Shown here: positions 1-64,000 of the stretch, piece after piece
How positions within the stretch are numbered: the stretch's first letter is position 1
Layout of the letters: every line of letters starts with the position of its first letter
Assembly: GCA_965222115.1 (NCBI GenBank)
Contig: CBDCTJ010000007.1
Coordinates: 2,432,001 to 2,496,000 of the forward strand
Source: Planctomycetota bacterium
GTDB lineage: Bacteria > Planctomycetota > PLA2 > JAEUHO01
Direction: 5' to 3'
DNA length: 64,000 bases
Position numbers and translations under genes: made by a program
Notes under the pieces: generated by a model
Told to the model about the DNA's origin: nothing
The model's database searches: none
The model's input: only the letters and a program-made list of their open reading frames with translations

Positions 1-2
1 AT

Positions 3-704
3 ACGCATATCCAGATCGAGCGCGGCAGCATTACGGCGTTCATTGGGCCTTCTGGTTGTGGGAAGAGCACGGCGCTTCGCTGTCTAAACCGAATGAACGA
101 TCTCATTCGTGGGTTTCGCTTCGAGGGGTCTATCTACTTTCGCGGCCAGGATATCTATGCCGCGGATGTGGATCCCGTGGCGGTACGTCGTCACATCGGC
201 ATGGTGTTTCAGCACCCCAACCCATTTGCTATGAGTGTCTACAAGAATGTGGCCTTTGGCCTAAAGCTAAATGGCTTCAAAGGGGACTATGACGAGCGTG
301 TTGAGAAAGCACTCCGCGGCGCCGCCATCTGGGAAGAAGTCAAAGACAAGCTGAATCAAAGCGGCCTGTCACTCTCCGGAGGGCAACAGCAGCGGTTGTG
401 CATTGCTCGCGCGATTGCAACGGAACCTGAAGTGCTGCTCATGGATGAGCCCTGCTCGGCCTTGGACCCCATCGCCACCCGTCGCATCGAAGAATTGATG
501 CAGGAGCTCAAGAAGAAATACACGATTGCCATTGTCACTCACAATCTCCAGCAGGCACAACGCGTTGCCGACAAAACGGCATTTATGTATGTCGATACTC
601 AGGGCGGCGGTCGTACCGGCTACTTGGTCGAGTACAGCGGCACAATCTTTGATGATCCGCAAGAGGACTCAACGAAGGAGTACATCCGTGGTGAGTTTAG
701 CTAG
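3..704 (+). CDS. pstB: Phosphate ABC transporter ATP-binding protein (5'-truncated by window edge)
   Basis: Frame is open upstream of 93 and reads GPSGCGKST (Walker A); also [30 protein letters not shown]. Confidence 0.95.
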
Positions 705-744
705 CGCACGTCGTCACACGGTTGGGCGGCGTCGGCGTGTCTGT

Positions 745-1797
745 ATGGCGATCTCCGTACTATGCATGGGGGGGAGCCTGCTCTGCCTGCTCTGCCTGCT
801 TCCTGCTTGCGGCGCCAGCGATGCCTCCCAGAACAAGGCCGCCGTATATCTTCGCGGCGCGGGGGCTACGTTCCCGAAACTCATCTACCAAAAGTGGATC
901 GAGACGTACGAACGAGAGCATCCAGCCATCGATATCGAATATGAGGCTGTCGGTAGTGGTGATGGGGTCAAGCGCTACCTTACAAACGAACCTGGGCTGA
1001 CCTTCGGGGCCAGCGATGTCGCGCCGAATCCGAATCAACTTGACATGGTCCAGCGAGGAGCGGTGCCGATACCTATGACCGCGGGGAGTATTGTGCTTGC
1101 CTACAATCTTCCTGGATTTGACGGCGAGTTGAGGCTCTCCCGCAACGTGATGGCCGGCATCTTTTTGGGCACCATTTCCCAATGGAATGACGAGCAGATC
1201 AAGGCCAGCAATCCCGGGAAGTCCTTGCCCGATCGCGCTATCACCGTGGCCGTCCGCATGGACGGATCAGGCACCACATCGGTGTTTACTGAACATCTCG
1301 CCGCCATTAGCCCTGCCTGGCGCGACGGCCCAGGGATAGGAAAGCGTATCGACTGGCCCTCGCGCACACTTCCAGGTCGAGGAAATGCAGGGGTCGCCGC
1401 ACGGATTCAGCGTTCTCCGGGGTCCATTGGTTACATCCAGTATGGCTTCGCCCAGAAACTGTCGTTGCCCCTGGCCACGTTGGAAAACAAGGCTGGCAGC
1501 TATATCGCGCCAAGTGGAACAAGCGGCACGGCCATGATTGCGAGCCTGAAACTCGATAAGTACTTATGTGGTAGTAACCCCGACCCCGATGGCAAAGACG
1601 CTTATCCCATCGGCTCCCTAACGTGGATCTTGGCATACGGACGATACACCGACACCGCCGAGTCCAAAGCGCTTCGAGACTTTCTCAGTTGGTGCTTGAG
1701 CGAAGGCCAGAGCTATGCAGAAGGTCAAGGGTATCTCCAACTGCCCGATCATGTTCGCAAGCGGGCACTTCAAGCCGTGGGTACGATTCAGCCCTAG
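745..1797 (+). CDS. pstS: Phosphate ABC transporter substrate-binding lipoprotein
   Basis: GAGATFP, VGSGDG, FGASD, RMDGSGTT motifs; lipobox-like LPAC; start at 745 is inferred. Confidence 0.93.
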   Translation: MAISVLCMGGSLLCLLCLLPACGASDASQNKAAVYLRGAGATFPKLIYQKWIETYEREHPAIDIEYEAVGSGDGVKRYLTNEPGLTFGASDVAPNPNQLDMVQRGAVPIPMTAGSIVLAYNLPGFDGELRLSRNVMAGIFLGTISQWNDEQIKASNPGKSLPDRAITVAVRMDGSGTTSVFTEHLAAISPAWRDGPGIGKRIDWPSRTLPGRGNAGVAARIQRSPGSIGYIQYGFAQKLSLPLATLENKAGSYIAPSGTSGTAMIASLKLDKYLCGSNPDPDGKDAYPIGSLTWILAYGRYTDTAESKALRDFLSWCLSEGQSYAEGQGYLQLPDHVRKRALQAVGTIQP

Positions 1798-1884
1798 TGC
1801 ACGTGCACGTGTGATGAGATTCAGTGCAGGCCTCCGCGCGTTCATCGATCGTTCGACGAGAGCGAACAGCCTGCAGGAGAACCC

Positions 1885-2541
1885 ATGATGGGTGCACGGC
1901 GTCTGAACCTCAAGTCGATTGAAGACTCGCTTCGTGCGGTCCAGAAAGACTTCCCGCGTATCAATTCGATCATCAAATCCAAGCGCGAACACATGTCGGA
2001 CGAGATCGTTGAGAATATGCTTGCGGGCTATGAACAGATCAATCGCTACCTAGCGAAAGATAAGCCGCTTCTTGTTCGCAAGCGTCGCGATCACGTATTG
2101 GAACTCAACCACACCGTGCTATGCGGCGCCGAATCCAAGCGCCGCAAGGAGTACAAGAAGCACATCGAGAAGACGCGTGAGCGTTTCTTTTTTGCCGATG
2201 GGTTCAATATTGACGTGTTGCTCGACTGGTATCTTCGACACCGAGATCGCTCGGTGTGGCGTCGCGCATCCGGTTGGTATACGCGCTCAGTGAGTCGTCC
2301 GCAGCTCTTCTTTGAAGGCAATCATCGAACCGGCGCATTGCTGATGAGCTACATGTTGGCCCGTAAGGGCCATCCCCCATTCGTTCTTTCCGTAGACAAT
2401 GCCAAGGGATACTTTGATCCCTCGTCCATGATTAAGCGTACGCACAAGAACAAGCGCACGCTCATGTTTCGCATTCCCGGCCTCGACAAGAAGTTCTCCA
2501 AGTTTTTGCGAGCCCACGCGGATGGTCGGCACTTGAAGTAG
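1885..2541 (+). CDS. Fic/Doc-like protein with degenerate motif
   Basis: RPQLFFEGNHRTGALLM resembles the Fic motif HPFxxGNGRxxR but lacks the catalytic His. Confidence 0.6.
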   Translation: MMGARRLNLKSIEDSLRAVQKDFPRINSIIKSKREHMSDEIVENMLAGYEQINRYLAKDKPLLVRKRRDHVLELNHTVLCGAESKRRKEYKKHIEKTRERFFFADGFNIDVLLDWYLRHRDRSVWRRASGWYTRSVSRPQLFFEGNHRTGALLMSYMLARKGHPPFVLSVDNAKGYFDPSSMIKRTHKNKRTLMFRIPGLDKKFSKFLRAHADGRHLK

Positions 2542-2547
2542 CGCCCG

Positions 2548-5500
2548 TTAGTTGCCAGCCACAGCCGCCAACGCCTTCTGCGCGGCCTTCGAGACTTTGA
2601 GGTTGGTGGAGCGAATGTGCTTCTTCAAAAACGTCTTGGCAGCCTTGGCGTCGGGCCCGATATCGCCAAAGGCGTTGATGGTTTGAATGAGGTCAAAACT
2701 TGTCTGGGTGCGTCCAATGGTCAGCAGAGGGCGAACGGCAGGTTTGCCGATCTTTGTGAGCGCGGTGAGCGCTTCCCATCGTTCCGTGTGTTGTGGATCC
2801 CGGTACATGGCGGCGAGTGGCTTAACAGCGCTCTTGGCCTCTTCGCCCATCATGCCCAGCACACGTATGGCGGCAACGCGCAAAGCGGGTTCCGTCGATT
2901 TGAGGTTAGATTTCATGAGCCTGACCGCCTCTTTGCCGCCCTTGGCAACCAACTGAATGGCTTCTTCGGAAAGTGCACGCGGCTTCTTGCCGATGTAGCC
3001 CAGCAAATCCTTTGTGGTGGCGTGACCCACGCGCTGCAACGCGCGAAGTGCATGCACGCGAATCGGATCGGGGTACGACTTGCTGGCGAGTAACGTATTG
3101 AGTGCGGCGACCGACGTGTCGCTATCATCGGCCACCGCTGCGAGCACCTTGGCTTCGCGTATGCCTCGCTTGGGATTCTTCTGAACGATTTCAAGCAAAT
3201 GGTCAATCGCACGATCGTTGGCGCGCCCAATTGCCGTCATGGCATCCAAGATGTCCCCGCGCACACTCGCGTGCAGTTTTCGCTTGAGCAAATCACCAAC
3301 GACGCCCGCAATGGGTGCAGCAACCGGCCCCAAACCGCGCGCAACGAGGACAGCACCGGGCACCGCGCGTTCATCTCGTCCGGAAAGGACCTTGCGCAAC
3401 ACTGGAATTGCCGGCTTGCCAAGTCGTATCAGACCCGCAATGCCTCCGCGCCACATGGCGTCGTCCTTTTCATAGAGCGCCGCACCAAAAATCTCTGCAA
3501 ACTCGGACTGTGGCAGTTTGAGTGTTGCAAAGGCCTCCTCGCCCATGCGACGAATCGTGGGCGACGGATGAATGAGTGCGCCGCATAGGTGAGGGGCCGC
3601 ACGCCGCGGGTTGGCGTGGGCGAGCGCAAGCATGGCCAAACGACGCACGCGCGAAGGACCCTTGTGAACCAAGGGAGCGATCTTGCTGGCATGCGACTTA
3701 ATGCGTTCCGGGGCAATCAACGTTAGCCGCTGGAGGATCGCCAGCCGATGTTCGTCATCGTCGGAGTCAAGTGCTGCGTGCAGTGCGGCCACCACATCAT
3801 CCGAGGCCTGTTGTTGGAAGCCCGCAAGGGCCAATGAAGCGACGGCCCTGATGGAGGCGTCGCTGCTCGTTAGGGATGACTTCAAGATTTTGATGGCAGT
3901 GTCTTCCCCAGGCACAAGCGCGAGTACCGCGGTTGCGGCTTGCGTAGAAACCGTTGTGACCGGATCCGTCATGGCCTTCGTCAGCGCTTCTTTGGCAGGG
4001 GTTGCGCCGTCTCGAGCGTGGGCTAAAGCAGCCGCAGCCGCCGTTCGAATGTCCGCATCACGATGTCTAAGCAAATCCGCGACGCGTCCGATTGCGGTTG
4101 CGGGCAGCGTGAGCTCGTGGGCGAAGCGAGTAAGCAACGTGCGCAGGACGGAGATGTCCTTTTCAGTCAAATGCGCGGCGAGCTTGGTTGTGCTCGAGCT
4201 TGCTTCATTTGGTAGGAAGGCGCGAATCGAGGCGGCTCGCAGTACGGGATCTTTGCTGCGCATGAAGGGCGAGACGACCTCGTCCAATCCGGGCATACGG
4301 TGCAGCGCAACAGCATCCAAGAGGTGCGCGCATTCATCAGCGTTCACCGATTCGCTTTGGAGTCGCGCTTTGATGTGTCGGTGCAAGTCGTTGTGCGGCG
4401 TGTGGTAGCCGTTTGCGAGTAGGCACAATACGCACATGCCGGTGGCATAAACGCGTCCACCATCGGGTCCCCACACGCACTCCGGATTCCACGATCCCGC
4501 ATAGCCGCATGCGTCGCCCGACGTGACTTGACTTGGGAGCAGGGCCTCGACCAAGGCGTTATCCCACCGCTTCCACGCTTCACCACCAACGGTCGCCATG
4601 GCTATTGTGCCGTAGTACCAATAGTAGAGATCTGTAGATCCACGCTTCCGGTCCCACCGAGGCAGTCGGGATAGCACTTGATTTTGACTGCGCTTGTTTA
4701 CACGATGCCATTCTTGCGGCATCTCAGTCGCTGTTGGCGACGTAAGCCGTATCGCCAATGCGCACGCTGTCATGGATCGAGATTCTTCGGCTGGAAACTC
4801 GTCGATCAATTCTATCGGGCGTGCGGATCCAACGATCTTCGAAAAGTACCCCGCGCGACCTAGCCGTGGGTTGATGATCTGCTCACACCATGCGAGCGCA
4901 CCCTTGAATGCCTTGTGCGGGACCGAAAACGAAGGCGCGACGCCACCGTGCCGAATGGCCAACTCGTTTAGACGCCACGCGGCGACCAGGGGCATAAGCA
5001 CAGATCCTGTCATGGACGTGTCGTTTTCACCCGGCCGAATGCCGTAGCGCCACGCAAGGTTCTCGTTTCGACACAATTCAATAAAGTCAATTGCTCGCTG
5101 AGCAATCGGAACGAGGTCACGATCGCCCGTAACGATCACGGCCATGACGAGTGCGTATGTAGCAAACGCATGATTGTACAAATAGTGCTGCGATGAACGC
5201 GGGCTGATACATCCCTCTTGATCCTGTACCTTCTTTAGATAGTCGATTCCCTTTTGCACCGTATGTCGAAAGGGACCCTTGCACTGGTGCCGATGGCCCG
5301 CCGTCAGAAACGCACGCAGCGCGATACCCGTGACCCCGACGTCGTAGGGGGACTTACCCGCCCCCTCGTTCTTGCGGGCGCCCTCGGCAACCTCCTTTCC
5401 ATGACACCAATGCCCGAACTCGGCGGCGCGCCAGCCGCCATCGGGCGCCTGATGTGCCGCGAGCCAACGAAGACCGTTCTCGATGGCCTGGATTCGTTCA

Positions 5501-5709
5501 CGTGCCCGAGCCAGCTTGGCAAGCCGAACCGACGGATGCAGGACGCCGTGTGCCAAGAGCGCGGCAATCTGCCGGTCTTCCGTACTGAGTTCAGCGGCCG
5601 TTGTTGCCGGCTCCTTGGCAAACGATTCGGGCATTGGACTCGTAAACAAAAGCACCATGCACGCAAGAGCAGCCACCCTTCGTCGAAGGCGATTCAAGAC
5701 GTGGCGCAT
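2548..5709 (-). CDS. Secreted protein with prenyltransferase/squalene-cyclase-like repeats plus C-terminal HEAT repeats
   Basis: Signal peptide; GLRWLAAHQAPDGGW, DLYYWYYGT, GGRVYATGM; many HEAT-like helical repeats. Confidence 0.8.
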   Translation of the reverse strand: MRHVLNRLRRRVAALACMVLLFTSPMPESFAKEPATTAAELSTEDRQIAALLAHGVLHPSVRLAKLARARERIQAIENGLRWLAAHQAPDGGWRAAEFGHWCHGKEVAEGARKNEGAGKSPYDVGVTGIALRAFLTAGHRHQCKGPFRHTVQKGIDYLKKVQDQEGCISPRSSQHYLYNHAFATYALVMAVIVTGDRDLVPIAQRAIDFIELCRNENLAWRYGIRPGENDTSMTGSVLMPLVAAWRLNELAIRHGGVAPSFSVPHKAFKGALAWCEQIINPRLGRAGYFSKIVGSARPIELIDEFPAEESRSMTACALAIRLTSPTATEMPQEWHRVNKRSQNQVLSRLPRWDRKRGSTDLYYWYYGTIAMATVGGEAWKRWDNALVEALLPSQVTSGDACGYAGSWNPECVWGPDGGRVYATGMCVLCLLANGYHTPHNDLHRHIKARLQSESVNADECAHLLDAVALHRMPGLDEVVSPFMRSKDPVLRAASIRAFLPNEASSSTTKLAAHLTEKDISVLRTLLTRFAHELTLPATAIGRVADLLRHRDADIRTAAAAALAHARDGATPAKEALTKAMTDPVTTVSTQAATAVLALVPGEDTAIKILKSSLTSSDASIRAVASLALAGFQQQASDDVVAALHAALDSDDDEHRLAILQRLTLIAPERIKSHASKIAPLVHKGPSRVRRLAMLALAHANPRRAAPHLCGALIHPSPTIRRMGEEAFATLKLPQSEFAEIFGAALYEKDDAMWRGGIAGLIRLGKPAIPVLRKVLSGRDERAVPGAVLVARGLGPVAAPIAGVVGDLLKRKLHASVRGDILDAMTAIGRANDRAIDHLLEIVQKNPKRGIREAKVLAAVADDSDTSVAALNTLLASKSYPDPIRVHALRALQRVGHATTKDLLGYIGKKPRALSEEAIQLVAKGGKEAVRLMKSNLKSTEPALRVAAIRVLGMMGEEAKSAVKPLAAMYRDPQHTERWEALTALTKIGKPAVRPLLTIGRTQTSFDLIQTINAFGDIGPDAKAAKTFLKKHIRSTNLKVSKAAQKALAAVAGN

Positions 5710-5760
5710 GGCGATTCTCCAAGGTGGCTTGCGACTATCGTTGGCGATATGCGTCGTCGA

Positions 5761-7152
5761 CTACCACTTCCCGTTCTTGCTGTTTACCTTTGAAAACGCC
5801 TTCCAACTCTTGTCCATGGCGTCAAATAACGGCGCAACGGCCTCATCGTACTTGGCGATGAGGCCCTTCGGGCACTTGAGCTTCTTCGCTTTGGTGCGTA
5901 GTTCCTTCATTTTATTTCGAAATGTCTTGTCGTGAATCTCGGTCCAGAGAAATCCCTTCACCACTGCGTCTACACCGTGTCCGAAGGCGTCCTTCTCCTT
6001 GCCCCCGCGCTTCGCGGCAAAGTACTTTTTCAGATGGGTAACGGCGACCTTCTTGTGCTTCTTGAAGGTCTTGACGTGTGTGTCGAGTATCGTGTCACAG
6101 GCAGGAATGCCCATAAAGCGGCGAGCAAAGTAGATATAGTGAGCCGCTTGCTCGGAGTCATCGAGCGTAAGCGAGTCTTTCTCGCCCAGCTTCATGGCTT
6201 CAAGGTGCTCCTTGATCAGGTTGTCGATGGTCTTGATCGCAGCCGCCGCGTCCTTCTTTAGCTTCGCGGGGGCGTCTTCCGTCTCCGAAATCCGCATGGC
6301 GAGTTGATAGGCCCCAGCGTAGTCGTGGCGCTCGGCATTTTTGACTTCTCCAAGCACATCGTTCCAACACACCGCCAATCGGTCTATGTCGTCCGTCGTC
6401 ATGCCCTCGACCCACGCGAGTTGCTGGCTCGTATGCGGTACGGGACCATTGTGCTCGGCCGGCCAGTGATTCCACCACTCAAGGCTTCGCAGTCGAAGTA
6501 GGGGATACTTGCGTTCCGCGTAGCTCTCATAACCGCCCACGCTCTGTACGTACGGTACAGCCGGATCCTGCGTGCCGTGCATCAACACGATGGCTTGATG
6601 GTGGCCCTTCTTTCCCAGTTTGGTCTGAGTCCAGACGCCACTGGCATGAGCAACGACGCCCTGTACGTCCGCCGGGTACTCCCCTGCATAGTAGAGTGCG
6701 AAAAAGGAGCCTTGACTGTGTCCATAGATGTACGTTGCCCGCACATTAAGTAGGCTCATGATCTCTTTGTGAAATTTGTTGAATTTCTTAGCGTCGGCAG
6801 GGCGACCGAATGAGTTGAACTGGATGGGCGTCCGCTGTGACGTGCCATCCGGACTCACGACGATGTCGTCGGGTCGAAAGCTCTTGGATGCGTGGTTGGC
6901 AAACCCCCAGCGATGATCGAGGTTTGAACCGTGGAGGATAAACGTGAGGTTGGCGCCCTTCTTCTTGTCGTAGTTCTTGGGAAGTCGATAGTGGTAGGCA
7001 ATGCCGGTTGGCGATGTCCATTTGAACTGGGTGCCCGCTTGTTTGGGGCTGGGCTCACGTTCGACGATCGACTTAGCAATCGCATCGGGACCCCACGTCA
7101 GGCTCCCCAATAGCCATGCGAGCGCCGCGAATACACGTATGAGCTGCATCAT
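5761..7152 (-). CDS. Secreted alpha/beta hydrolase (esterase-like) with helical C-terminal region
   Basis: Signal peptide; LHGS, GHSQG nucleophile elbow, HGTQD acid motif. Confidence 0.75.
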   Translation of the reverse strand: MMQLIRVFAALAWLLGSLTWGPDAIAKSIVEREPSPKQAGTQFKWTSPTGIAYHYRLPKNYDKKKGANLTFILHGSNLDHRWGFANHASKSFRPDDIVVSPDGTSQRTPIQFNSFGRPADAKKFNKFHKEIMSLLNVRATYIYGHSQGSFFALYYAGEYPADVQGVVAHASGVWTQTKLGKKGHHQAIVLMHGTQDPAVPYVQSVGGYESYAERKYPLLRLRSLEWWNHWPAEHNGPVPHTSQQLAWVEGMTTDDIDRLAVCWNDVLGEVKNAERHDYAGAYQLAMRISETEDAPAKLKKDAAAAIKTIDNLIKEHLEAMKLGEKDSLTLDDSEQAAHYIYFARRFMGIPACDTILDTHVKTFKKHKKVAVTHLKKYFAAKRGGKEKDAFGHGVDAVVKGFLWTEIHDKTFRNKMKELRTKAKKLKCPKGLIAKYDEAVAPLFDAMDKSWKAFSKVNSKNGKW

Positions 7153-7222
7153 CGCCTCCCGTAGGCCTCCCCCCGGCCTGCCACCATGTTAGCAAAATTC
7201 GAACGCAATCGACCGGACCCTC

Positions 7223-8572
7223 GTGAGAAGCGAGCGAGGGCGGCTACCTTTCGCATACGAAACAGCCGATAAGATCTCGACCTTTATACGTCCCAAGGAA
7301 GCTCCCGTGATGCCCGCCTGGCCTCCCCGATCCAATGAGCATCAAGGATGGCCGATGGACGGCGCGTCCTCATCATCGGCGTTGCGCTGGGAAGTGCTTC
7401 GTTCCCTGCTCCCGCTTCGCGCGCTCTCCGGAGCATGGGCCGCGTTGATTCGGCCGGGTCAAGAATCGCTCGGACCCACCTTTGTGTTGGCGTGGTTTGA
7501 AACGATGGGGGCCACCGTGACGCCGTTGGTGCTCGTAGCGCGCAGCGAAGACCGGACGTTGGTAGGGCTGCTGGCCATGGCGGAATTCCCCGGCGGACGA
7601 CTCGTGTTCGCGGCCTCGATGGAGGGCGGACAACACGGCGACGTCGTGGCGCTTCCCGAGAACGGGGATCACGTGGCGCGCGGTGCGCTGGGCGCCCTTC
7701 GGTCATATGCATGGAAACACATTTCGTTCCAACGCCTTGCGGCCAATGGTCACTTGGCCCGTTCCTTGGTGGCCGAGGGGCGACTCGGACCGACGCGCGC
7801 GTTTATGAGTGCCGCGGTTCCGCGCATCGAGCGTATGACTACATGGAGCGCATTTCTCAAGTCCAGAACCAAGAAGGTGCGTCACGAGATTCGGCGGCAC
7901 ATTCGACGCTGGGAAGAGACACCGGGTGCGGCCATACGCTGGTCCGATGGACGTCACGCGCTCGACGAAGACATCGACACCCTCTTCAAGCTTCACGAAC
8001 GACGTTTTCGATCCCGGCAGAAACGAACGCAATTCACGGGCTTTTACCAGCGCGTATTCCACAAACGTGTCGCGCGGCGACTGGCACGAGAAGGTCGCCT
8101 CTTGCTCGTCTTTCTTGAAATTCACGGGCGACCCGTTGCAGCGGCCTATGGATGGCACGGCGGCAATACGACAACGCTCTATCAAACGGGATTCGATCCT
8201 TCGGCTGCAAAGCTGAGTCCCGGTTATCTCGTTGCGATCTTCGCCCTGCGCGATGCCGTGATTGGCGGCGGGCGTAGTGTGCTCGATCTTGGCGAGGGGT
8301 GCTACGAGTGGAAACTACGCTGGTCCAATAGTAGCGAGCATCTCATGGACGTTGTGGTGCATCGCCGCGGCGTCATGGGCCGACTACGTAATGCCGCCAC
8401 CTCCACGCTTGCCGCCATTCGTGCGTACCTTCGTCGCCATGTGAGAAAGATCGATTGCCACGGCGCGGTAAATCCGCGAGGTTCTAAGAAACACTGCAGC
8501 AGCATTCAGTGTTCTGCGTGCCCGGCACGAAACGTCGGATCCCACGGACGTCCACGGCGGAAGAGCAAGTAA
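7223..8572 (+). CDS. GNAT-family acyltransferase, CelD/BcsL-like (start uncertain)
   Basis: YQTGFDP...LSPG, LDLGEGCYEWKLRW are typical of the Acetyltransf_6 family. Confidence 0.75.
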   Translation: MRSERGRLPFAYETADKISTFIRPKEAPVMPAWPPRSNEHQGWPMDGASSSSALRWEVLRSLLPLRALSGAWAALIRPGQESLGPTFVLAWFETMGATVTPLVLVARSEDRTLVGLLAMAEFPGGRLVFAASMEGGQHGDVVALPENGDHVARGALGALRSYAWKHISFQRLAANGHLARSLVAEGRLGPTRAFMSAAVPRIERMTTWSAFLKSRTKKVRHEIRRHIRRWEETPGAAIRWSDGRHALDEDIDTLFKLHERRFRSRQKRTQFTGFYQRVFHKRVARRLAREGRLLLVFLEIHGRPVAAAYGWHGGNTTTLYQTGFDPSAAKLSPGYLVAIFALRDAVIGGGRSVLDLGEGCYEWKLRWSNSSEHLMDVVVHRRGVMGRLRNAATSTLAAIRAYLRRHVRKIDCHGAVNPRGSKKHCSSIQCSACPARNVGSHGRPRRKSK

Positions 8573-9345
8573 CGCACTTGCTTCCACAACGTGCGATCCC
8601 CGTAGCGATACAGTGTGCCCATGCCTTTCTGAGGCGCTGCGGAGAGCGAGCCATCCGCAATCGCAGGTACTAGGGGCGGAATAGACTGAGCAGCGTCTCG
8701 AACACAGGCAATCCAACAATCAGATTCGGTTGCCGTGGGGGGCACCATGACGATGCGTTGCCAATACACGTCCCCCGTGTCGGAACCTTGAGCGACTTTG
8801 TGTACGGTGTATCCAATGCCCGACGCGTCACGATTGTAGAGCGCCCAGAACAGCGTATGGCCACCGCGATAGGCTGGAGCGATACCCCAATGCACGTTCA
8901 CGGTTCCGCGGGTAGGAATCTCGAAAATGTGCCTGCGCAACATGGGCGCGCCCGAGACAAGGATGACATCGGGCTTTAGCTCTCGGAGTAGGTGGGCCGT
9001 AGACTGTGCATTGACTTGCCACGTGGGAACTTCATGAACGGGGACGGAAAGCGACTCTTCAGGTGCGGAGTCTCCGCCCGCGAACGCGGCGCGCACCTCG
9101 TCGTCGATGGATGCCAAGTGTGGATTCAGCACGAGTTCTCGGATCTTACTCGAGACGCTCTTCCATGGATGGGCGAGTACGCGGCGCACGAGAGATGGCC
9201 GCGAGGGATTCGGTGAGTCCAGCAGCTTTAGCACGTGGGTGACGCATCCTTGCTGAATGAGTGCGTGCGCAAGATGCGCGTGGGGCGCACCAAAGGCGCT
9301 TAGAAAGAGCACGCGCGGGCGATCGTGGGGGGTGGCGGCGTCCAC
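8506..9345 (-). CDS. Formyltransferase-domain protein (polysaccharide-modification type)
   Basis: NVHWGIAPAYRGG..FWAL, GYTVHKV..GSDTG. Confidence 0.8.
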   Translation of the reverse strand: MDAATPHDRPRVLFLSAFGAPHAHLAHALIQQGCVTHVLKLLDSPNPSRPSLVRRVLAHPWKSVSSKIRELVLNPHLASIDDEVRAAFAGGDSAPEESLSVPVHEVPTWQVNAQSTAHLLRELKPDVILVSGAPMLRRHIFEIPTRGTVNVHWGIAPAYRGGHTLFWALYNRDASGIGYTVHKVAQGSDTGDVYWQRIVMVPPTATESDCWIACVRDAAQSIPPLVPAIADGSLSAAPQKGMGTLYRYGDRTLWKQVRYLLFRRGRPWDPTFRAGHAEH

Positions 9346-9473
9346 GGGTTCCTATCGTCCATCGCGTGCCGGCTCATTGCCACATCTTTGAACTATGCGC
9401 ATGCGACAGAGGGCCGTTTCGGATAGTCTACGCTCCACGCCAATCGCGCACAGACACCCGCGAGGAGACGCTC

Positions 9474-10049
9474 ATGTCGGAATTGTTCGGTCTCAAGAAG
9501 TTCATGATTCGACGTAAGATTCTCACCATCTTCGGTGCTTCATTTCATATCTACGATTCGAACGATCAAGTCGTTGGATTCTCGCGTCAAAAGGCGTTTA
9601 AGCTCAAAGAGGACATTCGCATCTTCGCTGACGAGAGTATGCAGGCCGAGCTACTGACCATTCAAGCGCGCCAAATCGTCGATTTTTCCGCCGCCTACGA
9701 CATTGTGGATGCCACCGAAGGCAAGAAGGTGGGGGCCTGTCGTCGCAAGGGGTGGACGTCCATTTTGCGGGACTCTTGGGAACTCCTAGATGACGGTGAC
9801 AACGTGGTTGGAAAGGTCATTGAAGATTCCGGGACCAAGGCCATGTTGCGCCGGCTCCTCTCCAACCTTATCCCGCAGCGGTTTCATGTGTCTGATGATG
9901 ACGAGAAACCTGCCGCTTTCTTCAAGCAGCGCTTCAATCCCTTTGTCTACAAACTCGAAGTCGAAATCGCCGACGACAGCGGCGTGGACCCGCGCGTGCT
10001 TATGGGTGCCGCCATCCTCATTTCTGCCATCGAAGGACGGCAGGGCTAG
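9474..10049 (+). CDS. LURP-one/scramblase-like protein
   Basis: GAGGAG SD upstream of ATG 9474; QKAFKLKEDIRIF, ARQIVDFSAAYD, IEGRQ C-terminus. Confidence 0.65.
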   Translation: MSELFGLKKFMIRRKILTIFGASFHIYDSNDQVVGFSRQKAFKLKEDIRIFADESMQAELLTIQARQIVDFSAAYDIVDATEGKKVGACRRKGWTSILRDSWELLDDGDNVVGKVIEDSGTKAMLRRLLSNLIPQRFHVSDDDEKPAAFFKQRFNPFVYKLEVEIADDSGVDPRVLMGAAILISAIEGRQG

Positions 10050-10074
10050 CGCGGCGACGTGGGAGAAACGTGCG

Positions 10075-10341
10075 ATGTCGATTCGCGTTTCATGCAAGTG
10101 CGGCAACCGCTTCGACGTCGCCGACAGCCTCGCCGGCGGCATTACCAATTGTCCCAAGTGTGAGCAGGCCACTCAAGTCGAAGGTCTCGTCGATCCTATG
10201 TGGACGTTTCTGCGCGTGCTCGCGCTCGTCTTGTGGGCGCTGGCTACAGCAGTTGCATATCAGCTATGGGGCTTTCCAGGCGCAGCGATCACGGCGCTCA
10301 CCGTCGGCGGGCTATTTCTGCTCATCAGAATTGCGATGTAG
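10075..10341 (+). CDS. Small zinc-ribbon membrane protein
   Basis: CKCG...CPKC followed by two hydrophobic helices; GGGAG SD. Confidence 0.65.
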   Translation: MSIRVSCKCGNRFDVADSLAGGITNCPKCEQATQVEGLVDPMWTFLRVLALVLWALATAVAYQLWGFPGAAITALTVGGLFLLIRIAM

Positions 10342-10586
10342 AAACTCCGCGCGTTTGCTCGCGGCATTTGGCAACATTCCGCATCCAGCACCACCACGAA
10401 TCAGTTACGTGTTCCTGCCTCGGGTTGCGCTTCGTGCTCTTCGCGTGGGCTGTTGACCACCGAGCAGCCACTGAAAGCACCCCGCCGTCGCCAGTCCACG
10501 TTTGGTGGCCTTCGACCCTGAACTTTGAGCTTCGTTTCGCGTCTAGTATGTAACGCTCTTCCACTCGAAGCTAGCGAGGAGGCACT

Positions 10587-11603
10587 ATGCGACGTACCCA
10601 TTTGTTCACTGCTTTGATTGCATCGACGGTTCTGGTGGTCATCGATGGCAGCCTGAACGCTCACGCCCGTTCGCCCGCCGAAGTCACACACGACGTGGAA
10701 ACTCGATCCTCATTCGGACCCGACGATTCGGATCATGGATGGACGAGTAACGACGGCGCCCAGGCACTTGAGGTGGAATCGGGTGTGTTGCTTGTCAAAG
10801 ACATTTCAGACGACTGGCACTGGCTTACAGCGCCTAAGAAGTTCCACGGCAATTGGCGGGACGTCGATCATATCCAGTTTCGCGTACGCGCGGATCATCG
10901 CCGGGACACGAGCGAGGCCATCGTGGTACAGATTGCAGGTGATGGGGGCGTGGCCACGCAAGAACTCCACAGCCGATTGGTTTTACGTGGTACGTGGCGT
11001 ACCGTACGTGTACCGCTTAAACCGGTGTATTGGCGCGTCAAGGGGTCATGGCCGGACATCGTCAAGAACGTCGCTCGCTTTCGCCTACGGCTCGATCTCA
11101 ATGGCAGCAACGGCGGGGGGGAAGTCGTGAGTCTCGACGATGTGCGATTGGTGAAGTCAAGGTCGCGATCCATGGCAAGCGATCTCAAGGGATGGCGTGC
11201 GCGGGGCGGTACCGTCCGCGTCGATGGCGAGCAACTCCTTGTGGAAGACACTGCGCAGGGTTGGTGTTGGCTTCGTGCGCCCGAGTCGTTTCGTCGAGAC
11301 TGGCGTGAGGCCAAACATCTCACGATACGCGTGCTGCCGGATCCAGAACAGGTCGTCAATCAGACGATGCGCATTCAAATAGAGGGTTCCTTTGGCATGG
11401 CCTATCGAGACATACCCACAAGTAGATTTTCCCCGGGCAACGAATCACGAATCGACGTTCCGCTCTCTCATCATGGTTGGGTCGTGAGCGGCAACTGGCA
11501 CGAAATCACCAAGCATGTATCCGACTTCTGGATTCGCGTTGACTTGACTGCGCACAAGGGCCGCGGCGAGGTAACTCGAATTGTGGATATACGCGTTGAG
11601 TAA
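10587..11603 (+). CDS. Secreted protein with two tandem laminin-B (domain IV)-like beta-sandwich repeats
   Basis: GAGGAGG SD; signal peptide; internal duplication WHWLTAPKKFHGNW / WCWLRAPESFRRDW. Confidence 0.6.
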   Translation: MRRTHLFTALIASTVLVVIDGSLNAHARSPAEVTHDVETRSSFGPDDSDHGWTSNDGAQALEVESGVLLVKDISDDWHWLTAPKKFHGNWRDVDHIQFRVRADHRRDTSEAIVVQIAGDGGVATQELHSRLVLRGTWRTVRVPLKPVYWRVKGSWPDIVKNVARFRLRLDLNGSNGGGEVVSLDDVRLVKSRSRSMASDLKGWRARGGTVRVDGEQLLVEDTAQGWCWLRAPESFRRDWREAKHLTIRVLPDPEQVVNQTMRIQIEGSFGMAYRDIPTSRFSPGNESRIDVPLSHHGWVVSGNWHEITKHVSDFWIRVDLTAHKGRGEVTRIVDIRVE

Positions 11604-11957
11604 CTAATCTCATGACCGATTACTTCATTCCGTCCACGTCCACCCTTCGATGCGCACCGTGTGGATCAAGGATCCGCTTGTGCTTACTCAGGGTCTCGTG
11701 CAGATGAACTCTGCTCATCTGATCTCGACGTCCACGTCCACGTTAAGGCGGTGCGAATCGTTTATCGGACGCCTGCCCTTGAGTACGGGTTATGGGTAGC
11801 GGGTGACGGGAGTTTGGAAGGCGCAACCGGTTGCTCCAGCGCGATCGGTACGCGCGCGCGCCGCTTGTGATGGAACTCCAGCTTGAGAACGAGTTGGCGT
11901 TGTGACGCGGGGCTCGGTTTGCGCGAACCGCTCGCGTGTGCCCTCCTTTGCCTTTCC

Positions 11958-12183
11958 TAGGTGAGACCTTTCTTCTTTAAGCTCAAGCCACGTCATATTT
12001 CAAGGCAACTCCACGCACACTCATGTCTCAGCCCGTAACGCTTGCGCTTCGTTTCTTAGCGTTCTTCGTGTGAGCTTCTTCTTCCAAGACCGTCCTGCCA
12101 TCGACAATCGTCAGCATTCACCAATCGCGATCCCCAACGCTTGCGCCTCTCCGCCTCTGCAACGTGGCGCCTCCGCGTGAGGT
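11958..12183 (+). repeat. Dispersed modular repeat, copy A
   Basis: Aligns by eye to the reverse complement of ~41000-41210 and to 42818-42950 (e.g. TGCGCTTCGTTTCTTAGCGTTCTTCGTGTGAGCT, CCCAACGCTTGCGCC). Confidence 0.75.
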
Positions 12184-12241
12184 CGACTGCTCGTGACTCC
12201 ACCAACACCTCCACCCCGGCCGGGATGAACTACGCAGGCGC

Positions 12242-12712
12242 TCAGCAATCCTCATCGCTCGCGGACGCCGTACTCAATGTGTGCAATGCCATCGGTTTGT
12301 CGCCGTGCATGCTTTCGGCGTCATCCTTGCGAACCCAGAGTTCCCAGTCATTGCCATCCGGATCTTTGACCCAGAACTTGTTCGCGACCGCGTAGCAACA
12401 TGTGACAGCGTCTTCGCGTAGCGGGTTTAGGCCCGCGGCTTCCAACTTGGTACCCCACTGCTCGAGGAGCTCATCGGATTCGATCTCGATCCCAAAGTGC
12501 TGTTTGGTTGCTGTGGCCGTATGCCCGAGCTCATGATTGAGCGCCAAGTGAATCGCCGGCGCGTCGAGGCGCCAGTTCGCGTAGTCGGTTTTCACCTTGC
12601 TCGGTACGCGCCCAAAGAGGGTGGTGTAGAAACTCACGCTGGCATCGAGGTCCCGTACGAGCAGGCTGATATGAACACGGGAGGTACTGGGGATTGCTGT
12701 ATTGGGGATCAT
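12242..12712 (-). CDS. ArsI/CadI-family VOC metalloenzyme
   Basis: HISLLVRDLDASVSFY, HFGIE, TCCYA, FWVKDPDGNDWE. Confidence 0.85.
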   Translation of the reverse strand: MIPNTAIPSTSRVHISLLVRDLDASVSFYTTLFGRVPSKVKTDYANWRLDAPAIHLALNHELGHTATATKQHFGIEIESDELLEQWGTKLEAAGLNPLREDAVTCCYAVANKFWVKDPDGNDWELWVRKDDAESMHGDKPMALHTLSTASASDEDC

Positions 12713-12800
12713 GCGCGTAGGTCCTCGCGAGGGGCAAACCGGTCCGAAACCCTCATTCTACCGCACACCCAGCCGGCCTCGATTCTCGGAAATGCAGTCT

Positions 12801-12828
12801 TTGCACCCCGTCGTTTCGCCCGTATCCT
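12801..12828 (+). promoter_or_regulatory. Putative sigma70 promoter of tRNA-Ala
   Basis: TTGCAC-16 nt-TATCCT followed by a GC-rich discriminator just upstream of the tRNA. Confidence 0.45.
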
Positions 12829-12843
12829 CACGCCCCTCCACAC

Positions 12844-12920
12844 GGGGGCATAGCTCAGCTGGCTAGAGCACTGGCTTTGCAAGCCAGGGGTCAAGGGTTC
12901 GAATCCCTTTGCCTCCACCA
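12844..12920 (+). tRNA. tRNA-Ala(UGC)
   Basis: Cloverleaf with GGGGGCA/TGCCTCC acceptor stem (G3:U70), anticodon arm CTGGC-TTTGCAA-GCCAG, TTCGAAT T-loop, encoded CCA. Confidence 0.97.
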
Positions 12921-14260
12921 CTTTCAATCCCGCAACAAACCAACGTTTCATCGGGTTCGTTGCGGGTTTCGCGTCGATCGCCTTCTGCGTTCCGCCTGTC
13001 CACTTGGTTGCAACCAGATGAGACCGAATGCACCGAAATGGCACCAGAAGGGGTACAAATTGGAGCACAGTCTGCTGCGTCTCCAGAGGCGAGCATCTCG
13101 CCGATCACATGAACGGATTCGGGCGCATTTACAGCCGAGCGGTGATCGAGCAAGCGCGGATCTGTATAGACCGACATCGTCGTTTCAATGTTGGCATGAC
13201 GCGCAAGATGCTGTGTTACTTGCGGGTCTACTTTCGCAGCACGCAGCCCGGTGACGAATGTGCATCGAAGGCTATGGAAATCTACGTAGCGGCCTTGCAT
13301 ATCCTGATACGCGATACCGGCCGCCTCCAAATCCTTGCGCATCGTACGCATGACAGGAATCCACCCAGAAGGAAACACCTTCGCATCTGGATTGTTCACT
13401 TCCGCTGACCGTTGTCGAAGGGCTGGCGCGAGGCAGGAGGGAAACGATGCGTACTGTTCCCGCCTGCTCTTGGCATTGGCGGCACGAATTCGAATCGTCT
13501 CACGCTCCAAATCGACGTCGGCCCATGTGATTGACCCGAGTTCTTTCCTGCGTATTCCGGTAAGGGCCGCGAATCCGTAGAGAAATGAGCGGCGAGAACC
13601 TTCCTTTGTCAATCGCACGCGCTCTTTTCCCGTGACTCCCTTGTGGATACGCGTCTTCAACGCATAGTCGAGCGGTCTAGCAGCGGCCGCCTGTATCAGC
13701 CTGGCGAGTTCTTCGGGCGCCAACGCTCTTCGCTCCCTAGCCCGATCCTCTGCCTCATTCCTCGGCTTGAGGGCCGTAAACGGATCTCTGCGCACCCGTT
13801 GATGTCGGTGGAGCCAGCGCCCGAACTGCCGAAGCGCCTGATAATGGCGGTTCACAGAGCGAGCGCGGAGGCCCTGATTTCCGATATCCGAGAGCCACCT
13901 CGCTGCGAGCGCACCGTCAAGTTGATCCAGCGATGTCAGCCGCGTATCTGTAACGAATCGGCGTAGACACTTCATACGGTCTGTGAAGTGTCCGTCGCTC
14001 ACTCGCCTTGACCGCAGTGCAGACTCAAAGTCAAGCACATGTTGCGCGAGGGGGCGCGTCGAATGCTCGTCAAAGTGATCCGTGAGCCCCGCAGCTTTCC
14101 GCTGTTCGGTGCGAATCATCTCAGCCTCGCGTGCTCCAGCCGCCCGCTTGTCAGTTAGCCCGGTTGACTTTCGAAATTTGCGGCCCTCAACACTGAAACG
14201 CGTCCACCAAACAGGCGAGAGCCTTCCCGACTTTGGGTTCTTGCGTCGATAGAGGCTCAT
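12863..14260 (-). CDS. int: Tyrosine recombinase/integrase
   Basis: Arm-binding N-terminus (WWTRF...RKSTGLTDKRAA); catalytic R (TGIRRKEL), K (NAKS), HxxR (FHSLR), H (ARH), Y (SVYT); the frame runs antisense through the tRNA 3' half. Confidence 0.95.
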   Translation of the reverse strand: MSLYRRKNPKSGRLSPVWWTRFSVEGRKFRKSTGLTDKRAAGAREAEMIRTEQRKAAGLTDHFDEHSTRPLAQHVLDFESALRSRRVSDGHFTDRMKCLRRFVTDTRLTSLDQLDGALAARWLSDIGNQGLRARSVNRHYQALRQFGRWLHRHQRVRRDPFTALKPRNEAEDRARERRALAPEELARLIQAAAARPLDYALKTRIHKGVTGKERVRLTKEGSRRSFLYGFAALTGIRRKELGSITWADVDLERETIRIRAANAKSRREQYASFPSCLAPALRQRSAEVNNPDAKVFPSGWIPVMRTMRKDLEAAGIAYQDMQGRYVDFHSLRCTFVTGLRAAKVDPQVTQHLARHANIETTMSVYTDPRLLDHRSAVNAPESVHVIGEMLASGDAADCAPICTPSGAISVHSVSSGCNQVDRRNAEGDRRETRNEPDETLVCCGIESGGGKGIRTLDPWLAKPVL

Positions 14261-14496
14261 CGCTTCCTTCCTCTCTGCTTCTCTAGAGCTTTCAAGCCAA
14301 TATCCAACGCCTCGCGGAATATAACGCTACGACTAATGGGCTTGTCCTTCGTACCGTGCCGCCTCTGCAGCCGCTTGGCCCGTTTCACAAGGTCCGCCGG
14401 AAGCCTCATGCTCACGAGCATTTCAGAAACGGTGCCGTACGGCTCTTTCTCGATTCGATTCTTCATAGGCATGAGTGTATCACAGATTGGTTTCAT
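14257..14496 (-). CDS. Ribbon-helix-helix (CopG-like) DNA-binding protein
   Basis: LVSMRLPADLV...ISRSVIFREAL; ATGA overlaps with xis upstream and int downstream. Confidence 0.7.
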   Translation of the reverse strand: MKPICDTLMPMKNRIEKEPYGTVSEMLVSMRLPADLVKRAKRLQRRHGTKDKPISRSVIFREALDIGLKALEKQRGRKR

Positions 14497-14705
14497 GGTC
14501 GATGCGTCCTTTCATCTATGTAGTGCTCCAGGTGTCCGGGGCGGACCATGATTCGTTTCGGTGAGACGCGGACTACGGGAAACGAGCCACTGGCGATTCG
14601 TGCTCGCAGAGTCCGTTCTGATAAGCCGAGGATCTTGGCGGTTTCCTTAACCGTGAGCAGGGGTCGGGGCGCTCCCTGCGGTTTTTGGCGGCTTCTAGGT
14701 TGCAT
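14493..14705 (-). CDS. xis: Excisionase-like HTH protein
   Basis: LLTVKETAKILGLSERTLRARIASG; GAGGGGG SD before ATG 14705. Confidence 0.85.
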   Translation of the reverse strand: MQPRSRQKPQGAPRPLLTVKETAKILGLSERTLRARIASGSFPVVRVSPKRIMVRPGHLEHYIDERTHRP

Positions 14706-14833
14706 GGCCGTCCCCCTCTTCTCTTGCAAGGGGTTGTGTCCCTCAACGAGTTTCTGTCCGGTTGAGGACCTGAAATAGGGGTTGATAACGGCCTCTCCCA
14801 TTCGCTGCATAGGTGCGGCAGAAAGGGAGAGCG

Positions 14834-16156
14834 ATGAGCGAGAAACAGAGGTCAGATCGAGGATCGTCAGGCAAGGGGCGCGACGGGGGCGGGAAAGAGT
14901 TCCGTCCGCCGAGGCGCAATCGTTCGGTGGGAACGCGACGTCCCGGTTCCAAGGGGGAGTACTCTGGGGAAGAGCGGTTGTTGCTGTTGGACACATGGCA
15001 GCGATCGGGCTTGCCGGCGACGGAGTTTGGTCGCTTGGTGGGCATCACGCCTCAGACGTTGAGTCGTTGGAAGCAACGGTTTGATGCAGAAGGCCCTGCC
15101 GGGCTATTGGGCTATCGCCGTGGTCAGCGAGGCAGCCGCCTGCCGGAACATGTGCGTCGAGCCATTTTGATGTTGAAGGAACAGCATCCGGATTGGGGGC
15201 AAGACCGCATTCACGACATGTTGCTGCGCTCCCAAGGTCTGCAAGCCAGCGCGGGCGCGGTGCAGCGGGTGTTGAAGGAGGCGGGGTACGAGGTCCATGC
15301 TTTTCGGACGAGGCCCAACCCACCCAAGCCTCAGCGTTTTGAGCGCTCTCGTCCCAACGATCTTTGGCAAACCGATCTGTTCAGCTTTGTGCTCAAGCGC
15401 CAACGCCGCCGTGTGCACCTGGTTGCTTACATGGACGATCATTCCCGCTTCATCGTTGGGTATGGGCTGCATGCATCGGCTTCGGGCGCGCTTGTGCGCG
15501 AGGTGTTTGAGTCCTCGATTGCCAACTTTGGCGCGCCGAAGGAGATTTTGACCGACAACGGGACGCAGTTTCAGACGTGGCGTGGGAAGAGTGCGTTTAC
15601 CAAGCTCTGCGAGCGGCGAGGCATTAAGCAAGTTGTGGCGCGTCCACGGCGTCCGCAGACGCTGGGCAAGATCGAACGATTTTGGGGCACGATTCATCGG
15701 GAGATGATTCAAGCCGCCATTTTCCGTGACCTGGACGAGGCGCGCGAGCGCATTGCGCACTTTGTGGGCTATTACAACTTTCAACGCACCCATCAAGGGA
15801 TCGACGGCTTGGTACCGGCGGATCGCTACTTCGAGGCGGTGCCCGAGATACGCGCCACCATCGAGGCGAACGTGGCCAAGAACGCCAAAGAACTTTCCCT
15901 TCAAGGCAAACCGCGTAAGCATGTGTATTTGACGGGGCGTGTGGGTGAGGAGTCGATCTCGCTTCATACCGAGGGCACGAAGGTTGTACTCACGGGCGAA
16001 GAGGGTGTTCGCGAGGAAGTGGATCTTTCTGCGCCCGGGCGCCGTGTGTCGCTTGAGGCGTCGGATCCGGGCACGAGTTCATTGGATGAGGTGCTAACGG
16101 AACTTGAGACATTGACGCCGAGCGAGGCGAACGACGAGGAGGGAGGTGCAAGATGA
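14834..16156 (+). CDS. IS481-family DDE transposase
   Basis: N-terminal HTHs; WQTD, MDDHSRF, LTDNGTQF, GKIERFW. Confidence 0.9.
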   Translation: MSEKQRSDRGSSGKGRDGGGKEFRPPRRNRSVGTRRPGSKGEYSGEERLLLLDTWQRSGLPATEFGRLVGITPQTLSRWKQRFDAEGPAGLLGYRRGQRGSRLPEHVRRAILMLKEQHPDWGQDRIHDMLLRSQGLQASAGAVQRVLKEAGYEVHAFRTRPNPPKPQRFERSRPNDLWQTDLFSFVLKRQRRRVHLVAYMDDHSRFIVGYGLHASASGALVREVFESSIANFGAPKEILTDNGTQFQTWRGKSAFTKLCERRGIKQVVARPRRPQTLGKIERFWGTIHREMIQAAIFRDLDEARERIAHFVGYYNFQRTHQGIDGLVPADRYFEAVPEIRATIEANVAKNAKELSLQGKPRKHVYLTGRVGEESISLHTEGTKVVLTGEEGVREEVDLSAPGRRVSLEASDPGTSSLDEVLTELETLTPSEANDEEGGAR

Positions 16157-16611
16157 CCAAGGGACTTGCAGCGCTTCAAGGGAGCAAAGCGGCGAAGCGT
16201 TTCATGCTGGTGCTGTTGGAGGCACTGTCGGGCGCGTGCAGCACGACGGAAGCGGCCAAGCGCTTGGAGATCTCCAGTGCGCGGTACTACCAACTGGAGC
16301 TGCGTGCGCTTCAGGGAATGATGAGTGCGCTTGAGCCGCGTTGTAGGGGACGGCAGAACACGCCCGAGCGCATGATTTTGATGCTTGAGAAGGAGAAGCG
16401 TGATCTGGCACTGGAGCTACGACGTGCGCAGAACTTGTTGCGCGCGGCGCGGCGTACGGTGGGCATCAAAGCGTCGAAGAAGCGTGCGGGCACGAAGAAA
16501 AAGCGACGACGTAAGAAGCCACGGGCGCGCGTGGTGCTGGAGACGTTACGAGCAAAGGAGGTGGGCGATGGGTCGACGCAGCCAGACCGAACCCCTCATT
16601 CAGGCGCTTGA
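16153..16611 (+). CDS. HTH/coiled-coil accessory protein of the IS
   Basis: LEALSGACSTTEAAKRLEISSARYYQLE...ALEP; ATGA-coupled to the transposase. Confidence 0.75.
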   Translation: MTKGLAALQGSKAAKRFMLVLLEALSGACSTTEAAKRLEISSARYYQLELRALQGMMSALEPRCRGRQNTPERMILMLEKEKRDLALELRRAQNLLRAARRTVGIKASKKRAGTKKKRRRKKPRARVVLETLRAKEVGDGSTQPDRTPHSGA

Positions 16612-16969
16612 TGCCAGTGAGCTGGCGCGCGAGCGCGTAACGATCATTCTTCTCACGCTAACGGGTGATTGGAGCGTGGCCGATGCGATGGAGCGGCTCT
16701 CGATTTCGCGCACACGGTTCCAGGATCTTCGAAGGACGATGTTGCAAGCGGCACTGTTCGCGTTGGAACCGGGCCGAGCCGGACGCCCGCCTCGATCACG
16801 TGATCCGCGTAAAGAGGCCATGGAGTCATTGCGCAAAGAGATCGCGACCTTGGAACAGGATCTCAAACGCACGCGTGTGCAACTCGAGCTTGCTCGGGGT
16901 CCAGCGGCCAAAGCGATCCAGCGTCGATTGGAGAGTGCGTTTCTTTCCAAGACCTGGAGCAAGAAATGA
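16568..16969 (+). CDS. Second HTH/coiled-coil accessory protein, paralogue of the previous ORF
   Basis: AGGAGG SD; LLTLTGDWSVADAMERLSISRTRFQDLR...ALEP. Confidence 0.75.
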   Translation: MGRRSQTEPLIQALDASELARERVTIILLTLTGDWSVADAMERLSISRTRFQDLRRTMLQAALFALEPGRAGRPPRSRDPRKEAMESLRKEIATLEQDLKRTRVQLELARGPAAKAIQRRLESAFLSKTWSKK

Positions 16970-18084
16970 AAGTCTACGTCAGTTCCCAAGCGCAGTGCGC
17001 CCACGACCGCCGTGATCGCGCCGTGCAGGTGGTGCGAGCGGCCGCGCCTCAGGTGCGCGTTGCGGTGCGCAACGCGGTCGCCAGCACCGACCAGGTAAGT
17101 GAGCGAAGCATTCGGCGTTGGGATCAGCGTGAGCGCGAAGGCACACTGAAGCCTAAGAATCGTGGCCCCAAGCCGCGTGCCGTTGATCGGGACACGCGTC
17201 AAGGCGTGATTCTCCTCATGCTCGCCCTTGGGCCCTGCGCGGGTGTTGCACAGATTCGCTCGATGTTCGAAGAGGTTCCCTATCGCATGATCACAAGCAT
17301 GAAGAAGCGCCTAAAGCGCGTCCGGGAACGGCGTCGCGGACTGTACGAGCGGCGACTCAAGTGGATGCGTGCGGGCACGACATGGGCGATGGACTTTACC
17401 AAGCCCACCGCCAAACTTCCCGACGGCTACAAATGCTTGCTTGTGGTTCGCGACTTGGCGAGCGGGATGCGATTGACGTGTGTGCTGTGCAAAGGGGAGC
17501 GAACCAGCGAAGTGCTAAAGTGTCTGCGAACCCTCTTCGCGGCCTATGAGCCGCCGCTTGTGATGAAGCACGACGGCGGCCCGGCCTTCTTGGCCCACAA
17601 GACGCAGAAACTCCTAGAGTCCCGTGGCGTTGCGTCGTTGCGCTCGCCGGCCTACACGCCTTCGTACAACGGATCCGTGGAGCGCAGCCTTGGGTGGATG
17701 AAAAAGCGCATACAACACATCGCCCACCGCGAGGGCCATCCGGGCATCTGGGGCGCATGGGACATCGAACATGCACGGCGCCAAGCAAACGGAACGCTGC
17801 GCCCGTGGGGTCCAAGAGGACCTTCACCGATCGAGGCGTTTATGCAACGTGATCCCATTACGCCAATCGACCGAGAGGCATTCAAGCGTGCCGTCGATGA
17901 AGAAGCACAGCGTCAACTCGTAGCACACGCGCGAGATCCACGTAAGATGGATCGACCGATTGCGATGGACGTGCTGAAACGAAGATCAATCACACATGCG
18001 TTACAAAAACTCAAGTACTTAACGATTCGGAGAGGCCGAATATCAACACCCATTTCCCCAGAGCAACCGGACAGAAACTCGTGA
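16966..18084 (+). CDS. Second DDE (rve integrase-core) transposase
   Basis: WAMDFT, VRDLASG, KHDGGPAF, YNGSVER; stop codon lies within the right IR. Confidence 0.85.
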   Translation: MKVYVSSQAQCAHDRRDRAVQVVRAAAPQVRVAVRNAVASTDQVSERSIRRWDQREREGTLKPKNRGPKPRAVDRDTRQGVILLMLALGPCAGVAQIRSMFEEVPYRMITSMKKRLKRVRERRRGLYERRLKWMRAGTTWAMDFTKPTAKLPDGYKCLLVVRDLASGMRLTCVLCKGERTSEVLKCLRTLFAAYEPPLVMKHDGGPAFLAHKTQKLLESRGVASLRSPAYTPSYNGSVERSLGWMKKRIQHIAHREGHPGIWGAWDIEHARRQANGTLRPWGPRGPSPIEAFMQRDPITPIDREAFKRAVDEEAQRQLVAHARDPRKMDRPIAMDVLKRRSITHALQKLKYLTIRRGRISTPISPEQPDRNS

Positions 18085-18093
18085 GGGACACAT

Positions 18094-18585
18094 GTAATCC
18101 GTGGATGGGACTCCTCTCCAGGGTCAGAAATTAGAGTCGACGAAGTTGAACTTGACGAGGAATCAGAGAAGTCTGAAACCGATCAGCGAGACGAGCATAA
18201 GAAAGAGGTTTTGGCGGATCTCGCCGCGGAACTCCGCACTCTAATAGAAGCTCAGTATAACTACAGGGTTCGACTGGCTCGCTTGCTAGACATTCAGGCT
18301 AGATATGAAGAGTCTAAGTCTAATCAGCCAGACCCTAGTCCCCCGCCAACGTCGCTTCCACCCAAGGACAGTCCGCCAACTTCTCCCAAGGGTGATCTGC
18401 CAGTGTATCCTCCCAACCAGCCAGGCCCGGCTTTCGGGCCCTATTTTCCCGGCCCATGGGGTTATCCTATCCCTCCTCCATGGCTATGGCCATTGAGGAG
18501 AACGCAGCCTTGGTGGCCTCAAGCTCTCCCAGATCCGCTCAGATTTTGGGACCGGCGCACGGGCGAAGAGATCTTTCCGTGTTAG
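18094..18585 (+). pseudogene. 5'-truncated gene with Pro-rich C-terminus
   Basis: The frame of ORF 18211-18585 stays open back to the IS right end, with no ATG start. Confidence 0.55.
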
Positions 18586-18598
18586 GCAAATTTGGACA

Positions 18599-19465
18599 GT
18601 GAGAGGCCGTGTTGGTTATGCAGAAAGTTTCGACGCCTCCGGCAAGATCAATGGGAGCCGGTCCTTGATTGTGCCCAATTACAGGTCTAGAGCGACTCTG
18701 TTGTCCGTTATCTTCATTGGAGTCTTGCTTGCATCCCTCTCGGTCGCATGTCCTCAGCTACATAATTCGACTAAGAGTAGACATAAGAGTGAGCCGCATC
18801 GATGCAAACCCACTCGTTTCAAATTCGGAGAATTGACGTCTGCATGGGGTCAATCACAGGTCGCCGCCATGTTGGCGGATCGCCCTCAAATGGCATTGGT
18901 GACTACAGTCGATGGGTCAATTAGAAAACTCAACTCGCGAGACCCTATTTGGATGTGGGCAGTTGAGCAGTTTAGCGAAGAACTCGCAGGTGGGCGAGTT
19001 GCGTGGCGGTCAGAAGAACCTTCTGATGTCCCGAATGGCGTCTTGGGAACGTGTCACTTCAGCCCGAATCGTGGCGGAGGACATATTCGTTTGGCGCGCG
19101 GGAAATTTGAAGAGTTGTGGTCGACGTTCGTGTTCGAAATGCACAATATCAGGAGTAGAGACTTGTTTCTCGCCTTGTACGACCAAGCTCGGAAGCTCGA
19201 AATCTGGGAACGCGACTTCGTAAAATCCGCGATATCAATTGAGCACAAATCTCTACTTGATCTCAAGAGATACTATCGAGAGCATTGGCTACCCTGGGCC
19301 CGCCATAATGATGTCGCGACCGATCCTAGTGAGTGGCATATGGATACGTTGAATTCTGCCATTGAGTGGTTCTATAGGGTGGAAGAGGAAAGGCCGAGCT
19401 ACGTCAAGTATTGGCAAAAAGTGTGGGGGCAACTGGCGCGAATACCCGAACCAGAGAATAAGTAA
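18599..19465 (+). CDS. Hypothetical exported protein (start uncertain)
   Basis: Hydrophobic N-terminal segment; FVFEMHN motif. Confidence 0.6.
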   Translation: MRGRVGYAESFDASGKINGSRSLIVPNYRSRATLLSVIFIGVLLASLSVACPQLHNSTKSRHKSEPHRCKPTRFKFGELTSAWGQSQVAAMLADRPQMALVTTVDGSIRKLNSRDPIWMWAVEQFSEELAGGRVAWRSEEPSDVPNGVLGTCHFSPNRGGGHIRLARGKFEELWSTFVFEMHNIRSRDLFLALYDQARKLEIWERDFVKSAISIEHKSLLDLKRYYREHWLPWARHNDVATDPSEWHMDTLNSAIEWFYRVEEERPSYVKYWQKVWGQLARIPEPENK

Positions 19466-19479
19466 GTCGGGATGCTGGG

Positions 19480-20199
19480 ATGACGGTATCATCTCAAGAT
19501 GGGTGGCCCTGTGAAGCGAGGTTGCTGGTCGTGGCATATACGTCGCTCCATCTCACAGAACGGATGCACCCGTATTCAGCGCGGGCGGCTACGCCAAGAA
19601 ACCAGCAAGTATCCGGACCGACTACCCCTCCACTACGCGCTTTCGCCATCTCCATGTGGATTCACGGTGATTCTGGAACTACATTGACGTTGCGCTGCAA
19701 AGACCCTGCGCACGACATCGCCTATTGCGTTGGAACCGACAGCCCTGATCGAGACGTGGAGTTGGTAGGAGTGGACGTGGACGGCAAACTTGCGCGCTTT
19801 ACTGTCAGTCGCGGCGACGAGCAGCACACGTTCAGGTTCGATCGCAGCCGTGAGTTTCACAGCAGCGTGATTCGATTCAGTCCGCGTGGAGCAGCTTTAG
19901 GCGCTCAAGGCTATCAATCCCAAGCGGTCGCAAGCTCCAAGCACCCAGACCTCAAGGCAGTTCCTTACTTCGATGACCGCGGCAAGTGCATTGGCATGCG
20001 AGTGACGGGAATAAGATCCGAGTCGGGTTGGGCTGGCTTAGGCCTTACGCGTGGTGACGTACTACTCGCCGGAGATGGGATCGCGGTGAAGCAGCCTGCG
20101 ATGTTTCGAAAACGAGTGAGGGAAGGGTGGTCGCCAAAGAGTCTCAAGATAGGGAAGATTGACGGTAACGGGCTTCGAGAGGTCGAGCTGGGCGGGTAG
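19480..20199 (+). CDS. Hypothetical protein with GspC-like PDZ C-terminal domain (possibly degraded)
   Basis: AVPYFDDRGKCIGMRVTGIRSESGWAGLGLTRGDVLL. Confidence 0.5.
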   Translation: MTVSSQDGWPCEARLLVVAYTSLHLTERMHPYSARAATPRNQQVSGPTTPPLRAFAISMWIHGDSGTTLTLRCKDPAHDIAYCVGTDSPDRDVELVGVDVDGKLARFTVSRGDEQHTFRFDRSREFHSSVIRFSPRGAALGAQGYQSQAVASSKHPDLKAVPYFDDRGKCIGMRVTGIRSESGWAGLGLTRGDVLLAGDGIAVKQPAMFRKRVREGWSPKSLKIGKIDGNGLREVELGG

Positions 20200-20555
20200 C
20201 TGGATGTATCACGTTGTGGGGAGGGGTGGTGTAAATCCTTGGGAGAATTGGGTTTACGAGCGAGCGTCCAAACGCACGTTTTTTCTCACGGGTTTTGGGG
20301 CTTTCTGCGCATTTACCCTGTTGCGCTTTGGTTGTCTTCCTGCGTATCCGTGGCTTGCTCCAAGAGAGCCCGAGCGGCCCGAATGAGGGGGAGTGGATCC
20401 GGGACTGTCTCGGCGAGCTTCAGGAGGTCCGCTGCCATCTCTGCTGGGGTAGGCACATGCACGCTCTGACGCAAATGGGGCACACTGGAGGGCACACCCA
20501 GGGCGTGTACCTGTCGTATGTCCTGATCAACCTGGCAGTTGCGACCTGTGTCGAT

Positions 20556-20602
20556 TGGCTTTGCAAGCCAGGGGTCACCGGTTCGAATCCGGTTGCCTCC
20601 AC
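20556..20602 (+). repeat. attR: displaced tRNA-Ala 3' half
   Basis: TGGCTTTGCAAGCCAGGGGTCA is identical to 12872-12893; the T-arm is a variant. Confidence 0.9.
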
Positions 20603-20814
20603 ATTTGATCGCGCGACCTATATTGAATCGCGCGTCTCATAGCGATGGATACGGTGTACGGGAAGAAACCACACTATTTTGAGGAAGTGTTATTTTCTTT
20701 GCCGGGCACCAAGCCAAAGTCCAATCCACATCGTTTTGACATATCTCAGCGTTCCAACGAAGTCCCTTGTCGGGACGCTCCGTGACTCGGATCAGGTAGA
20801 GATCCGCATTTTTG

Positions 20815-21165
20815 TCACGACTCCAACGCATTGACAAACGCGATAAACAATGCGACCGACGCAAACAAGCCGAAGATACCAATGCCAAATGCCACGCGCC
20901 GCGATAGCCATCTTGACGTGCTGCTCCCCGACAAAACATAGAGTAGTCCGCTCGCTGCGAACATAAAGAGGCAGATATACGCGAGCGTCCGAATGAGCCT
21001 CGTGTCGGGCCTTGGGCCCCAGCTGCCCATATTGCTCATGCCTTGGGCCCAAAGGAAGGCGGTGACGCCAAACAACGCCATCAATAGGGGCACTGTAATG
21101 ATTGCGACGCCGATCCACGCGCGATTGCGTCGCTTCTTCCTGGAGATTCGATTGGAACGAGACAC
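20815..21165 (-). CDS. Small membrane protein with three hydrophobic helices
   Basis: Basic N-terminus followed by three TM-like segments; directly follows the upstream gene. Confidence 0.55.
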   Translation of the reverse strand: MSRSNRISRKKRRNRAWIGVAIITVPLLMALFGVTAFLWAQGMSNMGSWGPRPDTRLIRTLAYICLFMFAASGLLYVLSGSSTSRWLSRRVAFGIGIFGLFASVALFIAFVNALES

Positions 21166-21167
21166 CG

Positions 21168-23624
21168 TTAGTCGTCCGATTGCTCTGTAAGTGCTATTTC
21201 CACATGTTCACCGGGGCGTCCGTTGGCACTTCCTTCGAAGGGCTTGCCCTTAATCTCACAGTAGATGGATATGGGCCATGTTCCGGGCGGTATGTCGAGT
21301 ATCTCGAATGACCGCTTTGATGTGTTCCACTTAACTCGAAAGGAGACTTCCGCTTCATACTCGCTGAAGTTTGGTCCCAGCGGTCCACCAGGGAGAGATA
21401 CGAAATGCTCCTCAATATCGGCCAATGAATGGCCATCCGGCGCAATCAACTGCCCGCGAATGGAGTTCGCCAGATGGGTGTCAATGTGAACCATGTCTGT
21501 ACTCGGCGTGATGCCTAGCTTGTATCCGCCGCGCCCGCCTGAAAGTCGAAGGACGCACACATTGAACTTCCCGGTGGGGGACACCTCATTGAATGTGGCT
21601 ACGCCATCCCGATTGATGGGCGCACGTCGAAAGATGGAGAAGCTTCCCACCTGCTGCAGGTATGCCATCTTTCCCCGATCATCCACATTCCAAGGGTGAA
21701 ACCGGACGTTGAGTTCGATGGGCAATGCGCCTCGATCCAGCATCAGAGTTACGTTTTTTGCGCCTGCGTCGGCCTTAGCACCTTTTCGGACACCGTCCGC
21801 CGAGAGCGTGTATTGCCCTTTGCGAAGTCCGACTAATACGAATCGGCCATCGCTGTCGGTACGCGTACCCGGATAACTCACGGTGTAGCCATCACTAAGC
21901 GACGCCTCCGAATCCCGAGTCGGTACGGTGCCTCCATAGGGCATGCCGTTCCCGATACCCCTAACCCAGATTCCCTTCACCGGCTTGCCATCCCTGTCAA
22001 TTATGCGTCCTGAAATCTGATGGGCGAGGGGCAAGACGAATCGATTTTCGCCGCGATTCCACACTTCCTGAAACACGGGCAACACATCCTTTCGTCGTGG
22101 CGGGGGCTGTATGTCAATGCGGTAGTCCCTATCCGGTAGTAGGCCCCGAAGCTCGGCGACGCCCTCCTCATTTGTCGTGGCTTCACTCTGTACGTCGGTG
22201 CTTCCGCGCGGGAACGTCGCGAAGACTCTAGCGCCTGCGATCGCAATCCCTTGTTCATCTATCACGGTGACCGAGTGCTCTTCGCCTCGCCTTAGTTCGA
22301 TGATGAGCTTCTCTTGCCCCGGTGTTGCCCGCAACGAATCGATGCGGCAAAAGGGGCCTGGCGCACCAGATACATCAACTACGTAGGGCGTGTTGGCAAG
22401 ACCCTCGAACCGAAACTGCCCCGTGCTATCACTCACACACTCGTGCGAACTGTAGCGCTTCAGTTTTGATGGCTTCCATGCAAGTAACTTCTCCTCGATT
22501 TCGGGAAACGGCATTAGTGCGCGAACCTTGACACCCGGTATGGGGTCGCCGTCAATGGTCTGAACGACGCCGACCAGTTCACATTGTTTCTTGCGCTGAA
22601 TCACGGCTTGTGCCAATGGAAATGGGCCGGCAATCTGCTCACCCAGCCCACGCTCCGGGTCGGCGTGTAGGAAGACGAAGTACTTCGCACCGGCTACATG
22701 CTCGATTCGAGTTGGCGTATTGAACGGGGAGACTCCAAACCATGCGGAACTTGAGTGATGGCTCGACAGAGAGATCAGCGACCCCGAAGACGCGACAAGC
22801 TGACCGTCTATATCCAGCGTTTGGATCCGAAACACGACCTTGTCCCCAGGTCGCGCGCGCATCATCTGGACGGCAACGTCTTGAGTGCCCGCTTCTGCCG
22901 AAACGTGCCCAGACCAAGCGCCTTCCTTTGACGAACCTAGAACAACAAACGACTTCTTTCCTGACTCTAGCGCGTAAATCGAAAATCTCCCATCCCCATT
23001 CACGTCAAAGTCGGGCCTTGGAACACCTTGCGCTTCTGGCTCTATGAGAATGTCACTCGCATGCAGTCCGGGGGGTAAATCAATGTGACCATGAATCGTC
23101 AGTCCCGGGGAGAGCGCAACACGAAGCTCGAACTGACCCGGCGAGAGCTTTCTTGGCGTACCTGTATCCCTCTTCGCGATGTAGCGACGTGCATTGACGA
23201 AGAATGAGTCCACACTCGCCCTAACATTGCTAACTCGAAATCGACCCAAAGCGTCCGTCTGGCCCGTGGAGATCCGATAGATAGACTCTCTCTTAGCGAT
23301 GCCAACCGATACATGCTGACTGCTGATGGGCGACTTATTGTCCTCGTCTACGAGATATATCGTAACGGTATCCCGGTCGTCACTCGTGGCGGCCTCTTGC
23401 TTCGGCGCGGGTATGGCTTGGCGATTCGATCCGCGAAGCGCCGCTCCCCCGACTTCGACGCGTCTTGTCTTTGTAGTCCTTGATTCGCTATTGCGATCTT
23501 TGACAGGCGTCGATTCTCCACTTCGACGGTGTCCCGTTGCAAGCACCATCACTCCGATGGTCAACGCAAGTCCAACAACACCGATTACGAGCAGTCCGTT
23601 GCGATTCGTTCCATGTCTATTCAC
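21168..23624 (-). CDS. Membrane-anchored protein with carboxypeptidase-regulatory-like (prealbumin-fold) repeats
   Basis: N-terminal TM; repeats such as ISGRIIDRDGKPVKG...TDSDGRFVLVGL. Confidence 0.8.
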   Translation of the reverse strand: MNRHGTNRNGLLVIGVVGLALTIGVMVLATGHRRSGESTPVKDRNSESRTTKTRRVEVGGAALRGSNRQAIPAPKQEAATSDDRDTVTIYLVDEDNKSPISSQHVSVGIAKRESIYRISTGQTDALGRFRVSNVRASVDSFFVNARRYIAKRDTGTPRKLSPGQFELRVALSPGLTIHGHIDLPPGLHASDILIEPEAQGVPRPDFDVNGDGRFSIYALESGKKSFVVLGSSKEGAWSGHVSAEAGTQDVAVQMMRARPGDKVVFRIQTLDIDGQLVASSGSLISLSSHHSSSAWFGVSPFNTPTRIEHVAGAKYFVFLHADPERGLGEQIAGPFPLAQAVIQRKKQCELVGVVQTIDGDPIPGVKVRALMPFPEIEEKLLAWKPSKLKRYSSHECVSDSTGQFRFEGLANTPYVVDVSGAPGPFCRIDSLRATPGQEKLIIELRRGEEHSVTVIDEQGIAIAGARVFATFPRGSTDVQSEATTNEEGVAELRGLLPDRDYRIDIQPPPRRKDVLPVFQEVWNRGENRFVLPLAHQISGRIIDRDGKPVKGIWVRGIGNGMPYGGTVPTRDSEASLSDGYTVSYPGTRTDSDGRFVLVGLRKGQYTLSADGVRKGAKADAGAKNVTLMLDRGALPIELNVRFHPWNVDDRGKMAYLQQVGSFSIFRRAPINRDGVATFNEVSPTGKFNVCVLRLSGGRGGYKLGITPSTDMVHIDTHLANSIRGQLIAPDGHSLADIEEHFVSLPGGPLGPNFSEYEAEVSFRVKWNTSKRSFEILDIPPGTWPISIYCEIKGKPFEGSANGRPGEHVEIALTEQSDD

Positions 23625-23704
23625 GGTCAGAACAGTAACACGTGCTCATGTTGTGGGCATTGAATTCTGGACGATACAGTGTCGAGACAATCCACACCTT
23701 ACCT

Positions 23705-24223
23705 TTAATGTGAGCCGCGATTCTTTCCAACGCATTGAAGATCATTGTCCCATGCTCCATATTGCCTATCCATTTGGCGAACAACTACGTCATGGGGCAG
23801 GTTTGAAACGCTTGTTCTTGTTTGTCGAAATGCGTGAAATTTGCCCGTACACCGTATCTTTACGAGCGTTCGACTTGGATGGGTATTCACATCGTCAATG
23901 CGATGCACGAACGACTGATCGCGCATATGTGCGCGCGCTGGCATGGCGGTGTCGAGCGTTTCACCGTTCTCACTAAGCACGAGAGCGATGGAAAAGCGAT
24001 TGTAGGGGACGCCGCTCATCGACAACGTCTGAGTAGCGGCACCGTTTTCTGACGCCGAAAGCGTCTTGTGAACCAAAAACCGATCTTACGTCGTTGATGG
24101 ATCCCCATTCTCATCGGCATAGGCGTCGAGCCGCACGCCGCCTCCTCCACCGCCACAGGCGGTGAGTGAGAGCGCAGCGAGCAATACAGGTAGATAGCAA
24201 AGCAGGTTATTTGAGGGATACAT
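23705..24223 (-). pseudogene. Lipoprotein pseudogene with in-frame TAA at codon 46
   Basis: AAGGAG SD, ATG 24223, MYPSNNLLCYLPVLLAALSLTACGGGGGG; TAA at 24086-24088; reading continues in frame into ORF 23705-24076. Confidence 0.7.
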
Positions 24224-24416
24224 TGCAGGTCTCCTTGACCCCATCCCCCGGGGTCAGGAGCTACATAGGATTTGCCCGCTGCGGATGGCGCGAAACTCGG
24301 CGAAATTCTTCCGCGCGTCAGCCCTGTCCCCATTTTTAGCGGCTTCGAGTTGCTCCGACCCGCGAAATCCGAAATTTTCCGTACGATGCCGACCGAAACA
24401 CGTCTGTACGGGTGTC

Positions 24417-27400
24417 ATGTCAATGGATGCCGAACTACTTGAGCGCTACCGCACGCAGGGGGATCGCGATGCGTTGAACGAACTCTTGGGGCGTCACTAT
24501 CCCCACGTGTATCAAGTGGCATTGCGGCTTGTGCACAACGAGTTCGACGCGCGCGATGTTGCGCAGTCCGTGTTCCTCAAGGCGATTCGAAGTGTTCATC
24601 AGGTTCGTAATCCCCGCGCGTTTCGTTCGTGGTTACTCAAGATCACGGTGAATGAGGTGCGTGGGGGGTGGCGCAAGCAGCAACGCGCACCGCATCTGGA
24701 ACAGTTGTTCGGCGAGATCGTGAGGACACAACCCGCCACACAGTCCAAGCAAGCAAGTCGTCGTGAATTCGAGTTGGCGCTTGAGAATACTCTCGAATCA
24801 ATGCCCCCTGAGCTCAAGGCACCTCTTGTGCTGCGCTATTACCAGGCGCTCTCTTTGTCGGAAATCGCGGAGATCTTGGAACTTCCTAAGTCCACCGCTC
24901 AGTTTCGTCTTCAGCGAGGCGTAAGGCGCCTTAGGCGCCGATTCGGTCGTAAACGACTTTCGCTCATGGCGCCATACCTGTCCGAGATATCGATTCCTGG
25001 AACCGCTTCGGCACTCGTCACGGTGGGAGGGCTTTTCTGTATGAAAACAATCATGATTGGCGTTGGAGCCGTCGCCGTGATCCTTGGCGTCCTTCTCTTC
25101 CTGCTTAAAGCCGAGCCGCCTTCGTTTTACGCGCCATCAACGGCCAAAGGCGAAACCGATTCCCACGAATCGGACGAGGATCGTGACTCTCCACCAAAGC
25201 TAACCGCGAGCACAACGTCGGAGACTACCAGTCAGGAATCGAGTGAGACGATTGCTGACGTCGTTACTACAACGGGCCCTGGTGTGATTGGAGGCGTGGT
25301 CTTGGCGGAGGCTAGGGGACATCCCGTTTCGCACGCGCGTGTGGTGGTTCGATACGCACGCCACCACCGCAACAACTGGGTTACTGACGATCACCCCAAC
25401 GCTTGTGCCAATGTGTACTCAACCGACCGCAACGGTGAGTTTCGATGCCACGAGCTTCCTGTCGACCGCGTTTACGACCTACATGTGTCGCATCCAGACT
25501 TTGGTTATGTCGAACGTTGTGGCGTCACATTGAGCGTGTCGAGTCAACACGTCAATATGGGTGTTGTGGAGTTGCCCGAGCAGCGTGCACTTCGTGGCAT
25601 TGTTCGAGATGTGAACGGCACACCCGTCGCCGGCGTGAACATCTATGCAGGTGACTACGATCGAGCACTGCCCATGCTCTCGCCCACGCTCTCGTCAACG
25701 CTTCGACGGGGCGTGACGACGACAAGTGACCGACACGGGAAGTTCACCCTGCACGGGCTTGCGCCGGGATTCCATCGATTGCTCGCCATGCATCCGGGGT
25801 ACGCAAGCACGGTTCGATCGAAGGTTTTCGTGCCACGCACCGCCAAGCCAGCGCACATAGATGTCACACTGAACGCTGTGAACGTTACATCGGGCCTGGT
25901 ATTGGACGAGCAAAAGCACCCCATCGCAAACGCCCTGATCATCGTGAACATCGATGAATTTTTTGAGCGAGGCTCGCGCGGATTTTCGTATCGACATCAC
26001 TGGTCGCGCATTCAGTCGGACGAACGAGGCATATGGCGCGTGACTGATTTCCCCGCCGATGGGCCCTATACCGTGTCGATTCGGATCGAGAAAGAGGGAT
26101 ATCAACCGAAGGATGTTGAGTACATTGGGCTGGGCTCCAAGTTAATGCCGGTTACCCTCACATCGAGTGATACGAAATTGGGCACCGTTGTGTCCGGAAC
26201 CATTGTAGACGATCGAGGCGCACTTGTCGATGCGTCCAACGGCCAAGTGTGGCTTGTTTCCGTAGATAAACCGCGTATCGCGGGCACGTTTGATTCACTC
26301 ACAAGTCAATATTCGTTCGAGGGCATAGCGCCGGGTCTCTATTCGATTCATGCGGATCTCTTGGGCTATCGGCGTGGCATCAAGAGTGACGTGCGCGTGG
26401 CGTCCAGCCCGCTACCTGACATCCGCGTCTCGGTGTTGCGTGGACTCACATTGAATGGTCGAATACTCGATGCCAAGACCGATGAGCCCATTCCCGGTGC
26501 ACAGCTAATCTACCGTGGATTTACGATACACGCCGACACCATGGGTGCCTACGAACTCGGGGGACTGTCGAGCGGACGAACTACAGTCGGTGCAATCGGG
26601 CTGCGCGCTGCCGGTTACTTCGATGCATCGCCGTCATACTTCGCACCAAAGGACGCGCGTCATCACACACTTGACTTCAAGATGATTCCGGTAGACGAGG
26701 GCATCACAGTTCTCGGCAAGATAGTGGATGCATTTGGCAAGCCGATCGCGGGTGCCCACGTGCGCTACAAGACGGTCGACGGTGTGGTTCGTTCAGTTTC
26801 TGCATTTTCGAAGCGTGATGGATCGTTCGAGTTCCCGCCTCAAAAGGCCGATGCTCTCGAATCGACAGTCACGTTGATGGTGACCCACTCGCGATTTGCA
26901 CCGTTGGAAGTTGGCGTGCCGAAGGCGGAAGCGCACCTACCGAACACGGTAGTGCTCAATCCAGGCAGATCGGTTGCGGGCACGGTCAAGGACTCAAGGG
27001 GCAAGCGTGTCTCTCACGCGCATGTAACCGCCGTGATCGGTCGAGTGCCCACGCGCCTCAAGGAAGGTGCGTTCGATGATCGCGAGGTGGCCAGCGCCCG
27101 TGAGATTGGGAGCGTCCTAGCCGACGCACGCGGAGACTTCGTAATTGAGCATCTGCCTAGCGAGGCCCTCACCCTGTTGGTCACCGGCACCCGTGTGCGT
27201 TATACGATGGGGAAGGACCATATCGGACATGTGATTGCCAAGGGTGCCTCCGATGTCGTCGGTGTCTCGGTTCCGATTGAGCGCGAGCAGATTGCGGAAG
27301 GCGTTGTGGTCTATGGCGATGGAACCCCTGCCCATGACGTGTCCTTACGTGCGTCGTCTACATTTGCGTGGACGCCCGTCCGGGAGGACGGGTCCTTTCG

Positions 27401-27752
27401 CATCGATGGCATCTACGGGCGCGGCGCTCAGCTCAAACTGAACGGAGTTACTGTTCGCCCGCGCGTCGCGCCCATCGAAGTCGCCGATCAGCCCATGCGC
27501 ATAGTCGTGGATCGCTGCGGAATCGTTCATGGAACTGTGGGACTATCGGATCGCATACGTGCCGGTGCCGACGTTGTGATCGAGCGTTCCGATGGTGTGC
27601 ATGAGCGAGCACCCTTGCAACGAACGGGCGCGTTTCGGTTCACGCGTGTGTTGCCGGGCGACTACGTCCTGCGCCTGGGCCAAATCGAACTCGCCGTCAA
27701 GGTCAAGGCCGGCGAAACGACCGATCTGGGCGCACTGCGCGTCGAGAAATAG
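24417..27752 (+). CDS. ECF sigma-70 factor fused to a TM helix and carboxypeptidase-regulatory-like repeats
   Basis: Sigma2 (DARDVAQSVFL, FRSWLLKITVN), sigma4 (LSLSEIAEILELPKSTAQFRL), TM, many GxVxDxxGxPV repeats. Confidence 0.88.
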   Translation: MSMDAELLERYRTQGDRDALNELLGRHYPHVYQVALRLVHNEFDARDVAQSVFLKAIRSVHQVRNPRAFRSWLLKITVNEVRGGWRKQQRAPHLEQLFGEIVRTQPATQSKQASRREFELALENTLESMPPELKAPLVLRYYQALSLSEIAEILELPKSTAQFRLQRGVRRLRRRFGRKRLSLMAPYLSEISIPGTASALVTVGGLFCMKTIMIGVGAVAVILGVLLFLLKAEPPSFYAPSTAKGETDSHESDEDRDSPPKLTASTTSETTSQESSETIADVVTTTGPGVIGGVVLAEARGHPVSHARVVVRYARHHRNNWVTDDHPNACANVYSTDRNGEFRCHELPVDRVYDLHVSHPDFGYVERCGVTLSVSSQHVNMGVVELPEQRALRGIVRDVNGTPVAGVNIYAGDYDRALPMLSPTLSSTLRRGVTTTSDRHGKFTLHGLAPGFHRLLAMHPGYASTVRSKVFVPRTAKPAHIDVTLNAVNVTSGLVLDEQKHPIANALIIVNIDEFFERGSRGFSYRHHWSRIQSDERGIWRVTDFPADGPYTVSIRIEKEGYQPKDVEYIGLGSKLMPVTLTSSDTKLGTVVSGTIVDDRGALVDASNGQVWLVSVDKPRIAGTFDSLTSQYSFEGIAPGLYSIHADLLGYRRGIKSDVRVASSPLPDIRVSVLRGLTLNGRILDAKTDEPIPGAQLIYRGFTIHADTMGAYELGGLSSGRTTVGAIGLRAAGYFDASPSYFAPKDARHHTLDFKMIPVDEGITVLGKIVDAFGKPIAGAHVRYKTVDGVVRSVSAFSKRDGSFEFPPQKADALESTVTLMVTHSRFAPLEVGVPKAEAHLPNTVVLNPGRSVAGTVKDSRGKRVSHAHVTAVIGRVPTRLKEGAFDDREVASAREIGSVLADARGDFVIEHLPSEALTLLVTGTRVRYTMGKDHIGHVIAKGASDVVGVSVPIEREQIAEGVVVYGDGTPAHDVSLRASSTFAWTPVREDGSFRIDGIYGRGAQLKLNGVTVRPRVAPIEVADQPMRIVVDRCGIVHGTVGLSDRIRAGADVVIERSDGVHERAPLQRTGAFRFTRVLPGDYVLRLGQIELAVKVKAGETTDLGALRVEK

Positions 27753-27878
27753 CCAGCTGGCGGCTTTGAGACCAGGGCGTATCCGGTTCATTTGCTTCGT
27801 GCACCAACGTAGGGACTAAGTGTGTAAGGGCTTCGCCCATTCGAGCGATTTTCTGCGCTCTGTCGTAGTCTTTTGGCG

Positions 27879-29549
27879 ATGGAGCCCGAAGACGTCCGCT
27901 ACCTCGCTGCTTTTGACAGCTTCCGCTTACCGCAACACCTCACCGACGTATTGGTGATCGGCACGGGCGTGGCGGGCTACTCAGCGGCGCTTTGGGCCGC
28001 ACGTGGCGGCGCGCGCGTCATGGTGTTGGCCAAAGGCGAGCCGGGCGAAAGCAATACCGCCTACGCGCAGGGAGGCATCGCGGCGGTGCTCGCCGATGCC
28101 AAGAGCCGCAGTGATTCTCCCGAGGCTCATGCCGCCGACACAATACGCGTAGGGCACGGCCTGTGCGACGCTACGGTTGTCGAACGCGTCGCGCGCGAAG
28201 CGGCGGATCGCGTCGCGCTGCTTCAGGAACTCGGTGCGGCGTTTGACCTCAATGAAAAGGGCGTGTTGGCACGCGGACTCGAAGGTGGACATAGTCGGCC
28301 ACGTATTCTTCATGCGCGCGGTGATGCAACCGGCGCCGAGATTCGCGATGTGTTGGCCAATGCCGTGACGTCCCACAAGAATGTAACGCGCTGGGGCGGT
28401 GCATTTGTTGTCGATCTTTTGAGCGACGACGACGGGCGCTGTCGCGGTGCGCTTGTGTTGTCGCGCGGGCATTTGCGTTGCGTTTGGGCGAGTACGGTCG
28501 TTTTAGCAGCGGGTGGCTACGGCCAGATCTATCAAGAGACGAGTAATTATCCCGGTGCATGTGGCGATGGGGTTGCGGCCGCGTTCCGTGCTGGCTGTGC
28601 AGTGCGTGATATGGAGTTCATTCAGTTTCATCCCACCACGCTCTATCTCGCGGGTGTACCGCGTATGCTGATCACCGAAGCGGTTCGCGGTGAAGGTGCA
28701 CACATCGTGGATGGTAATGGGGAACGATTCCTAAAAGACGTTCACGAGCAGGCCGAACTTGCCCCGCGCGATGTGCTTTCGCGATCCATTCTCACTCGCT
28801 TGGCGAATCCGGAACATGGCGGGGTGTTTCTCGATCTGCGCCATTTGGATACTGAGAAGATGACGAAGCGCTTTCCGGGTGTGGCACGTTCGTGTGCGGC
28901 GCATGGATTGGATATTGGCGAGCATCGCATTCCCATTCGACCTGCCGCGCACTACACGATTGGCGGTGTGATTGCCGACATTGAGGGGCGAACGGCAATT
29001 CCTGGCCTCCTGGCGTGTGGTGAAGTGTCGTCAACGGGATTGCATGGCGCCAATCGACTCGCTAGCAACTCACTCTTAGAGGGCCTCGTTGCAGGGCGTC
29101 ATGCGGGGGAACACGCGGTTCGCGATACGCGCGGAAAGAACGTTCGACCCGTAAAGATTCGAAGCGATGTCGAGCGACCGCGCGAAGGGCGTATCGATGT
29201 GCGCGACCTGCGGATTTCGCTCAAGGCGCTCACATGGCGTGATGTTGGAATTGTTCGAAATGGCGCCGAATTGATGGGGGCAGAAGGCGCCATCACTGCG
29301 TGGGAACGATTCGCGCACCGGGTGGGGAGCGAGGAAGACACGCGTCGCCTGACGCTACTCAATATGCTCTGTGTGGCGCGCCTGGCGAGCAAAGCGGCCC
29401 ACATGCGCGAAGAAAGTCGTGGCACACACTTCCGTCTGGATTACAAGAAGCGGGACGACAAGGCGTGGCTTGGACATATCGTTCACGTGCGCGGCGAAGG
29501 AACACGATTTGAACGAATGCAGTCAGCAGACGACGGAAGCCGTGCATGA
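27879..29549 (+). CDS. nadB: L-aspartate oxidase
   Basis: IGTGVAG, SNTAYAQGGIA, EFIQFHPT, ELAPRD, GLHGANRLASNSLLEG. Confidence 0.93.
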   Translation: MEPEDVRYLAAFDSFRLPQHLTDVLVIGTGVAGYSAALWAARGGARVMVLAKGEPGESNTAYAQGGIAAVLADAKSRSDSPEAHAADTIRVGHGLCDATVVERVAREAADRVALLQELGAAFDLNEKGVLARGLEGGHSRPRILHARGDATGAEIRDVLANAVTSHKNVTRWGGAFVVDLLSDDDGRCRGALVLSRGHLRCVWASTVVLAAGGYGQIYQETSNYPGACGDGVAAAFRAGCAVRDMEFIQFHPTTLYLAGVPRMLITEAVRGEGAHIVDGNGERFLKDVHEQAELAPRDVLSRSILTRLANPEHGGVFLDLRHLDTEKMTKRFPGVARSCAAHGLDIGEHRIPIRPAAHYTIGGVIADIEGRTAIPGLLACGEVSSTGLHGANRLASNSLLEGLVAGRHAGEHAVRDTRGKNVRPVKIRSDVERPREGRIDVRDLRISLKALTWRDVGIVRNGAELMGAEGAITAWERFAHRVGSEEDTRRLTLLNMLCVARLASKAAHMREESRGTHFRLDYKKRDDKAWLGHIVHVRGEGTRFERMQSADDGSRA

Positions 29550-30874
29550 AAATTGATCGCGGACCCAAGGTTCGGCGCGGTGGGGGAGATCGCGAGAAAG
29601 CGATCCTCGTGGGACTCAAGTTGCCAGGCGATCCTGTGTCGTATCAAAAGCCCCTTGATGAACTCGAACGACTGGCCGATACTGCCGGCGCCGACACCGT
29701 AGACAAAATTGTGCAGTCGCGTGACCGTCCCGATGCCAAGACCTATATTGGGAAGGGCAAAGCCGAGGAAATCGGTGAGTTGCTGGTCGCCACGGGCGCA
29801 GATCTCGTGATCGTCGATCACGACTTGAGTCCGTCGCAGGCACGCAACCTTGAGAAGGTCATCAAAGGACGCGTGATTGACCGCACCGAGTTGATTTTGG
29901 ACATTTTCGTGCGTCGTGCGAGTAGTGCGATGGCCAAGGCGCAAGTTGAGTTGGCGCAGATGCAATACAGTTTGCCTCGCCTAAAGCGCTTGTGGACGCA
30001 CCTCAATCGGGAGGTGGCAGGCGGACGCGTAGGGATTGGTGTTCGTGGGCCGGGTGAAAAGCAGATTGAGACTGACCGGCGCCTCGTGCGGAGGCGAATT
30101 CGAGACCTGCAACGTGGACTGAAGGAGATGCAAAAGCATCGCGTGCTCCAAACCAAAGCACGCGACAAGTTCTTTACGATCTGTTTGGTGGGTTACACCA
30201 ACGCGGGTAAGAGCACCCTGTTGCGTGCATTGACCGGCGCCGACGTGTTCATTCAAGATCGGCTGTTTGCAACGCTCGATACCACCACGCGGGCCTGGGA
30301 AATTGCACCGGGCCGCAAGGTATTCTTGTCGGACACGATTGGTTTCATCCGCGATCTGCCCCACCATCTCGTGAGTAGTTTCCTGGCAACGCTCGAAGAA
30401 GCGCGGCGCGCGGATCTCCTTTTGCACGTGGTGGATGTCGCCGATCCGGATGCACTGGAACACGTCGATGTCGTTCAAGAGGCGCTGTATTCGATTGGTG
30501 CCAGTGCGGTGCCGCGCATTACGGTGCTCAACAAGATCGATCGTCAGCGTGATCCCGTAACGCTAAGGTTGCTCGAGGAGCAACGCGCGTCGTGCGTGCG
30601 CACCAGCGCACAAACGGGCCGCGGCATAGACGAGCTACGAGACGCGGTGTATGGCTACGTCACGCGACACCACGTCAACCTCACCCTTTCGGTCTCCGCA
30701 GGCCGGGGCAAGTTGCTCACGCAAATACGGGAGTGGGCCGAAGTTGACGCCATTCGCTATGACGGCGACGACGCCATCCTCGACGTCCGCATCGACCGTC
30801 CCCATGCCCGCCGCCTCCAGGAGATGGGCGTCCGCGTCCTTGAAGGTGCGGAGCAAATCGCCCTCTCCGAGTAG
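29546..30874 (+). CDS. hflX: Ribosome-splitting GTPase HflX
   Basis: GPGEKQIETDRR, GYTNAGKST, LFATLDTT, DTIGFI, NKID. Confidence 0.96.
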   Translation: MKIDRGPKVRRGGGDREKAILVGLKLPGDPVSYQKPLDELERLADTAGADTVDKIVQSRDRPDAKTYIGKGKAEEIGELLVATGADLVIVDHDLSPSQARNLEKVIKGRVIDRTELILDIFVRRASSAMAKAQVELAQMQYSLPRLKRLWTHLNREVAGGRVGIGVRGPGEKQIETDRRLVRRRIRDLQRGLKEMQKHRVLQTKARDKFFTICLVGYTNAGKSTLLRALTGADVFIQDRLFATLDTTTRAWEIAPGRKVFLSDTIGFIRDLPHHLVSSFLATLEEARRADLLLHVVDVADPDALEHVDVVQEALYSIGASAVPRITVLNKIDRQRDPVTLRLLEEQRASCVRTSAQTGRGIDELRDAVYGYVTRHHVNLTLSVSAGRGKLLTQIREWAEVDAIRYDGDDAILDVRIDRPHARRLQEMGVRVLEGAEQIALSE

Positions 30875-30886
30875 TCGGCCAACTCT

Positions 30887-30960
30887 CATGCGCCAAAAAT
30901 ACCTGGTATTTCTGGCGCACCGCGGAGCACGCGCCACAAAAGGCAGGCCTTTGTGGCGCG
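30887..30960. repeat. Pair of REP-like palindromes between convergent hflX and secDF
   Basis: TGCGCCAAAAATACCTGGTATTTCTGGCGCA and GCGCCACAAAAGGCAGGCCTTTGTGGCGC; homologous to 63849-63966. Confidence 0.7.
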
Positions 30961-30985
30961 GGCCATTTCTGGTGGGGCGGGTGAG

Positions 30986-33900
30986 TTAGGTGGCGGCGGG
31001 GGCGAGTTCGGAGTCGCCCTCGACCTTGTGGGTGAGTGCCCAGGGAACGAGCATAACGAGCCCGTAGACGAAGGCGATAGCACCAAACACCAGCCACCAT
31101 GCGAGCCACACAAGGAAGATCACCGGGCTGAGGATCAGGAGCAGCGGATTCTCCAGGCACTTGGCGAGCATGCCCTTGGGCGGCGCGAAGCCCTTGATCT
31201 TCTCCCACAGCCACGGCAAGTAGAGCAGCAGCGGCGACGAGATGGCGATCGTCGAATAGGTACCGATGATCGAACCCAGGATCAGGAGGAACGCGAAGCC
31301 TTCCAGCACGTTTCGTTGCCCGATGTTGAACGCAAAGAGCGCCAAACACACGAGCAAGAACGTGGCCGACGTCTTGATGGTTCGCGCCAACGTCTGATTG
31401 ATCGACAGGTTGATCAATGGTGCGTCAATATCGGGTCGCTTGCCGCGGTTCTCACGAATACGGTCAAAGATGACCACCGTGTCATTGACCGAATACCCAA
31501 CGAGCGTCAGGAACGCGGCCACCATTGCCAGGTTGATCTTGGCATCCACGATTCCGAGCGTATTGGCGATTGCCACCAAGCCGAGCGTAATGGCGACGTC
31601 GTGGAAGAGACACAACACCGCCGCAAAGCCCATCGCCCGCGAACGGAATCGAATCGCGATGTACACAATGATGCCCAGCAACGACAACACGAGTGCCAGC
31701 ATGGCGTCGTTCTTCAGTCGCTGTGCGACGCTCGAACCAATCACGTCCGTCGAACGGAATGGTGCGCTCAAGCCGAAGTTTTCTTCACTGAGCCCAGCGT
31801 TTCCTACGTCCTTTGCAATCTCGGCGCGGAACTCAGGCCCGTCCAAGTACGCATCCAGTCGATTTTGAAGATCGTGCCAGTCGCCGTCGAGCGAGTCGCC
31901 GTTTGCGGCTGTGGTCTTAATCCAAATGTCAAAGGCGTTGAGTGCAGCAATCGGCTGTTTCGCCGGGCGTACCACCACCGCGCGTTTGAGTCCCTGGACT
32001 TCACTTGGAAGCTTGGGAACGTCTTTCCCATCCTCGAACTGCCAATGCGGAAACTTGGTCTGAAGTAGTGTTTCAAGCACCGTCGGTTTGATGAGCTTGT
32101 CCGCATCACGAAATCCGATCTGCAAGTGCCATCCGCCATCGACCGCCGCGAGCGCAGGGTCGGCGCCGGCAGCGTCTTCATCGGCGGCCTTGGGGTGTTC
32201 GTATTTGGTGGGGGCCTCGAGAGACGAGTTCGGCATGAGGCGATCGTGGAGCACGCCCTCGATGTACTTCATGAACGCGCGCGACTGGAGCTCCTCGCTC
32301 AACTCGCTTTGCTTCTCATCGAACAGGCGCTGCACCTTAATTTCCGTGGAGCGCCCTTCGGTGCCCACGGCAAGAACTTGGGCACTTGGAAAGGGCCCAA
32401 CATTCAGTGTGACGGGGCGCAGCTTGTCTTCGCCCTTCTCGTCTTTGTACTCCTCCTGAATCGTGACTTCGCGGGCCTCGGAGAGCGCCTGCTTTACATC
32501 GTCGACGGATGTTGTCTTGTGAAATGCGGCCTGCGCCTTGTAGCCACCCGTGAAGTCAACGTCATACAGCGTGTACTTATCGGTCCCGGCAAAGATAACC
32601 AACCCGGTAACCACAGCGGCTACGGAGATAGGCAGGAACAGTCGACGAAGCCCAATCCAGTTGGTGCGCGGTGGCACACCGGTGCCGAGCATGCCGAGCT
32701 TCTTGAGCCAACCCTTGTGCAACATCCACTCAACGATGGTACGCGTTACGAAGATGGCCGTGAACATAGAGACCATCAGGCCGATGGCCAGCGTGATTGC
32801 GAATCCACGCACGGGACCCGAACCAAATTTGAACAGGAAGATGGCCGTAATGATGGACGTTACGTTGGCGTCGATGATGGCGCTCAGTGCGCGGTCATAG
32901 CCTTCGGACACCGCGCGGCGCAGGCTCCGGCCGCCGCGTAACTCCTCACGAATACGCTCGTTAATCAGAATATTCGCGTCCACCGCCATACCCACGGTCA
33001 ACACAATGCCGGCGATACCCGGCAGTGTGAGGACTGCCTGGAAGAACGCCAAAAAGCCCACCAGCAACACAAGGTTGAGCAGCAGCGCGATGTTGGCCAC
33101 CATGCCTGTGGCGCGGTAGTAGATGAACATGAACACAAGCACGAGCAGGAAAGCCACGATGATCGAAAGCAGGCCGCGATTTCGCGACTCACCCGCAAGC
33201 GAGGCGCCGATTCGCGTCTGCGCTTCCAGCGTGGGCTGTACTTTCAGCGAACCGGTTTGAAGCACTGTAGCAAGCTGCTCGGCTTCCTCCTGTGTCGACC
33301 GGCCAAGCGTGATTTGCACGTTGTCTCGTAGCGTTTCCTGAATCGTGGGTGCGGAGAAGTACTCCTTGTTCAGGATGATGGCCATGGGGAGCTTCTTGTT
33401 CCGACCCGTCCACTCGGCAAACACATTTTGATATTCGTTCTTGACGTTGTAGAGCACGACCCAGCCGGGATTGCTCATATCGGCTGAAGGCGCCGCAACT
33501 GGATTGACCAGGATACGGCCATCAAAGAAATAGCGGTCGCCAGGCCCGCCGGTTTCTTCAAGTACGTGAAACTCGTTGACGTTTGATCCTGGTGCCCCTT
33601 TGGACTTGACGACTCGAAAGCGTTTGTCGGACGGCTTGTATTCGATGCCCTTGTCGCGCGCTGCCTGCCAGAGTTCGACTTCCTTCTTCTTGAATGCCTC
33701 GAATCTTCGTTCGGCGGCTTCGTCTGATTCCGTGGGCGAGAGTTTCGGCCAGACTCCTTTACGCTCGGGGATTTGATCTTCCCTATTTCCGGCTCTCGCG
33801 AGGTACGTGCTGTCCGGCAATACCTCGATTTGAAACCGCAGGTCACCGAGTTGCGTAACGAGGCCCGCAATGTAGTCGGCTCGTGACGCCGCGCCCGACG

Positions 33901-34201
33901 GCAGTGAAATCTCGAACTTGTTGTCACCCAGCGGCGTGATGTTGGTCTCCGCCAACCCGGATGCGTTGATACGTTGGTCGATGACCTTGATCGTATCCGT
34001 GACGACCTTGACCGGATCGGTCGTAGGTTCAATATCTCCACGCGCAATCGCGCGTTCCAAATCGAGTGAAAATCGTAGGGTCGTTCCACCCTCCAAGTCT
34101 TGCCCGAGTTTGATTCCCGAGGCCAGGAAGGCCCAAATCAAGATGCCGGTGACCGCGAGGATGACCCAGAACCGGCCCTTTAGATCGGATTGTTCAATCA
34201 T
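30986..34201 (-). CDS. secDF: Fused protein translocase subunit SecDF
   Basis: LGQDLEGG, LTLPGIAGIVLTVGMAVDANILINERIREE, VDFTGG, GYSVNDTVVIFDRIREN. Confidence 0.95.
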   Translation of the reverse strand: MIEQSDLKGRFWVILAVTGILIWAFLASGIKLGQDLEGGTTLRFSLDLERAIARGDIEPTTDPVKVVTDTIKVIDQRINASGLAETNITPLGDNKFEISLPSGAASRADYIAGLVTQLGDLRFQIEVLPDSTYLARAGNREDQIPERKGVWPKLSPTESDEAAERRFEAFKKKEVELWQAARDKGIEYKPSDKRFRVVKSKGAPGSNVNEFHVLEETGGPGDRYFFDGRILVNPVAAPSADMSNPGWVVLYNVKNEYQNVFAEWTGRNKKLPMAIILNKEYFSAPTIQETLRDNVQITLGRSTQEEAEQLATVLQTGSLKVQPTLEAQTRIGASLAGESRNRGLLSIIVAFLLVLVFMFIYYRATGMVANIALLLNLVLLVGFLAFFQAVLTLPGIAGIVLTVGMAVDANILINERIREELRGGRSLRRAVSEGYDRALSAIIDANVTSIITAIFLFKFGSGPVRGFAITLAIGLMVSMFTAIFVTRTIVEWMLHKGWLKKLGMLGTGVPPRTNWIGLRRLFLPISVAAVVTGLVIFAGTDKYTLYDVDFTGGYKAQAAFHKTTSVDDVKQALSEAREVTIQEEYKDEKGEDKLRPVTLNVGPFPSAQVLAVGTEGRSTEIKVQRLFDEKQSELSEELQSRAFMKYIEGVLHDRLMPNSSLEAPTKYEHPKAADEDAAGADPALAAVDGGWHLQIGFRDADKLIKPTVLETLLQTKFPHWQFEDGKDVPKLPSEVQGLKRAVVVRPAKQPIAALNAFDIWIKTTAANGDSLDGDWHDLQNRLDAYLDGPEFRAEIAKDVGNAGLSEENFGLSAPFRSTDVIGSSVAQRLKNDAMLALVLSLLGIIVYIAIRFRSRAMGFAAVLCLFHDVAITLGLVAIANTLGIVDAKINLAMVAAFLTLVGYSVNDTVVIFDRIRENRGKRPDIDAPLINLSINQTLARTIKTSATFLLVCLALFAFNIGQRNVLEGFAFLLILGSIIGTYSTIAISSPLLLYLPWLWEKIKGFAPPKGMLAKCLENPLLLILSPVIFLVWLAWWLVFGAIAFVYGLVMLVPWALTHKVEGDSELAPAAT

Positions 34202-34436
34202 GATGAAACTCCATCTGCCGCTTCCGTGCGTGCAGACCATGGACGGCGGGCCGAAGCCCGACTTCGAAAGAAAGCTCTCGTAGGTTCACTGAACGACGTT
34301 CAGATTGAGATCACGCTTACGAGAATGCGCCCAACGCACACACAGCATTCGTGCATGCGGTTCGAGTCTGCCTTGGCTAGCGCGACGTGCCGCGTCGAGG
34401 CAGTTGGGGACGGGCTAAGCCCCCAATGCATGTGGA

Positions 34437-34859
34437 TCAACAGTGCAAGACGATCGACGCGAGCCGTTCAAGGTCGGTTTGGCAGCGAGAGTCAAAGCTG
34501 TCGCGCGTGGTACGCGCCGCGAGACGTGAGCCATCCAGCGCGCTCAAAGCGGCAGGCCGTTGACCAAAGAAGAATGCGTACACGCTGCTGCCGGTGAGTT
34601 CGGCTCGTACAACGGAACACGTAATGAGGCCGTCGGTAGGTTTGTCGGTACCCAGTTTGGCACTGGCCATCGCCAGCGCCGCATTGACATTCGTAATTGC
34701 CGAGGCTTCGCGCGCGCTGCTTTCACCATCATCGTTTGCTTGTGCCGGTGATAAGCCAAAGCACACGGGGCTCACGAGTGACAACATGAGGATGGAAACG
34801 AGTCCCATGCGACGCAACCATGTCTCGCGATTCGACATACGTGGTTCGGTAGTTCGCAT
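34437..34859 (-). CDS. Hypothetical exported protein between yajC and secDF
   Basis: Signal-peptide-like N-terminus; abuts the yajC stop. Confidence 0.4.
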   Translation of the reverse strand: MRTTEPRMSNRETWLRRMGLVSILMLSLVSPVCFGLSPAQANDDGESSAREASAITNVNAALAMASAKLGTDKPTDGLITCSVVRAELTGSSVYAFFFGQRPAALSALDGSRLAARTTRDSFDSRCQTDLERLASIVLHC

Positions 34860-34861
34860 CG

Positions 34862-35269
34862 TTAGGAGGTCGCCCCTTCGGTGCTTCCGCTCGTTGGGGC
34901 GGACTTTCCTGAGGTTTTACTCTCGGACCCATCCAAGACTTGCCAGATGGCGCCTTTGGTAAAGCGCATACGCACACCGCGCTTTTCATCGACCAACAAC
35001 GTCACCGAGTCATTGTCCGAGGAAACGACGGTTCCATGAATGCCCGCATTGGTAATGACCTTGGTGTGTTTCTTGATGGAAGCGACTTTGGCCTCGCGAT
35101 CCTTCTTTTCTCGAATCCCTGGGCGAATCACCAGGAAGTAGAAGATCATGAATACGATTAAGAGGGGGGCAAGTGCACCGAGAATGCCGCCGCCGGGTGC
35201 TGCGGAATCAGCCGCCATCCAGCTACCCAGGGATGCCGTTACCTTGGCTGTGGCTTGAACGCAGTGCAA
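34862..35269 (-). CDS. yajC: Preprotein translocase subunit YajC
   Basis: IFYFLVIRP, KVITNAGIHGTV; located upstream of secDF. Confidence 0.9.
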   Translation of the reverse strand: MHCVQATAKVTASLGSWMAADSAAPGGGILGALAPLLIVFMIFYFLVIRPGIREKKDREAKVASIKKHTKVITNAGIHGTVVSSDNDSVTLLVDEKRGVRMRFTKGAIWQVLDGSESKTSGKSAPTSGSTEGATS

Positions 35270-35418
35270 CGCGAAACTCCTGATACGAGCCCGTCATCCT
35301 AGGTAGACAGCACCCGAATCAGTCGAAATTGCTGCCCGCCGTGCGACGATGATCGCGCGGCGAGTCCTTCATTGCATTCACCATCTTTCGCTGCCAGATG
35401 GTCAGGGATCCAGAATCG

Positions 35419-36510
35419 ATGCGCCTGCTTGCCGCCCTCTCCGGAGGGGTTGACAGTGCTGTTGCCGCCGCGCGCGCCATTCAATCGGGCGCCGACGTTG
35501 TGGCTGTACACCTACGAACCGGCGTTGAGCAGGATGGCGCAGCGGCCGGCGGAGCCCGAAGTTGCTGCGGTGCGGACGATGCCCGCGACGCCCGGGCCAT
35601 CGCCAGCACGTTGTCGATCCCGTTCTATGTCGTGGACGTTCGCCAATCGTTTGGTCGCGTCATCGATGCCTTTGAACGCGACTATGTGGCGGGTCGCACG
35701 CCGAGCCCGTGCGTGTTGTGCAACCAGTGGGTCAAATTCGGGCGCCTGGTTGAGATTGCCCATGAACTCGGCGCGAGCGCTGTCGTTACAGGTCACTATG
35801 CGCGTACCGAAACCACGACCGACGGACGCATCCGCTTGTTGCGTGGGCGTGATCCGCGTAAGGACCAGAGTTATATGCTCTGCCGACTGAACCAAGATCA
35901 ATTGCGGGCCGCACGGTTTCCGTTGGGTGACACAATCAAAGACGACGTTCGCGACGAAGCTCGTGAGCTTGGCCTTGGCGTTGCCGACAAGCCCGACAGT
36001 CAAGAGCTCTGTTTTCTTCCCGCGGGCGGCGCCCGTGAGTACTTGGCAAAGAAGCGCGCAAACGACAATCGTCCCGGTGTGTTTGTTGACGAGCACGGGA
36101 ACGAAGTCGCGTCACACGATGGCGCGCTGGGTTACACCATGGGTCAACGTAAGGGACTGCCCGCGGTTGGAACGCCACGCTACGTAAAGGATGTGTCACC
36201 CAGCACCGGCGTCATTCGCATGGCGCCGCGGGAACACCTCATGCACAGTGAAGTCGCCGGTAGCGACGTCAACTGGATTGACTGCGATGCGCCGAAGAGC
36301 GGGTCGATCTTGCATGGGCTTCACGCACGGATTCGCCATGCCTCGCCACCGCAAGCGGGGACGCTTCACATCCAAGGCAACACTGTCACGTTTCGATTTG
36401 ACGACCCGGTGTTTGCACCAACGCCCGGACAGGTGCTCGTCGTCTATCGCGAAGACGCCGTAGTGTGTGGCGCCACGATTGAGCCGTCCGCGGTTGATAC
36501 GCAGGGCTAG
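35419..36510 (+). CDS. mnmA: tRNA 2-thiouridylase
   Basis: SGGVDS, SCC, TPSPCVLCN, TGHYA, KDQSY, DSQELCF, PGQ. Confidence 0.95.
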   Translation: MRLLAALSGGVDSAVAAARAIQSGADVVAVHLRTGVEQDGAAAGGARSCCGADDARDARAIASTLSIPFYVVDVRQSFGRVIDAFERDYVAGRTPSPCVLCNQWVKFGRLVEIAHELGASAVVTGHYARTETTTDGRIRLLRGRDPRKDQSYMLCRLNQDQLRAARFPLGDTIKDDVRDEARELGLGVADKPDSQELCFLPAGGAREYLAKKRANDNRPGVFVDEHGNEVASHDGALGYTMGQRKGLPAVGTPRYVKDVSPSTGVIRMAPREHLMHSEVAGSDVNWIDCDAPKSGSILHGLHARIRHASPPQAGTLHIQGNTVTFRFDDPVFAPTPGQVLVVYREDAVVCGATIEPSAVDTQG

Positions 36511-36679
36511 GCACGCGCGTGGTTGTGACGAACACCATGACAACGTCGGCTCTCCATCGGGCGTATAGCTGTGATGCAGGGGAACGCGCCACCATGAATG
36601 AGGCGCCTCGTGTCACTACCCCGTCTCGTTGGACGCCCGACTGTCACGCGCGTGACGAATCAATTGCCATACGCGCACG

Positions 36680-36714
36680 AACGAAAGAACCCTCCGGCGC
36701 ACCGCGCCGGAGGG
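36680..36714 (-). terminator. Intrinsic terminator downstream of hup
   Basis: Hairpin CCCTCCGGCGC/GCGCCGGAGGG followed by TTCTTTCGTT on the minus strand. Confidence 0.75.
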
Positions 36715-36796
36715 CTCGGGAAACTCAGTCCGAAACAACTCGGTCAGAAACAACATGGTCTACCCAGTTGCGGAAAGGCTATGCGTTGTGGAAAGG

Positions 36797-37072
36797 CTAC
36801 GGCTTGAGCTTTTCCTTGAGGGCTTTCCCCGCCCGGAACGTAACGCCCACGGACGCAGGGATTTGGATGCGCGCCCCGGTTTGGGGATTCGTACCCATTC
36901 GCGCTTTACGCTCGGAGCGGCGGAACGTTCCGAAGCCAAGAATGGCAACATCCCCTCCGCTCACGAGGCCGTGGGTGACGGACTCGACAAATGCGTTGAG
37001 CGCGCGCTCGGCTTCGGCCTTGCTTGAGCCCAAGCGACCTGCCATCGCCTCTATTACTTCGGCTTTGTTCAT
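36797..37072 (-). CDS. hup: HU family DNA-binding protein
   Basis: MNKAEVI, GFGTF, ARMGTNPQTG, FRAGKALK; GGAGG SD. Confidence 0.95.
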   Translation of the reverse strand: MNKAEVIEAMAGRLGSSKAEAERALNAFVESVTHGLVSGGDVAILGFGTFRRSERKARMGTNPQTGARIQIPASVGVTFRAGKALKEKLKP

Positions 37073-37180
37073 GGATCCTCCAGCGGCGCGACCCCGGTGG
37101 GGCTCGCGTGACAACCCGAATCCTAGCCAACACTTGGGCCGCGGAGCACCGGAATTCGAGACTGCCCTGAGGTCGCAGGC

Positions 37181-39493
37181 GTGAAGCAATGGACGCTGCG
37201 GGCCGGCATCCTCCTCTGTGTGGGCCTCGCCCTGGCCGATTTGCAACCAATTCCCATCGGTGACCCACCGCCTCCCAGGCTGATTCTTGACGTTTCCGCA
37301 AGCATGGGTCCCGCCGCTCAAGAGCATCCGGATGACATAAAATACGGTTATCCAGTAACTTATGTCGCATCCAGGGCGGCGGATATGCGCCTAGGGCAAG
37401 CCCCGCCCCAAGTAGGAACGGGCGCGACGCGGCTCGGAGAGGCCATTCGAAGGGCGCCCGAGGGTACAACCTTGATTTTGGTGAGCGACGGATTGGATAC
37501 CGATGGCGATGCCATCATGGCGTCCCGTGACCACCACCAAAAAGGCGGTCGCGTCTTCACACATCCGCCCAAATCCAGCGTTGCAGACGTGGGTTTGACC
37601 TCGCTGCGGGTGATTTCCGAGCGGCCTCGGGCCACATTCGAAGCCGAGCTTCATGCGACGACTTCCGGCGAAGCCCGACTGACACTTCAGCGTGAAGACC
37701 GAATTGCATTGGAGCGGACCCTCTCATTCGTGGCGGGCGAGACGAGGACCGTTGAGTTGGTGGATACCGTGCCCGTTGCCCGGGATGCGCCGCGAGCGCG
37801 CTACCGCGTTCGTCTAACGGTTGGCGCTGAGACGCCCAATGACATCGCCGAAAACGACGAGCTTAACGTTGTGCTTCAAGCCGGGACGCGACGCGCCCTG
37901 TGGTGGGGCGATCCCAATCTCGATCGCGATGCGTTGGCCCAGCGATCGGATGTCGCCATTCAGGTGGTCGACGTGTTGCGAGCCGCCGAAGTACGCGCCG
38001 CCGATGTTCTCGTAGTCTCGAACATCCCCTACTACGAGATTCGAGGACACACCGACGTCATCGAGTCATTTGTGGCGCGCGGCGGAAGCCTGCTCATGCT
38101 TGGAGGGCCCGACGCTTATGCAGGAGGTGGTTGGGGAGGGACGCACCTCGAGGAGCGTCTGTCGGCGCTGCAATCCAAGCGATCCGATCGAACCGCATTG
38201 GCACTCGTTCTTGCGCTTGATCACAGCGGGAGTATGGCGGGTGGCGCACTCCAGCGATTACGCGAATCGGTGCGGACCGCGGTTGCAGGGCTCGCACCCG
38301 ATGAACGGCTTGCGGTCTTGCCTTTCTCTTCCGGTCGCGATGCCACCCTGTTGACGCCGGGGTTCGTTTCGCGCGACGACACGGCGGCGGTTGAAACGTT
38401 GCTGCATGCGCTAGATGGATTGGAGGCGCGAGGGAGCACGCAGTTACTTCGTGCCATACAAGCGTCGGCGGCTCACCTGCGAGATGTGGATGCACGCGAG
38501 CGACGGGTGGTACTGCTCAGCGATGGCGATCCCGACCACGAGTTGAGTGAATCGGAACTCGAAGCCACACGGAAGATCTTGGTTGAAGAGCAAATCGGGT
38601 TCGGCGCACTTGTCGTGGGCATGAAACGCGTGGCCGATCGCCTTGTGACGTTGTCGTCCAATCCCAAGGATGTGGTGTTGCTGCGCCAGCCCGGCGCCTT
38701 TCCCGATTCGCTCCGACGACAGTTGCAACGTCGTCGTCGCAGTAAGGAACGTGTCAATCCTCCCATCACGCTAGTGATCGATGACGCTACTCGTTGTCCC
38801 ATCGATGCGAAGCTTACGATTCACTTTGCACATCGTCTGAGCGTCCATCCACAAGCCATTCGCATTGCACGGTTGACCGCCGGCCGCGGTCGAGAGTTGC
38901 TTCCCTTTGCCGCAGAGCGGCGGGTGGGGGCGGGCACCGTCGTGTCGGTGGCCTGGGGCCCTGAAGGTGAGCGCTCCATAGACCACGCACGCGCCACGGA
39001 CGCGTTGCTGCCGCTGGTCGTTCGCCTTGCCGCGCGCTCGGATCGCGGTCTCGCGGCCGAGATCAATGGAAACGAACTCATGGTTGTGGCGCCATTTGCA
39101 GCGAGCCTCGGTGTCTTGTCGCTGCTAGATGGCGAAGAACGGCCTGTGGGCGAGCTAATTGAACGTGAACCTGGCATGTTTGTTGGACCCATCCCGCTCG
39201 CCGACGGACTGTCGATTCGCCATGGGGACGCCCGGCACACACTGCGTCTGCCGGCGCGGCCCGCGCCCGAATTTCGTCGCATTGGCACCGACGAGATATC
39301 GCTCATGCGCATTGCGGATGCCGGTGGCGGGCGCCTACTGCAACGTGGGCAGTCGCCGCCACGCGCCGAGACGTTTCGCGGTTCCTCGTGGGCGCCGTGG
39401 TTTCTTCTCGCGGCGCTATTGCTCTTCGTGTGGGAACGTCACGAGTCAAACACCGCCAAACGTATGGCGCTTGGTGATGCGCTTGCCGGATGA
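37181..39493 (+). CDS. VWA-domain membrane protein with glutamine-amidotransferase-like domain
   Basis: LDVSASM and LDHSGSM MIDAS motifs, LLSDG, GGSLLMLGGPDAYAGGGW, C-terminal TM. Confidence 0.8.
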   Translation: MKQWTLRAGILLCVGLALADLQPIPIGDPPPPRLILDVSASMGPAAQEHPDDIKYGYPVTYVASRAADMRLGQAPPQVGTGATRLGEAIRRAPEGTTLILVSDGLDTDGDAIMASRDHHQKGGRVFTHPPKSSVADVGLTSLRVISERPRATFEAELHATTSGEARLTLQREDRIALERTLSFVAGETRTVELVDTVPVARDAPRARYRVRLTVGAETPNDIAENDELNVVLQAGTRRALWWGDPNLDRDALAQRSDVAIQVVDVLRAAEVRAADVLVVSNIPYYEIRGHTDVIESFVARGGSLLMLGGPDAYAGGGWGGTHLEERLSALQSKRSDRTALALVLALDHSGSMAGGALQRLRESVRTAVAGLAPDERLAVLPFSSGRDATLLTPGFVSRDDTAAVETLLHALDGLEARGSTQLLRAIQASAAHLRDVDARERRVVLLSDGDPDHELSESELEATRKILVEEQIGFGALVVGMKRVADRLVTLSSNPKDVVLLRQPGAFPDSLRRQLQRRRRSKERVNPPITLVIDDATRCPIDAKLTIHFAHRLSVHPQAIRIARLTAGRGRELLPFAAERRVGAGTVVSVAWGPEGERSIDHARATDALLPLVVRLAARSDRGLAAEINGNELMVVAPFAASLGVLSLLDGEERPVGELIEREPGMFVGPIPLADGLSIRHGDARHTLRLPARPAPEFRRIGTDEISLMRIADAGGGRLLQRGQSPPRAETFRGSSWAPWFLLAALLLFVWERHESNTAKRMALGDALAG

Positions 39494-39494
39494 A

Positions 39495-40352
39495 ATGATG
39501 GCGAGCGATATGCCACTTCGCGTTCCCACCATCCGCGCGCTCGCGTTCTCGGTTCCAATCGCACTTTTGTTCGTGCTGGCCGGTTGCCAATCGGGCTCTG
39601 TGGCGGGCAAGGCGGATGGGGAGCTTGAGCGCAAGCCCTCCGATCGCAAGCTGGCAAAGCGCAAGGCTGCGAAGTCGCGATCGTTCTACTTGGGCTCAAA
39701 GGAGACCCAGGCATCGATCGCCCGCGACATTGAAGCGCTCGCCACCGCCTCGCCCGATCAGCATGCGACGATTCACCGTCGGCTTGTGGGTCGGGGGGAA
39801 GCATCCGTGCCCAAGCTCATGAAGGCGCTGACGCACCAAAGTCCACGTATCCGTATGCGCGCAGCGTACTCACTCGGCAGGTTGAACGACGTACGATCAT
39901 TCGATGCATTGGCAGCCGCGCAGCGGGATACCGATCCCGCCGTGGCGTTTGAGGCCGCAACGGCATTGGCTCGCTGCAAAGACGACCGCGGGTTGCCGCT
40001 GTTGATTCGCGGGCTGTCCCATGCGAAGGCCACAACGCGTGCTAGGTGTATGCAAGTACTCAATGAATGCACGGGTGAGACGTTCGGCTTTGTTGCCAAC
40101 GACCGCTTGGAGGATCGGGAAGCAGCGATTGCGCGTTGGCAAGGGTGGCTCGACCGACGCCGCTACGAACTCTACGACCACCATCGTGAAGAAAGTGAGT
40201 CGTCACGCGCCAAGCCGGGTGCTTCAGCGAGCGCGGACGCGGATTCAGATGGCCTGGGTCTCCCCATTGCACCGCGTAAAGGTCCATCGAACCAACCTGT
40301 CGATGAGCCGCCGCCCGTTGTTGGCTACGGCAGCCCGGATGGGGACGGGTAG
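39495..40352 (+). CDS. HEAT-repeat lipoprotein
   Basis: Lipobox LAGC; HEAT repeats; REAAIARWQGWL. Confidence 0.75.
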   Translation: MMASDMPLRVPTIRALAFSVPIALLFVLAGCQSGSVAGKADGELERKPSDRKLAKRKAAKSRSFYLGSKETQASIARDIEALATASPDQHATIHRRLVGRGEASVPKLMKALTHQSPRIRMRAAYSLGRLNDVRSFDALAAAQRDTDPAVAFEAATALARCKDDRGLPLLIRGLSHAKATTRARCMQVLNECTGETFGFVANDRLEDREAAIARWQGWLDRRRYELYDHHREESESSRAKPGASASADADSDGLGLPIAPRKGPSNQPVDEPPPVVGYGSPDGDG

Positions 40353-40357
40353 GTCCT

Positions 40358-40894
40358 ATGCAATCTCGCGAGCTTGCCATCGTCGTCTGTTTTGTGTTGG
40401 CCTTGTGCATTTCGGCATGCGGTGCAAAGCAAACCGGGCCCAAAAAGTCGCCCGCCGAATGGGTGGAACTCGCCGATCGTTATATGACGGCTAAGTCATG
40501 GCGCGAGGCGGGCAATGCGTATGTCTATGCGTTTCGACTAATCGATCCGGTACCGAGTGCATTGCAAGAAAGAGCGCTGCTTGCATTTCGGGCTGGCATG
40601 TCATTTGGCCGCGAAGCGCGTCACACAGACCCAAAGCTCGCGTTTACTTATGCGCGCGCAGCGTCGTTTTGGTTGACGCATACGTTGCGACTGCAGCCCA
40701 AGATGCGTCAAGCGCTCTATGAACGAGCGTTGTTGTACGAAACAAAGCTTGAAGGCATCGAAAATGTCGATCACGCCAAGCGCGACTACAAGGCGTATGT
40801 AGAGGCTACGGAGGCGTTGGGTGATGAACTTCCCGAGTCGGAACGTGGTCGAGTGAACCATGCAAGGGAACGGTTGGTGGCGCTGGGGAGGTAG
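40358..40894 (+). CDS. TPR-like lipoprotein
   Basis: Lipobox ISAC; ALYERALLYE...AKRDYKAYV. Confidence 0.7.
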   Translation: MQSRELAIVVCFVLALCISACGAKQTGPKKSPAEWVELADRYMTAKSWREAGNAYVYAFRLIDPVPSALQERALLAFRAGMSFGREARHTDPKLAFTYARAASFWLTHTLRLQPKMRQALYERALLYETKLEGIENVDHAKRDYKAYVEATEALGDELPESERGRVNHARERLVALGR

Positions 40895-40930
40895 GCCGCT
40901 GGACGCGGCCTGAGATGGGGACGCTGCATT

Positions 40931-41230
40931 GGGAAGAAGCCTCTCACCAAGGGCAACCGTGGAATGGGGAGCACCCTGTGTAGTCGGTTCTTGGCCGCGC
41001 GCAGAGGCGCAGAGGGCGCAAGCGTTGGGGAGTGCAATTGGCGAGTGCGGATGTTCTTCGATGGCGGGGTATTGGCTGGAGAAAAGGAAGAAGAAGCTCA
41101 CACGAAGAACGCTAAGGAACGAAGCGCAGGCGCCGCAGACTAAACATTGAGCGTGCGTGGAATTGCGTTGTAGCGTGCCGCGGCTTGAAGAAGAAGGGTC
41201 TCACCAAGGGCACCAAGTTCACCAAGCGCA
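40931..41230 (-). repeat. Dispersed modular repeat, copy B
   Basis: Reverse complement aligns to copies A and C. Confidence 0.75.
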
Positions 41231-41481
41231 CTCGTTGAAAGGGGCGCTACGTTCCAAGTCGGTCCGATGTAGGAAAATGGCTCCAACGGGGCCAACGTTG
41301 ATAGCCCAGGATGCACATCGAGCGCAGCGAGATGAAATCCAGGGTTAATGGCCAAACAAGAAATTCGGCGCCCTGCAGGGGCGCAAGTGGGCTTGAAGCA
41401 ACAGACTTGGTGGAATGAGACGCTACGCAGTAGTGTATGGACTGACGTTGAGATTGACTCAACACTATCTAGTCGAGGCCC

Positions 41482-42786
41482 TTGCGCAAAATGTGGCGAC
41501 CTAAATGGCCCACCGTTTCCAAATGTGTCAAAGCGGCCTTTGGTGCATTACTTGTGCTGTTCATCGCGTCGTCCTCGGCTTGTGGCGATTGCAAGAACAC
41601 CGAGACAGTTGTCGAATTAGAGAGGCACGCGGCGGGCGGCGACTGTTCCTCTGCGTATCAACTCGGTCGCGTTGTGCCTCACGTGGCGATGCGTCTATTG
41701 CGAAATGCCACCGACAGTTCGATACGACGCACGCTCTTGGAAGGACTTGTTGCCAGCCGCTTCTCGAAACCTGATGGGTACATTCAGTTGCTAGATGAAC
41801 TGCTTGACCATGAGGACATTGAGACCACACATGCCGCGTTGCGGGCACTAGCCGTGGCGGGGTACCAACATACGACGGCGCTGGTCGCGGTGACTCGTGT
41901 TGCAGAGAGCGAGACGTATTCTATTTCGTTTCGTATCCGCGCCATTGAGTGGCTAGCGAGGCATGGCAAGCGAGCATCGAGTTTTCATCCGAAGCCCGAG
42001 GTGATCTTCTCAACGAAGCATCCGTACATTGTGCGTGCCTATGCGAAATTGGTTCGTTGGTCTGTCATTGATCACTTGACTCTCGGGAGCGCTTTCGCTG
42101 AGTGGCTCTCACGAAATCCAACTAGTGGCGCCAATCCAACATCACTATTTTTTGAGCACTTGCCTGACAATTCAAACTCAAGGCTTGTCGAGTTGGCGCT
42201 TGACTACTTGTCGCGAGGACATCCCGTGGATGTTGTTGCAGCCTTGTACTTCGCGCGACGATCCCGGGTATTGCGACGAAAGGCAAAGCGTCAGATAGAA
42301 CTAAAGATGGATGGCGGGGACGCACTTGCATTGGCTGCTGCGGAAGCAAGTGCGGACTTCGATCGTCCGCGGGCGCTAAAATTCTTGAAAGACGTAGTGC
42401 GCGTAGACAAGCAACTGCCCCCGGGCTACGTCGTGGATGCGATCGGACAACTGACTCGATTGTTGGAGCCCAGCGAGTTGGCCGAGTTCCTTGAAACGGT
42501 CACAAGTCCCAGCCCGTGGGTACGAATCAGGATTGCGGTTGCGCTGGCGAATGCGGGCTCGACGCCTGCGTCATCTGCAATAAACGCGCTCGTCGGGGAG
42601 ATTCTGAAGCCCGCCCCCAGGAGAACGCCGTTTAACGCTAGTCAAGCGGGGCTCGTTCTAGAGTGCCTGGCATTGACGAATCTTCAGTCAACGGATCTCG
42701 TACCACTCATCAAGCTCCGTTGCAAAGTCGATCCGTATGTCAGAGAAGCCATTACTGAGCTAGTCATCGACGTGGCGCATCGGTAG
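41482..42786 (+). CDS. Hypothetical exported helical-repeat (HEAT-like) protein
   Basis: Signal-like N-terminus; SPSPWVRIRIAVALA, DPYVREA. Confidence 0.6.
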   Translation: MRKMWRPKWPTVSKCVKAAFGALLVLFIASSSACGDCKNTETVVELERHAAGGDCSSAYQLGRVVPHVAMRLLRNATDSSIRRTLLEGLVASRFSKPDGYIQLLDELLDHEDIETTHAALRALAVAGYQHTTALVAVTRVAESETYSISFRIRAIEWLARHGKRASSFHPKPEVIFSTKHPYIVRAYAKLVRWSVIDHLTLGSAFAEWLSRNPTSGANPTSLFFEHLPDNSNSRLVELALDYLSRGHPVDVVAALYFARRSRVLRRKAKRQIELKMDGGDALALAAAEASADFDRPRALKFLKDVVRVDKQLPPGYVVDAIGQLTRLLEPSELAEFLETVTSPSPWVRIRIAVALANAGSTPASSAINALVGEILKPAPRRTPFNASQAGLVLECLALTNLQSTDLVPLIKLRCKVDPYVREAITELVIDVAHR

Positions 42787-42817
42787 CGTCCAGACCTCCG
42801 CTCGTTTCGGCCCGCTA

Positions 42818-43040
42818 CGCCTGCGCTTCGTTTCTTAGCGTTCTTAGTGTGAGCTATTTCTTCAAGCACCGTTCCGCCACCTCCAAACACCCGCATTCAC
42901 CGACTGCCATCCCAAACGCTTGCGCCCCTCTGCGCCTCTGCGGTCTCTGCGCGCGGCTAAAACCGACTAAACAAGAAACTCCTCGTTCTCCGGTTGCGCT
43001 TGGTGATCTTGGTGTCCTTCGTGAGAACCTTCTTCTTCAA
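42818..43040 (+). repeat. Dispersed modular repeat, copy C
   Basis: Colinear with the reverse complement of 40931-41132 over ~200 bp. Confidence 0.75.
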
Positions 43041-43116
43041 ACGGCGCCACACAACCAATCACGTACGCTCCCGCCAAACAACGCACCCCAACGCTTGCGC
43101 TCCTCTGTTTGGCGCA

Positions 43117-43152
43117 CAAAGAAACCCGGCCTCCCCAACGGGAAGACCGGGT
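43117..43152 (-). terminator. Intrinsic terminator downstream of the DUF533-like gene
   Basis: Minus-strand hairpin ACCCGGTCTTCCC/GGGGAGGCCGGGT followed by TTCTTT. Confidence 0.7.
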
Positions 43153-43198
43153 GCGGTTCGATTCACACTGCGCGAGCGCAGCGACGAAACTGTGTCAA

Positions 43199-43780
43199 CT
43201 AAAAGATGCGCGGGGCATTGCACTGTTCGTGAATGCTGTTGCACACTTCCGGTTGTAGGCGCAGGCCGTGGGCGAGTTGCTTGAGGTACTGCGCTTCTTT
43301 GTTCTGATCGAGGTCCAGAGTCAGTAGCGAGAAACCGTAGACCTGCTGCTCAAGTCCAAGCGGGATTTCCCAGGCGAACTCTTTGACGTCGAGCGGGCGA
43401 GCGAATTCTTCGCGCAGGAACTGCACTTCGGCTTCGGTGACGTCACCGAGTTGCTTCAGAATCGCGGTCTGCTCATTGTCGTCGAGCTTGCCATCGGACT
43501 TGGCGGCGTTCACCATGGCGCGCACAAGAATTTTGGCCTGTGCGTTATCAAGCTCGCTCTTTGGGTGTGCGGGTGCCTGAGGTGCGCCACGGCTTTGCTC
43601 GTAGCGCGAATACGCGTCACGGGCCACACGACCAAAGTCGTCGCGTTGACGCGGCTGTGCCGGAGGAGCCGCCGCTGCTTTCTTATCGCCGCCCAAAAGG
43701 CCTTCGAGGATCTTTCCAATGCCGCCGCCGGATTGGGACTTCTTCTTGAGAAGACCACCGAGAATTTCTGCCATATCCAT
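43199..43780 (-). CDS. DUF533/YebE (TerB-like) protein
   Basis: LVRAMVNAAKSDGKLD, FLREEFARPLD, EAQYLKQLAHGL. Confidence 0.85.
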   Translation of the reverse strand: MDMAEILGGLLKKKSQSGGGIGKILEGLLGGDKKAAAAPPAQPRQRDDFGRVARDAYSRYEQSRGAPQAPAHPKSELDNAQAKILVRAMVNAAKSDGKLDDNEQTAILKQLGDVTEAEVQFLREEFARPLDVKEFAWEIPLGLEQQVYGFSLLTLDLDQNKEAQYLKQLAHGLRLQPEVCNSIHEQCNAPRIF

Positions 43781-44222
43781 TTCGTACGTACTCCAATGAC
43801 GTTCAGGTCCGTCGCGCAGATTCGCGTGACGTGCTCGTTACTGTATGTCCGCTCCGGGTCCGGGGTGGGATTTGTGCATTTCTCATTTTCTAGGGCAAGT
43901 GCTTGTTCGCCGGGCGTGGGTCACCTCACGCAGAGGCGCTATGTGGCAAAGGCGCAAGGGGAAATCGGTGCCGTCTCCTACGTGGCCAGGTTTGAGGGGC
44001 CCAACTCCGCAAAGAACGAGATCCACACTCGTGACTACCGTCATCTTCGGAGGCTGAGCAACCGGGTCGGGCAATGGATCGGGCGACAGATTAAGAATCA
44101 GCAAAACGTCCAGTTGAGCATCGCTTCGCTCCACTACATGCATCGCTCTGCGCCTCTGCAACGCGGCGTCTCCGCGTGAGGTAAATCGCGTCCAACGACC
44201 GCACTTCCCTCGCAAGCCGAAC

Positions 44223-45392
44223 CTATGAGGAACCGCCGTCCTCAACCGTTTCATAGATCCGGTACCGCTTCGTGATCATGCCACCGATGGCCTCAATCCC
44301 GGCGCGCATCTTCGCATTGTCTTCCAGCACCCAGCCACACTCGGCGCCAACGACCTTAGAGGCGCGACCACCGAGGAGGCCGCGCGTGATGAGGGCCTCA
44401 GCAATCGCGGAACCGCGGGCCTCCGGAACGACGCCGAGAAGTACGCAGCGCGTTCGACGAACGTTTTTGAGCCCGCGCAAGAGCTTGAACCACATGACCG
44501 GGAGCATGCGACCTCGGCCGCGATGAAGAATTCGATTGATGTCGCGCAGGAACACGCTGAAGCCCACCGGGACGCCCTTGCGCTCGGCGACGCCGGACAT
44601 GTTGGGGTCGATCAGCATCTTGAGATCCTTGGCGGCATGATCGAATTCCGCATCGGTCGTCGGGACGAAGCCCCAGTTCTTTTCCCAAGAACGATTGTAG
44701 AGACTTCGAATGATCTTGATTTCGCTGTCGAAATTGTCGGTGTCAATGGCGCGAATCACTATGCCTTTGCGAACAAGCTGGCGATCGATGACGCGTTTGA
44801 AGCGAGGTGGCAGAGGGAGCGACGTGGGGCACCAGTAACTTATGAGGTCCTTCACACCCACGAGGCCGGCACCCGTAACCAGCAAGTCGTAGTCCGGTCG
44901 ATTGTAGGGCATCAGAATGGCCGGCGGCTCGCCGAACCCCTGAACGAGGATGCCGCAACTGTCATTCGTCGAGTAGTTGACCGGTCCGCGCATGGGCGAG
45001 AGGCCGCGTGCGTCGCACCACGCCTTGGCCGCATTGAGCAAAGCCTTTGCGGTTTCTACGTCTTCGTACGCCGCTACGTCAAAGAACCCGAAGAAGCCAA
45101 TGCGATCTTCGTGGATTTCATTGTGACGTCGATTTTCGATCGCAGCAATGCGCCCGACGATCTCATTGCCGCGCCACGCAAGAAAGTGCTGTGCGTCGGC
45201 GTGCAAGAAGAAGGGGTTCTTTTTCTGGTCCATGAGCGCGGCTTCGACCATCCGGAGCGGCGGTACATAGTCGGGCCACTTCGCATTGATCTTGTAGGTA
45301 AAGTCGATGAATGCCTTGCGCTCACGACGCCCCTGCTCGGGACGTACGACAACGGGCGTGGTGGACGGAGCATCCATGGAAGAGTCGCTCAC
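44223..45392 (-). CDS. GNAT-fold N-acyltransferase, YghO/bacterial ceramide synthase-like
   Basis: VGRIAAI, GFFGFF, MRGPVNYSTNDSCGILVQGF, MPYN, WEKNWGFVP, WVLEDN; downstream of spt. Confidence 0.8.
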   Translation of the reverse strand: MSDSSMDAPSTTPVVVRPEQGRRERKAFIDFTYKINAKWPDYVPPLRMVEAALMDQKKNPFFLHADAQHFLAWRGNEIVGRIAAIENRRHNEIHEDRIGFFGFFDVAAYEDVETAKALLNAAKAWCDARGLSPMRGPVNYSTNDSCGILVQGFGEPPAILMPYNRPDYDLLVTGAGLVGVKDLISYWCPTSLPLPPRFKRVIDRQLVRKGIVIRAIDTDNFDSEIKIIRSLYNRSWEKNWGFVPTTDAEFDHAAKDLKMLIDPNMSGVAERKGVPVGFSVFLRDINRILHRGRGRMLPVMWFKLLRGLKNVRRTRCVLLGVVPEARGSAIAEALITRGLLGGRASKVVGAECGWVLEDNAKMRAGIEAIGGMITKRYRIYETVEDGGSS

Positions 45393-45435
45393 GAGTCGCT
45401 CACAAATCGCTCACATGGAAATGGGATGCCGGTCG

Positions 45436-46638
45436 CTACGCCTTGACCAGTTGAAATTGCTGCGCGACGCTCCTGAACGCCTGAAGCACGAGGTCCAAAT
45501 CCTCGTCGGTGTGCGTGGCCATGTACGACGTGCGCAGGAGACTTTGGCCGGGAGGTACGGCCGGGGGCAACACCGGATTGACGAATACGCCCTGCTCAAA
45601 GAGCGCGCGGTTGAACTTGAGAGTGGGTTCTTCTTCGCCAATCACCACACTCAGAATCGGGCTGCCGCCGTCGTGAATCACGTCAAGGCCCATGGCTTCA
45701 AAGCCTGCCTTCATCTTGGCCACGTTCTTCCACAGGGCTTTGCGCCGTTCAGGTTCGTCGCGAATGACGTGCAGGCACGCAAGCACGGTCGCCACACTCG
45801 ACGGCGTCATGCTTGCTGAAAAAATGATCGATCGGCTGACGTGCTTGAGGAAGTGAATGACATCGGCAGGGCCGGCGATGAATCCGCCAAGGCACGCAAA
45901 GGACTTGCTAAACGTGCCAACGACGATGTCTACGTCGTCCATGACACCAAAGTGTTCGGCGGTGCCACGGCCATGTTCACCGAGGACGCCCAGAGCATGG
46001 GCATCGTCGACAATGACGCGCGCTGGGTACTGTTTCGCCAAGCGAACGATTTCAGGTAGCGGCGCGAGATCGCCCAGCATGGAAAACACACCATCCGTAA
46101 TGATGATGCGACCGCCGCATTCGGGGATTTCGGTAATCGCCAGCACGCGCTCCAGGTCATCCACGTCGTTGTGTCGATATTTCAAGAGCTTGGCGAATGA
46201 CAGCCGGCAACCATCGATGATGGATGCGTGATTGTCTCGGTCGCCAAAGATGATGTCGTCACGACTGGCAATGGCAGAGATGAGGCCGAGATTGGTTTGA
46301 AAGCCCGTGCCCGATGTAATGCACGCCTCTTTGCCAAGAAAGCGCGCGAGTTCCTCTTCCATTTCTTCATGGAGACTTAATGTGCCGTTGAGGAAGCGGC
46401 TTCCGGTGCACCCCGAACCAAACTTTGAGATGGCTTCACGGGCCGCTTCCAACACACGCGGTTCGTGCGTGAGACCGAGGTAGTTATTGGAGCCGGCCAT
46501 GACGAGTTCGCGCCCGTCGATGTTGACACGCGTACCGCGTCTACTTTCCGAGATGGCCCGGAAGTAGGGGTAGATGCCCGCGGCCTGCAGGTCTTTCGCC
46601 CGCGCGTAGCGTTCGGCCTTCTCAAACGGGTCTAGCAC
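45436..46638 (-). CDS. spt: Serine palmitoyltransferase-like alpha-oxoamine synthase
   Basis: IYPYFRAI, GSNNYLGL, GSRFLNGT, NHASI, DDAH, GTFSKS (PLP Lys). Confidence 0.8.
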   Translation of the reverse strand: MLDPFEKAERYARAKDLQAAGIYPYFRAISESRRGTRVNIDGRELVMAGSNNYLGLTHEPRVLEAAREAISKFGSGCTGSRFLNGTLSLHEEMEEELARFLGKEACITSGTGFQTNLGLISAIASRDDIIFGDRDNHASIIDGCRLSFAKLLKYRHNDVDDLERVLAITEIPECGGRIIITDGVFSMLGDLAPLPEIVRLAKQYPARVIVDDAHALGVLGEHGRGTAEHFGVMDDVDIVVGTFSKSFACLGGFIAGPADVIHFLKHVSRSIIFSASMTPSSVATVLACLHVIRDEPERRKALWKNVAKMKAGFEAMGLDVIHDGGSPILSVVIGEEEPTLKFNRALFEQGVFVNPVLPPAVPPGQSLLRTSYMATHTDEDLDLVLQAFRSVAQQFQLVKA

Positions 46639-46857
46639 AGGCGTCCTCGCGCGGCGGTTTCATCGAATCGCCCGGCTGCGCTCGATGGAAGGGGCATACT
46701 TGGATCTAGCGAGACGTGGGACCTTCGCCCAGCCCCGCCACGGGCTCGGTAAGTCTACCGATGCCGGGAGACCATGACGGCAGGCGTGCGACCCGGCGGC
46801 GCGAATTCTGTCCGACGTCCATTGGGGACAAGCCCACCTCGGCGCGATAGTCCCTCC

Positions 46858-47847
46858 ATGCGCGTACTTGTCACCGGTGGACATGGATTCGTGGGTCAGC
46901 ACCTCGTTCGCTCTCTGTTGGGGGCGGGGCATGCGGTTTCCATCCTCTACCGGCACAGCGGTCGGCCTGCCAGTCTCGACGGGCTCGACGTCGAGGTCGT
47001 CCATGGCGATTTGAACGACGGGCGAGGATTGGATGCGGCCGTCGCGGACCGAAAACGCATCTTTCATCTCGCCGGTCTGACCCGCAGCGTCACGCGCAGC
47101 CAAATGCTGCGCACAAACGTGGATGGAACGGCGCGGCTCCTCGCGGCGGCGCGCCGATCCGGATTTCGAGGGCGATTCGTATTCTGCAGTTCGCTGGCTG
47201 CGTGTTCGCCCAGTTTGGACGGCACGCCGTTGACTGAGCTGACCGCAACCATGGCGCCGCTCACGTGGTACGGCGAAAGCAAGCGCAAGGCCGAGTCACT
47301 TGTACGTCGGTGTGTCGGCGAATTCGACACATCCATCGTTCGCCCACCCGCCGTGTACGGCCCCGGTGATCGCGATTTTTTGACCTTCTTCGACAGCGTT
47401 GCTAAGGGCGTGGCGCTCGTTCCTGGCCGTCGCACGACCGCGCTGTGCAGTTTGATCTTCGCGCCGGATCTTGCCGAGGCTTTGATGGCAGTGGGGGACT
47501 CGCCGGCCACGATCGGCAAGACCTACTTCGCCGCCCATCCGGAGATTGTGTCGGTAGACGACATGATTCGTGCCGCTGAGGCGTCTATGGGTCGTAGATC
47601 CAGGCGACTGCGACTGCCCACCTCCCTTCTCAGACTCACGGGGAAGGTTACGGATCTCGTGACACAGATTACGGGTCGTGCCTCGCTCCTCGGAAGCCAG
47701 CGAATTCGAGAGGTCGCCAGTGCACATTGGGTGTGCAGCCCGGAACGCGTTCAGCGCGACACGAGTTGGCGCGCATCCACGCCGATTGCCCGTGGCTTCC
47801 CGGAGACTGTTGCGGTGTACCGCGCGCGCGGGCAGCTCAAAATTTGA
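46858..47847 (+). CDS. NAD-dependent epimerase/dehydratase-family SDR (candidate ceramide reductase)
   Basis: VTGGHGFVG, YGESK, VRPPAVYGPGD; divergent from spt. Confidence 0.8.
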   Translation: MRVLVTGGHGFVGQHLVRSLLGAGHAVSILYRHSGRPASLDGLDVEVVHGDLNDGRGLDAAVADRKRIFHLAGLTRSVTRSQMLRTNVDGTARLLAAARRSGFRGRFVFCSSLAACSPSLDGTPLTELTATMAPLTWYGESKRKAESLVRRCVGEFDTSIVRPPAVYGPGDRDFLTFFDSVAKGVALVPGRRTTALCSLIFAPDLAEALMAVGDSPATIGKTYFAAHPEIVSVDDMIRAAEASMGRRSRRLRLPTSLLRLTGKVTDLVTQITGRASLLGSQRIREVASAHWVCSPERVQRDTSWRASTPIARGFPETVAVYRARGQLKI

Positions 47848-47900
47848 GTTTCGCCGGATGATTCGTGCGCCAACGCTGAGATCGTCCTTCCGGAACCGAT

Positions 47901-48428
47901 TTGGACGTCGTGTTTGACCTTGCTTGGGTCCGCCCCGAGAATGCGACGGTGCTACCGAATGCTCGACCCCCTCGCCGCGGACTGACGCGCTTGCGCAAAC
48001 TCGCTTGCGGGCCGCTGCTGTTGCTGATCCTTTGTGTATTGGGGGGGTGTCAGAGTGAAGAAGCATTTGCGCCGCGGCCTTTGGATCAAGCGATCAAGCA
48101 TCCCAGTCCCGGCGTTCGCGTGGCCGCGGTGCAGCGTGCGATACAGTCCGGTGACACAAGCGAGGTGCCGGAACTTATAGAAATGCTCGACGATGAGGAC
48201 CCAACAGTGCGGATGCTTGCATCGTCATCGCTCAAGCGCATCACGGGTCGAGACACCGGCTATCTGCCGTATGCATCCCCAGAAGTTAGGCGTTCGCAGC
48301 GGGATGCGTGGCGTTTGTGGTGGGCGTCACAACAGCAAATCGGTGACTCGGCGAGTTCGCCTCCCCTGTATCCAGTCTCAAAGCCAATGACCATGGATTC
48401 GCCACATGGGGAGGGCATGGGTGAGTGA
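47901..48428 (+). CDS. HEAT-repeat lipoprotein (start uncertain)
   Basis: Lipobox LGGC; LDDEDPTVR; AWRLWW. Confidence 0.7.
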   Translation: MDVVFDLAWVRPENATVLPNARPPRRGLTRLRKLACGPLLLLILCVLGGCQSEEAFAPRPLDQAIKHPSPGVRVAAVQRAIQSGDTSEVPELIEMLDDEDPTVRMLASSSLKRITGRDTGYLPYASPEVRRSQRDAWRLWWASQQQIGDSASSPPLYPVSKPMTMDSPHGEGMGE

Positions 48429-48858
48429 GCCGCAACAAATCCAGACAGAGCGGCTTGAGACTTCTCTCACCTCCAATCCACGGTGGCTTCCCGTCGTGCG
48501 TGGCATAGTGAGCGAAGCCGCCGGCGTGGTGGGACTCGATCGCGAGGCACAAGAGTCAATCGCTTTGGCGGTCAATGAAGCGTGGACCAACGTGATTCGA
48601 CACGTGTACGGCGGGCGCGAAGACGCACGCATTGACCTGGCAATTGAACTGCACCCCGACCGCCTCGCGACGTATATTACCGACTACGGCACGTTTGTGG
48701 ATCCCGGAACCATTCGGTCACGGAGGCTCGAGGACGTACGCCCCGGCGGCATTGGTGTTCACCTTATCAAGACCACCATGGACGACGTGGAGTACAAGTT
48801 GAACGAGCACGGGGGAACAACATTGTCCATGGTTCGCTATCTCGAATCGCATGCGTAG
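48421..48858 (+). CDS. Anti-sigma factor / Ser kinase (RsbW-like)
   Basis: LAVNEAWTNVIRHVY, ITDYG, GGIGVHLI. Confidence 0.88.
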   Translation: MSEPQQIQTERLETSLTSNPRWLPVVRGIVSEAAGVVGLDREAQESIALAVNEAWTNVIRHVYGGREDARIDLAIELHPDRLATYITDYGTFVDPGTIRSRRLEDVRPGGIGVHLIKTTMDDVEYKLNEHGGTTLSMVRYLESHA

Positions 48859-48915
48859 CAATTCGGCTACGTAGCGAATCGGTTGGCGCACGCCACATGC
48901 TATGAAGGAAACCCC

Positions 48916-49257
48916 ATGAAAGTCACCAGCGAATCCCACGGGAACGGATCCGTATTTGTCGTTGAAGGTCACTTGGACATGGGGTCTACCTCAACGCTGC
49001 GCAATGAGTTGCGCGGCGCGCTCAAGCGCAAAAGCACACCGTTGGTCGTGGATCTCACGGATGTCGCGTTTATTGATTCAAGCGGCCTCGCCACGTTGAT
49101 TGAGGCGCTGCAGTCGGTCTCGCACTATGGGGGTCGCATGTGCCTGTGTGGTTTGCGGCCTGAAGTCAAGCGCCTATTTGAACTTGCCCATCTCGGAAGC
49201 ATTTTCGAGGTAAAGGAAACCCGCGACCAAGCGCTTGGTCTCACGGGCCCCGCGTAG
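48916..49257 (+). CDS. STAS-domain anti-sigma antagonist
   Basis: VDLTDVAFIDSSGLATL. Confidence 0.9.
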   Translation: MKVTSESHGNGSVFVVEGHLDMGSTSTLRNELRGALKRKSTPLVVDLTDVAFIDSSGLATLIEALQSVSHYGGRMCLCGLRPEVKRLFELAHLGSIFEVKETRDQALGLTGPA

Positions 49258-49375
49258 CCATTTTCAAAATCGATTTAGATCAGGGGCAGAGAGAAACCGC
49301 CGAGTGAACTTGTGTAAGGAGTAGCGTTTTGCCGCACGGTCGCTCGCGCGTTCCGCTCGGGAAGGGACCACACTC

Positions 49376-50188
49376 GTGGCGGTCGTAGGCGGCATAGGGC
49401 GGTGGATTGAGGCCCTTGGTGGAACGGTTCTAGGGACGGTCCAGTTCCTTGGCGGCCTCGGGCTGATGGTGCGCCAGAGTGTGGGCCATCTTGTGTTGGG
49501 TCCCTTTCGCGGCCAAGGTGTACCGCGTCGCGCGTTCATGACGCAGGCTGTGCGCGCCGGCCCCAAGTCGTTGTTCATCGTATGCATCATTAACTTCTTC
49601 GTCGGCGTGATTCTCGCGTTGATCGGTGGCGACATTCTCAATCTGCTCGGATTCAAAGAGTATGTGGGCGACCTCATCGGCGTGGGAATCGTCATGGAAC
49701 TCGGCCCGCTGCTAACAGGCATCATTATGACCGGCTACATCGGGGCGGCGTTCGCTGCCGAGATTGGGACCATGGTGGTGTCGGAGGAGATTGTCGCCTT
49801 GCGCACCATGGCGCTCAATCCCGTGCGTGTCATCGTTGCGCCACGCATGTTGGCCGTGCTCTTTATGGTTCCCTGCGTGACGATTATCGGAAATGCCGTG
49901 GGCATTCTCGGCGGCGCAAGCGTGGCTCATTCCGTGTTGGATGTATCCCCCAATACGTTTTGGGAGCATGTGTGGGCCACGTTGGCGCCGCGTCAAGTTT
50001 GGCGTGGACTCGCCAAGAGCGTGGTATTTGCGCTTCTCATCGGCGCCATTGGTTGTTTTAAGGGCTTCCGGGTGTCGGGCGGTGCGGAGGGCGTGGGCCG
50101 GGCCACCACCAGCGCGGTGGTGACTACCATTATCAGCATTGTGATCAGCGATGGGATCCTAAACTATTTGCTGCTCTATCGTTTGTAG
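49376..50188 (+). CDS. mlaE: MlaE-family lipid ABC transporter permease
   Basis: ELGPLLTG, AAEIGTM..SEEI.AL, GGAEGVGRATTSAVV. Confidence 0.92.
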   Translation: MAVVGGIGRWIEALGGTVLGTVQFLGGLGLMVRQSVGHLVLGPFRGQGVPRRAFMTQAVRAGPKSLFIVCIINFFVGVILALIGGDILNLLGFKEYVGDLIGVGIVMELGPLLTGIIMTGYIGAAFAAEIGTMVVSEEIVALRTMALNPVRVIVAPRMLAVLFMVPCVTIIGNAVGILGGASVAHSVLDVSPNTFWEHVWATLAPRQVWRGLAKSVVFALLIGAIGCFKGFRVSGGAEGVGRATTSAVVTTIISIVISDGILNYLLLYRL

Positions 50189-50206
50189 GGCACGCGGAGC
50201 ACAACC

Positions 50207-51646
50207 GTGTCGATGTACACAAAGAACGCCGAGTTCAAGGCCGGGGTCGTGGTCCTGCTTGCCATTCTTGGGTTCTTGGCCTTCCTGTACTTCGCCGGTG
50301 GATCCGAGAGCCCGTGGCGCGACTACCGCTATGTGCAGTTGCGCTTTCAACCGGGTTTCCTCGCACCCCGTCCTGGCGATCCCGTTCAAATGAATGGCGT
50401 TACGGTGGGGCGCGTTCACCATGTGAAGCAGCGGGAAGAGGTCCGTCGCAATGAGCAGTTGACGGTTGCCGATCGACGCAAGTTGGGCTTGAGGGCGGAT
50501 GAGCCGGGCGAAGTGCGCGAAATGTATGTGCTGGCGACCGTAAAGATGCCCGCCGATCAGGTAATACCGCAGGGCTCGGCGGCACTGATCGATCAGAACA
50601 TTGCGGGTGTGCGTCAACTGTCCCTTTTGCCGGGTGCCTCCACGGAAAACCTCACCGACGAACAGACCGCGTCGTCGCCGCTTCCGGCCAGCGAAGCGCC
50701 AGGCATCAAAGACGTCACCACCAATCTCAATGAACTGGTTGGCAAGTTGGACACGTTGGTGGTGAGTGCCGACGAAGTGTTGGTGGAGGCGCGCGACCTC
50801 ATCGCGACCGTGCAGGAAAAGGTGGACGCGCTCGACACCGCCACAGTCAACGATGAAGTGAAGGTCATCGCCAAGGCGGTGCGCGAAGCCATTGAGTCGT
50901 TGAAGGCTCGATTGGAGAGAATCGGTGCCAACATCGAAGAGGCGTCCGTTGATGCCAAGGCGATGACCAAGTCGGGCGTCGAGACGGTGGACGCCATTCG
51001 CGATGGGTTGGACAAGAATCTCGCTTCCCTCGAAGGCGTTATCACTCGACTCGACAAGATTATTGCCAAGGCCGAACCGCAGGTCGATAGCTTTCTTGTG
51101 AGCATGAACAACATGTCGCGCGACATGGAATCGGCCGCTAAGAACTTCAAATCTTTGTCCACCGAGTTTGCTGGAATCGGGCCCGACGCGAGGCGCATAC
51201 TCAATGATCTCGGCGTCGAGTTTGACGATGTAGTCAATACGTTGGGTGACATGGCGCGCAATCTGCTCGACGCCTCCGAGGATTTACGCGCCCGGCCCTG
51301 GCTGCTCACCAATAAGCCCGATCCGGGCGAGATCGCGTTCGACAACTTGCGCGCGGCGTCTCGCAACTACATGAAGGCGATGGCCGGTGCGCAACGTGCC
51401 ATGGTCAAACTGAGTCAGTTGCTGGCGCGCCCCGATGTCCACGATCCGCGTGTGCGCGCCATGATTCACGCCGCCATGCAGAACTACCAGGCATCCCTGG
51501 AGAAGTACCGCCGCGACGAAGCGCGCTGGACTCGCCTTTTTGAGACGGCGCCCAAGGGCGAGGGTGCCCGTGTCCCCCCACGCAATCCGGCACGCAGTGC
51601 ACACCCCGGAAATGCAAACCCCGGGAATGGCCAGCCGGGACGTTGA
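50207..51646 (+). CDS. MlaD/MCE-domain protein with long helical region
   Basis: N-terminal TM (EFKAGVVV), GDPVQMNGVTVGRV, long coiled coil, PWLL. Confidence 0.85.
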   Translation: MSMYTKNAEFKAGVVVLLAILGFLAFLYFAGGSESPWRDYRYVQLRFQPGFLAPRPGDPVQMNGVTVGRVHHVKQREEVRRNEQLTVADRRKLGLRADEPGEVREMYVLATVKMPADQVIPQGSAALIDQNIAGVRQLSLLPGASTENLTDEQTASSPLPASEAPGIKDVTTNLNELVGKLDTLVVSADEVLVEARDLIATVQEKVDALDTATVNDEVKVIAKAVREAIESLKARLERIGANIEEASVDAKAMTKSGVETVDAIRDGLDKNLASLEGVITRLDKIIAKAEPQVDSFLVSMNNMSRDMESAAKNFKSLSTEFAGIGPDARRILNDLGVEFDDVVNTLGDMARNLLDASEDLRARPWLLTNKPDPGEIAFDNLRAASRNYMKAMAGAQRAMVKLSQLLARPDVHDPRVRAMIHAAMQNYQASLEKYRRDEARWTRLFETAPKGEGARVPPRNPARSAHPGNANPGNGQPGR

Positions 51647-51825
51647 CTCGGATTCTCCCGAATCAGAACCATCGGACCCGAGACATCAGGACGCGGCATC
51701 GATGATCGATTCGGCCGTGGTATCGGCGAGACGATTGTTGTGCATCTCGTACGGGGTTCTATGCTCCCAAGCCGATGAACGCCCTCACGAGGGTGCATCG
51801 ATCCAACATCAACAAGGAGAGCGCA

Positions 51826-52758
51826 ATGCGCAAGGTAGGCATGATCGGCGGTGGCAATGTAGGTGCCACATGCGCGTATCAAATCGCATCCGCCGGAATG
51901 GCCGACGTGGCGATTTACGACATTTTGGAAGGCGTCCCCGCTGGCAAAGCGCTGGACATGTCGCAAGTTGGTCCGGTCTTCGGATTTGACGGCGCGATCA
52001 CCGGAAGCCACGACGTGTCCATCATTGAGGGCTCCGAAGTTGTGGTGGTAACGGCAGGCTTTCCTCGCAAGGCCGGCATGGATCGTATGGACCTCCTGCG
52101 AAAAAACGTCGCGATTGCGCGCGCGAGCGGTGAAGCACTCAAGAAGTACGCACCCAACGCTGTGGTGATCGTGGTCACCAATCCACTTGATGTCATGACG
52201 TGGGTCATTCAGCAGTCCAGCGGTTTTCCGGCCGAGCGTGTCATCGGCATGGCGGGCGTGCTCGATTCTTCCCGATTCTCAACATTCATTCGCATGGAAC
52301 TTGGCGTGACGCCTAAGGATGTGAAAGCGATGGTGCTTGGTGGGCACGGCGACAGCATGGTTCCGCTTCCGCGGTTTAGTACCGTGAACGGTGTTCCGAT
52401 CACCGAACTCATGTCGGCCGAGCGCATTGAGGCGCTTAGCGACCGCACGCGTAAGGGCGGCGCCGAGATCGTGAAGCTACTTGGTACGGGAAGTGCGTTT
52501 TATGCGCCTGGTGCCAGCGCGGCCATCATGGCCGAGGCCGTACTCAATGACAGCAAGCGCTTGCTTCCCTGCAGTTGTTGGCTCAGCGGTCAGTACGGCA
52601 TCAACGACGTCTACCTCGGCGTGCCTGCCAAGCTCGGCAAGGGCGGCGTCGAGGAGATCATCGAACTCGACCTTCGTGACGACGAACTGAAGGCGCTCAA
52701 AGCATCGGCGGCAACAGTGGCCAAGGGCATTTCCGACGTTCAATCGTTGGATGCGTAG
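51826..52758 (+). CDS. mdh: Malate dehydrogenase (LDH-like)
   Basis: IGGGNVG, TAGFPRKAGMDRMDLL, VTNPLD, LDSSRF, GGHGD. Confidence 0.95.
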   Translation: MRKVGMIGGGNVGATCAYQIASAGMADVAIYDILEGVPAGKALDMSQVGPVFGFDGAITGSHDVSIIEGSEVVVVTAGFPRKAGMDRMDLLRKNVAIARASGEALKKYAPNAVVIVVTNPLDVMTWVIQQSSGFPAERVIGMAGVLDSSRFSTFIRMELGVTPKDVKAMVLGGHGDSMVPLPRFSTVNGVPITELMSAERIEALSDRTRKGGAEIVKLLGTGSAFYAPGASAAIMAEAVLNDSKRLLPCSCWLSGQYGINDVYLGVPAKLGKGGVEEIIELDLRDDELKALKASAATVAKGISDVQSLDA

Positions 52759-52774
52759 CGAGAGTTTCTGAATC

Positions 52775-53800
52775 ATGATTCGTGCCGTCATTCTCGGTGG
52801 GACCGGCTATGGCGGCATGGAACTGCTGCGCTACTTGCTGGGTCACGCAGACGTGGAGGTTGTGGCGCTCACGAGCCGAACCGACGAGCGTCCGGTCGGT
52901 GAGCGCTACCCACATTTGCGTGGGCTGACGGATCTTCACTTTACGAAGGAATCCGAAGGCGCACTTGAGACGTTGGCGGACGCATGCGACGTCGTGTTTT
53001 CGGCCAAGCCACACGGCGTTGGTTGCCATGAATTGCCGGCGCTCTTAGCCGCAGCACCCGAAGTGCGCGTGATCGACCTCTCAGGCGACTTTCGACTTCG
53101 AGACGCGGCGCTGTATCCAACGTGGTACGACTACGAGCATCCGTACCCCGCATGGTTGAGCAAGTCGGTGTATGGCCTCGCCGAGTGTGGACTGCGCGAC
53201 GCGATTTCGCGCGCGCGACTGGTCGCCAATCCCGGGTGCCACGCAAGCGCAACGGTGTTGGCGCTTTGGCCCGCGGTGGACGCCGGGCTGGTGAAGGGGC
53301 GCGTATCGGTTGTGAGTGTGACAGGATCGTCCGGTTCGGGGAGTTCCCCCAAAGCGGGCACGCACCATCCCGAGCGGTTTTCCAACTTTAAGGCGTATCG
53401 TCCGCTCAAACATCAACACCTGCCCGAAGTCGTTCAAGCGTTGGGTGGCGATACTCCCGTTGACTTCGTTCCCCACTCGGCGCCGGTTGCGCGGGGCATA
53501 CATGTGACGGCCTTTTTGCCGGTGGACAACGCGAATCTAGAGACCGTCATGTCGGCGTACGACGACCGCTACGCCGAGGAACCGTTCATGCGTTTACGTG
53601 AAGGCACGGTTGAGTTGCGCGCCTCCATGGGTACAAACTTCGTGGACATTGGCGTTACCGTGGCAGATGGCATTGCGGTGATTGCACTCGCGCAGGACAA
53701 TCTCGGCAAGGGGATGGCCGGTTCAGCCGTGCAAAATATGAACATTATGTTCGGCCTTCCTGAAATGAGCGGCCTGGATCGCGGAGGACCTGGACTTTGA
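52775..53800 (+). CDS. argC: N-acyl-gamma-glutamyl-phosphate reductase
   Basis: GGTGYGG, IDLSGDFRL, ANPGC, HQHLPE, DNLGKG..G.AVQNMN. Confidence 0.93.
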   Translation: MIRAVILGGTGYGGMELLRYLLGHADVEVVALTSRTDERPVGERYPHLRGLTDLHFTKESEGALETLADACDVVFSAKPHGVGCHELPALLAAAPEVRVIDLSGDFRLRDAALYPTWYDYEHPYPAWLSKSVYGLAECGLRDAISRARLVANPGCHASATVLALWPAVDAGLVKGRVSVVSVTGSSGSGSSPKAGTHHPERFSNFKAYRPLKHQHLPEVVQALGGDTPVDFVPHSAPVARGIHVTAFLPVDNANLETVMSAYDDRYAEEPFMRLREGTVELRASMGTNFVDIGVTVADGIAVIALAQDNLGKGMAGSAVQNMNIMFGLPEMSGLDRGGPGL

Positions 53801-55059
53801 CCGCGAAGACCAATGAACCGTTGAATCCAAACGAGTCTCTGGATCCAAGAGGGGCGCGCCAACAGTTGGAAGGCGCCATTGGCGCCCTTCCACAAGAAAC
53901 GCCGGCCGTCACCGCCTTGGAAGATCGCTATCAAATAAAGACCTACGCCAAGTGGGGCTTGGCGCTTGCCGCAGGCAAAGGTGCGTGGGTGGAAGACGTC
54001 ACAGGGCGACGATTCCTGGACTTGTACGGCGGGCACTGCGTGGCCCTCGTGGGGCATTGCCATCCCACCCTTGTTACCGCGGTGCAGGCCCAGTGCGAGC
54101 GGTTGATGTTTTATAGCAATGCGGTCTACAGCGATGTGCGCGCGGTTGCAGTGGAGCGACTCTGCCAGTTGGCACCGGAACCACTGCAGTCGGTGTTTCT
54201 TTGCAACTCAGGTGCCGAAGCCAATGAGACCGCCCTCAAGATGGCGCGTAAGTTTACGGGGCGCCGCAACGTCGTTTCCATGAACGAGAGCTTCCATGGA
54301 CGCACGCTCGGGTGCCTTGGCGCTACCGGAATTGCCAAGTATCGCGATGCCGCGTACCCGATTCCGACCGAACATCGCTACATACCGCACGGCGACATGG
54401 ACGCGGCCAAAGCGGCGGTGGGCAACGACACGGCGGCAGTCATACTCGAACCGATTCCCTCCATGGGTGGCATTCAGTGCGCGCCCGATGGCTACCTGCC
54501 GGCCCTTCGTGCGCATTGCGATGCCGTCGGCGCGCTGCTGATCTTCGATGAAGTGCAAACGGGCTTTGGGCGCACCGGAACGATATTCTTTGGCGAACAC
54601 GAGCACGTCGTGCCGGATCTGATTACGGGCGCCAAAGGACTTGCCGGTGGATTCCCGGCGGGCGTTACGTTTGTGCACGAACGCATCGCTCGCACAGTGA
54701 AGAACGGCGACCAGGGAACGACATTTGGTGGGGGCCCGCTTGCGAGTGCCGCGATCGCGGCTACCGCCACTTTGATTCGCACGTTGGATCTACCCAAGAA
54801 TGCCGCACACGTTGGCAAACTCCTGTCCCGCGAGCTCAGCGCACTTGAGGGCGTTCAAGCCGTAACGGGTCGCGGTCTTCTGATCGGCATCGATTTGAAT
54901 CGGCCGGCCAAGGCCATCGCGTCGGCTCTCTTCGATGCGGGCATTCTTGTTGGCACGGCGGGAGGGCGTCTCAACCAACTGCGTCTCTTGCCTCCACTGA
55001 CCCTGACAGAAGGCGAAGCCTCAATGTTGATTCCCGCACTTCGTGACGCCTTGGCGTAG
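53797..55059 (+). CDS. argD: Acetyl/succinyl-ornithine aminotransferase
   Basis: NSGAEANE, FHGRT, FDEVQTGFGRTG, AKGLAGG. Confidence 0.9.
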   Translation: MTAKTNEPLNPNESLDPRGARQQLEGAIGALPQETPAVTALEDRYQIKTYAKWGLALAAGKGAWVEDVTGRRFLDLYGGHCVALVGHCHPTLVTAVQAQCERLMFYSNAVYSDVRAVAVERLCQLAPEPLQSVFLCNSGAEANETALKMARKFTGRRNVVSMNESFHGRTLGCLGATGIAKYRDAAYPIPTEHRYIPHGDMDAAKAAVGNDTAAVILEPIPSMGGIQCAPDGYLPALRAHCDAVGALLIFDEVQTGFGRTGTIFFGEHEHVVPDLITGAKGLAGGFPAGVTFVHERIARTVKNGDQGTTFGGGPLASAAIAATATLIRTLDLPKNAAHVGKLLSRELSALEGVQAVTGRGLLIGIDLNRPAKAIASALFDAGILVGTAGGRLNQLRLLPPLTLTEGEASMLIPALRDALA

Positions 55060-55068
55060 AGTTTCGCC

Positions 55069-55107
55069 ATGAGCTACCGTGCACACCGACGACGACACAG
55101 GCGCTAA
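55069..55107 (+). promoter_or_regulatory. Arg-rich leader peptide ORF MSYRAHRRRHRR (putative attenuator of argF')
   Basis: ATG AGC TAC CGT GCA CAC CGA CGA CGA CAC AGG CGC TAA; complementary to 55126-55135 and 55146-55151. Confidence 0.7.
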
Positions 55108-55155
55108 GCCACTATTTTTTTCCGTCCTGTCGTCGAATCTCCTTTGGTGTGAATC

Positions 55156-56199
55156 ATGAAGCCCGCTCCTGCCACGCTCCGGCACGTCCTAAACCTCTAT
55201 GATATGGATTCAGCGCGCTGGAATCGCCTACTTGATCTCTCTGAGTGCATGGCGGGTCCACTGGGTCGCGTCCATCACTTGCGCGGTAAACGTGTAGCGA
55301 TGGTCTTTTTCAATGCGTCGCTACGAACGCGGACCGCACTGGAAGTTGCGTGCTTTGATTTAGGCGCGCACGCCATCAATCTCAACGTGGGCGGTGGTTT
55401 GTGGAGCCTCGAGCATCGCGATGACGTCGAGATGGATGGGCCGCACGCGGAGCATGTGCGTGAAGGTTTTGGTGTGCTTGGTTGCATGACGGATGCCGTG
55501 GGCGTGCGCGTGTTCGCCTCGTTGACGGATGCCACGGAAGACGTGCGCGATCCCGCACTGAATGCCATTGCAGGCGCGTCCCCGGTACCCGTGCTCAATC
55601 TCGAGTCGGCCATGACCCATCCGCATCAGGGCTTGGCGGATGCGCTTACGGTGCGTCGCCGCTATCCCGGTGAACGTGTTCGTATCGCTCTCACGTGGGC
55701 ACCTCACATCAAGCCACTCCCACTCGCTGTGGCTCAGTCTGCGCTCATGGCATTTGCTCGTGAAGGTCACGAGGTGGTAGTGGCTCATCCCAAAGGCTAT
55801 GACCTCGCATCGAGCGCTGTGGAACACGCCAAGCGAATTGCAATGTCGTCGGGCGGAAGTGTGGCGGTTACGCATCAGCAAGACGAAGCATTGAACGGTG
55901 CGCGCGTGGTCTATGCCAAGAGTTGGGGGTCGCCGCAGTTCTACGGCGACGTGGACGCTTCGAAGGCTTCGTTGAGATCGCACGCCGATTGGAAGGTGAA
56001 TCGTTCCAAGATAGCACGGGGCCAAGATGCGGTATTCATGCACTGTCTACCCGTTCGCCGTGGCGTCGTTGTGGATGCCGATGTGCTCGATAGCGAAGCG
56101 AGTGTTGTTTTGGCGCAAGCCGAAGCACGTTTGCATGTTCAGAAAGCAACCCTCATGGACATCTTTGGTGTGGACGTGGGTCGAGGCCAAACGATATGA
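55156..56199 (+). CDS. argF: N-acyl-ornithine carbamoyltransferase (ArgF', probably succinyl-specific)
   Basis: FFNASLRT, W.LE...MDG..AEH, HPHQ, WAPHIKPLP, HCLPVRR. Confidence 0.88.
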   Translation: MKPAPATLRHVLNLYDMDSARWNRLLDLSECMAGPLGRVHHLRGKRVAMVFFNASLRTRTALEVACFDLGAHAINLNVGGGLWSLEHRDDVEMDGPHAEHVREGFGVLGCMTDAVGVRVFASLTDATEDVRDPALNAIAGASPVPVLNLESAMTHPHQGLADALTVRRRYPGERVRIALTWAPHIKPLPLAVAQSALMAFAREGHEVVVAHPKGYDLASSAVEHAKRIAMSSGGSVAVTHQQDEALNGARVVYAKSWGSPQFYGDVDASKASLRSHADWKVNRSKIARGQDAVFMHCLPVRRGVVVDADVLDSEASVVLAQAEARLHVQKATLMDIFGVDVGRGQTI

Positions 56200-57116
56200 A
56201 AGACATTGGTATTCTTCGCGAAGCGCTGCCTTACTTGCGCCGCCACCGACGTCAGACCGTCGTTGTCAAGCTCGGCGGTGAAATAGCGGCCAATCCGCAA
56301 GCCTTGGACATGTTGGCCAAGAGCATTTCGTTGCTCACGCATGTCAACATTCGCATCATTACCGTGCATGGCGGTGGTCCGCAGGCCACCAAGCTTTCGG
56401 AGAAGCTCGGGCTCGAAACCAAGATGGTGCAGGGGCGTCGAATCACGGACGCAGCCACACTCGAGGTAGCCAAGATGGCATTTGCGGGGCAGATCAATGT
56501 GGACATTCTCGGTGCCCTGCGCGTTGCTGGCGTGCGCGCCGTGGGCCTGTCGGGGATCGACGCCGACATACTCATGGCCAGGCGCCGTCCACCTTCCGAG
56601 GTGCAAGACGTGGCTACGGGGCGTAAGGAGATTGTGGACTTTGGGCACGTGGGCGACATTGTGGAGGTGAACACCGAGTTGCTTTCCCTGTTGGTGGAGC
56701 ACGGCTATGTCCCGGTGATTTCGTCGCTGGGTTGTGATGACGATGGCAACGCGCTGAACGTAAACGCCGATACCGTTGCAATGGAGATCGCGCGGGACCT
56801 GCGAGCAAGCAAGCTGATTTCGCTTACAGGCGTCCCTGGGCTCCTGAAAGACAAAGACGATCCCACCAGCGTGATTTCACGATTGAGTCTGAGTGAGGCA
56901 CGCACGGCGCTCAGCGATGGAACGATCCAAGGCGGAATGATTCCCAAGGTGAAGACACTGATTGACGCCGTTGAAGGCGGCGTTCGCGCTGGCATCATAT
57001 TGTCGGGCCTCGATCACGACGCGCTCCTCGCCGAACTGTTTACGGACCGTGGTGTGGGCACGTTGATCGAGCGAGATGTTGATGAGAAGTCCGCGAGCCT
57101 CGGAGCCCCCGCGTGA
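56196..57116 (+). CDS. argB: Acylglutamate kinase
   Basis: VVKLGG, VHGGGPQ, GRRITD, NVNAD, GGMIPK. Confidence 0.93.
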   Translation: MKDIGILREALPYLRRHRRQTVVVKLGGEIAANPQALDMLAKSISLLTHVNIRIITVHGGGPQATKLSEKLGLETKMVQGRRITDAATLEVAKMAFAGQINVDILGALRVAGVRAVGLSGIDADILMARRRPPSEVQDVATGRKEIVDFGHVGDIVEVNTELLSLLVEHGYVPVISSLGCDDDGNALNVNADTVAMEIARDLRASKLISLTGVPGLLKDKDDPTSVISRLSLSEARTALSDGTIQGGMIPKVKTLIDAVEGGVRAGIILSGLDHDALLAELFTDRGVGTLIERDVDEKSASLGAPA

Positions 57117-58183
57117 AGAACGTGACGGAACTACTTCAGGCGATCGTACGCATTCCCTCCGTTTCTGGGGAAGAGCACGCGTGCCGCGACTTTCTCGTTG
57201 ACTGGCTAAAAGACCAGGGCGTCAAGGCGTGGTCGTCGGGGCGTAATGTCTTGGCGACCGTGGAGGGCAAGCCATCCGCCCGTGATCGTGGCCTTCTATT
57301 GCTTACCCACATCGACGTGGTTCCTGTGGGGGATGGGTGGACACGAGATCCATGGGATGGCGCGCTTGAGGACGGATTCGTGTTCGGTCGTGGTTCCAAC
57401 GACGCCAAGTCAAGCGCTGCGTCGATGGCGTGGGTCGCGGCTCATGTCGACCCGGCACACATTGAGGGCCGCTTGGTTGTTGCGCTGGTTTGCGATGAGG
57501 AAACGGGCGGCGAAGGCATTGAAGTGTGTCGCGACGAGTTGCCTGCGTTCCAAGCGAGTGTGGTGGGGGAACCTACGGAACTCGATGTATGTCCGGGGCA
57601 ACGTGGTTTGTTTCGCGCAACGATTGTTGAACGCGGCAAACAGTGTCATGCAAGTCGGCCTTGGGAGGGCGCCAACGCAATTGACATGGCTGCTCGCGAT
57701 ATTGCCGCCATACACGAAATGGACTTGGGTGCCGCCGACGATCTGTTGGGTCCGGCAACGCTTCAAGTGACGGTGATCCAAGGTGGTACGCGACCCAATG
57801 TGTTGCCGGGAGAATGCACATTGGAACTCGACGGTCGCCCGTCGCCCACGTTTGACAATCAGGCGATGGAGCGTGCATTGAACGAAATCGCGAAGGGTGA
57901 CGTGACCATTCGCAGCAATCGCTTTTTTCCGGTGCGTACGGCCAATGATGAGGAAATCGTTCGTATTGCTGTTGAGTCAAGTCCCACGGGTAACGTCCGT
58001 GGGTTCGGCGGCGTGTCGGATCTCTTTCATGTGAGCCATCATCCCGGTGTCGTCATGGGCCCCGGCACCAGTGCGGCGAGTCATGCTGCCGATGAGTCGG
58101 TCGCCGTAGAACAGCTCGATAAGGCTGTCGTCGCATACGAAAGCATCGTTCGTGCATACTTGGCCCCGGGAGGGCGCGCATAG
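57113..58183 (+). CDS. argE: M20 deacylase (ArgE-like)
   Basis: THIDVVP, GRGSNDAK, DEE, GEPT, HAADE; in the arg cluster. Confidence 0.85.
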   Translation: MKNVTELLQAIVRIPSVSGEEHACRDFLVDWLKDQGVKAWSSGRNVLATVEGKPSARDRGLLLLTHIDVVPVGDGWTRDPWDGALEDGFVFGRGSNDAKSSAASMAWVAAHVDPAHIEGRLVVALVCDEETGGEGIEVCRDELPAFQASVVGEPTELDVCPGQRGLFRATIVERGKQCHASRPWEGANAIDMAARDIAAIHEMDLGAADDLLGPATLQVTVIQGGTRPNVLPGECTLELDGRPSPTFDNQAMERALNEIAKGDVTIRSNRFFPVRTANDEEIVRIAVESSPTGNVRGFGGVSDLFHVSHHPGVVMGPGTSAASHAADESVAVEQLDKAVVAYESIVRAYLAPGGRA

Positions 58184-59610
58184 TGGCTGTCGAGCGATCA
58201 AAGAAACGATCAAAGAAACGATCGACGAAGAAGGGCGATCCCTTGCGAGGACGGTTTTCTGAACACACGGCCGAGGCGCTCGATCGCATCAATCGGTCCT
58301 ACCCCATCGATCGTCGCCTCTGGCGCGAAGACATTGAGGGCTCGCTCGCTCATGCGCGCATGCTGGGTGCAAAGGGCATTTTGAGTCAGGCATCGGTGAA
58401 ACGCATCGTGAAAGGCCTCCTAACGATTCACGGGGAGTTTGAAGCCCGTACGTTCAAGGCGTGTGCAACCGACGAGGACATTCACATGGCCGTCGAACGT
58501 CGCCTCGTCGAGTTGATTGGCGACGACGGTGCACGTCTCCATACGGGTCGCAGCCGCAACGATCAAGTGGCGACGGATTTGGAATTGTACTGCGCGCGGG
58601 CTGCCAAGCGTATTCAGGACGGGATTCGCGACGTGCAGGCGGCATTGGTTTCCGCCGCGACGGACGTGGATGACGCACTGGTGCCGTTCTATACCCATAT
58701 GCAACGTGCCCAGCCCATCGTCATGGCTCACGTGTTGCTTGCCTACGTAGAAATGCTTCAGCGTGATACGGACGCGTGTGCGTATGACCTCAATGCGTGC
58801 CCACTCGGGTCCGGCGCCGGGGCGGGCACAACCTATCCAATCGACCGCGCCATGACCGCCAAAGCGCTCGGTTTCCGTGGACCGTCTCGCAACAGTCTTG
58901 TTGGCGTGTCGTCGCGGCAAAATCTTGCCCGGCTACTATCAGGCTTTGCCGCGACCGCTACGACGCTGTCGCGCCTGGGTGGCGACATCATTTTATGGAC
59001 GACGCGCGAGTTCGGTTTTGCTCGTCTTGGTGACGATGTGTCAACGGGCTCAAGCATCATGCCGCAAAAGCGCAATCCCGATGGCGCGGAGCTTCTGCGA
59101 GGCAAGGCATCGCGAGTGATTGGCGCACTTCAGCGCGTGTTTGAGATTCAACGCGGGTTGCCGATGGGGTACTTCAAAGATCTCCAAGAAGACAAAGCGG
59201 CGCTCTTTGATGCTGAAGACACATTGCTCGACATGTTGGCCGTGGCATCCGCGATGATGCGCAGCATCGACTTTGATCGAGTGCGCATGGAGGCCGCGGT
59301 AGCGGAACCATCGGGGTATCTCATGGCGACGGAAGCCGCGGACTACCTTGTGTCTCGCGGTGTGTCCTTTCGCGAAGCCCATGAAGCGGTTGGCGCCCTC
59401 GTTCGTCTGGCCGAGACTCGGGACGTAGGGCTGGAAGCGCTCGACATCGACGACTTTAGGCGGCTGCATAGGAAGTTTGATGACGAGGTATTCACGGTAT
59501 TGGATCCCTTGACCGCCGTTAGACGTCGTCGAGCGATTGGGGGACCCTCCCCAGCCAACGTGCGTCGCGAACTTGCTCGTTGGCGCAAACGAATTGCCTC
59601 CTCCCACTAA
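58183..59610 (+). CDS. argH: Argininosuccinate lyase
   Basis: EDIHM, HTGRSRNDQ, THMQRAQP, GSSIMPQKRNPD. Confidence 0.95.
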   Translation: MAVERSKKRSKKRSTKKGDPLRGRFSEHTAEALDRINRSYPIDRRLWREDIEGSLAHARMLGAKGILSQASVKRIVKGLLTIHGEFEARTFKACATDEDIHMAVERRLVELIGDDGARLHTGRSRNDQVATDLELYCARAAKRIQDGIRDVQAALVSAATDVDDALVPFYTHMQRAQPIVMAHVLLAYVEMLQRDTDACAYDLNACPLGSGAGAGTTYPIDRAMTAKALGFRGPSRNSLVGVSSRQNLARLLSGFAATATTLSRLGGDIILWTTREFGFARLGDDVSTGSSIMPQKRNPDGAELLRGKASRVIGALQRVFEIQRGLPMGYFKDLQEDKAALFDAEDTLLDMLAVASAMMRSIDFDRVRMEAAVAEPSGYLMATEAADYLVSRGVSFREAHEAVGALVRLAETRDVGLEALDIDDFRRLHRKFDDEVFTVLDPLTAVRRRRAIGGPSPANVRRELARWRKRIASSH

Positions 59611-59731
59611 GCAGGGCCCTTGGACTCATCGACGCGCAATCGATAGGTCCTCGACGCGGACTCGACAATGACGGAGACGCCCTTCACCTCGTGCATCTTG
59701 GCGTACACTGGGGACTGGAGACGACGTCCCG

Positions 59732-61276
59732 ATGCGATCCACACAATCCTCATCCCCTGCCATTCGTAGCGGGCGCCTCTTGCTGGTGTCGCTTCAGGTG
59801 GTTTTGGCGGCAACCCTCGCTGCCTGCGGTGGCGGAGGTGGTGGGAGCGCAGATGTCATCACCTTCTACTTGGCCGACACCACGCCTCGTGATGGCCACG
59901 TCAATGTACCGACCAATCAGATCATTAGTTTGGTCTTCAACAAAGACGTTGATCCGCTGACGGTTACTCCCTCGTCACTGTCTATCGTTGCCAACGATGC
60001 CGGGGCGATTCAGGGAACGCTAACGCAGTCACAGACTCGGCCCCGAGAACTGCGGTGGGTGCCGTCCGAACTCATGGTGGCAGGGGAACGTCACTTTTGC
60101 ACCGTGTCGAGCGGGTTACGTTCCGTCGATGGCGAGGCGCTTTCCGGTGCCACGCAGTTTGAGTTCCATACCATTGGCGGTTCGACCGGCCCCCCGATCC
60201 CCGATCCAACGCGGCTTCGGCGAACCATTGGATCGATGAACGAAGGCCGGCAGTCACACCGCGCCACGCTACTAACTGATGGCCGCGTTTTGGTTACGGG
60301 TGGTTTCGATAGCGGATCGCACGCAACCGATACGGCCGAGTTGTATCTGCCGTTCAACGACACGTTTATCAATACGTCCAACGAGATGCTGACTGAACGC
60401 GCGAGCCATGCATCCGTACGACTTGCAAATGGACATGTGCTCATTTGCGGTGGATTCCGTCAGCAGAGTGGAAGTACGTTGACCGCCCTGGCGACGGCCG
60501 AGGTATACAATCCTGCGTCCAACACGTTTGCGCCGGTGGGCGACATGGCGGTGGAACGCGCCAACCACACGGCAACACTGTTGGACGATGGGCGCGTGCT
60601 GATCGCCGGCGGAAGCACCTACGTGTCGGGCTCGTTGACCGACCACATTACTGCCGAGATCTACGATCCCGGAACGTCAACATTTGCGCTCTTATCCGAA
60701 GACATGCTGCACACACGCAGCAGCCATGTGGCGCTGAAACGATCCGACGGTGACGTTGCACTCTTTGGCGGAAGCCAAGGCGACCTGCGCGTGGGTGTCT
60801 TTGATCCCACCACCGATTCGTTTACCAGCTTGGGAATTCCACCATCGGCGTCGGCACAGTTTGGTGCCGCGGCAGCCCTGTTCCCGAGCGGCGGTATTTC
60901 CGTTGCAGGTGGCAGCGTGCGCGGCGATGTCTTTCATTTGCGTGACGGTGAGACCTTTGTCTTCAATACCGGTAGCCCGCTGTGGCGTGCACGCTCGTAT
61001 GCGACGTCCAGTGTGATTGCACCCGACACGCTCATGGTTGTGGGTGGCATCGACTTTTCACGCGGTGGTTTGATTGAGTCGTCGGTAGATATCATTGTTG
61101 AAGGCGGCGTTGGCGGTAGTCGCACCTACGCCACGAGTATGCGTTTCCCAACAGGCATGGCGGCACATACGGCGACGAAACTGGCGAATGGTGATGTGCT
61201 TTTCTGTGGCGGACTCGATCCAGCGGGCGTGGCAAGTTACAACGCCGCATATATTTACGAAGTGCCAACCGAGTAG
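59732..61276 (+). CDS. Lipoprotein with Ig-like (Big_5-like) domain and Kelch repeats
   Basis: Lipobox LAAC-GGGGG; repeated HTATLLDDGRVLIAGG...AEIYDP. Confidence 0.85.
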   Translation: MRSTQSSSPAIRSGRLLLVSLQVVLAATLAACGGGGGGSADVITFYLADTTPRDGHVNVPTNQIISLVFNKDVDPLTVTPSSLSIVANDAGAIQGTLTQSQTRPRELRWVPSELMVAGERHFCTVSSGLRSVDGEALSGATQFEFHTIGGSTGPPIPDPTRLRRTIGSMNEGRQSHRATLLTDGRVLVTGGFDSGSHATDTAELYLPFNDTFINTSNEMLTERASHASVRLANGHVLICGGFRQQSGSTLTALATAEVYNPASNTFAPVGDMAVERANHTATLLDDGRVLIAGGSTYVSGSLTDHITAEIYDPGTSTFALLSEDMLHTRSSHVALKRSDGDVALFGGSQGDLRVGVFDPTTDSFTSLGIPPSASAQFGAAAALFPSGGISVAGGSVRGDVFHLRDGETFVFNTGSPLWRARSYATSSVIAPDTLMVVGGIDFSRGGLIESSVDIIVEGGVGGSRTYATSMRFPTGMAAHTATKLANGDVLFCGGLDPAGVASYNAAYIYEVPTE

Positions 61277-61478
61277 GCCGTCTCTGCACCTTCCCGTATC
61301 CGTCTCTGAATCTTAATCTGTAGCCTGACCCTTTCCTTCTCCCGCAGCGATCGCGTACGCCGATGGGTCCGGCGCAAGGTCAGGAGAAAGAATCAGTGGC
61401 AGAATAGGAACAGGCTGCCGTAGCGCGCGGCTCCAGCTTGCGTGATGAATGTTGACGAGTCGAGAGTAGGATCCTCGC

Positions 61479-63656
61479 ATGCGGCGCCAAAAGACCCTCA
61501 CCGTCATGTTCACCGATATCTCGGGGTTTACGAAGCACACCGAGACCGTTACGCGCGATGAATTGATGGCGCGGCTCGACGAGCACAACGCCCTACTCAT
61601 GCCCATTGTGCGCCACTTTGAAGGTCGTATTGTGAAGTCCATTGGCGATGCGCTCATGATCGTCTTCGAAAGTCCAACGAACGCCGTGCAATGTGGGATG
61701 TTGATGCAACATCGATTGGCGCGCCACAACCGTGGCAGGGTTGAATTCGAACAGATACACATCAAGGTTTCGCTCAACGCTGGCGAAGTCACAGTAACCG
61801 AGAACGATGTCTTTGGCGATTGCGTCAATGTGGCGGCAAAGATTGAGAAGGCCACACGGCCCGACGAAATCTACTTCACGGAATCGGTCTTCCTCGCCAT
61901 GAACAAAGCGGAGGTGCCCAACGTCTTCGTAAAGAACTTTCGACCTAAGGGTGAACAGAGCCATGAGATCAAGCTCTACAAGGTCATCCAAGATGTAACC
62001 AACGAACAGTACGCACGTCTTATCCGCGATACGGACATTAAGGACGACGATCCATCCGACGCGCTTGAGCTATCGGATCTTGCAGGCAGCGATCTTCCTA
62101 GCGGCCACGACTCCTTGGCGGAACTCATTGCCGACGAACGGGCACGTTCGCGAAAGAACCTTTTGCTGGCAACGGCCTTAGGCGCCTTGTTGCTCGGCGG
62201 GCTCGTCGTAGGGGGACTGGCGCTGTTTAGTGGCAGCAAAGGCCCCACCGCTGCCGATCGTACGACCGACGCCGTTCGTGCCTACTTGGCCAAAGGCAAT
62301 GTGGAGGGCGCCCGATCCGCGATCGCCAATTTTGGAGCCGACGGCGGGAGTCAAGAACGCATTGCGCAGTTGCAGCGCGAGATTCACGCCTATCAGGGTG
62401 GTGAATCGGTAAAGCGCATCAAGGCGCTACTTGCCGACGACAACGTGGACGATGCCCGTTCACTTGTCGGTAGCAATCGCGAGTTCATTCCGACCGCGTT
62501 GCTGACTCACATCGATGCGCTAGCGGCGGCGGAACAGGCGCTACGCGACGGCGACGCGGAGGCGGCGCGTAAGGGCTTGCAGGGTGCGGACCCGACGTTC
62601 ACTCCGAGGAACGCCTACGCGGCGTGCAAGAAGCGAATCGAGGCCATCGATACCGCGTGGCACGTGCATGAACACTCGGAATCGGTCGATGACGCAGAGC
62701 GAGCAATCGAGGTCCTGTCGGGGGCATTCGGAGACGACACCCATCATCCTGTGGCCACGCGTATTTTGGGCGACATGATCATTCGTTCTGTTGGCATGAC
62801 AGCTCGGACGAGTGGGCGCAAGGCGATCCGCGAGCACTTTGACGCGCTCATGAAACGCTTTCCAGGTATCAAAGATCGCACGCGTATTCGCCGCGAAGTG
62901 CAGCTCCACGCGCTGTGGTTTTACACGAGTGACTACGAGGCTCGACGTCGCTGGCGCGGTCGATTTGACAGCCAGAGTCAACGGGAGATTGCTACGCTTC
63001 GCGAGCTGGGCAAAGGCGATGCCGACTTTTTGTTTCGACTTGGCGTCACGCGCCACCGGATTTCGCGAAAGAACGGACTCGGCATATCGGATGGCGCGCA
63101 AGACATTGAGAGCGCCATGAAGTTGGATCCGCGCCTCATTGAAACGCGTGCCGACGAGTTGTACCCGATTGCGATCGATTGGCTACGTTGGGTGTCGTCT
63201 CCCGATTCACTGGCCCACAAGCTCGTTACGGGCCCCTTCAAAGAGCGTGCGCGCGAGCATCTTTTTGCCCGTGCCTTTGCTCCCTACGGTGGCAAGCGCG
63301 ACGACGCACCGCGGCCTGAAGAACGCGCCAATGCTGTTGCGGCGTTGGTTGCCATGAATGCACCGATCGAAACCGAACAAGCCGTGGAGTTTGTGACCAA
63401 CAACTGGAAGACCGTGCTCACGGGTCGCAATCCGATCATTTCCATCGATGTCTTTGCTGCTCTCTTTGCCCGCAAGGACATGGCCTACGAGTACTTCGAA
63501 CGCTTGGCAGGCGACATCAAACGGATCCAAACCGAACTGGGCGCCAAGCGAGGCAAGTTCAGCGCCTACAAGCACGCCCGCGATCGCATCCTCGCTCTCC
63601 GCCGCACCCTCATCGACGCCCACCCCGCTCACGCCAAACGCTTCGCCGCAAACTAG
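61479..63656 (+). CDS. Class III adenylate cyclase with TM helix and helical extracytoplasmic domain
   Basis: VMFTDISGFT, VKSIGDALM, DVFGDCVNVAAK; hydrophobic helix after the catalytic domain. Confidence 0.85.
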   Translation: MRRQKTLTVMFTDISGFTKHTETVTRDELMARLDEHNALLMPIVRHFEGRIVKSIGDALMIVFESPTNAVQCGMLMQHRLARHNRGRVEFEQIHIKVSLNAGEVTVTENDVFGDCVNVAAKIEKATRPDEIYFTESVFLAMNKAEVPNVFVKNFRPKGEQSHEIKLYKVIQDVTNEQYARLIRDTDIKDDDPSDALELSDLAGSDLPSGHDSLAELIADERARSRKNLLLATALGALLLGGLVVGGLALFSGSKGPTAADRTTDAVRAYLAKGNVEGARSAIANFGADGGSQERIAQLQREIHAYQGGESVKRIKALLADDNVDDARSLVGSNREFIPTALLTHIDALAAAEQALRDGDAEAARKGLQGADPTFTPRNAYAACKKRIEAIDTAWHVHEHSESVDDAERAIEVLSGAFGDDTHHPVATRILGDMIIRSVGMTARTSGRKAIREHFDALMKRFPGIKDRTRIRREVQLHALWFYTSDYEARRRWRGRFDSQSQREIATLRELGKGDADFLFRLGVTRHRISRKNGLGISDGAQDIESAMKLDPRLIETRADELYPIAIDWLRWVSSPDSLAHKLVTGPFKERAREHLFARAFAPYGGKRDDAPRPEERANAVAALVAMNAPIETEQAVEFVTNNWKTVLTGRNPIISIDVFAALFARKDMAYEYFERLAGDIKRIQTELGAKRGKFSAYKHARDRILALRRTLIDAHPAHAKRFAAN

Positions 63657-63846
63657 GCTCTGTCTGAAAGCTCCTCTACTGCGCAATCCGATCCTCTCGC
63701 TGCGAGTCGCGTCCCTTCGAAATTGCCGTCCTCGACGTGAACAGACCACGCCTGCGGGCCAATTTCTTGGTCCATCGACTCTCGCATCGGTCTCCCGCGT
63801 TTATTGAAGAGACACGGGCTCGTCACGAGGCTTTTCAGGCAGGGCC
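63656..63846. mobile_element. 191-bp MITE-like element
   Basis: IRs GGCTCTGTCTGAAA / TTTCAGGCAGGGCC (12/14 match), flanked by TA on both sides. Confidence 0.55.
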
Positions 63847-63848
63847 TA

Positions 63849-63966
63849 ATGCGCCACAAATACCAGGTATAGTTGGCGCACGGGCCCGTAGACGCCCATT
63901 CGTTGGGCTCGCCCCGGCGCGCGATACTCGTCGTGCGCCACAGAAACCAGGTATTTTTGGCGCATG
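63849..63966. repeat. Pair of REP-like palindromes
   Basis: TGCGCCACAAATACCAGGTATAGTTGGCGCA and TGCGCCACAGAAACCAGGTATTTTTGGCGCA; same family as 30887-30920. Confidence 0.7.
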
Positions 63967-64000
63967 CCGATAGGCGAGCGCGCTACGCGACATGGCGGTG

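Follow-up and report, generated by a model that had tools for sequence, protein, structure and literature searches.

An integrase gene that spans its own attachment site in planctomycete elements, and the conserved C-terminal hairpin that integration would detach

The window is the whole stretch of DNA that was analysed, 64,000 nt of a Planctomycetota bacterium (assembly GCA_965222115.1, contig CBDCTJ010000007.1, positions 2,432,001-2,496,000). Its single tRNA gene, tRNA-Ala(tgc), is called by ARAGORN at 12844-12920 on the plus strand, and an element of 7,684 bp, or 4,325 bp once a later IS481 insertion is subtracted, lies between this gene and a displaced tRNA 3' part at 20556-20602. A repeat search connects the two ends by a direct repeat of 47 nt (12872-12918, the attL copy, and 20556-20602) with 91% identity, whose first 22 nt, at 12872-12893 and 20556-20577, are identical and form the anticodon stem-loop, and whose four mismatches pair with one another in the T-stem. 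The tRNA gene is the regenerated target: its 5' part, 12844-12871, is host DNA, and from 12872 it consists of the shared core and a 3' half borne by the element. The attR copy is the original 3' part of the host gene, since the attB rebuilt from the host 5' half and the attR piece is called tRNA-Ala by ARAGORN, and since its T-arm, unlike that of the attL copy, equals the T-arm of tRNA-Ala genes in related genomes. In 30 related genomes, which belong to different genera, tRNA genes alone were matched and no unoccupied site was recovered.

The crossover region is likely the 22-nt core, so that the integrase gene would be cut in the anticodon stem-loop region. The stretch is contained in four runs from one study, and none of their Logan metagenome contigs connects 12871 with 20556 or 20555 with 12872; no RNA data set is listed as containing it. 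This search is uninformative on excision or expression, and the two rows with intervening letters that it returned are other tRNA genes. A search of the rebuilt attP of the window for the repeated arm-type sites of a heterobivalent, lambda-type integrase gave one 10-nt repeat, which is no commoner than in shuffled sequences.

The integrase gene in its integrated, short form occupies 12863-14260 on the minus strand and encodes 465 residues, and its last two codons and stop are DNA of the host tRNA 5' half. Residues 224-368 (13157-13591, minus strand) match the catalytic domain model PF00589, Phage_integrase, with 68.1 bits (cutoff 27.1, E 1e-18), and the protein matches the phrog_1 integrase family with E 1.3e-40. 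In an alignment of 10 sequences the catalytic residues R237, K264, H329, R332, and Y365 are invariant and H355 is nearly so; the integrated enzyme retains all domains and all catalytic residues. The codon of Tyr365 is at 13166-13168, and the frame continues for 100 codons more, crossing the tRNA half in antisense and ending two codons beyond the 22-nt core, which lies inside the ORF, 91-98 codons beyond Y365. Both this course of the gene and the position of the att core within it had been described in an earlier note on this DNA. The linker that follows the catalytic domain (12921-13156, minus strand) shows no conservation in the alignment and would hold the P-arm side of attP. A second member of this integrase family is absent from the same genome at E <= 1e-5.

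Upstream of the integrase gene there is an ORF of 79 aa (14257-14496, minus strand), shared with the element of locus L004, whose only Pfam match, to TraM, is below threshold and which is possibly a small DNA-binding regulator. Further upstream is an excisionase-like HTH gene (14493-14705, minus strand) that encodes 70 aa from an ATG at 14705 and matches Pfam HTH_17 with 39.6 bits (cutoff 27) and the phrog_66 excisionase family with E 4.6e-9, and that scores 25.3 bits with TIGR01764 'excise', under its cutoff of 28.8. An IS481-family insertion sequence of 3,359 bp (14734-18092, plus strand) starts 29 nt upstream of the start codon of this gene. It has terminal inverted repeats of about 70 nt, a transposase scoring 230.1 bits with the transpos_IS481 profile (cutoff 224) and a copy elsewhere in the genome that is 100% identical; it is foreign to the native element. 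With the insertion so close to the excisionase-like gene, the element of the window may be no longer mobile. Three cargo ORFs of 124, 288, and 239 aa (18211-20199, plus strand) match no family above threshold in Pfam, TIGR-type and phrog profile searches. The genes that recur among 10 compared elements are the integrase, the small HTH or excisionase-like gene and the small gene upstream of the integrase; no capsid gene or common replication gene was found among these elements.

The remaining feature is a stop-free run on the minus strand that reaches the attR core, 80 codons at 20555-20316 followed by a stop at 20313-20315. When the two cores are joined, codon 12872-12874 of the integrase gene coincides with codon 20556-20558 and the frame remains open from 20555 to 20316, so the segment 20313-20555 has the properties of an orphaned 3' end of the integrase gene, and integration swaps 80 codons for two codons and a TAG. 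The earlier note had predicted this in-frame join and an amphipathic helical hairpin in the second half of the tail, and both predictions are borne out. AlphaFold2 places helices at tail residues 37-48 and 55-73 with pLDDT about 90-96, and when the tail is folded alone 31 residues have pLDDT of at least 90. The hairpin (tail residues 37-73, 20337-20447) is also delimited by a motif shared with other tails and by its pattern of substitutions. A Foldseek search of the tail model against the PDB gave no match at E <= 0.001; the top of its list, with E about 1, consists of fragments of unrelated proteins. Prediction of a complex between integrase residues 1-385 and tail residues 30-80, run without controls, gave a score of 0.00.

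The 80-codon frame could also have stayed open by chance, or belong to a small gene of other origin, and happen to join in frame. Such a frame has a chance of about 0.06 at 58.5% GC, and at least 80 open codons lie ahead at 23% of all positions and frames of the window, so the caution of the earlier note that the frame may be accidental holds for one locus, and it is the comparative evidence, not the lone ORF, that decides. Over their alignment the window tail and the rebuilt tail of L004 have 37% identity, and the hairpin motif is common to both and to P0026-P0028. Of 80 homologous loci, 53 have an integrase ORF that extends into a tRNA gene in antisense, with 20 anticodons for 15 amino acids among them, and in all 53 the frame is open between the tyrosine and the tRNA for 67-114 codons (median 96). 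For the rebuilding of attP, seven of these loci had less than 300 nt of flank, 34 had no repeat in the available flank and 12 gave a match; two of the matches, 12-nt repeats with E about 0.04, were dropped as chance, and the repeats of the other 10 loci measure 44-81 nt. The earlier note had suggested that attP be rebuilt in homologous elements and examined for frame continuity and the helical tail, and both are conserved in eight of these 10 loci, where the gene continues in frame for 58-75 codons and ends in the common hairpin motif. Locus L037, which was left out when the motif profile was built, still scored E 5e-11.

Over the rebuilt loci and the window, the in-frame continuation has a median length of 66 codons (range 47-80), whereas the median for the two other frames is 16.5 (Mann-Whitney p 5e-4), and the integrated forms of the 10 rebuilt loci extend at most 50 codons past the junction. 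The two exceptions among the 10 are L059, whose open continuation of 72 codons lacks the hairpin motif, and L062, whose motif is out of frame with the computed junction; L041 resembles a contiguous attP form, but its tail frame differs from the integrase frame. Within the hairpin, pS is 0.52-0.82 and pN 0.18-0.54, with pS > pN in 22 of 22 pairs; its synonymous sites are near saturation while the residues are kept. These comparisons of sequence show a long ORF across attP that is maintained by selection in a large planctomycete integrase family, and a coincidental join in the window, set against homologous in-frame tails, contiguous long forms and constrained residues, is hardly credible. Nine of the 80 loci (L007, L008, L009, L010, L014, L022, L023, L051, and L074) end 16-40 residues beyond the tyrosine with neither linker nor tail. 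Several of them are among the closest relatives of the window integrase, so catalysis in itself does not depend on the tail and the core enzyme can exist without it.

Full-length contiguous forms of the integrase occur among metagenome proteins. The tail motif is present in P0014, P0030, P0039, P0055, P0123, and P0131, six of the 120 relatives listed, and in P0014, P0039, and P0055 a tRNA-like peptide is visible before the tail. In the model of P0014, which has an N-terminal three-stranded sheet and helix, the hairpin (pLDDT 80-85) stands behind a linker with pLDDT < 50 that is modelled as disordered. L016, L044, and L025 carry the tail on a shorter linker without the tRNA-like part. L085 is a circular contig of 9.5 kb with a terminal overlap of 87 nt, in which no tRNA gene is called and an integrase ORF of 594 aa runs through a piece resembling a tRNA 3' half; it shows a free element with an integrase that spans the tRNA-like core, with a tail that the motif profile does not recognise. 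The other side of the junction is represented by P0027, an attR-side ORF whose first residues are a tRNA-antisense peptide and whose frame then runs on into the tail. Searching 1.84 billion representatives with the tail alone returned three small ORFs, and a word-index search with the tail region of P0014 matched only itself.

The reading that best accommodates these observations, and that is probably correct, is that attP lies inside the integrase gene, which is complete only when the element is an excised circle. The full-length enzyme would consist of an N-terminal domain, a core-binding domain, the catalytic domain, an unconserved linker of ~95 residues, ~16 residues encoded antisense by the tRNA 3' half, which is the attP core, ~36 more linker residues and a conserved helix-loop-helix of ~37 residues at the C-terminal end. 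The integrated copy would yield the 465-aa enzyme that ends two residues past the core, leaving the last 80 codons 7.7 kb away at attR, and excision would rejoin these codons to the gene in frame. The long form would be the enzyme that integrates the free circle, and the short form with the neighbouring excisionase-like protein would be the means of excision of the integrated element; the recombination reaction would thus rewrite its own enzyme, as reported for phage Mx8. At best guess the hairpin makes a protein-protein contact on a flexible tether, which would help the integrative synapse to form or to hold, or would keep excision in check, because C-terminal segments that tune tyrosine recombinases are a known principle, as in lambda Int and Cre. 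Loss of the tail may act as a switch of integrase activity or stability, as the earlier note had proposed, and tentatively, with some reserve, it may bias the system towards staying integrated. A wider proposal is rather doubtful, namely that the elements form a phylum-wide family which hides the whole attP, ~0.5 kb, in DNA that codes for a disordered linker and in which the two-helix tail is a built-in directionality device, needed for or favouring integrative synapsis, so that the enzyme after integration would be biased against re-integration or premature excision and would rely less on a separate directionality factor.

The tail could be real and conserved and its loss still be without regulatory meaning, if attP merely occupies a dispensable linker, the hairpin serves the free state only, for instance by contact with a host protein or with a replication or maintenance factor, and the short form recombines equally well. 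The relatives that lack linker and tail are compatible with this, as are the free circle L085, where a replication-type gene with DUF3987/Toprim adjoins the integrase gene, and the failure of the prediction to detect an interaction between tail and core. However, the changed 3' end of the Mx8 gene alters the action of that integrase, according to the review PMC6070905, and an in-frame tail maintained across att in most rebuilt elements would be costly to keep if it were irrelevant to the reaction that removes it, so a loss without consequence is judged unlikely.

It is quite improbable that the attR side goes on producing the stranded tail, as a small protein that acts in trans on the short integrase, in which case integration would change the linkage of the parts and leave the parts list unchanged. 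The window offers a candidate in a 60-aa ORF from a GTG at 20495 (20313-20495) that contains the entire hairpin, gene callers predicted such small ORFs in P0026 (59 aa) and P0028 (77 aa), and the ESM Atlas clusters closest to a tail (score 0.89), which are a lead only, are hypothetical proteins of 64-73 aa, the majority from Planctomycetota. Against these stand the lack of conservation of a start codon at a fixed place, the absence, by eye, of a ribosome-binding or promoter signal upstream of GTG 20495 and the entry into the attR side from unrelated host DNA that differs between elements; ORF calls, moreover, are no evidence of expression.

The family gives a comparative handle on a removable C-terminus and provides natural pairs of long and short enzymes, and small 'hypothetical proteins' beside tRNA fragments would be explained as orphaned integrase tails. 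For annotation, integrase ORFs taken from integrated elements of this planctomycete family would be truncated versions of the free-state enzyme, which matters when such integrases are mined as tools for genome engineering.

In lambda Int, the C-terminal tail, and in Cre, helix N, are segments beyond the catalytic tyrosine that contact the neighbouring protomer and tune activity. These segments directly follow the tyrosine, whereas the present hairpin stands ~150 residues further on, behind a predicted disordered linker. Integrases of the SSV1 type, from archaeal viruses and plasmids, share with the window integrase an att site inside the gene and its partition at integration; PMC8371274 describes this type as exclusive to archaea and the split as possibly leaving an inactive enzyme. 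A suicidal integrase of this type was rejected for the window, where the catalytic domain with its tyrosine stays whole and integration takes away nothing but a tethered tail.

The closest arrangement is that of the Myxococcus phage Mx8, which reportedly integrates into tRNA-Asp genes and whose integrase is said to be named IntP in the phage and IntX in the prophage; Mx9 is said to be similar in its integrase arrangement. In Mx8 attP lies inside the integrase gene, whose 3' end is replaced at integration while the enzyme stays active (PMC6070905, PMC4383910). In both Mx8 and the window the ORF passes the catalytic tyrosine, crosses an attP core derived from a tRNA and goes on to encode an additional C-terminal part, so that integration gives the gene a new, short 3' end, and in the window the tRNA-Ala gene, intact at attL, and its displaced 3' part, at attR, correspond to the regeneration expected of this arrangement. 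The translated Mx8 Int has its tyrosine near residue 355, a tRNA-antisense-like peptide near 415 and then about 110 residues. The Mx8 precedent invoked by the earlier note thus stands for the architecture, and sequence kinship was not detected: the best BLASTP values against Mx8 Int are E 0.13 for the window integrase and 9.3 for P0014, the hairpin profile gives only E 0.38 with the Mx8 tail, which is no match, and Mx8 is absent from the 11 phage records matched by tblastn. Mx8 is a tailed phage of 49.5 kb, whereas the present elements measure 5-11 kb and have hosts among the Planctomycetota, and a literature search found no description of a planctomycete integrase family that spans attP. For decades Mx8 was regarded as an oddity, with an integrase gene edited by its own reaction; to judge from the loci compared here, an Mx8-like layout, combined with a conserved tail module and directed at many different tRNA genes, is the rule in a large integrase family, unrelated to that of Mx8, which is found in Planctomycetota and some neighbours.

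The integrative element of the window is inserted in a tRNA-Ala(tgc) gene (12844-12920, forward strand), which is the sole tRNA gene called by ARAGORN in the window, and is bounded by a 47-nt direct repeat (12872-12918 and 20556-20602) whose copies, attL and attR, lie 7,684 nt apart. Identity is complete over the first 22 nt of the repeat, and the four mismatches, which fall in the T-stem, are paired changes that would let either copy form a T-arm. When the host 5' half is joined to the attR piece, ARAGORN recovers a normal tRNA-Ala(tgc). In its T-arm the attR copy matches the tRNA-Ala gene of a related genome (L090) exactly and that of another (L093) almost exactly, whereas the attL T-arm differs from both, and therefore the present 3' half of the tRNA is element-borne. 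As judged from the sequence, this half, which completes the tRNA-Ala, sits within the integrase gene int, and the crossover is predicted to fall inside the 22 nt of identity, at the anticodon stem-loop. Anticodon-centred tRNA sites are described as a usual integration class in a passage of the Islander paper (PMC4383910), and the window crossover belongs there.

The largest ORF beside the tRNA, with 465 codons (12863-14260, reverse strand), encodes the tyrosine integrase Int. Residues 224-368 match the Pfam Phage_integrase model with 68.1 bits, the protein also matches the phrog_1 integrase family, and when Int is aligned with nine relatives, there is no variation at the catalytic residues R237, K264, H329, R332, and Y365 and almost none at H355. 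Exactly 100 codons of the ORF follow the catalytic Tyr, and the last 19 are antisense to the tRNA gene, reading through the T-arm, the anticodon arm, and two codons of the host 5' half before a TAG stop. Positions 12872-12874 and 20556-20558 hold the same codon, and joining the frame to position 20555 downwards adds 80 codons, the tail, with the stop at 20313-20315. An earlier note had placed the att site inside the integrase gene and proposed a new 80-residue C-terminus on excision; re-reading the ORF, the repeat, and the junction codons from the sequence shows that its coordinates and frames were right, and the int ORF, the core repeat, and the 80 in-frame codons are all found. A 10-nt word is shared by 20307-20316 and 13123-13132, about 230-250 nt from the core on either attP arm; it is no more than shuffles give, its placement is symmetric, and one copy abuts the tail stop codon.

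An open run of 80 codons has a chance expectation of about 0.06 at 58.5% GC, and over every position and frame of the window, a run of at least that length follows in 23% of cases. A single frame of this length, taken alone, is hardly more than chance, so the answer must come from relatives.

A word-index search gives 25 relatives of Int at E <= 0.001. Among the nine aligned ones, four pass through antisense T-arm-like peptides and stop just after, and five end shortly past the catalytic domain. A scan of 185,579 species genomes gives 80 homologous loci, nearly all in Planctomycetota MAGs, with a few in Verrucomicrobiota and others. In 53 of these 80 loci, ARAGORN calls a tRNA gene that lies antisense to the int ORF and overlaps it; these loci cover 20 anticodons and 15 amino acids, and the frame from the Tyr to the tRNA is open in all 53 (67-114 codons, median 96) despite the lack of sequence conservation in this stretch. 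The other 27 loci comprise one int that runs off its contig and 26 that stop where no tRNA is called. Nine of the 26 are short forms, ending 16-40 residues past the Tyr, three carry the tail directly, and the remainder extend for 67-422 residues, in several cases to a tRNA-like peptide end. The closest relatives of Int (L007, L008, L009, L010, and L022, with the proteins P0004-P0007 and P0009; 38-49% identity) stop 21-37 residues after the Tyr, with no tRNA nearby, and are tail-less.

In the 53 tRNA-overlapping loci, the flank upstream of int was examined for a repeat of the tRNA part. The flank is shorter than 300 nt in seven loci, 34 show no second repeat in the 0.4-10 kb of flank covered, and 12 have a repeat match. 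Two of these matches, of 12 nt and E about 0.04, were dropped as chance. The remaining ten loci have repeats of 44-81 nt and elements of 5.0-10.7 kb, and in eight of them (L004, L029, L032, L037, L038, L050, L053, and L067) the int frame continues for 58-75 codons into a tail of the hairpin type, which has a helix, a Pro/Asp-Leu-Pro-rich turn, and a second amphipathic helix. The tail nearest to that of the window is in L004, with 37% identity over the alignment. The two exceptions are L059, whose 72-codon continuation does not contain the motif, and L062, whose continuation has 47 codons and whose motif lies in another frame. In the ten loci and the window, the in-frame continuations have 47-80 codons (median 66), against a median of 16.5 when the remaining two frames are read from the same points (Mann-Whitney p 5e-4), and at 8 of the 11 junctions the int frame outruns both others. 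The motif profile was built from rebuilt tails, so its matches to them are circular. L037 is outside the profile set; its tail, on the same strand as int and 7.7 kb upstream, was matched at E 5e-11 and afterwards proved to be in frame with int.

The tail is also found in contiguous genes. The relatives of the homologous protein P0014 number 203 at E <= 1e-10, and among the 120 listed, in which the motif was looked for, six carry it at i-E < 1e-3 (P0014, P0030, P0039, P0055, P0123, and P0131); P0014 alone belonged to the profile set. P0014, P0039, and P0055 have a tRNA-like peptide some 50-70 residues before the tail, which, as far as sequence can tell, is the expected look of an attP-form gene. 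In the loci L016, L044, and L025 the catalytic domain leads to the tail via a shorter linker that lacks the tRNA-like part, which makes the tail a true domain of this family and no by-product of the att site. The window tail matches only three small ORFs among 1.84 billion representatives. One of the three, P0027, has an antisense-tRNA peptide at its start and then the tail in frame, which is an attR-side reading of the arrangement. The ESM Atlas clusters nearest to the P0014 tail are, as a lead only (score 0.89), "hypothetical proteins" of 64-73 residues with 51-94 members, mostly from Planctomycetota, in which stranded integrase tails have probably been annotated as genes.

The IMG/VR contig L085 (9,542 nt) has an exact 87-nt terminal overlap and is therefore assembled as a 9,455-bp circle. 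Its int ORF, of 594 aa, passes through a piece like a tRNA 3' half, the contig has no called tRNA gene, and a DUF3987/Toprim replication-type gene of 860 aa lies directly upstream of int. The motif profile does not recognize its Int C-terminus, so L085 supports an attP within int in a free circle and not the conservation of the tail; the contig resembles a plasmid-like integrative element of small size, present in the free form. L041 is a contiguous attP-like form whose tail (7345-7611) is out of frame with the int ORF ending at 7442, which may reflect an assembly indel, a mutation or decayed copy, a frameshift site, or something else. ORFs with the tail motif also lie upstream of int on the opposite strand in L058 (1551-1766 and 4423-4686, reverse) and L042 (4925-5260, reverse), and may be remnants of further elements stacked at the same site.

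The codons of the hairpin (tail residues 37-73) have pS of 0.52-0.82, which is close to saturation, and pN of 0.18-0.54. All 22 pairs have a higher pS than pN, with dN/dS of 0.18-0.85 for the pairs in which it is computable, so the motif is kept as a protein and not as a DNA site. The tail has no match in Pfam, NCBIfam, or PHROG families. Its model, from a 12-row alignment, has helices at residues 37-48 and 55-73 with pLDDT of about 90-96, and the first 35 residues are unstructured. The P0014 model is formed, from N to C terminus, by a three-stranded sheet with a helix, a helical core-binding domain, a catalytic domain to about residue 348, a stretch (residues 373-475) with pLDDT below 50 that includes the tRNA-like part, and a terminal helix-turn-helix with pLDDT of 80-85. 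On these models the whole attP region of the window, with int-side and tail-side parts of roughly 270 and 240 bp, codes for a disordered tether, and such coding would leave the DNA free as an att site.

Part of the window element is an IS481-family insertion sequence of 3,359 bp (14734-18092), which has terminal inverted repeats of about 70 nt and two rve-type transposase ORFs, of 447 and 372 aa. The same genome has a second, 100% identical copy (G000:C7:3063957-3067315) and a solo end of 154 nt (C7:364508-364661). Without the insertion sequence, the element has 4,325 bp and carries int, a 79-aa gene common to L004, an excisionase-like gene, and three ORFs of no known function. The product of the excisionase-like gene (14493-14705) has 70 aa, with HTH_17 above cutoff, TIGR01764 just below cutoff, and a phrog_66 match. 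The insertion sequence lies 29 nt upstream of its start codon and may cut off expression of the excision gene. Both Int and the tail are undamaged. Among the cargo ORFs, one of 239 aa (19480-20199) has a sub-threshold GspC C-terminal match (24.1 bits, cutoff 150), and the other two match no family.

Recombination of the element itself cuts int on integration and would rejoin it on excision, and comparison of the sequences demonstrates selection that maintains the long ORF. The structural interpretation of the earlier note is supported, as the in-frame join and the hairpin tail recur in eight of the ten rebuilt loci, and the switch of integrase activity or stability that the note proposed may follow from it. 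The long form of Int would integrate the circle, and excision would fall to the short form together with the excisionase-like protein. The hairpin could make a contact, on its tether, that either favours the integrative complex or holds excision back. A strict need for the tail is disfavoured, because nine relatives are entirely tail-less. Metagenome contigs gave no junction evidence, for or against, on the window element.

Reading of the window Int as the archaeal "suicidal" type is rejected, since in that type the enzyme itself is split, and the source passage (PMC8371274) confines the type to archaea. The literature searched on planctomycete integrases and on attP inside int gave no description of the window family. 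The Islander authors, in the passage available (PMC4383910), provide for integrases that "extend across attP" and cite Mx8 and SSV by name. The Myxococcus phage Mx8 shares the attP-within-int architecture; its Int, translated from NC_003085, has the Tyr near residue 355, a tRNA-antisense-like peptide near 415, and then about 110 residues. The proteins differ, however, with no detectable kinship beyond the superfamily (BLASTP E 0.13 for the window Int and 9.3 for P0014); Mx8 is not among the tblastn matches in 50,697 phage records, and its tail does not match the hairpin profile. In Mx8, according to a review passage (PMC6070905) that is the only experimental guide to the mechanism, the changed 3' end of int alters what the integrase recombines and does not inactivate it. 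The comparisons support an Mx8-like rewriting of the gene in an unrelated, widespread planctomycete integrase family, which carries a conserved tail of its own.

Follow-up and report, generated by a model that had tools for sequence, protein, structure and literature searches.

An insertion sequence of Planctomycetota carrying two different DDE transposases and two paralogous HTH proteins between a single pair of inverted repeats

Closest described systems and the layout of the locus

In all well-studied simple insertion sequences (IS) of the rve class, to our knowledge, one transposase performs every chemical step, and we know of no established heteromeric transposase other than that of Tn7, which joins a DDE enzyme to a restriction-type nuclease. 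The Tn7 transposase, TnsA plus TnsB, depends on the AAA+ regulator TnsC together with target selectors, leaves 5-bp duplications, and has as its second nuclease a protein of the restriction-endonuclease fold and not a DDE enzyme. Elements of the IS3 family carry orfA (HTH/leucine-zipper) and orfB (rve), fused as OrfAB by -1 frameshifting, and IS481 elements have a single transposase ORF within roughly 1-1.3 kb. Tn554 works with two tyrosine recombinases, TnpA and TnpB, plus TnpC, and has neither a target duplication nor terminal inverted repeats. For the IS481 family, the passages of PMC10045372 that deal with it give TG...CA ends and target duplications that range from 2 to 15 bp and are 6 bp long in most cases.

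Within the window, that is, the whole stretch of 64,000 nucleotides that was analysed, we found an element with the following features:

14735..18092, plus strand: the whole element, 3358 bp, its span set by a 100% identical second copy whose flanks diverge right outside it
14735..14804, plus strand: left terminal inverted repeat, bipartite, with a ~30-nt terminal block (TGTGTCCCTCAACGAG...) and an inner block (GAAAT.GG.GTTGATA.CGGCCTCTCC)
14813..16156, plus strand: T1, an IS481-type DDE transposase, 447 aa when read from GTG 14813
16153..16611, plus strand: H1, 152 aa, comprising a three-helix HTH, one long helix (71-103) and a tail rich in basic residues; start of H1 and stop of T1 share an ATGA
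16568..16969, plus strand: H2, 133 aa, a paralogue of H1 with HTH and coiled coil; the ORF opens at 16385 and the conserved start (MGRRS) lies at 16568
16966..18084, plus strand: T2, a second, divergent DDE transposase, 372 aa (Pfam rve, E 2e-12)
18023..18092, minus strand: right terminal inverted repeat, overlapping the 3' end of T2

The two ends align over ~64-70 nt as an imperfect match that starts exactly at 14735 and 18092 and runs as TGTGTCCCTCA(A)CGAGTTTCTGTCCGGTTG, a 7-nt unlike stretch, GAAAT.GG.GTTGATA, and then CGGCCTCTCC, including a core of 19 perfectly paired nt (14746-14764 / 18064-18082) as well as another block further in (14789-14804 / 18023-18038). The termini themselves, TGTGTCCC...GGGACACA (TGTG...CACA), are of the TG...CA type, as in the IS481 family. 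Compared with the right end, the left terminal block has one extra nucleotide (CTCAACG), and this +1 nt is present in 10 of the 11 aligned four-gene elements (the exception, L089, aligns differently), as well as in a further genome, G276, as judged by eye, and in three sister elements, as read from alignments. The terminal repeat does not recur inside the element: apart from the element's own ends, only short chance-level matches turned up. An Rfam scan returned only the tRNA, and a sigma-70 promoter scan returned 0 sites.

The four ORFs are co-oriented in the order T1-H1-H2-T2; the T1/H1 and H2/T2 junctions are both ATGA overlaps, and H2, in a different frame, shares its first 44 nt with the 3' end of H1. 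For T1, a start at ATG 14835, which is preceded by AAGGGAGAG, is more likely than GTG 14813. T1 consists of an N-terminal HTH_28/HTH_32 region, an rve core (D188, D248, E288) and a ~100-aa C-terminal extension, with Pfam matches to HTH_28/HTH_32, rve and rve_3, and it passes the NCBIfam IS481 equivalog (NF033577) with 230.1 bits against a cut-off of 224, while T2 reaches only 66.3 bits. With the IS3 profile, both proteins stay below the cut-off of 160 bits (152.9 for T1, 51.9 for T2), and T2 is far under all NCBIfam IS-family cut-offs. T2 begins with two helical modules that look DNA-binding, continues with an rve core containing D143, D203 and E239 (and, at E+7, K246), and closes with a C-terminal region that is also helical. 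The right inverted repeat encodes the last residues of T2 (RRGRISTPI...). The predicted model of T2 (pLDDT 89.4) contains a complete RNase-H-like core at high confidence and matches the integrase/TnsB catalytic fold, as seen in the PFV intasome (E 2.8e-10) and in ShCAST TnsB (E 2.2e-9). Pfam and NCBIfam scans of the four proteins gave only HTH and rve domains, and neither an ATPase nor a TnsA-like domain.

The two small proteins are related to each other both by BLASTP (E 1e-9, 36% over 69 aa) and by profile-profile comparison (probability 99.3%, E 4.5e-20). H1 had no Pfam family at E<=0.01, and its model had no PDB match at E<=0.001, the best being the generic HTH regulators ArdK and KorA (E ~0.2); its ESM-Atlas neighbours carry HTH_28/HTH_Tnp_1, one of them auto-named "leucine-zipper of insertion element". 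The predicted pairing of H1 with H2 scored 0.58 versus 0.00 for the best control, in a range that the tool grades as weak, with runs agreeing in at least 79% of contacts and a partner pLDDT of at least 69; 58 of 80 solved complexes reach the pairing mark, as do 2 of 110 mismatched pairs, and scores of 0.60 or below account for 7 of the 80 complexes and for both mismatches. The prediction thus hints weakly that H1 may pair with H2, and, these being paralogous coiled coils, homodimers are equally possible.

These results fully confirm what an earlier note had seen in the letters of the window: one inverted-repeat pair around four co-oriented overlapping ORFs, with the second copy now matching the same span; a first ORF of IS481 type and a fourth ORF that is a second rve protein; two paralogous HTH proteins between them; both DDE triads intact; and no internal inverted-repeat pair or AAA ATPase.

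Compared with IS481, the element shares a first transposase above the curated cut-off, the N-terminal HTH followed by the rve core, and inverted repeats ending in 5'-TG...CA-3', but it differs in its length of 3358 bp, in its four conserved ORFs including two rve transposases, of which T2 fails the IS481 model, in its 70-bp bipartite repeats, and apparently in its target sites, 2 of 18 insertions having a direct repeat of 3-4 bp, a number that assembly chimeras or recombination between copies could have lowered. The likeness to IS3 lies in the OrfA layout of H1 and H2 (HTH plus long helix), in the rve gene following H2 in the -1 frame, and in the TG...CA ends; in contrast to IS3, T2 has a start codon and N-terminal DNA-binding modules of its own, an extra IS481-type transposase is present, and neither T1 nor T2 attains the IS3 cut-off. 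In distant members, ~80-510 nt separate the HMM match to H2 from that to T2, so that no OrfAB-type fusion is expected, and a frameshift fusion of either H1-H2 or H2-T2 is unlikely with genes ~50-510 nt apart in such members. With Tn7, the element has in common the idea of two different catalytic proteins acting on the ends of one element, the TnsB-like core fold of T2, and asymmetric ends, but here the second candidate enzyme is a DDE (rve) protein and the element has no ATPase or TnsA-like domain; the lack of an ATPase regulator gene in these scans likewise separates it from Tn7-like elements, Tn5053, Mu, IS21 and Tn552. Tn554 also combines two paralogous recombinases of one catalytic class in one small transposon, and it makes no target duplications, just as no consistent one was seen here, but its enzymes are tyrosine recombinases instead of DDE proteins, and terminal inverted repeats are found only here.

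Copies, relatives and constraint

The element moves as one unit and has been recently active, given that a second copy, 100% identical over exactly positions 1-3358, lies elsewhere in the same genome on the minus strand (G000:C7:3063957-3067314). This exact match fixes the element boundaries independently, and a 154-bp left-end relic also begins at the element's base 14735. Other genomes contain several closely similar copies as well, namely five in G279 (98.5-100% identity) and two in G276 (99.95%).

The family was found in 30 of 401 sampled genomes of the phylum, and its range covers at least Planctomycetota together with metagenome-assembled genomes (MAGs) that bear the labels Myxococcota and Acidobacteriota, with forms of four and of three genes. 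The T1-H1-H2-T2 arrangement, with order and strand kept, was seen in 11 of the 13 genome loci examined, the other two having only N-truncated T2 fragments, and in 26 of 29 metagenome loci, a count restricted to loci with at least 2600 nt upstream of T2 and obtained with A3, an alignment of closer relatives. The three metagenome exceptions are truncated relics: two 5'-truncated T2 fragments, and one locus (L110) where T2 is N-truncated, has its core broken by an insert and adjoins an unrelated gene. Two T2-only loci, L050 and L053 in genomes G249 and G378, were considered as independent elements and rejected, their T2 matches beginning at query residues 89 and 90, as in truncated relics. Of 17 genomes with a T1 relative of at least 53% identity, 12 carry T2 on that contig too, and in the remaining five the T1 relative lies at a contig end; a scan of genome contigs with single-protein patterns gave one locus only. 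Across the genomes and metagenome loci searched, no intact T1-only or T2-only relative was found, and full-length T2-family genes never stand alone. A sister family, with T1' at 40-48% identity, has the order T1'-H'-T2' in 5/5 retrieved loci and homologous inverted repeats; both triads are intact in this group, T2' keeping D, D and E in 5/5.

All four genes are under purifying selection, with dN/dS values, for informative pairs, of 0.08-0.31 (T1), 0.14-0.34 (H1), 0.21-0.50 (H2) and 0.17-0.39 (T2), and they remain open, selected and co-diverging down to 27% identity in T2 and 50% in T1. Pairwise distances of the four proteins over 30 elements correlate with Mantel r of 0.76-0.89, 0/2000 permutations reaching the observed value for any pair, in a test made without correction for shared ancestry, which shows co-inheritance and not necessarily functional coupling. 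The DDE triad is invariant in 30/30 elements for T1 and in 30/30 for T2, the D/D/E of the T2 family is invariant in 66/66 proteins (alignment A4), and K246 at E+7 is kept in 7/7 close T2s. This catalytic-residue conservation points to constraint, which does not in itself imply that both enzymes act on the element's ends.

A nested or composite IS was rejected as an origin for the locus, as the earlier note had already argued from the tight gene overlaps, since there are no internal repeats and no solo intact T2, and the four genes co-diverge. Conservation of the four-gene order, which that note had named as a thing to check, is borne out by the loci above; independent ORF1-2 or ORF3-4 units with inverted repeats of their own, which it had set against its own reading, were not found in these searches, where T2 by itself occurs solely as truncated relics.

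Insertion sites

There is no consistent target-site duplication, which is unexpected for rve-type DDE transposition. A direct repeat of 3-4 bp is present at the junctions of 2 of 18 insertions, the other 16 having 0-2 bp, and shuffled pairings give a mean of 0.33 insertions with such a repeat (P(>=2)=0.038). Duplications could have been erased or masked by chimeric assembly across repeats or by recombination between copies. Compared by eye, the cross-copy flanks, where matches are expected after inversion between inverted copies, gave a single 4-bp match (ACCT), which is in G279; the window's genome had no such match. Matches displaced by 2 nt (ACGAC and CTCG in G279, AGCT in L111) were rejected as duplications, being indistinguishable from chance.

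Orthologous empty sites were not found in 29 family genomes when copy 2 plus its flanks was the query, and the dispersed repeat in the left flank of copy 2 provides no empty site either, because the paralogues of this repeat end where the IS begins. Four public runs contained the element, all of them contig sets from one study and none of them RNA. In their contigs there was no circle junction, joint or empty site; they do show the three left junctions already known and, for each of the two copies, the right junction. The X4 contig, in which the two flanks of copy 2 are joined, is no independent proof of linkage, because the flanks of copy 1 are barely covered in that run.

Proposed mechanism, alternatives and significance

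The best explanation, to which we assign a probability of roughly 0.6, is that we are dealing with an autonomous element, active in the recent past and belonging to a conserved IS family with a four-gene transposition module, in which both DDE proteins would be catalytic and needed, and the transpososome would therefore be heteromeric. According to this proposal, the genes would be expressed as one tightly coupled operon between the long bipartite inverted repeats, and each end, via its terminal and inner repeat blocks, would recruit both transposases, with H1 and H2 probably working as DNA-binding or bridging factors at the ends. The two enzymes would share the chemistry in one of three ways: by strand, one cleaving and joining the transferred 3' strand and the other cutting the second strand, in the manner of TnsB and TnsA of Tn7; by end, in keeping with the conserved 1-nt register difference between left and right; or by step, with copy-out separated from paste-in. 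A more ambitious version, which we hold only tentatively, takes the element as the first representative of a new IS family (at least in Planctomycetota and in the MAGs with Myxococcota and Acidobacteriota labels, in four- and three-gene forms), with an obligate heteromer of two DDE proteins, a division of labour by strand, end or step, OrfA-like bridging proteins, and insertion without the usual staggered target cut.

It is quite improbable, in our view, that the locus is a redundant fusion, in which an IS3-like orfA/orfB unit (H2-T2) came to lie in or beside an IS481-like element and either transposase alone mobilises the whole with no heteromeric machine. T1 does pass the IS481 model by itself, H2 and T2 do resemble orfA and orfB (HTH plus coiled coil in H2, T2 in the -1 frame, stop/start overlap), and the ESM-Atlas neighbours of H1 point the same way; however, spare genes should decay in some lineages, and all four stay open, selected and co-diverging, both triads are invariant, the sister family retains both enzymes, and neither internal inverted repeats nor intact T1-only or T2-only relatives were found in the loci searched. 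Similarly improbable is that one rve protein, T2 more likely than T1, has no catalytic part and serves as a regulator, an inhibitor or a target selector, with T1 doing all of the chemistry. Truncated or altered derivatives of a transposase often serve IS elements as regulators, and T2 is the faster-evolving protein (39% versus 63% mean pairwise identity for T1), with scores far under every curated IS-family cut-off, but the invariant D143, D203 and E239, kept also in the sister family, the conserved E+7 lysine and the complete modelled core all speak for a working active site; on the same grounds, the earlier suggestion that targeting is what the second DDE protein is for agrees less well with the data.

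A different doubt concerns novelty, since the arrangement, although real, might be catalogued already, perhaps in ISfinder under the IS481 family or ISNCY as a large element with additional ORFs. We consider this doubtful but less so than the two previous alternatives. The family is common enough (30/401 genomes) that curators may have met it, and passages of PMC10045372 mention ISArsp14 and ISBli29, ISNCY elements in ISfinder that are large, related to IS3/IS481 and described as "with passenger genes". On the other side, the NCBI records of T2 relatives have only the generic names "DDE-type integrase/transposase/recombinase" or "transposase family protein", T2 lies far below the NCBIfam IS-family cut-offs and had no match in 72,556 plasmid records, and the full-text literature yielded no description of the two-transposase arrangement. 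Set against the full-text literature and NCBIfam, and not against ISfinder entries, the family is apparently undescribed.

In summary, two divergent DDE enzymes with intact active sites have been kept down to 27% T2 identity, in four-gene and three-gene forms, and this retention of both across such deep divergence implies a mechanism with two cooperating integrase-like enzymes. The preferred reading of a heteromeric module therefore suggests a two-enzyme transposition machine of a kind that is not known among simple insertion sequences, in an element that is experimentally tractable because of its small size (3.4 kb), its defined ends and its apparent lack of target duplication. Once known, the strand, end or step roles of the two enzymes would add a new solution to the second-strand and end-asymmetry problem of transposases.

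A single mobile unit with four genes

The element at 14735-18092 is bounded by an imperfect inverted repeat, whose core matches perfectly over 19 nt (14746-14764 / 18064-18082) and which matches again in a second block (14789-14804 / 18023-18038), and the element's two aligned ends agree from the extreme tips over ~64-70 nt, in the pattern TGTGTCCCTCA(A)CGAGTTTCTGTCCGGTTG, then 7 unlike bases, GAAAT.GG.GTTGATA, and then CGGCCTCTCC. Its boundaries are supported by more than the repeat, given that a second copy in the same genome (7 contigs, 4.55 Mb) is 100% identical across exactly 3358 bp on the opposite strand (C7:3063957-3067314), that a 154-bp left-end relic starts at the same first base, and that the flanks of the copies diverge from the first base outside the element. 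All 3358 bp were duplicated as a unit, and two other genomes hold multiplied relatives, one of 3.41 kb in five copies (G279; 98.5-100% identical) and one of 4.29 kb in two copies (G276; 99.95% identical). Within the element there is no internal copy of the terminal repeat. The earlier note had described one repeat pair enclosing a single element and not two nested IS, and this is confirmed by the lack of internal repeats and by movement as a unit in all three genomes: the element is one mobile unit.

Four ORFs in the same orientation fill it, as the earlier ORF reading had it, with ATGA stop-start overlaps at the T1/H1 and H2/T2 junctions.

Open reading frames of the element
14813-16156: T1, IS481-type rve transposase; the ATG at 14835, after AAGGGAGAG, is the likelier start
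16153-16611: H1, HTH and coiled-coil protein
16385-16969: H2, paralogue of H1; the ORF opens at 16385, and the start MGRRS, conserved in relatives, is at 16568
16966-18084: T2, second, divergent rve transposase

T1 carries HTH_28/HTH_32, rve and rve_3 domains and scores above the curated NCBIfam IS481 transposase model (230.1 bits vs a cut-off of 224), so that the IS481 assignment holds for this protein. T2 has an rve core (E 2e-12), fails all curated NCBIfam IS-family models, with scores far below the cut-offs of the IS481 (66.3 bits) and IS3 (51.9 bits) models, and is barely alignable with T1 (BLASTP E 0.06). The T2 model, built from 66 sequences (mean pLDDT 89.4), predicts an RNase-H-like core that follows two helical modules at the N-terminus and is itself followed by a C-terminal region, also helical; the top structural matches of the model are retroviral intasome integrases and, from a CRISPR-associated transposon, TnsB (E 2.8e-10 to 2.2e-9), and a search of the PDB with the T2 sequence profile agrees (RSV integrase, E 9.8e-9). 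The paralogy claimed for H1 and H2 is borne out by BLASTP (E 1e-9) and by profile-profile comparison (probability 99.3%, E 4.5e-20, 99 columns). The H1 model (pLDDT 82.2) predicts a three-helix HTH (12-60) followed by a long helix (71-103), with a basic tail, which is the layout of IS3 OrfA proteins; it has no significant neighbour in the PDB, and in the ESM-Atlas its neighbours are hypothetical proteins of planctomycetes and clusters with HTH_28/HTH_Tnp_1, one neighbour being auto-named 'leucine-zipper of insertion element' (score 0.94). Domain-profile scans of the four proteins found no ATPase, TnsA-like or other domains, which agrees with the absence of an AAA ATPase remarked on before.

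Conservation and co-inheritance of the gene set

T2 relatives were found in 30 of 401 genomes of the phylum, the window's genome counted (six-frame search, E<=1e-20). Thirteen genome loci were inspected by tblastn and ORF reading, and 11 carry T1-H1-H2-T2 in the same order and strand (the H2 of L051 recognised by ORF reading only, and two loci cut by a contig end), while the remaining two (L050, L053) hold T2 fragments truncated at the N-terminus and nothing else of the array. A scan of metagenome contigs with the T2 alignment gave 80 loci, subsequently searched with HMMs of the four proteins: T1, H1 and H2 stand in order at 26 of the 29 loci having at least 2600 nt upstream of T2, and shorter contigs carry as much of the array as fits. 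Of the exceptions, L099 and L132 are 5'-truncated T2 fragments, and L110 has an N-truncated T2 with its core disrupted by an insert, adjoining an unrelated convergent gene. Looking from the other side, 17 genomes hold T1 relatives of at least 53% identity; in 12 of them the contig with T1 also carries T2, and in the remaining five T1 lies at a contig end. With both halves surveyed, neither therefore occurs as an intact independent element in the data searched, and the independent life of the halves envisaged in the earlier note as a counter-case was not encountered. In NCBI, T2 relatives are named only 'DDE-type integrase/transposase/recombinase' or 'transposase family protein', and their source MAGs are placed in Planctomycetota, Myxococcota, Acidobacteriota and Candidatus Polarisedimenticolia.

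There is also a second, more distant tier of T1 relatives, at 34-48% identity, from which five loci were fetched (T1' 40-48% identical); a sixth fetched locus, L147, is a closer-tier member limited by its contig. All five carry T1', one H-like gene and a T2' of ~360-390 aa, which when aligned to T2 has the aspartate, aspartate and glutamate all present, and homology between their terminal repeats (TGTGCCGCTCAACGAAATGATTTCC...GCCGCCTC) and the repeats of the four-gene family is still recognisable. Since this sister family pairs two DDE enzymes with a single H gene, the two-DDE pairing is, as judged from the sequences, older than the H1/H2 duplication. These loci (L144-L146, L148, L149) come from genomes G226, G199, G240, G034 and G359; T1' has two HTH modules in tandem at its N-terminus, and H' is an HTH/coiled-coil gene.

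Thirty elements with near-complete copies of all four genes were compared, 23 of them from metagenome loci, 6 from genome loci and one from the window; L011, whose T1 runs off its contig, was left out. Mantel r is 0.76-0.89 for the six pairwise matrix comparisons, the observed value being reached in 0 of 2000 permutations, and because shared ancestry is uncorrected we read these correlations as showing that the four genes were inherited together, as one unit, from a common ancestor. Nine pairs were tried for dN/dS, two of them uninformative for some genes, one through too little divergence and the other through saturation.

Mean and minimum pairwise identity in the 30 elements, and dN/dS in informative comparisons
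T1: mean 63%, minimum 50%; dN/dS 0.08-0.31
H1: mean 43%, minimum 26%; dN/dS 0.14-0.34
H2: mean 38%, minimum 22%; dN/dS 0.21-0.50
T2: mean 39%, minimum 27%; dN/dS 0.17-0.39

The D188, D248 and E288 of T1 and the D143, D203 and E239 of T2 are invariant in 30/30 elements, as the claim of two intact triads would have it, the T2 residues likewise in the 66 T2-family proteins of the alignment, and a lysine seven residues past the T2 glutamate is kept in 7/7 close T2s. By these comparisons, the four-gene module is conserved, co-inherited and selected, with two complete predicted DDE active sites.

Ends, target sites and genomic setting

Each end comprises a terminal and an inner block, both conserved but unlike each other. 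In the right end (18023-18084) the inner block codes for the conserved peptide at the T2 C-terminus, RRGR(I/L)STPI (here RRGRISTPI), and therefore protein and DNA-site constraints coincide there. The left end has one extra nt within its first ~15 nt (in the window CTCAACG vs CTC-ACG at the right), and the right end one extra nt between the inner sub-blocks. The extra left-end base is present in 10 of 11 aligned four-gene elements (the exception, L089, aligns differently), in the G276 relative (by eye) and in three sister-family elements (read from alignments), and this register difference, kept through deep divergence, points to functionally distinct left and right ends.

Transposition of the rve type normally leaves a target duplication, unlike the pattern at the 18 insertions with flanking sequence on either side (2 of them in the window's genome, 5 in G279, 2 in G276 and 9 on metagenome contigs). 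A direct repeat of at least 3 bp stands at the junctions of only two, GGAT (L059) and AGC (one G279 copy). With left/right flank pairings shuffled, the mean number was 0.33, and 3.8% of trials gave two or more; the sign of a 3-4-bp duplication is faint at best. The further copies that were to define the duplication thus exist, but no consistent one emerges from them; duplications could have been erased by inter-copy recombination or by chimeric assembly through the repeat. Contigs of four public runs, all of the same study, reproduced the known junctions and yielded no circle junction or empty site. Four of the five G279 copies form two inverted pairs (C44 and C26) around ~24 kb and ~10 kb, which could represent structures like composite transposons or else inversions mediated by the IS; one copy's left flank matches its partner's right flank over 4 bp (ACCT).

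An element integrated at tRNA-Ala has an excisionase-like gene, and the window copy is situated immediately upstream of that gene.

Features to the left of the window copy
12844-12920, +: tRNA-Ala, overlapping the 3' end of the tyrosine integrase gene
12863-14260, -: tyrosine integrase gene
14257-14496, -: small gene
14493 to ~14708, -: HTH_17 excisionase-like gene, next after the small gene

From this layout, the IS copy is inside the tRNA-Ala-integrated element, near its edge. The second copy is positioned exactly at the end of a dispersed ~270-bp repeat: its left flank (C7:3067315-3067580) is a non-coding member with dozens of partial genome matches, related to repeats at window ~40915-43140 and 11644-12082, and terminates with a hairpin-containing motif (GCGAATCTCTGATTCGC...) exactly at the IS start. 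The 154-bp relic (C7:364508-364661) is joined via 9-bp microhomology to a ~1.06-kb segment, 97% identical to C7:2979550-2980611, and the junction looks like a deletion or rearrangement scar. Two diverged solo left-end-like pieces (C1:470807-470870 and C4:4551-4598), the C1 piece retaining the inner repeat block and a ribosome-binding-like AAGGGAGA plus ATG before other sequence, are possibly relics of older related elements.

Relation to known systems and a putative joint transpososome

What links the element to the IS481/IS3 group of DDE insertion sequences is T1 together with the TG...CA ends; with 3358 bp and four ORFs it departs from the IS481 definition of a single ORF and smaller size. 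The ATPase of IS21, Mu, Tn552 and Tn5053 is absent, as are the TnsA and TnsC of Tn7. Excerpts of PMC10045372 give IS481 duplication lengths and mention large ISNCY elements 'with passenger genes', and those of PMC9208149 hold nothing relevant. Full-text literature searches, ISfinder being outside the comparison, turned up no account of an IS with two rve transposases, and the undescribed family suggested earlier is a candidate on that footing.

T1 and T2 would both be catalytic parts of one transpososome, with H1 and H2 as putative end-binding or bridging factors. One rival is a redundant fusion of two IS, and another takes T2 for a non-catalytic regulator; the universal retention and selection of both genes, together with the invariant triads, argue against either. 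Structure prediction lends weak support to an H1-H2 pairing (score 0.58 vs 0.00 for the best control; runs agreeing in at least 79% of contacts, partner pLDDT at least 69), where the mark is reached by 58 of the 80 complexes of solved structure and, among 110 mismatches, by 2, but scores of 0.60 or less belong to only 7 of those 80 complexes, plus both mismatches. As two joint catalysts, T1 and T2 could divide the work by strand, on the pattern of TnsB and TnsA in Tn7, by end, a division that would suit the register difference kept between left and right, or by step, one for copy-out and the other for paste-in, and the data favour none of the three. The element has two predicted DNA-binding paralogues and bipartite, asymmetric ends, and we would describe it as an IS481/IS3-lineage DDE insertion sequence in which a gene set with two transposases is conserved.

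What the first reader, a model, noticed from the sequence alone, without database searches (positions are those of the whole stretch)
55057..55158. Arginine-codon leader peptide that can sequester the argF' ribosome-binding site: candidate Arg-sensing translational attenuator
Seen: the 96-bp gap between argD and argF', in an otherwise tightly packed operon, holds MSYRAHRRRHRR* (55069-55107). Six of 12 codons are Arg, including CGA-CGA-CGA and AGG, which are rare codons in many bacteria. The Arg codons pair with downstream RNA: CGACGAC(AC)AGG 55090-55101 with CCTGTCGTCG 55126-55135, and CACACC 55082-55087 with GGTGTG 55146-55151, the only SD-like sequence before the argF' ATG. A -10-like TAGAGT 6 nt before the leader ATG suggests a leaderless transcript. 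Inference: ribosome stalling when Arg-tRNA is low opens the hairpin and switches on argF'BEH. Established: bacterial arg genes are typically controlled by ArgR; codon-run attenuators are classic for his/trp/thr/leu, and I do not know of a characterised one for arg biosynthesis.
Basis: partly seen in the sequence, partly recalled or inferred. Interest (0 to 1): 0.85.

Follow-up and report, generated by a model that had tools for sequence, protein, structure and literature searches.

The report
Candidate arginine-sensing leader peptide
A 12-codon mini-gene, half of it arginine codons, sits at a likely transcript start just before an arginine-synthesis gene of a planctomycete and may let stalled ribosomes switch that gene on when arginine runs low; so far this rests on sequence analysis alone.

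Summary
The 96-nt argD-argF' gap holds ATG 55069..TAA 55107 (MSYRAHRRRHRR*), and the stated pairings exist.

For the idea:
- TAGAGT-N6-ATG is exactly the leaderless-gene geometry of this genome: TANNNT at -12 in 84 of 1,225 ATG genes, 0-23 at other offsets.
- 7 of 14 family relatives with a gap carry a TANNNT just upstream of argF' (expected about 0.02 each), so an internal promoter here is conserved.
- Of 40 short ORFs with that geometry, this one is the most biased to a single amino acid (0.55; next 0.33).
- CGA can only be read by the ACG(->I) tRNA.
- No ArgR domain was found.
- CGA-CGA-CGA short ORFs also lie in arg-operon gaps of one relative (L021) and of five low-GC contigs, there followed by a terminator.

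Against:
- The fold is not exceptional: z -1.58, and RBS occlusion sits at the 10th percentile of genes.
- Only 1 of 23 family relatives has a comparable short ORF.
- There are no same-genus genomes and no RNA data.
- CGA is not a rare codon here.

Verdict: a plausible Arg-responsive leaderless translational attenuator (about 0.45), a new variant of a known kind, unproven.

The parts
53797..55059 (+). argD (acetylornithine aminotransferase family); its TAG stop (55057-55059) overlaps the -10-like hexamer
   Evidence: TIGR00707 356.7 bits, best family; below its 410 cut-off
55057..55062 (+). -10-like hexamer TAGAGT (context G-TAGAGT-N5-C-ATG); candidate internal promoter that would start the transcript at the A of ATG 55069
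   Evidence: Genome-wide, TANNNT lies at exactly -12 in 84 of 1,225 ATG genes. Logo of 93 such genes: G at -13 in 61, C at -1 in 57. Relatives: TANNNT upstream of argF' in 7 of 14 gaps against about 0.02 expected. No sigma-70 -35/-10 consensus hit.
55069..55107 (+). Short ORF MSYRAHRRRHRR* (12 codons plus TAA), 6 Arg codons; candidate leaderless leader peptide
55087..55095 (+). CGA-CGA-CGA run, the proposed stall site
   Evidence: The only tRNA-Arg genes found carry anticodons ACG, CCG, TCT and CCT, so CGA depends on the ACG(->I) tRNA. The same codon triplet occurs in the short ORFs of L021 and L086/087/092/098/106.
55078..55103 (+). 5' arm of the long hairpin (CGUG, CACACCGA, CGACGACA, GGCG), entirely inside the short ORF
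55115..55121 (+). T7 run in the loop region of the hairpin; no credible stem precedes it, so it is not called a terminator
55123..55158 (+). 3' arm: CGUC, UGUCGUCG (55128-35), UUGGUGUG (55144-51, the SD-like word) and CAUG (55155-58, the argF' start codon)
   Evidence: P(unpaired) of the SD-like word is 0.00 and of the AUG 0.05 in the free leader, against 0.28 and 0.56 with 55069-55104 masked.
55156..56199 (+). argF' (N-acetylornithine carbamoyltransferase), the gene proposed to be controlled; argB, argE-like and argH follow with overlapping junctions up to 59610
52756..52777 (+). mdh-argC junction. Its sequence matches both ends of the argD-argF' gap, as if the gap were this junction plus an 81-nt insert.
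   Evidence: (TGAATCATG at only 2 of 3,404 predicted gene starts: argC and argF')

Best explanation
The argD-argF' gap most likely holds an internal promoter whose transcript begins at the AUG of a 12-codon leaderless ORF, and this ORF acts as an arginine-responsive translational attenuator of argF' (and probably of the overlapping argB, argE-like and argH genes behind it).

Proposed steps:
1. RNA polymerase starts about 7 nt after TAGAGT, at A 55069. This is inferred from the genome-wide geometry.
2. A 70S ribosome initiates on the 5' AUG. Ribosomes leaving argD on read-through transcripts could also re-initiate 9 nt downstream. Both are inferred.
3. In the free RNA, the ORF's own codons (55078-55103) pair with 55123-55158 and bury the weak SD-like GGUG and the argF' AUG. 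This is predicted by folding.
4. When charged tRNA-Arg(ICG) is scarce, the ribosome dwells on CGA-CGA-CGA and its footprint covers the whole 5' arm. The argF' start then stays open for as long as the stall lasts. This is inferred.
5. When arginine is plentiful, the ribosome finishes at UAA, leaves, and the hairpin re-forms. This is inferred.

No step has been observed experimentally.
For: - Short ORF and pairings are present as described.
- Leaderless geometry. TANNNT with a 6-nt spacer before ATG occurs in 84 of 1,225 ATG genes, against 0-23 at each other offset from -40 to -6. That spacer also has 263 ORFs of >=100 aa, against 70-203 at spacers 2-12. The short ORF's context fits the logo (G at -13, C at -1).
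- A -10-like hexamer upstream of argF' is found in 7 of 14 scored family gaps. Background is 0.0003 per position, about 0.02 expected per gap. By eye, three more (L016, L020, L022) have one slightly further upstream.
- Of 40 short ORFs (8-45 codons) with this geometry outside gene interiors, this one has the highest single-residue share: 0.55 Arg, next 0.33. It lies in the Arg biosynthesis operon.
- Arg-rich ATG short ORFs are about 1 per 68 kb of strand.
- tRNA-Arg genes found: ACG, CCG, TCT, CCT. No TCG, so CGA depends on the inosine tRNA (decoding rule from the abstract of PMC3711424 as listed).
- CGACGACGA is 293 of 26,750 RRR-coding 9-mers, yet the same triplet run forms the Arg run of ATG short ORFs in arg-operon gaps elsewhere. 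These are L021 (same family, same gap: MISLTRPSLRSRRRR*) and five low-GC contigs (argC-argD gap, followed by a conserved terminator-like stem and U run). Together they are 8 of the 10 CGACGACGA sites outside called ORFs in about 190 loci.
- Masking 55069-55104 raises predicted P(unpaired) of the argF' AUG from 0.05 to 0.56.
- No ArgR N- or C-terminal domain was found in the genome, which is 90.3% complete.
- The same mechanism is published for polycysteine leaderless short ORFs in mycobacteria (10.1101/834739, abstract and passages).
Against: - The fold is not exceptional: z -1.58, with 13 of 200 shuffles as stable. RBS occlusion (0.245) is matched or exceeded by 9.6% of 323 control genes.
- Short ORFs with the leaderless geometry are not enriched as a class: 63 at spacer 6, against 66-96 at other spacers. 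A given instance can therefore be chance.
- RRR runs in short ORFs with any start codon are frequent outside genes (358).
- CGA is a normally used codon here.
- GGTG is not an enriched SD word.
- Among 23 family relatives with an argD-argF' pair (19, 4), 12 have a gap under 40 nt. Only L021 has an ATG short ORF with an Arg run. L007 and L018 have GTG-started RRR ORFs, but in 80-83% GC sequence where these are expected.
- The L114 (= L021) fold has z -0.88.
- No genome of the same genus exists in the collections searched, so no covariation test was possible.
- There are no RNA data. Four runs from one study carry identical DNA.
- The gap looks like the mdh-argC junction plus an 81-nt palindromic insert, which could be a neutral insertion.
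- With some 250,000 windows scanned, a coincidence of this size is not excluded.
Confidence: 0.45

Rival explanations
1. The gap is an internal promoter plus a structured 5' UTR. The ATG at the transcript start and the Arg-rich frame behind it are fortuitous, and any arginine control is exerted by an unidentified protein or not at this site.
For: - The conserved -10-like hexamer in relatives needs no short ORF. L008, L030 and L007 have the hexamer 9 nt before the argF' start itself, and L002 and L012 have 22-37 nt leaders without a short ORF.
- There is no class-wide excess of leaderless short ORFs.
- The structure is not exceptional.
- Only 1 of 23 relatives shares an Arg-run short ORF.
Against: This needs three coincidences at once. 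An ATG must fall exactly at the leaderless spacing. The frame must be 50% Arg, about 0.4% of ATG short ORFs, and it is the top outlier of 40. The location must be the Arg operon. It also leaves unexplained why the CGA x3 run recurs in short ORFs of arg-operon gaps in two other lineages.
Confidence: 0.27
2. The short ORF is translated but acts constitutively. Its translation merely unfolds the hairpin and couples argF' translation to upstream ribosome traffic, without specific sensing of arginine.
For: - Any ribosome on 55069-55107 opens the 5' arm.
- The mdh-argC junction with the same TGAATCATG pre-start word and no SD suggests that coupling is used in this operon.
- In Salmonella speF, translation of orf34 as such unfolds an RBS-sequestering structure (PMC6386406, abstract).
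Against: This does not explain why 6 of 12 codons are Arg, three of them the wobble-read CGA, nor the parallel CGA runs elsewhere. The short ORF stop lies 48 nt before the argF' AUG, which is far for termination-reinitiation.
Confidence: 0.13
3. The 81 nt between GAGTTTC and TGAATCATG are a neutral palindromic insertion, either a relic of a rearrangement or a small mobile hairpin element, in an originally simple junction. ORF and hairpin are by-products.
For: The alignment of the mdh-argC junction to both ends of the gap has a single 81-nt gap. TGAATCATG occurs at only 2 of 3,404 predicted gene starts. The insert is itself an imperfect inverted repeat.
Against: There is no second copy of the insert in the genome; the only 18-nt match lies inside a coding gene. 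An origin by insertion does not exclude present function, and the coincidences listed under the first rival remain.
Confidence: 0.08
4. The inverted repeat is a DNA operator for a repressor that sits just downstream of the promoter.
For: The arms CGACGACA/TGTCGTCG lie 20-70 bp downstream of the -10-like hexamer. No ArgR was found, so another regulator is needed if there is no attenuator.
Against: The 30-nt spacing between arms is long for a dimer operator. The arms are not found elsewhere in the genome upstream of argG, carB or argS. No candidate regulator gene lies next to the operon.
Confidence: 0.04

Closest known systems
Polycysteine leaderless short-ORF attenuators of mycobacteria (Canestrari et al., 10.1101/834739; abstract and passages read)
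   Same: A leaderless short ORF is the first cistron. It carries consecutive codons of the amino acid whose metabolism genes follow. [quoted passage not shown] Control is translational, not by termination.
   Different: The amino acid is Arg, not Cys. The phylum is Planctomycetota, not Actinomycetota. The element sits at an internal promoter inside a longer gene string. It is one instance in the genome rather than a regulon of several loci (one search shows no other biased leaderless short ORF). Nothing has been tested experimentally.
Classical leader-peptide transcription attenuators (trp, his, leu, thr, pheA, ilv; recalled, and mentioned in the introduction passage of 10.1101/834739)
   Same: A short ORF with a run of cognate codons precedes the biosynthetic genes, and ribosome position selects between RNA structures.
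   Different: No intrinsic terminator lies in the gap; the read-out would be RBS access. No Rfam leader family matches. The start is leaderless rather than SD-led.
Salmonella speF orf34 (PMC6386406; abstract read)
   Same: Consecutive Arg codons in an upstream ORF report arginine supply through ribosome pausing. Translation of the ORF also unfolds an RBS-sequestering structure.
   Different: orf34 controls ornithine decarboxylase, acts through Rho and RNase G as well, has two Arg codons in a 34-codon conserved peptide, and also responds to ornithine.
Conserved CGA-run short ORF plus terminator in the argC-argD gap of five low-GC contigs
   Same: A short ORF inside an argF'-type arg operon with an invariant CGA-CGA-CGA followed by AGG, CGG or TGG, and RNA pairing that involves the Arg codons.
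   Different: It lies in a different gap (argC-argD), is about 16 codons long, and is followed by an AAGGCGAA/TTCGCCTT stem and a U run, so it looks like a transcription attenuator. The five copies are 81-87% identical and count as one lineage. It is also untested.
ArgR / ARG-box repression (recalled as the usual bacterial control)
   Same: It would serve the same end: arginine-dependent control of arg genes.
   Different: It is a protein repressor acting on DNA. No ArgR N- or C-terminal domain was found in this genome (90.3% complete).
Fungal arginine attenuator peptide (recalled; it appears only in titles and term counts of the listing)
   Same: An upstream ORF confers arginine-dependent translational control of an arginine-pathway gene.
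   Different: It is eukaryotic. It senses free arginine through the nascent peptide in the exit tunnel, not through Arg codons, and it represses when arginine is high by blocking scanning.

Membership tests
Ribosome-mediated leader-peptide attenuator (general) | Short ORF directly upstream of, and co-directional with, the biosynthetic gene(s) | tested here: met
   ORF 55069-55107, 48 nt before argF'
Ribosome-mediated leader-peptide attenuator (general) | Run or strong excess of codons for the cognate amino acid | tested here: met
   6 of 12 codons are Arg, three in tandem. 134 of 32,610 ATG short ORFs are this Arg-rich. It is the top of 40 leaderless-geometry short ORFs.
Ribosome-mediated leader-peptide attenuator (general) | Credible translation start for the short ORF | tested here: met
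   In silico only. The TANNNT-N6-ATG geometry equals the genome's leaderless signature. No ribosome data.
Ribosome-mediated leader-peptide attenuator (general) | RNA structure whose formation depends on ribosome position and that gates expression | tested here: inconclusive
   The hairpin buries the SD-like word and the AUG, and opens when the ORF is masked. However z is -1.58 and occlusion is at the 10th percentile of 323 genes.
Ribosome-mediated leader-peptide attenuator (general) | Conservation of the short ORF and covariation of the pairing in relatives | tested here: inconclusive
   1 of 23 family relatives (L021) has an ATG short ORF with a CGA run in the same gap. The nearest relatives are at most 64% identical in argF'. 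No alignment suitable for covariation could be made.
Ribosome-mediated leader-peptide attenuator (general) | Expression responds to supply of the amino acid or its charged tRNA | not testable with these tools
   No RNA run is listed for this DNA.
trp/his-type transcription attenuator | Intrinsic terminator (GC stem plus U run) between leader ORF and first gene | tested here: not met
   None of the 5 terminator-like sites in 51500-56500 lies in 55060-55155. The T7 run lies in the hairpin loop.
Rfam leader families (His, Leu, Thr, Trp, Phe leaders and the like) | Match to a curated covariance model | tested here: not met
   0 matches at E<=1 in 49000-60000.
Mycobacterial-type leaderless short-ORF translational attenuator | Transcript begins with the short ORF's start codon | tested here: inconclusive
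   Predicted from the -10 spacing. No 5'-end data.
Mycobacterial-type leaderless short-ORF translational attenuator | Duplex between short-ORF RNA and the RBS of the next gene | tested here: met
   Predicted pairs are 55078-55097 with 55128-55158. This is a prediction only.
ArgR regulon | ArgR gene in the genome | tested here: not met
   PF02863 and PF01316 have 0 matches; controls ring in 8 and 9 of 14 genomes. The genome is 90.3% complete, so absence is not proven.
ArgR regulon | ARG boxes at the promoter | not tested
   No consensus from a tool was at hand, and I did not type one from memory.

The most novel reading that the evidence does not exclude
CGA-run leader peptides may be a recurrent, so far undescribed way to sense arginine in argF'-type (acetylornithine carbamoyltransferase) arg operons. 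They would have arisen independently in different phyla and be wired to different read-outs. In this ArgR-less planctomycete the read-out would be leaderless translational unmasking of argF'. In a low-GC, Bacteroidota-like lineage it would be a terminator-based attenuator between argC and argD. The codon of choice would be CGA because it is read only through the I:A wobble of the single ACG tRNA.
Probability: 0.3. Interest if true: 0.8.

Novelty: new variant of a known kind. Interest (0 to 1): 0.62.

Why it matters
Codon-run attenuators are textbook for Trp, His, Leu, Thr, Phe and Ile/Val, and more recently Cys. Arginine biosynthesis is taught as ArgR-controlled.

Four full-text searches found no paper describing an Arg-codon leader in front of arg biosynthesis genes. 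I read only listings and abstracts, and most subscription-journal papers are not in that library. Rfam 15 has no matching model for this locus or for the low-GC element.

If the reading is right, it would:
- show how a phylum with little-known gene regulation and no ArgR controls arginine synthesis;
- extend the leaderless short-ORF mechanism beyond Actinomycetota;
- give a rationale (I:A wobble) for the choice of sensor codon;
- offer a compact arginine-responsive part of about 90 nt.

The genome-wide leaderless signature (gGTAnnnT-N5-C-ATG, no -35) is useful on its own for annotating start sites in this lineage.

Tried and rejected
- Rfam scans of the operon and of L021 and the low-GC loci gave no match.
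- Sigma-70 consensus and terminator scan: no promoter-like site in 51500-56500 and no terminator-like site in the gap. The promoter call therefore rests on the genome's own -10-only signature.
- Repeat or mobile-element idea: blastn of the gap against the genome found no second copy. The one 18-nt match lies inside a coding gene in the DDDTGA frame.
- Closer relatives: metagenome and genome contig scans gave nothing above 64% identity to argF'. The family holds 28 other genomes, all examined.
- Sequencing runs: no RNA holder is listed. Four runs from one study carry identical contigs, probably the source of the assembly, so they give no variants and no 5' ends.
- Other arg loci of the genome (argG, carB fragments, argS, mdh and argC upstream regions) show no comparable leaderless Arg short ORF. 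The ORF MRRAARAHSWFRCARRSSIDT before argG has no start signal and was dropped.
- A second Arg/His-rich short ORF at window 24097-24165 lies before an ECF-sigma fusion gene and was judged chance.
- Search for a wider set of amino-acid-run leaderless short ORFs. The two MSFFF ORFs turned out to be copies of a repeated element before genes with no family match. The scan for H, W, F and C runs was too noisy to use.
- Trying to place the low-GC element: the exact pattern of its Arg run matched 3 of 401 sampled genomes of the order of L187's genome, none in an arg context, while the reversed control pattern matched more often. I did not build a covariance model.
- L114 (= L021) fold: no significant structure (z -0.88).
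- Supplementary files of papers were not consulted. Table S1/S2 of 10.1101/834739 might list Arg-rich leaderless short ORFs.
Full report
**What is there.** The window carries, on the + strand, mdh (51775-52758), argC, argD (53797-55059), a 96-nt gap, argF' (55156-56199), argB, an ArgE/DapE-family deacylase and argH (to 59610). argF' matches N-acetylornithine carbamoyltransferase NF003384 at 354.8 bits against a cut-off of 288. All junctions are overlaps of 1-4 nt except mdh-argC (16 nt) and argD-argF'. Record titles of the nearest argF' loci name Planctomycetota MAGs. The genome (G000: 4.55 Mb, 7 contigs, 90.3% complete) has 59% GC.

**The observation.**
- The short ORF is ATG 55069 to TAA 55107, MSYRAHRRRHRR*. 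Its Arg codons are CGT, CGA x3, AGG and CGC.
- TAGAGT lies at 55057-55062 and overlaps the argD stop codon.
- The inverted repeats are 55090-97 with 55128-35 and 55082-87 with 55146-51.
- The minimum-energy fold joins these into one long imperfect hairpin, which also pairs CGUG 55078-81 with CAUG 55155-58, the argF' start codon.

Two details need correction.
- CGA is an ordinary codon here (16.6% of Arg codons); only AGG is rare (3.6%).
- GGTG is not among the Shine-Dalgarno words enriched before this genome's genes. GGAG, GAGG and AGGA peak at -13 to -9, and the 16S rRNA ends in the usual CCTCCTTT.

**Is the short ORF more than chance?**
- Arg-rich ATG short ORFs (>=5 R and >=40% R) number 134 of 32,610. 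That is about one per 68 kb of strand, or about 0.0014 per 96 nt. Outside genes I count about 15 by the same rule in the list, which is the same density.
- Looser definitions are common: 358 RRR-containing short ORFs with any start codon lie outside genes.
- The composition alone would therefore not survive a scan of many thousands of windows.

**The leaderless signature.**
- In this genome, TANNNT occupying -12 to -7 before an ATG occurs in 84 of 1,225 ATG-started genes, against 0-23 at each other offset.
- The logo of 93 such genes is g-G-TAnnnT-N5-C-ATG with no -35 element.
- The 6-nt spacer has 263 ORFs of >=100 aa, against 70-203 at the other spacers tested.
- The short ORF has exactly this context (G, TAGAGT, five bases, C, ATG). 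A transcript from this -10 would begin with its AUG.
- Short ORFs with the geometry are not enriched as a class (63, against 66-96 at other spacers), so the motif by itself does not prove use.
- Among the 40 short ORFs of 8-45 codons that have the geometry outside gene interiors, the arg one is the clear outlier in single-residue bias (0.55 Arg; next 0.33).

**Relatives.**
- No genome of the same genus is available. The best argF' identity is 64%.
- The family has 28 other genomes. An argD-argF' pair could be read in 23 of them: 12 have a gap under 40 nt, most of these abutting or overlapping, 9 have a gap of 41-148 nt, and 2 have inserted ORFs.
- In 7 of 14 relatives with a gap of at least 20 nt, a TANNNT hexamer (TATCGT, TAAGGT or TATGGT) lies within 70 nt of the first aligned argF' residue. 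These loci have a background of 0.0003 per position, about 0.02 expected. By eye three more have it slightly further upstream.
- L002 and L021 share a 17-letter block around it that also resembles the window's sequence (by eye).
- An internal promoter in front of argF' is therefore a family trait. In L008, L030 and L007 it sits 9 nt before the argF' start itself.
- The short ORF is not a family trait. Only L021 (= L114) has an ATG short ORF with an Arg run, MISLTRPSLRSRRRR*. Its ATG overlaps the argD stop, a GGAG lies 8 nt upstream, and the run is CGA CGA CGA CGG.
- The GTG-started RRR ORFs in L007 and L018 lie in 80-83% GC sequence, where they mean little.

**An unexpected parallel.** I scanned all fetched loci for Arg-run short ORFs in gaps upstream of + strand genes.
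- There were 5 hits on the sense strand (of 119 short ORFs) and 4 on the antisense strand (of 110).
- All five sense hits are one conserved ORF in the argC-argD gap of five low-GC contigs (L086, L087, L092, L098, L106). The peptides are ME[RI]xxL[TN][YW]LLRRR[RW] followed by 0-2 more residues.
- The DNA block TTG CGA CGA CGA nGG is invariant. It is followed by a conserved AAGGCGAA/TTCGCCTT stem and a U run just before argD.
- Of the 10 CGACGACGA sites outside called ORFs in about 190 loci, 8 are these in-frame Arg runs (7 distinct places, as L114 is L021). They are the window, L021/L114 and the five contigs.
- In the window's genome CGACGACGA is only 293 of 26,750 RRR-coding 9-mers.
- The genome has tRNA-Arg genes with anticodons ACG, CCG, TCT and CCT and none with TCG (50 tRNAs found). 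CGA must therefore be read by the inosine-modified ACG tRNA. The decoding rule comes from the abstract of PMC3711424 as listed. That I:A decoding is slow is recalled, and the yeast CGA-CGA abstracts in the same listing fit it.
- The shared choice of CGA in three lineages is the strongest single argument that these ORFs are read as Arg codons for a purpose.
- The five contigs are 81-87% identical in the region and count as one lineage.

**Structure.**
- In the free 5' 132 nt, the SD-like word and the argF' AUG are predicted paired: P(unpaired) 0.00 and 0.05.
- With 55069-55104 masked, as under a ribosome stalled on the CGA run, these become 0.28 and 0.56. The layout therefore fits translational attenuation.
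- The structure is not unusual. z is -1.58, and 9.6% of 323 control genes have an equally occluded start region.
- There is no terminator in the gap and no Rfam match.

**Origin.** The mdh-argC junction aligns to both ends of the gap with a single 81-nt gap. TGAATCATG precedes only argC and argF' among 3,404 predicted gene starts. The leader thus looks like an insert into a simple junction. It has no other copy in the genome. This says how it may have arisen, not whether it works.

**Regulator.** No ArgR N- or C-terminal domain was found. The genome is 90.3% complete, so this is 'not found', not proof of absence.

**Mechanism and odds.** The best reading (about 0.45) is an Arg-responsive, leaderless, translational attenuator of the kind shown for polycysteine short ORFs in mycobacteria (10.1101/834739). 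Shown here: the sequence features, the genome-wide promoter geometry, the family-wide internal -10, the tRNA set and the parallels. Inferred: the transcript start, translation of the short ORF, the stall, and the opening of the argF' start. The rivals are:
- a fortuitous ORF in a promoter and 5' UTR (0.27);
- a translated but constitutive coupling ORF (0.13);
- a neutral palindromic insert (0.08);
- a DNA operator (0.04).

**Literature.** Searches returned no paper on an Arg-codon leader for arg biosynthesis genes. The nearest is Salmonella speF orf34, with two Arg codons controlling ornithine decarboxylase (PMC6386406, abstract). A search for leaderless transcription in Planctomycetes returned nothing relevant. 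I read listings, abstracts and a few passages only, and no supplements.

**Verdict.** It is a new variant of a known kind: plausible and testable, but resting on one genome plus two parallels, with ordinary structure statistics and no expression data.

Noticed in passing
L086:1005-1160, L087:1089-1245, L092:1106-1260, L098:851-1008, L106:1100-1262: Five low-GC metagenome contigs carry a conserved 16-codon ORF in the argC-argD gap, of the type MERxxLTYLLRRRR with invariant TTG CGA CGA CGA nGG. It is followed by a conserved AAGGCGAA/TTCGCCTT stem and a U run just before argD. This looks like an arginine leader-peptide transcription attenuator. It has no Rfam match. In L084, L097 and L187 a small ORF is inserted at the same place instead.
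   Followed up: partly
L114:2337-2384 (= L021, same family): The short ORF MISLTRPSLRSRRRR* has an ATG overlapping the argD TGA and a GGAG 8 nt upstream. Its run is CGA CGA CGA CGG. It lies upstream of a strong hairpin whose loop holds the conserved TATCGT block.
   Followed up: partly
whole genome G000: There is a sharp leaderless-gene signature: TANNNT exactly 6 nt before ATG in 84 of 1,225 ATG genes, logo gGTAnnnT-N5-C-ATG, with no -35 element. Shine-Dalgarno words are also common. mdh itself has TATGCT 9 nt before its ATG.
   Followed up: yes
window 52756-52777 and 55054-55158: The mdh-argC junction (GCGTAG..AGAGTTTC-TGAATCATG) matches both ends of the argD-argF' gap. TGAATCATG precedes only these two of 3,404 predicted gene starts.
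   Followed up: partly
relatives L002, L006, L007, L008, L012, L016, L020, L021, L022, L030: A -10-like G-TA(T/A)(C/G)GT hexamer is conserved in otherwise 70-83% GC gaps before argF'. L002 and L021, from different genera, share a 17-letter block around it.
   Followed up: partly
G000:C7:565837-569002 (-): carB (carbamoyl-phosphate synthase large subunit) matches in four consecutive pieces in different frames. This means either frameshifts in the assembly or a broken gene. It is a caution for frame-based arguments elsewhere in this assembly.
   Followed up: no
G000 contig C6 (48,116 bases): Its GC is 0.397, against 0.55-0.59 for the other six contigs. It may be a foreign element, a plasmid or phage, or a binning contaminant.
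   Followed up: no
window 24097-24165: The Arg/His-rich short ORF MDPHSHRHRRRAARRLLHRHRR lies 119 nt before a 1,155-aa protein with an N-terminal ECF sigma-factor domain. I judged it chance.
   Followed up: partly
G000:C1:520990-521100 (-) and G000:C7:2647970-2648300 (+): Two copies of a repeated stretch each begin with a leaderless-geometry short ORF MSFFF.. and share a downstream block of about 50 nt. The genes behind them have no NCBIfam match.
   Followed up: partly
window 55057-55158: argD, the short ORF and argF' are all in the same reading frame, separated by TAG, TAA and TGA. This is probably coincidence. No relative has an N-terminal extension of argF'.
   Followed up: no
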